Program-made: the position numbers and the translations under genes
The notes under the pieces: generated by a model
The model's input: only the letters and a program-made list of their open reading frames with translations
The model's database searches: none
Told to the model about the DNA's origin: nothing
Shown: positions 1 to 62,661 of the stretch, one piece after another
Layout: every line of letters begins with the position of its first letter
Numbering within the stretch: position 1 is the first letter of the stretch
Assembly (NCBI GenBank): GCA_038059695.1
Contig: JBBTIZ010000004.1
Location: forward strand, 1 to 62,661
Reading direction: 5' to 3'
DNA from: Planctomycetota bacterium
Lineage (GTDB): Bacteria > Planctomycetota > MHYJ01 > JACQXL01
DNA length: 62,661 nt

Positions 1-47410: not shown

Positions 47411-48259
47411 ATGAAGGATGAATATAAACCGCCCAAGACCCGCAGGATGACATTCCTTTTTGCTAAAATAAACCTCCTTGACCTTTTCGGCAAAAAGCAA
47501 AAAGATAAATTCTATGAAAACCTTTTGGCGATGCAGGAAAAGAAATCCGAGGTTAAGAGATTTTTCTGGGCGTTAGGGGATATCGGAAAGGACAAGTGTG
47601 ATGGGATTGAGATTGTCTATGGGCGATTCGGGAAGACCCCTACAGAGAGATTCAAGAAGTCATACGACGAACAAAAACATTCTTATGATGGCCTGGCTGA
47701 AGATAGAGCGTCTGATTGGGCTAATTTTTTTATCGTTCCTAATTATGATATTATTGCCTTTGAGGAGAAGGCGACCATTGTCAGGCGACAGTTTGCAAGA
47801 CGATTTGGTGATTTGTGGAGAAAAACCACCGGTTCTGAAATCGCCTTAGAGTTTTTGGTAAATAAAGAAGAGGTTCTAAGGATAATTAAAAGTTGGGATA
47901 AGATAACCTGGGCGAGTTTTACTTTACGACGGAATCCGGATACCCCAGATGAATATAAAGAATTAGACGGCCTGATAATAAAGACTAATTCTCGTAAGAC
48001 CAAAATTGCCTTTGAGAATACAAGAGAACAAGATGGATTGAATCTTCAGAAGACCATAGTAGGACAAGCGTTTTCTATGGCAATCGGCGGGCATGGAGAA
48101 TTCCGGCTAAAAGGTAAAAAAGGCGATGCCACCGAAAAAGTTACCACTAAAGAAACGTTAATTACTAAAGAAAAAGACCTTGTTGATGAATTACCTGCGA
48201 TATGTGAATGGATAGGTAAGGAATTACGTAATATTATAAAAGGAAAACAGAGCGGTTAA
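47411..48259 (+). CDS. Hypothetical protein, DUF4747-like pattern
   Basis: AGGAG RBS; F..P...IAFE, I.SW..I....F.L..NPD, GLNL, A..G.G.F pattern recalled for this family. Confidence 0.45.
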   Translation: MKDEYKPPKTRRMTFLFAKINLLDLFGKKQKDKFYENLLAMQEKKSEVKRFFWALGDIGKDKCDGIEIVYGRFGKTPTERFKKSYDEQKHSYDGLAEDRASDWANFFIVPNYDIIAFEEKATIVRRQFARRFGDLWRKTTGSEIALEFLVNKEEVLRIIKSWDKITWASFTLRRNPDTPDEYKELDGLIIKTNSRKTKIAFENTREQDGLNLQKTIVGQAFSMAIGGHGEFRLKGKKGDATEKVTTKETLITKEKDLVDELPAICEWIGKELRNIIKGKQSG

Positions 48260-48289
48260 TCCAACAACGGAAACCGACTATTAAATAAT

Positions 48290-49735
48290 ATGGTTTATAT
48301 AAAAATACCAGGATGGGCAAGGGCTGGTAAATGGTGTGATGTCCTGAAAATATTAGAGTCCACCGAGACCGCTGGTGAAAAGATAAAGATTTTAGAAGAA
48401 TTCTATAGTGCAGAAAATAAAGAGAAGAAACCTAACCGTCATTATATAGGCGCATCAGCCCACTATTTGGCTGACCCTTACAGGGGTATAAAGAATGAGC
48501 CGAAAGCCGAAGAGTATTATAAGGTTGCCAAGGGCTACTATACAGAATTGTTAACCAATTGCGTTGCTATTATAAATAAGAAAAACAAATCAGCAGCGGA
48601 TATAGAGGAAGTGCAAAACGACCTTGTTACTCTTCTCCCTGATTTATTACGATTATTTAGAGAGCATGACAAATCGTGGGGAATCAGGAAGTTGCTTCAT
48701 TTATGGGAAAATATACGCAGTGAGATTCATATCCCATTACCAATAATAGCAGCGGTTGACCATCTAAAACGAAAAGAGAGCAAGACCAAAGACACCATTG
48801 ATGAGGTATTGCGTGATGTGGTCGGAACAGACCCTAAATTCACTAAGGAATTGTTCCGTGCTTGCATAGTGGGTAATTATAATGTTCCCGTATTAATTCT
48901 TGGCGAAACTGGTACGGGTAAAGAAATTATTGCAAAAACAATCCGCTTATTCAGTAAACGTGCGGACAAACCGTTTATGGCGGTTAATTGCGCTACTTTA
49001 TCTGAAACTCTAATGGAGTCGGAATTATTCGGCCATAAGAAGGGTTCTTTTTCAGGGGCTATTGATGATAAGAAAGGCAAATTTGAGGTGGTAAATGGGG
49101 GGACTTTATTCCTTGATGAAATAGCCGAATTACCATCTAAAGTACAAGCAGGTATCCTGCGGGCCATTCAGGAGGGTGAAATTACACCGGTCGGCAGCAA
49201 CGAAATTATTAAGGTTGATGTGCGGCTTATATGCGCCACGAATGAAATATTGTCCGATAGAATAAGAGATAACAAATTCCGCAAAGACTTATTTTATCGT
49301 ATTGCAGTTTACATAATAAATTTACCATCTTTAAGAGAGCGCACGAATGACATCCCTTCAATCGCTGGATTCTATGCGAATAAGTTTGCCCAGGATTTAT
49401 TAACGACCGGCAATGTTAAAATTGAACCCGGAACTATAGAAAAGCTGCAAAAACATCCCTGGCCAGGGAATATCAGGGAATTGCAGAATGTAATCATAAG
49501 GGCTATAATTAATTATGATGGAGAATCTATTAAGCCGGAAGATATTATCTTTGATGATATTATGCAGGTTCAATCTTCAACGGTAGCAATTAGTCCGTTA
49601 AAAGAAATGGAAAAGGCATACATTACAATGGCGCTCCGGCAGTGTAATGGTAATAAAACTCATACCGCTAAAAAGCTATTGATATCTCGGAATAAACTTC
49701 TAAGTAAACTAAAGCAATTTAAGATAATCGTTTAA
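48290..49735 (+). CDS. sigma54-dependent enhancer-binding protein with unrecognised N-terminal domain
   Basis: GETGTGKE, NCA, ESELFGH..GSFSGA, GGTLFLDEI, FR.DLFYRI, WPGNIRELQN, Fis-type HTH. Confidence 0.92.
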   Translation: MVYIKIPGWARAGKWCDVLKILESTETAGEKIKILEEFYSAENKEKKPNRHYIGASAHYLADPYRGIKNEPKAEEYYKVAKGYYTELLTNCVAIINKKNKSAADIEEVQNDLVTLLPDLLRLFREHDKSWGIRKLLHLWENIRSEIHIPLPIIAAVDHLKRKESKTKDTIDEVLRDVVGTDPKFTKELFRACIVGNYNVPVLILGETGTGKEIIAKTIRLFSKRADKPFMAVNCATLSETLMESELFGHKKGSFSGAIDDKKGKFEVVNGGTLFLDEIAELPSKVQAGILRAIQEGEITPVGSNEIIKVDVRLICATNEILSDRIRDNKFRKDLFYRIAVYIINLPSLRERTNDIPSIAGFYANKFAQDLLTTGNVKIEPGTIEKLQKHPWPGNIRELQNVIIRAIINYDGESIKPEDIIFDDIMQVQSSTVAISPLKEMEKAYITMALRQCNGNKTHTAKKLLISRNKLLSKLKQFKIIV

Positions 49736-49746
49736 TCTATTTAATT

Positions 49747-49766
49747 ATTGCATAGCACTATGCAAT
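49747..49766. promoter_or_regulatory. Candidate upstream activating sequence
   Basis: Perfect ATTGCATAG-CA-CTATGCAAT palindrome, extra half site CTGCATAG at 49769-49776, about 130-150 bp upstream of the -24 element. Confidence 0.65.
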
Positions 49767-49895
49767 TTCTGCATAGTAAATCCCTGCACTCGTTAAACGC
49801 CACCCTCGCCCGTAAATAATAAATATTGAAATAACCCCATAGTTCATAAGGGATTCTGCCTAATCAATCAAAATATTCATCGTATCTCCTCATTC

Positions 49896-49911
49896 TGGCA
49901 CGCTATTTGCA
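49896..49911 (+). promoter_or_regulatory. sigma54 -24/-12 promoter
   Basis: TGGCACG-CTAT-TTGCA matches TGGCACG-N4-TTGCW exactly, GG-N10-GC spacing. Confidence 0.88.
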
Positions 49912-49960
49912 TATCTATAGAGTGTCGGGCAATTAAGCCCGGCAAGAAACGGAGGCAGAT

Positions 49961-50053
49961 ATGCCGAAGTTAATATCTGATTTCTGGAAACGGGTTATCC
50001 GGACGGTGATTGAAATCGTCCTGACTCTAATCCAGAAGAGGATAAATAAATAG
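49961..50053 (+). CDS. Small ORF, 30-aa amphipathic cationic peptide (MPKLISDFWKRVIRTVIEIVLTLIQKRINK)
   Basis: GGAGG at 49951-49955, first ATG after the sigma54 promoter; below the ORF-track cutoff. Confidence 0.6.
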   Translation: MPKLISDFWKRVIRTVIEIVLTLIQKRINK

Positions 50054-50081
50054 TCCCAACGCATGCTGACGCATGTCGGGA

Positions 50082-50118
50082 TAAGAGCCAGTAACGACTG
50101 AAGTCTAACTGGCTCTAA
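50082..50118 (+). repeat. GAGCCAGTAAC-GAC..GTC-TAACTGGCTC hairpin
   Basis: Same family as 51143-51181, 11690-11727 and 59949-60058. Confidence 0.75.
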
Positions 50119-50244
50119 TAAAAACAACGGTTCCGGAGGGGTTGTCATTAGTGTCAGGTGTGCCGGCATCCTGTAGATGCCGGCCTTGAATAGCACCAGC
50201 AGGACACGATAACCCCTCTGGGCCGATAAAGATAAGGAAAATAT

Positions 50245-51039
50245 ATGATACACACGAAGATTATTGTGCCGGTTGTGGCGCTGCTCACGCCGCATCCGGA
50301 TATGTCCACCAAACGGGTGGAAGGACTGCAGAACAACGCGGAACGGATGAACGAGCACCGGAAGACCCGCGTTCCGGACGACGGAACTTTCGGCCAGTTG
50401 ATTGCCTCGCAGTCAGCCGATAAGTTCAAGGACCGGGTTAATTTCACCACGGTCGGGCCGAGCGACCGCGATGCCGCGGACATCTACACGATGCAACGCG
50501 GTAAAATCCTTAAGGCGTATAATAAATACAACGACGGGTTGGATTATGCCTTTGAGGAAAAGGACGGCGTCTTCGCTAAACTGTTCAAGGATGCGGTTGA
50601 AGCCAAGGCGTCTAACTGGGATGAAGCCGTAGCGCTGAGCACCCTGCGTTTCACCGGCAGCCGGGCCAGGGGCCGGCAGGTGGCTTCCATTATGGGTTAC
50701 TGGCTGACCGGCGATACCCACGCCACCCAAAAACTGCCTGAGGGTTCCCAGGTCTTGGCCGGCGGACCCTATGATGTCTCCGCCGCGGGCTTGAAATCAC
50801 TGCTCAGGAGCGGATTGACTCAACTGCTGGTCCAGACCGGCGTGCTGGTTACCGAGTCGGGTTACGAGCCGACCATGCTCGCCAAACACAACGGCAGAAT
50901 CAAGGATTTACTGGAGCGGTTGTCAGACCCGGTTAAGGCAAATAACTGGGTGGCCACCATAACCCCGGATAAGTCCTATTGCGCCTGGTTCGTGGAGGAC
51001 GGGCAACTGAAACTGGAGACCCAGATTTACACGGTGTAA
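50245..51039 (+). CDS. Uncharacterised 264-aa protein, paralog of 11814-12614
   Basis: AAGGA RBS; collinear shared motifs across the full length. Confidence 0.85.
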   Translation: MIHTKIIVPVVALLTPHPDMSTKRVEGLQNNAERMNEHRKTRVPDDGTFGQLIASQSADKFKDRVNFTTVGPSDRDAADIYTMQRGKILKAYNKYNDGLDYAFEEKDGVFAKLFKDAVEAKASNWDEAVALSTLRFTGSRARGRQVASIMGYWLTGDTHATQKLPEGSQVLAGGPYDVSAAGLKSLLRSGLTQLLVQTGVLVTESGYEPTMLAKHNGRIKDLLERLSDPVKANNWVATITPDKSYCAWFVEDGQLKLETQIYTV

Positions 51040-51100
51040 ATTCACCCCTCACCCTGCCCTGCACCATCTGGTGCAGGGTAAGGGCAGAGGGAGAAGATTA

Positions 51101-51181
51101 ATAATAATGAATGCCCGCCGACGCTGAAGCTTTGGCGGGGTCTAAGAGCCAGTAACGACCATAGGTCTAACTGGCTCTAAG
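51101..51181 (+). other. Conserved structured intergenic element between the two module genes
   Basis: ATAATAATGAATGCCC...GCGGGGTCTAAG...GTAACGACC..GGTCTAAC...TAAG shared with 11690-11760. Confidence 0.7.
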
Positions 51182-51198
51182 AAAAGGAGTAATTTATT

Positions 51199-52146
51199 AT
51201 GGCAAGAATACTTTATGACCGGATTAACGAGATTAAATCAAAGCACCTAAGCCCGCAATCGGTCACGGGCGATAAGATAGCCAGCGATGCTATTGAGGAG
51301 AAACACATCAAGGACGGCGTAGTCACCAAGCGTAAGATTGCCGACGGCGTGGTCGGCACTGATGAATTAGTGGACGGTTCGGTTACCACAGCCAAGATAG
51401 CCAGCAAGGCAGTAACCAATGATAAGTTACAATCGGCCAGCGTTACTAATGAAAAGATTGCAGATGGGTCAATAACCTCAGGCAAGATAGTGGCCGGAGC
51501 AATAACCACGGAGAAGATTGCCAACGGCGCTATTACCAGAGACAAGGTGGCAGACCGTTCGGTCGGGACTGATGACATTGTGGATGGTGCTGTGACAAAC
51601 GCCAAGTTAGGCAGTAACTCGGTAACCGGGGCGAAAATCGCGGCCAATGCGGTCGGCTCATCAGAGATTGCGGCAGGAGCGGTCGGAACGAGCGAACTGG
51701 CGAATAATGCAGTGACCAGTGATAAGATACTGGATGCAAGTGTAACGCAGGCGAAATTGGCTCCGGGAGTCGGAGGAAATCGGATAGTGTTCCTGCCCAC
51801 CCGGATGCAGATGACCAGTTTAATCGTGACCGGCAATCAGGATTGGATACCCATGCCGCCGAGTCCGGGTGTTCCGCCGGAGGCCACGGCCTTAATCCTG
51901 CAGATTGAATTGGTGCAACAGAGTATTGCTCCGCCGCCCCAGGGCTGGCTCAACTGCCGTCTCAGGCGCGATGCCACCCAACCCGAATGTTACGCGATTG
52001 GCGTAGAGGCAAAAAATGTCGGACAGGTCTATGGCGGGCAGGTGATTGTACCCATCACCGCCGGCTCGTTCCAGTATGCCTTTACCGATGCGTACGGGAA
52101 TATAAGTATCACCTTCAATCCGTATGTTGTCGGGTATGTCGTTTAG
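51199..52146 (+). CDS. Fibre-like repeat protein B (decapeptide repeats plus C-terminal beta-rich domain)
   Basis: AAGGAG RBS; IADG.VT..K repeats; KLAPGVGG junction shared with protein A; different C-terminal domain ending VGYVV. Confidence 0.8.
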   Translation: MARILYDRINEIKSKHLSPQSVTGDKIASDAIEEKHIKDGVVTKRKIADGVVGTDELVDGSVTTAKIASKAVTNDKLQSASVTNEKIADGSITSGKIVAGAITTEKIANGAITRDKVADRSVGTDDIVDGAVTNAKLGSNSVTGAKIAANAVGSSEIAAGAVGTSELANNAVTSDKILDASVTQAKLAPGVGGNRIVFLPTRMQMTSLIVTGNQDWIPMPPSPGVPPEATALILQIELVQQSIAPPPQGWLNCRLRRDATQPECYAIGVEAKNVGQVYGGQVIVPITAGSFQYAFTDAYGNISITFNPYVVGYVV

Positions 52147-52249
52147 CGTAGAGCGAAGGGCGCATATGGGACGCGGATAAGACGGATTTTATAAGGAGGT
52201 CAGGAAGGCAGGAGTAAGTCCTGGTCTCCTGGTTTCCTTATAGTATTTC

Positions 52250-52490
52250 TTTGTGACCGCGAAGCGAACGCTGATTATACGGATTATCCGGTAAATCTGC
52301 GTTCGCTATTTCCCTTCTTTCGTCTTCTGGATTTCGCTGTCGCGGCCTGCCCCGCCGAATGGCGGGGTCTCTGCGGAGTTCACTACGCTCCAGTGCCTCC
52401 CGATGCGAGCCTTCGGTTCTCCCGACCATCGCTTCGCTCAGGGGGTGCTCGAGGTCACTGCGGTGTTCTTTTGTGCTCTTAGTGTCTTTT
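52250..52490. repeat. Composite REP-like mosaic (inverted relative to 43890-44200)
   Basis: CCTGCCCCG...CGGGGTCTCTGCGGAGTTC and AGGTCACTGCGGTGTTC. Confidence 0.65.
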
Positions 52491-52515
52491 GGCGCTGTTC
52501 CATGATTCCGGTGAA

Positions 52516-53241
52516 TCATAATTCAAGCAGATGTCCGTGTTCCCTGAGCCATCTGCGGCGCTGTTTATAATCAGGGTTTAAGGCCATAACCTTATTCCAG
52601 AAGTTCCGGGAATGGTTCTTATGCTCCAGATGCGCTACTTCGTGGGCCACCACATAATCAATCACCGCCGGCGGCGCCATAATCAGCCGCCAACTGAAAT
52701 TCAAATTGCCGCCTCTGCTGCACGAACCCCATCTCTTCCGGGCGCTTGAGATTTTTATCTGCTTATACCGCAATCCGGTTTGGCTTGAGTATAAGTTTAC
52801 TCTTTCTGTTATCCCGGCGCGCGCTTGTTCTTTATACCATTTAATAAACTCTTGTTCGGCCCGGCTTTGGCAATCCTGCGCCAGATGAAATGCGCTATCA
52901 AAAAGTAATGGCGCTCCGATGCTCACGAGCGGAGCGCCCCGTATCCCCGTAGGGCATCGGGGCGTGGATTGGGCCGGCTCCACGTATAATTTATACGTTT
53001 CGCCCAGATACATAAATTCCTCGCCGGTAACAAATTCCTTTTCTTTCACCGAGCGGCTTTGTTGCCGGAAAAACTTTTGTTTCCTGGTAATCCACCCCCG
53101 CTTGAGTTCCACAAATCCGTTAATATAAGTATCGCTGGCCTTAAACGGCGCCCTGATTATCACCGTGGCGTCCGGGCAGACCTGCAAGGCGATGGTGCGC
53201 CGCTTAGACCTGATTATTTTTGATATTTGAATCTCTGTCAT
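52516..53241 (-). CDS. M48/YgjP (DUF45) family metallopeptidase with in-frame repeat insertion
   Basis: RS.RRTI.L.V, RWGSCS, LNFSWRL...P..VIDYVV.HEVAHL..NHS..FW. Confidence 0.9.
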   Translation of the reverse strand: MTEIQISKIIRSKRRTIALQVCPDATVIIRAPFKASDTYINGFVELKRGWITRKQKFFRQQSRSVKEKEFVTGEEFMYLGETYKLYVEPAQSTPRCPTGIRGAPLVSIGAPLLFDSAFHLAQDCQSRAEQEFIKWYKEQARAGITERVNLYSSQTGLRYKQIKISSARKRWGSCSRGGNLNFSWRLIMAPPAVIDYVVAHEVAHLEHKNHSRNFWNKVMALNPDYKQRRRWLREHGHLLEL

Positions 53242-53260
53242 TGCTGGACTGTTGCTCCAT

Positions 53261-53833
53261 TTAGAATTCTACGATGCTCTTAATGTCTGAATCCAAATCA
53301 AATCCGGCCATCCTGGGCACGTAAGTCAGGTTTATCAGGAATCTTATCCCGACCACCCGGCCGCCGCGCTCCCTTATCAGGTCGGTGACAGCTTTGACTG
53401 TCCCGCCGGTAGCCAGAACGTCATCGACTATCAGGATTCTTTCACCCTTTTTTATACAGTCCTGCTGAACCTCCAGGCAGGCCGTTCCATATTCTAACCC
53501 ATATTCCTTGGCTATGACTTTCCCGGGCAGTTTTCCCTTCTTCCGGGCCATGACAAATCCGACCCCTAATTTTTGGGCGACCATGGCTCCAATGATAAAT
53601 CCTCTCGATTCTATCCCGACCACCTTGTCCACAGATGTTTTGCCGGAAGAGCCGGGCTGGGTAAATCCCTGACACATTAATTCCACCATTCTCCTTGAGA
53701 GAGAGGGGTCTGATAGGAGTGGGGCTATGTCCCTGAATCGAATGCCTTTTTTCGGGAAATCCTTTATAGTCCTGATGGCGGCTTTAATCCTGCGGTCCGG
53801 CCGGTGTTGCGCGCAGCTGGCTGACTTTGCCAT
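53261..53833 (-). CDS. apt: Adenine phosphoribosyltransferase
   Basis: DFPKKGI.F.DI.PLL, GIESRGFI.G, RK.GKLPG, EYG, LIVDDVLATGGT. Confidence 0.93.
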   Translation of the reverse strand: MAKSASCAQHRPDRRIKAAIRTIKDFPKKGIRFRDIAPLLSDPSLSRRMVELMCQGFTQPGSSGKTSVDKVVGIESRGFIIGAMVAQKLGVGFVMARKKGKLPGKVIAKEYGLEYGTACLEVQQDCIKKGERILIVDDVLATGGTVKAVTDLIRERGGRVVGIRFLINLTYVPRMAGFDLDSDIKSIVEF

Positions 53834-54104
53834 AATACATCTCCTTATTAAAATCTTTTTTTATTGTTTCGGGCAGAAATTATATTATAATAACGGCAGA
53901 TAAAAAGTCATTATTTTCGGGCGGAATAAATATTGTAAAAAATCTCCGAAACTATTGACGGGGCCCAGTGTTTTATATACCATAAAAATTACGGACTGAT
54001 GAGTCCGTCTATTTAATAAACTGCTGGTTACCAGATTAAACATCTGGATCCCCGCTTTCGCGGGAATGACATCCGCGGGTATCTGTGATTGTAAGGTTTT
54101 TAGT

Positions 54105-55466
54105 ATGACACGAATTCTCCTGTTAAGAGTTGCCTGTATCCTGAGTATTATCCTGCTGGTGGCCGGCTGTTCCGCGGTCAAGGAAGCGCGCCAGGTCCAG
54201 AAGGCCGAGACCCTGCCGCCCGGCCAGCGCACGGTCAAGGCCTCGGAAATCGGCCTGACCAAGGATACCGTCCTGACGTTTAATAAGGCTGTAGAAACCG
54301 CCCTCAAATACAATCCCGTGGTAGTCCAGTCCGGAGAGCGACTGGCCTCGGCCCAATCCCAGTTGGCCAGCAAGAAAGGCAGTTACTACCCCCAAATCAG
54401 CGCCAGCGTGGGCACAGGAAAAAGCGCCAGCGAAGCATCCAACAGCAGTTCCTATTCCACCGGGATTTCCTTAAGCCAGTATGTCTATGATTTTGACAAG
54501 ACCGATTCCCAGGTGCGGATTTATTTTTACGACGCCCTGGCCGCGGAATACGACCTGACCCAGGCCCGGAATAGTGTTATCTACTCGGTCAATGAGGCCT
54601 ATTATAATGTATTGCGCCTGGTCTCGGCCGTGCGCCTGGCAGAGGAGACCATGCGCCAGAACGAGAAATACCTGGAACAGGCCCGGGTCTTCTTCGAGGT
54701 CGGCGCCAAGATAAAATACGACATCACCAAGGCTGAGGTCAATCTGGGCAATGCCCAGTTGAGTTTGATTAATGCCCGCAATGCCCTGTTCGTCAACCGG
54801 CAGGTTCTTAATAACGCCCTGGGTCTTTCGGAGAATCCGGAATACATACTGGAGGAATCTTTGGTGGACGGGGCTGACGTATCAGGCGCCGAGGCCGGCT
54901 CAGGCGAGACCGAGGTGTTATTCCAAAGAGCCCAGGCCAACAGCCCGGAGATAAAGGCCCAGGAATCCCGGGTCAAATCAGCCGGCGCTGCGGTGGATAA
55001 TGCGATTGCGTCGCTCTGGCCTTCTTTGTCTTTGTCGGGCGCTTATAATTTCAGCGGCAGTGATTTTCCGCTCAACTGGGCCCGGACTATTTCAGCCGCC
55101 TTGAGTATGGACCTGTTCAAGGGCGGGCAGAAGATGGAATCCATAAAAACCGCCACGGCCAATCTTAAATCGGCCCGAACATCCTTGAGTTCAATGGAAC
55201 AGCGCATCTTCCTTGATATCACCCGGGCCAAGACCCAGATGTTGGACGCATCCCAGAAACTGGAGGTAAACAAAAAGATACTCCAGCAGGCCGAGGAGAA
55301 CCTAAACTTTATCGAACAACGTTACCGGACCGGCAAGGCCTCGGCCATAGAACTGACCGACGCCCAGGTATCGCTGACCACTGCGCGGGAAAACATCATC
55401 CAGTCCCGGTTTAATTACCTGATTGCCCGGGCCGCGCTGGAGAAGATTGTCGGAGGAGATAAATAA
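54105..55466 (+). CDS. TolC-family outer-membrane lipoprotein
   Basis: Lipobox AGC; AL..NP, V..AYY.VL, D...A.V, RY..G..S..EL.DAQ; start moved to 54105. Confidence 0.88.
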   Translation: MTRILLLRVACILSIILLVAGCSAVKEARQVQKAETLPPGQRTVKASEIGLTKDTVLTFNKAVETALKYNPVVVQSGERLASAQSQLASKKGSYYPQISASVGTGKSASEASNSSSYSTGISLSQYVYDFDKTDSQVRIYFYDALAAEYDLTQARNSVIYSVNEAYYNVLRLVSAVRLAEETMRQNEKYLEQARVFFEVGAKIKYDITKAEVNLGNAQLSLINARNALFVNRQVLNNALGLSENPEYILEESLVDGADVSGAEAGSGETEVLFQRAQANSPEIKAQESRVKSAGAAVDNAIASLWPSLSLSGAYNFSGSDFPLNWARTISAALSMDLFKGGQKMESIKTATANLKSARTSLSSMEQRIFLDITRAKTQMLDASQKLEVNKKILQQAEENLNFIEQRYRTGKASAIELTDAQVSLTTARENIIQSRFNYLIARAALEKIVGGDK

Positions 55467-55470
55467 GATT

Positions 55471-62661: not shown

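Follow-up and report, generated by a model that had tools for sequence, protein, structure and literature searches.

Does a sigma-54 activator gene that follows restriction-modification (RM) genes control the peptide and fibre genes beyond it, and is this arrangement a working unit? The question arises at positions 48290-52146 of the window, the whole 62,661-nucleotide stretch of Planctomycetota DNA that was analysed. A sequence-only reading had proposed a complete sigma-54 circuit here, composed of an enhancer-binding protein (EBP), a palindrome, an IHF-like site, an exact promoter, a small open reading frame (sORF) and two module genes. The EBP, palindrome, promoter, sORF and module genes are all borne out, whereas the IHF-like site and a DUF4747 label attached to the neighbouring gene are not. 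Our analysis suggests that the locus probably represents a working and portable regulatory cassette that has been joined to one of the many copies of a gene module.

Organization of the locus

The cassette is small and portable, consisting of a sigma-54 activator with an orphan sensor domain, the putative binding sites of this activator and a promoter. It sits at the 3' end of RM operons, ahead of one copy of a module encoding a peptide, p264 and a fibre-like protein. The only other cassette locus was found on a metagenome contig (L051). The upstream part of the locus comprises the following.

44803-47346, + strand: Type IIG RM gene, directly 5' of p282 (Pfam Eco57I, N6_Mtase and TaqI_C; PADLOC REase_MTase_IIG, 1.1e-124)
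47399-50042, + strand: portable regulatory cassette (p282, EBP, putative binding sites, sigma-54 promoter, 5' hairpin and sORF), a block of DNA homology with L051:4306-6920
47411-48259, + strand: p282, an orphan protein of 282 amino acids, co-conserved with the EBP
47725-47731, + strand: T7 tract inside p282, from the alignment with L051, which has T8
48290-49735, + strand: sigma-54 EBP, 481 amino acids, reading frame intact (Pfam, motifs and PDB profile match)

The Type IIG RM gene, correctly recognized from the sequence as lying upstream on the same strand, shares one low-GC block with the cassette. The GC content is 33-42% over 44.4-50.0 kb compared with 50-57% in the flanks, and the boundary near 50.0 kb is sharp.

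Between the RM gene and the EBP lies p282, for which a search of 5.8 billion proteins gave a single homologue, the L051 copy (86-89% identity). No Pfam, NCBIfam, PADLOC or PHROG family matched p282 even at E<=1, no match was present in the PDB and none was found in 400 Planctomycetota genomes. The DUF4747-like assignment is not supported, as neither this nor any other Pfam model matched at E<=1. The dN/dS ratio of p282 between the two loci is 0.08-0.14. The L051 copy is frameshifted, occupying two reading frames, because it has T8 where the window has T7. A possible D-x6-EEK nuclease-like motif can be read by eye in p282.

The activator

Pfam matches place a Sigma54_activat (PF00158) AAA+ domain at residues 178-343 of the EBP (1.3e-61) and a Fis-type helix-turn-helix (HTH) at residues 437-477 (HTH_8, 1.1e-9), with a lid domain matching AAA_lid_14. 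The translation shows Walker A (GETGTGKE) and Walker B (LFLDEI) motifs together with RKDLFYRI and PGNIREL; the AAA+ domain thus has both Walker motifs and arginine fingers, and the C-terminal HTH is accompanied by what appear to be cognate upstream sites. The best PDB match is ZraR (1ojl, 2.8e-70), and the best solved relatives are ZraR, NifA, NtrC1 and PspF.

The L1 loop reads GSFSGA instead of GAFTGA; that of the L051 orthologue is GAYTGA, and GSFTGA is frequent among the EBPs of relatives. Because the loop departs from GAFTGA, and because in PspF the substitutions T86S and F85Y change how the protein contacts region I of sigma-54 compared with the wild type (PMC3467059), activity of the EBP is not guaranteed.

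It had been noted that the first 170 residues show no REC, GAF or PAS motif, and indeed no Pfam family matched residues 1-175 at E<=1. The AF2 model of residues 1-170 is all-alpha but of low confidence (pLDDT 63.5) and gave no significant Foldseek match; the L051 orthologue is the only relative found. Classification as an NtrC-type, NifA/FhlA GAF, PAS or RtcR CARF activator was rejected, since no such N-terminal domain was detected, the model is all-helical and the best PADLOC match (RtcR_PspF2, 1.5e-102) covers residues 161-479 only, leaving the CARF part unmatched.

The control region

The segment between the EBP and the sORF contains four features.

49749-49776, no strand assigned: putative upstream activating sequence with three perfect TGCATAG half-sites (forward at 49749, reverse at 49758, forward at 49770), of the same geometry in L051
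49866-49878, + strand: IHF-like AATCAAAATATTC, unsupported as a functional element
49896-49911, + strand: sigma-54 promoter TGGCACGCTATTTGCA, exact TGGCACG-N4-TTGCA, with GG at 49897-8 and GC at 49909-10
49923-49944, + strand: hairpin with an 8-bp stem and a 6-nt loop at the start of the predicted transcript (dG -19.5 kcal/mol, z -4.6), followed by the ribosome-binding site (RBS) GGAGG

The perfect palindrome with 9-bp arms, ATTGCATAG-ca-CTATGCAAT, is present 3' of the EBP at 49747-49766 as described. A third half-site at 49770-49776 places half-sites of the same orientation 21 bp apart, and a degenerate fourth, CTATTTA, occurs at 49737. The palindrome occurs nowhere else in the genome, even when three mismatches are allowed, and the TGCATAG 7-mer is scarcer than expected, with 52 copies where about 155 would be predicted.

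The promoter, 147 bp from the half-sites, matches the 12-base consensus exactly (one match against 0.03 expected) and is the sole match in the window at up to one mismatch; its -24 GG and -12 GC elements are in the right place and orientation, and transcription is predicted to start near 49922. The same consensus lies 3' of another EBP gene of this genome (C26:3122). No sigma-70-like promoter was detected on the + strand over 49548-50245.

An IHF site is common in sigma-54 regulons, although not obligatory. We found no support for the one proposed between the activator sites and the promoter, given that one-mismatch matches occur in the window at about chance frequency (84 against 67 +/- 9 expected) and that the stretch is not conserved in L051. 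The genome carries two HU/IHF-family genes.

To call the circuit complete was an overstatement, because no match to rpoN (PF04552) was found in this assembly, which is 55% complete. Judged from gene content, the lineage uses sigma-54, since rpoN is present in 18 of 21 relatives, including all ten of high quality, and the relatives carry between six and 50 EBP genes per genome.

A second instance of the cassette

The cassettes of the window and L051 are 75.8% identical over 2665 nt (blastn), and the homology stops at both ends. The 2.6 kb block in L051 holds p282, the EBP, the putative sites, the promoter, the 5' hairpin and the small open reading frame, all together. It comes after an RM system unrelated to that of the window, and its sORF is followed by a p264-family gene of another subfamily, resembling the C84/C23 paralogues.

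Synonymous sites approach saturation (pS 0.5-0.6), and dN/dS is 0.18 for the EBP, 0.27 for its N-terminal domain and 0.26 for the sORF; purifying selection is thus stronger on p282 than on the EBP, and at the sequence level all three genes experience it. The EBPs are 68% identical over their full length, the N-terminal domain included. The non-coding elements are preserved as well. The L051 promoter, TGGCACGCCTTTTGCT, retains the -24 and -12 elements, and identity reaches 100% over 27 nt of the 5' leader, against about 76% in coding DNA.

Within the EBP, conservation is lowest in the HTH (59% identical, pN 0.28), and the half-sites have undergone a coordinated change, all being TCCATAG in L051 and TGCATAG in the window. 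L051 has a fourth half-site with the same base change. The half-site spacing of 9/12/21 bp is identical in both loci, and the distance to the promoter, 147 bp in the window and 137 bp in L051, differs by 10 bp, one helical turn. As only two cassette instances came to light in the collections searched, this covariation of sites and HTH is read from a single comparison. The coordinated G/C changes would also maintain pairing in an RNA or DNA hairpin.

The proposed route from a dedicated EBP through a palindrome and a sigma-54 promoter to sORF, p264 and the fibre gene is therefore strongly supported by L051, although the same cannot be said of the proposed signal. The linkage is rare. Across all the collections covered the cassette occurs just twice, and it was not found in 55 other genomes of the class nor in 400 Planctomycetota genomes; a sigma-54 promoter precedes the module at none of about 36 other copies and in none of those 55 genomes. 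Nevertheless, activator linkage among homologues is not absent, because it recurs in L051 with a different p264 paralogue.

The target module

The sORF and two module genes lie 3' of the promoter, as had been described.

49961-50053, + strand: sORF, first operon gene and cassette/module junction, encoding a 30-residue cationic amphipathic peptide, MPKLISDFWKRVIRTVIEIVLTLIQKRINK; it precedes many module copies
50054-50244, + strand: structured spacer between sORF and p264 (fold z -3.5), with no intrinsic terminator predicted
50245-51039, + strand: p264, a 264-residue protein of a lineage-restricted, highly expanded family (paralogue search)
51199-52146, + strand: fibre-like protein, 315 amino acids, with about 190 residues of tail-fibre-type repeats and a globular C-terminal domain of about 120 residues (PHROG 892 tail fibre, 1.3e-37)

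This copy had been counted as the second, which is too low: the p264 gene has at least 12 copies in the assembly, and the fibre gene occupies at least 13 paralogous places, always paired with p264. There are 12-27 p264 copies per genome in eight of ten genomes of the family, four in one and none in the tenth. The AF2 model of p264 (pLDDT 80) has no fold match in the PDB or BFVD. As a known anti-phage system the module was rejected; in PADLOC p264 has no match and the fibre protein matches only via its repeats (PD-Lambda-5_A, 2e-9).

The module occurs in this Planctomycetota family and in a few genomes of its order, spread over the genome, and mostly has ECF-sigma, S24-peptidase or other genes upstream. 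Examples are an ECF-like sigma factor with Peptidase_S24 (L009 and L010) and RM genes (L011). Rather than being peculiar to defence islands, it forms a genome-wide family of 12-27 copies, most of them with other genes upstream. No phage structural genes were present around any module copy examined.

Relationship to known systems

Circuits of this type are already known and the present case is a new version of them. Activators of the NtrC/PspF/ZraR class likewise combine an AAA+ domain for interaction with sigma-54, a lid and a Fis-type HTH at the C terminus. Their sites are also inverted repeats located 100-150 bp 5' of a GG-N10-GC promoter, and the activator gene adjoins its target operon. 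The window EBP differs in its orphan all-helical N-terminal domain, which has one known relative and is not a REC, GAF, PAS, V4R or CARF domain, in its GSFSGA loop, in belonging to a gene pair appended to RM operons and in its uncharacterised target module. RtcR (CARF-AAA+-HTH; PADLOC RtcR_PspF2) has the same length and the same AAA+/HTH core, and is likewise an EBP that senses stress and controls a single operon next to it; its CARF fold is alpha/beta, however, whereas the N-terminal domain of the window EBP is predicted to be all-alpha and leaves the CARF part unmatched.

In the PspA-PspF, NifL-NifA and HrpV-HrpS pairs an EBP is controlled in trans by a partner encoded next to it, and p282 lies immediately 5' of the EBP in both loci. 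That p282 interacts with the EBP, as a candidate co-sensor or anti-activator, is purely our inference. Unlike PspA, NifL and HrpV, to none of which p282 is similar, it would act beside an EBP that retains its own N-terminal domain. The CapH-CapP and CapK-CapS pairs (PMC13373217) also form a two-gene regulatory front end ahead of diverse cargo operons beside defence genes, but these are repressor-based and respond to DNA damage, whereas the window pair involves an activator and sigma-54, with a cargo that is no known immune system. The fibre gene resembles phage tail fibres (PHROG 892 and related) in its short repeats, yet it belongs to a chromosomal family and has no virion, baseplate or other phage genes nearby.

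Proposed mechanism and alternative explanations

In our model transcription of p282 and the EBP would reach them from the RM operon before them, by read-through, as they appear to have no conserved promoter of their own. The covariation described above suggests that EBP dimers bind alternating half-sites of the 21-bp repeat via the Fis-type HTH. By analogy with other EBPs, a signal at the N-terminal domain, p282 or both would release AAA+ oligomerisation and, as is usual in the family, the oligomer would contact the sigma-54 holoenzyme about 147 bp downstream and open the promoter. The transcript would start near 49922, 1-3 nt from the stable hairpin, which probably stabilises the mRNA, and would continue through sORF, p264 and the fibre gene, as no terminator is predicted between them or elsewhere on the + strand over 49000-52100.

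The cassette could instead be a self-contained RM-linked unit with the 30-residue peptide, a tightly silenced membrane toxin, as its only target, p264 and the fibre gene being bystanders reached by read-through. The homology between the cassettes extends exactly to where the sORF ends and the low-GC block stops near 50.0 kb, in agreement with such a boundary. The peptide is cationic and amphipathic, and sigma-54 promoters are silent without their activator, which would suit a toxic product. We consider this unlikely, as the sORF precedes p264 genes at many loci that have no cassette, the 3' part of the window sORF is of the module type, a p264-family gene follows both cassette copies and no predicted terminator intervenes.

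Alternatively, an RM island with an outward-facing EBP and promoter may have landed beside one module copy by accident, with no adaptive role and perhaps in decay. The sharp compositional boundary, the non-canonical loops, the lack of a sigma-54 promoter at the other module copies and the rarity of the cassette in the class and phylum are all compatible with this. We nevertheless regard an accident as quite improbable, because L051 repeats the junction with a p264-family gene, with a different RM system upstream and a different p264 subfamily downstream, and because purifying selection acts on all cassette genes and conservation leaves footprints at the non-coding elements.

It is highly improbable that the palindrome is a terminator or RNA hairpin ending the p282-EBP message, with the promoter a relic or served by another EBP: although it begins 12 nt past the EBP stop codon, is followed by TTTCT and keeps its base pairing through the G/C exchanges, a loop of only 2 nt on a 9-bp stem makes for a poor hairpin, one that the terminator scan did not call, the third half-site (and the fourth in L051) shares a base change that a hairpin does not need, the sites keep a strict 21-bp period in both loci and their helical phase with the promoter, and the HTH has diverged in step with them.

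Our preferred reading therefore remains that of a working, portable cassette. As for what it senses, infection or DNA damage had been suggested; nothing links the circuit to either, the sole hint being that both cassettes sit at the ends of RM operons, and a role in defence is conjectural. One might imagine the p282-EBP pair as a second-line infection sensor, co-expressed with the restriction enzyme and detecting some consequence of phage attack or of failed restriction through p282 and the helical domain. It would then fire the silent promoter to give a burst of membrane-active peptide and fibre apparatus, while the sORF would serve as a recombination adapter by which a sigma-54 EBP, an ECF sigma paired with an S24 peptidase, or other sensor front ends are swapped onto an extensive set of fibre modules. 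Taken as a whole, this scenario is unlikely.

Our best guess is that the module provides an inducible fibre structure aided by a membrane-active peptide. In the window the sORF is a mosaic, its 3' two-thirds being 88% like that of L022 and 70% like that of L051, and L022, a 95%-identical orthologue, is homologous to the window only from the sORF RBS onward. Given the other genes found upstream of other module copies, the cassette is, as far as sequence comparison can tell, one of several interchangeable front ends of this family of modules, and the sORF is the point at which front ends and module bodies are joined.

Organization of the site

The window lies on contig C4 of an assembly of 1.27 Mb that is 55% complete, and homologs of its proteins carry Planctomycetota or Candidatus Brocadiia MAG annotation. 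All of the open reading frames listed in the sequence-only reading are present at the site, as follows.

47411–48259, p282, a protein of 282 residues
48290–49735, sigma-54 enhancer-binding protein (EBP), 481 residues
49961–50053, sORF, a peptide of 30 residues
50245–51039, p264, a protein of 264 residues
51199–52146, fibre-like protein, 315 residues

The last three form the module, which is present in many copies per genome. The 481-residue protein is a canonical EBP from about residue 175 on (Pfam Sigma54_activat, 1.3e-61; AAA_lid_14; HTH_8), and its closest solved structures are ZraR, NifA, NtrC1 and PspF. The Type IIG restriction–modification (RM) gene assigned upstream of p282 and the EBP retains its identity in Pfam and PADLOC. 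The label of p282 as DUF4747-like finds no support, there being no Pfam match even at E ≤ 1; searches of NCBIfam, PADLOC, PHROG and the PDB were equally without a match. In the 315-residue protein about 190 residues consist of repeats of the phage-tail-fibre type (PHROG 892, 1.3e-37).

The palindrome ATTGCATAG-ca-CTATGCAAT at 49747–49766 has no mismatch between its arms, and beyond it, at 49770, comes a third half-site. Nothing else in the whole assembly approaches the palindrome to within three mismatches. As a heptamer TGCATAG is under-represented, with 52 copies in the assembly where about 155 are expected, yet three of them fall inside 30 bp at this site. The sigma-54 promoter TGGCACGCTATTTGCA at 49896–49911 is an exact match to TGGCACG-N4-TTGCW, for which shuffles give 0.03 matches per window, and is the sole match in the window to the looser TGGCAC-N5-TTGCW at up to one mismatch. 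The IHF-like site proposed between half-sites and promoter is not significant, one-mismatch matches in the window numbering 84 against 67 ± 9 expected. We also noted that the −12 region TTGCATATCTATAG (49906–49919) resembles the half-site pair TTGCATAG..CTATGCAA (49748–49755), a likeness that could be due to chance or could mean that the promoter is overlaid by one more binding site, a weak one.

A second copy of the cassette

Among 5.8 billion proteins p282 has one homolog, which is sited on L051, a 7.5-kb Logan assembly contig. The gene order there is an AlwI-type endonuclease, two methyltransferases, p282, an EBP of 479 residues, the intergenic region, the sORF and the start of a p264-family gene. 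The linkage of activator, palindrome and module, sought among homologs, thus recurs. Identity between the two EBPs is 68% from end to end and extends through the N-terminal domain. At the DNA level a block comprising window 47399–50042 and L051 4306–6920, which we term the cassette, is 75.8% identical, and homology ends on either side of it: the RM genes upstream are unrelated and the p264 subfamily that follows differs, the L051 copy resembling the paralogs on contigs C84 and C23 of the window genome. Synonymous sites are near saturation (pS 0.5–0.6) and all cassette genes are under purifying selection, with dN/dS values of 0.18 for the EBP, 0.27 for its N-terminal domain, 0.08–0.14 for p282 and 0.26 for the sORF.

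A tract of T7 in p282 (window 47725–47731) is T8 in L051 (approximately 4633–4640), which frameshifts the L051 copy. Both of the resulting halves are still under strong purifying selection, which makes an old pseudogene less likely than either a mistake in assembly or a change that is very recent or reversible; the tract would then be either an artefact of assembly or a slippage-prone switch. Just downstream of it a possible nuclease-like motif, YD-x6-EEK, can be read by eye.

The spacing of the half-site array is identical in the two loci (9/12/21 bp), with TCCATAG used throughout in L051 versus TGCATAG in the window. L051 has four half-sites, the first of which is degenerate in the window. 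The helix–turn–helix (HTH) is the least conserved region of the EBP (59% identical), its recognition helix starting ISRNK in the window versus IDYKT in L051. From the first forward half-site to the −24 T the distance is 147 bp in the window and 137 bp in L051, one helical turn apart. The −24/−12 elements are preserved in L051 (TGGCACGCCTTTTGCT), and the 27 nt of 5′ leader just downstream of the promoter, TGTCGGGCAATTAAGCCCGGCAAGAAA, are 100% identical. This leader folds into an 8-bp hairpin (ΔG −19.5 kcal/mol, z −4.6) that starts 1–3 nt past the predicted transcription start near 49922. The stretch from half-sites to promoter, IHF-like site included, is not conserved. Such a footprint would be expected if the region contained an activator site bound by dimers, a promoter for sigma-54 and an mRNA hairpin at the 5′ terminus. 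Between its sORF and its p264 homolog L051 has a further small ORF of about 33 residues, rich in Lys and Pro (L051:7079–7180), that is without counterpart in the window.

Origin and rarity of the cassette

At locus L022, which encodes a 95%-identical ortholog of the window p264, homology to the window starts at the ribosome-binding site (RBS) of the sORF. The window sORF is itself a mosaic, its last 60 nt being 88% like L022 and 70% like L051, with everything upstream L051-like. GC content is 33–42% across 44.4–50.0 kb, which covers the RM gene, p282, the EBP and the regulatory region, and 50–57% in the module and flanks. Taken together, the limit of L022 homology, the mosaic sORF and the GC step argue that the cassette is a front end of foreign origin, fused within the sORF to a module that was already resident. 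Both copies are flanked by an RM operon, whose 3′ end they adjoin, and by a fibre module, which they meet at its 5′ end.

HMMER, run exhaustively against 1.84 billion representatives, found no relative of the EBP N-terminal domain besides the L051 ortholog; both contig collections and a word-based search yielded this ortholog alone, and 30 related genomes gave none. There was no match to p282 in 400 Planctomycetota species genomes, nor to the exact 23-nt 5′ leader in genome and metagenome contigs. The joint pattern of sigma-54 promoter and sORF occurs only in the window among 56 genomes of the class. The activator–palindrome–module linkage is not general. The circuit is a rare, portable front end common to one other known locus. 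In the relative G004 an EBP gene lies near a module copy (C15:39261–42327, locus L017), convergent to the p264 and fibre genes and not upstream of them; we did not count this case, which may be a coincidence.

Expression of the regulator and its sigma factor

Homology between the window and L051 starts 12 nt before the start codon of p282. In L051 the ATG of p282 is one base past the methyltransferase stop codon, and in the window the upstream gap is 64 nt with no terminator predicted. Because of these short gaps, the lack of a predicted terminator and the homology starting at p282, we consider that p282 and the EBP are probably read through from the RM operon and co-transcribed as its tail at both loci.

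The circuit had been called complete. EBP, half-sites, promoter and module genes are in place, but rpoN was not found in the 55%-complete assembly; the gene occurs in 18 of 21 relatives and in all ten of high quality. Genomes of the lineage have 6–50 EBP genes. The loop that contacts sigma-54 is GSFSGA in the window EBP and GAYTGA in L051, with GSFTGA common in the lineage. The corresponding PspF variants, T86S and F85Y, have not lost contact with sigma-54 region I, but they bind it in a different manner from the wild type (PMC3467059). We regard the loop as probably functional.

A second EBP gene of the same assembly (C26:1664–3400, an 890-residue frame) has TGGCACGGTATTTGCT about 580 nt downstream on the same strand, followed by a gene for 640 residues. 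The leader there carries the hairpin scaffold GGGATAAGA..GGTAAC...TAAC..GGCTCTAAG seen at window 50075–50120, and for this reason we regard the scaffold as a dispersed pre-RBS element that would not be specific to the module.

The sensor side

The absence of REC, GAF and PAS motifs from the first 170 residues of the EBP was borne out, residues 1–175 matching no Pfam family at E ≤ 1. The PADLOC model RtcR_PspF2 matches residues 161–479 and no further. An AF2 model of residues 1–177, built from a two-sequence alignment, is all-helical at low confidence (pLDDT 63.5); such a fold rules out, at that confidence, the α/β folds of REC, GAF, PAS and CARF domains. Foldseek gave weak matches to α/α-repeats (designed toroids, NprR and the TPRs of LGN; best E 0.18), at most a hint that the domain is perhaps a helical repeat that binds protein or peptide. 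A paralogous EBP cut at a contig end (C67:1–1600), with a GAYTGA loop, has a long N-terminus that is TPR-like by eye, and we conclude from it that helical-repeat sensors occur in the lineage. We infer that p282 is a candidate partner of the EBP, after the model of PspA–PspF or NifL–NifA.

The module family

The half-genome of the window holds 12 paralogs of p264, most with a fibre gene directly after them, and fibre paralogs in at least 13 places. Among ten genomes of the Planctomycetota family, this one included, eight have 12–27 copies of p264, one has four and one none; the p264-rich genomes are 2–3 Mb in size. At a strict threshold p264 is restricted to this family and a few genomes of its order. 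About one third of the module copies are led by an sORF. No sigma-54 promoter lies within 700 nt upstream of any of the approximately 36 further copies that were inspected, and none was found before a module in 55 other genomes of the class.

Module-bearing contigs and genes upstream of module copies
Window assembly: C4, C5, C11, C18, C19 (two copies), C23, C27, C62, C84, C91
Relatives compared: G001–G009
Upstream at L009 and L010: ECF-like sigma factor and Peptidase_S24
Upstream at C18: ECF-like sigma factor and TPR protein
Upstream at L011: RM genes
Upstream at further copies: trypsin-like proteases and others

The module at this site belongs to a large family whose members have many different regulators. 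Genes for HTH/S24 peptidases and ECF-type sigma factors recur beside copies in relatives (L009, L010), and a similar string of sigma, S24 and kinase genes lies beside the left RM island of the window (18181–22325). To have a 5′-terminal hairpin ahead of the sORF seems to be the general rule, the sequence itself being exchangeable, because L022:560–1066 and L011:5647–6001 carry a different conserved one, CCACAGATAAAAAATA(G/A)CCTGTGG, just ahead of the sORF RBS. L022 also has a sigma-70-like promoter, TTGTCA-17-TAAAAA.

The AF2 model of p264 is reasonably confident (pLDDT 80) and has no fold relative in the PDB or BFVD (Foldseek, E ≤ 0.001). We discarded a weak profile hit to the colicin E1 channel domain (E 0.01), as the fold did not back it up. 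Translations of p264 and the fibre protein show no obvious signal peptide by eye; the sORF encodes a cationic, amphipathic peptide. That ECF-type sigma factors are found again and again beside the module hints at an envelope-related, inducible structure. As for the defence island, RM genes do adjoin both module copies in the window and both cassette copies, but the label has no further basis. In PADLOC the module proteins matched no defence model, bar a repeat-only match of the fibre protein to PD-Lambda-5_A, and literature searches turned up nothing relevant on sigma-54 activators in anti-phage defence or on this gene family in Planctomycetota.

Implications

The original observation is real and, three points excepted (IHF site, DUF4747 label, absence of rpoN), well supported. 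The regulatory logic proposed for it, a sigma-54 circuit that drives the module, is the best explanation and in our judgement a quite likely one; infection or DNA damage, suggested as the trigger, is a hypothetical signal. Sigma-54 circuits are textbook, and the presence of one is in itself unsurprising. Three features are unusual: the sensor, the portability and a ready-made specificity swap. The sensor side, a helical domain of 170 residues with a co-conserved 282-residue partner, would define a new EBP input class since it is without relatives beyond one metagenome contig. The unit of regulator, site, promoter and leader acts as a portable cassette, a natural case in which a short peptide gene is the point where promoter and regulator are exchanged. 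The orthologous loci provide a specificity-swap pair, TGCATAG versus TCCATAG, the HTHs of the two proteins having diverged.

The circuit also offers an experimental handle on a very abundant and wholly uncharacterized gene family of anaerobic Planctomycetota, in that a truncated, constitutively active EBP could turn on one defined copy of the module.
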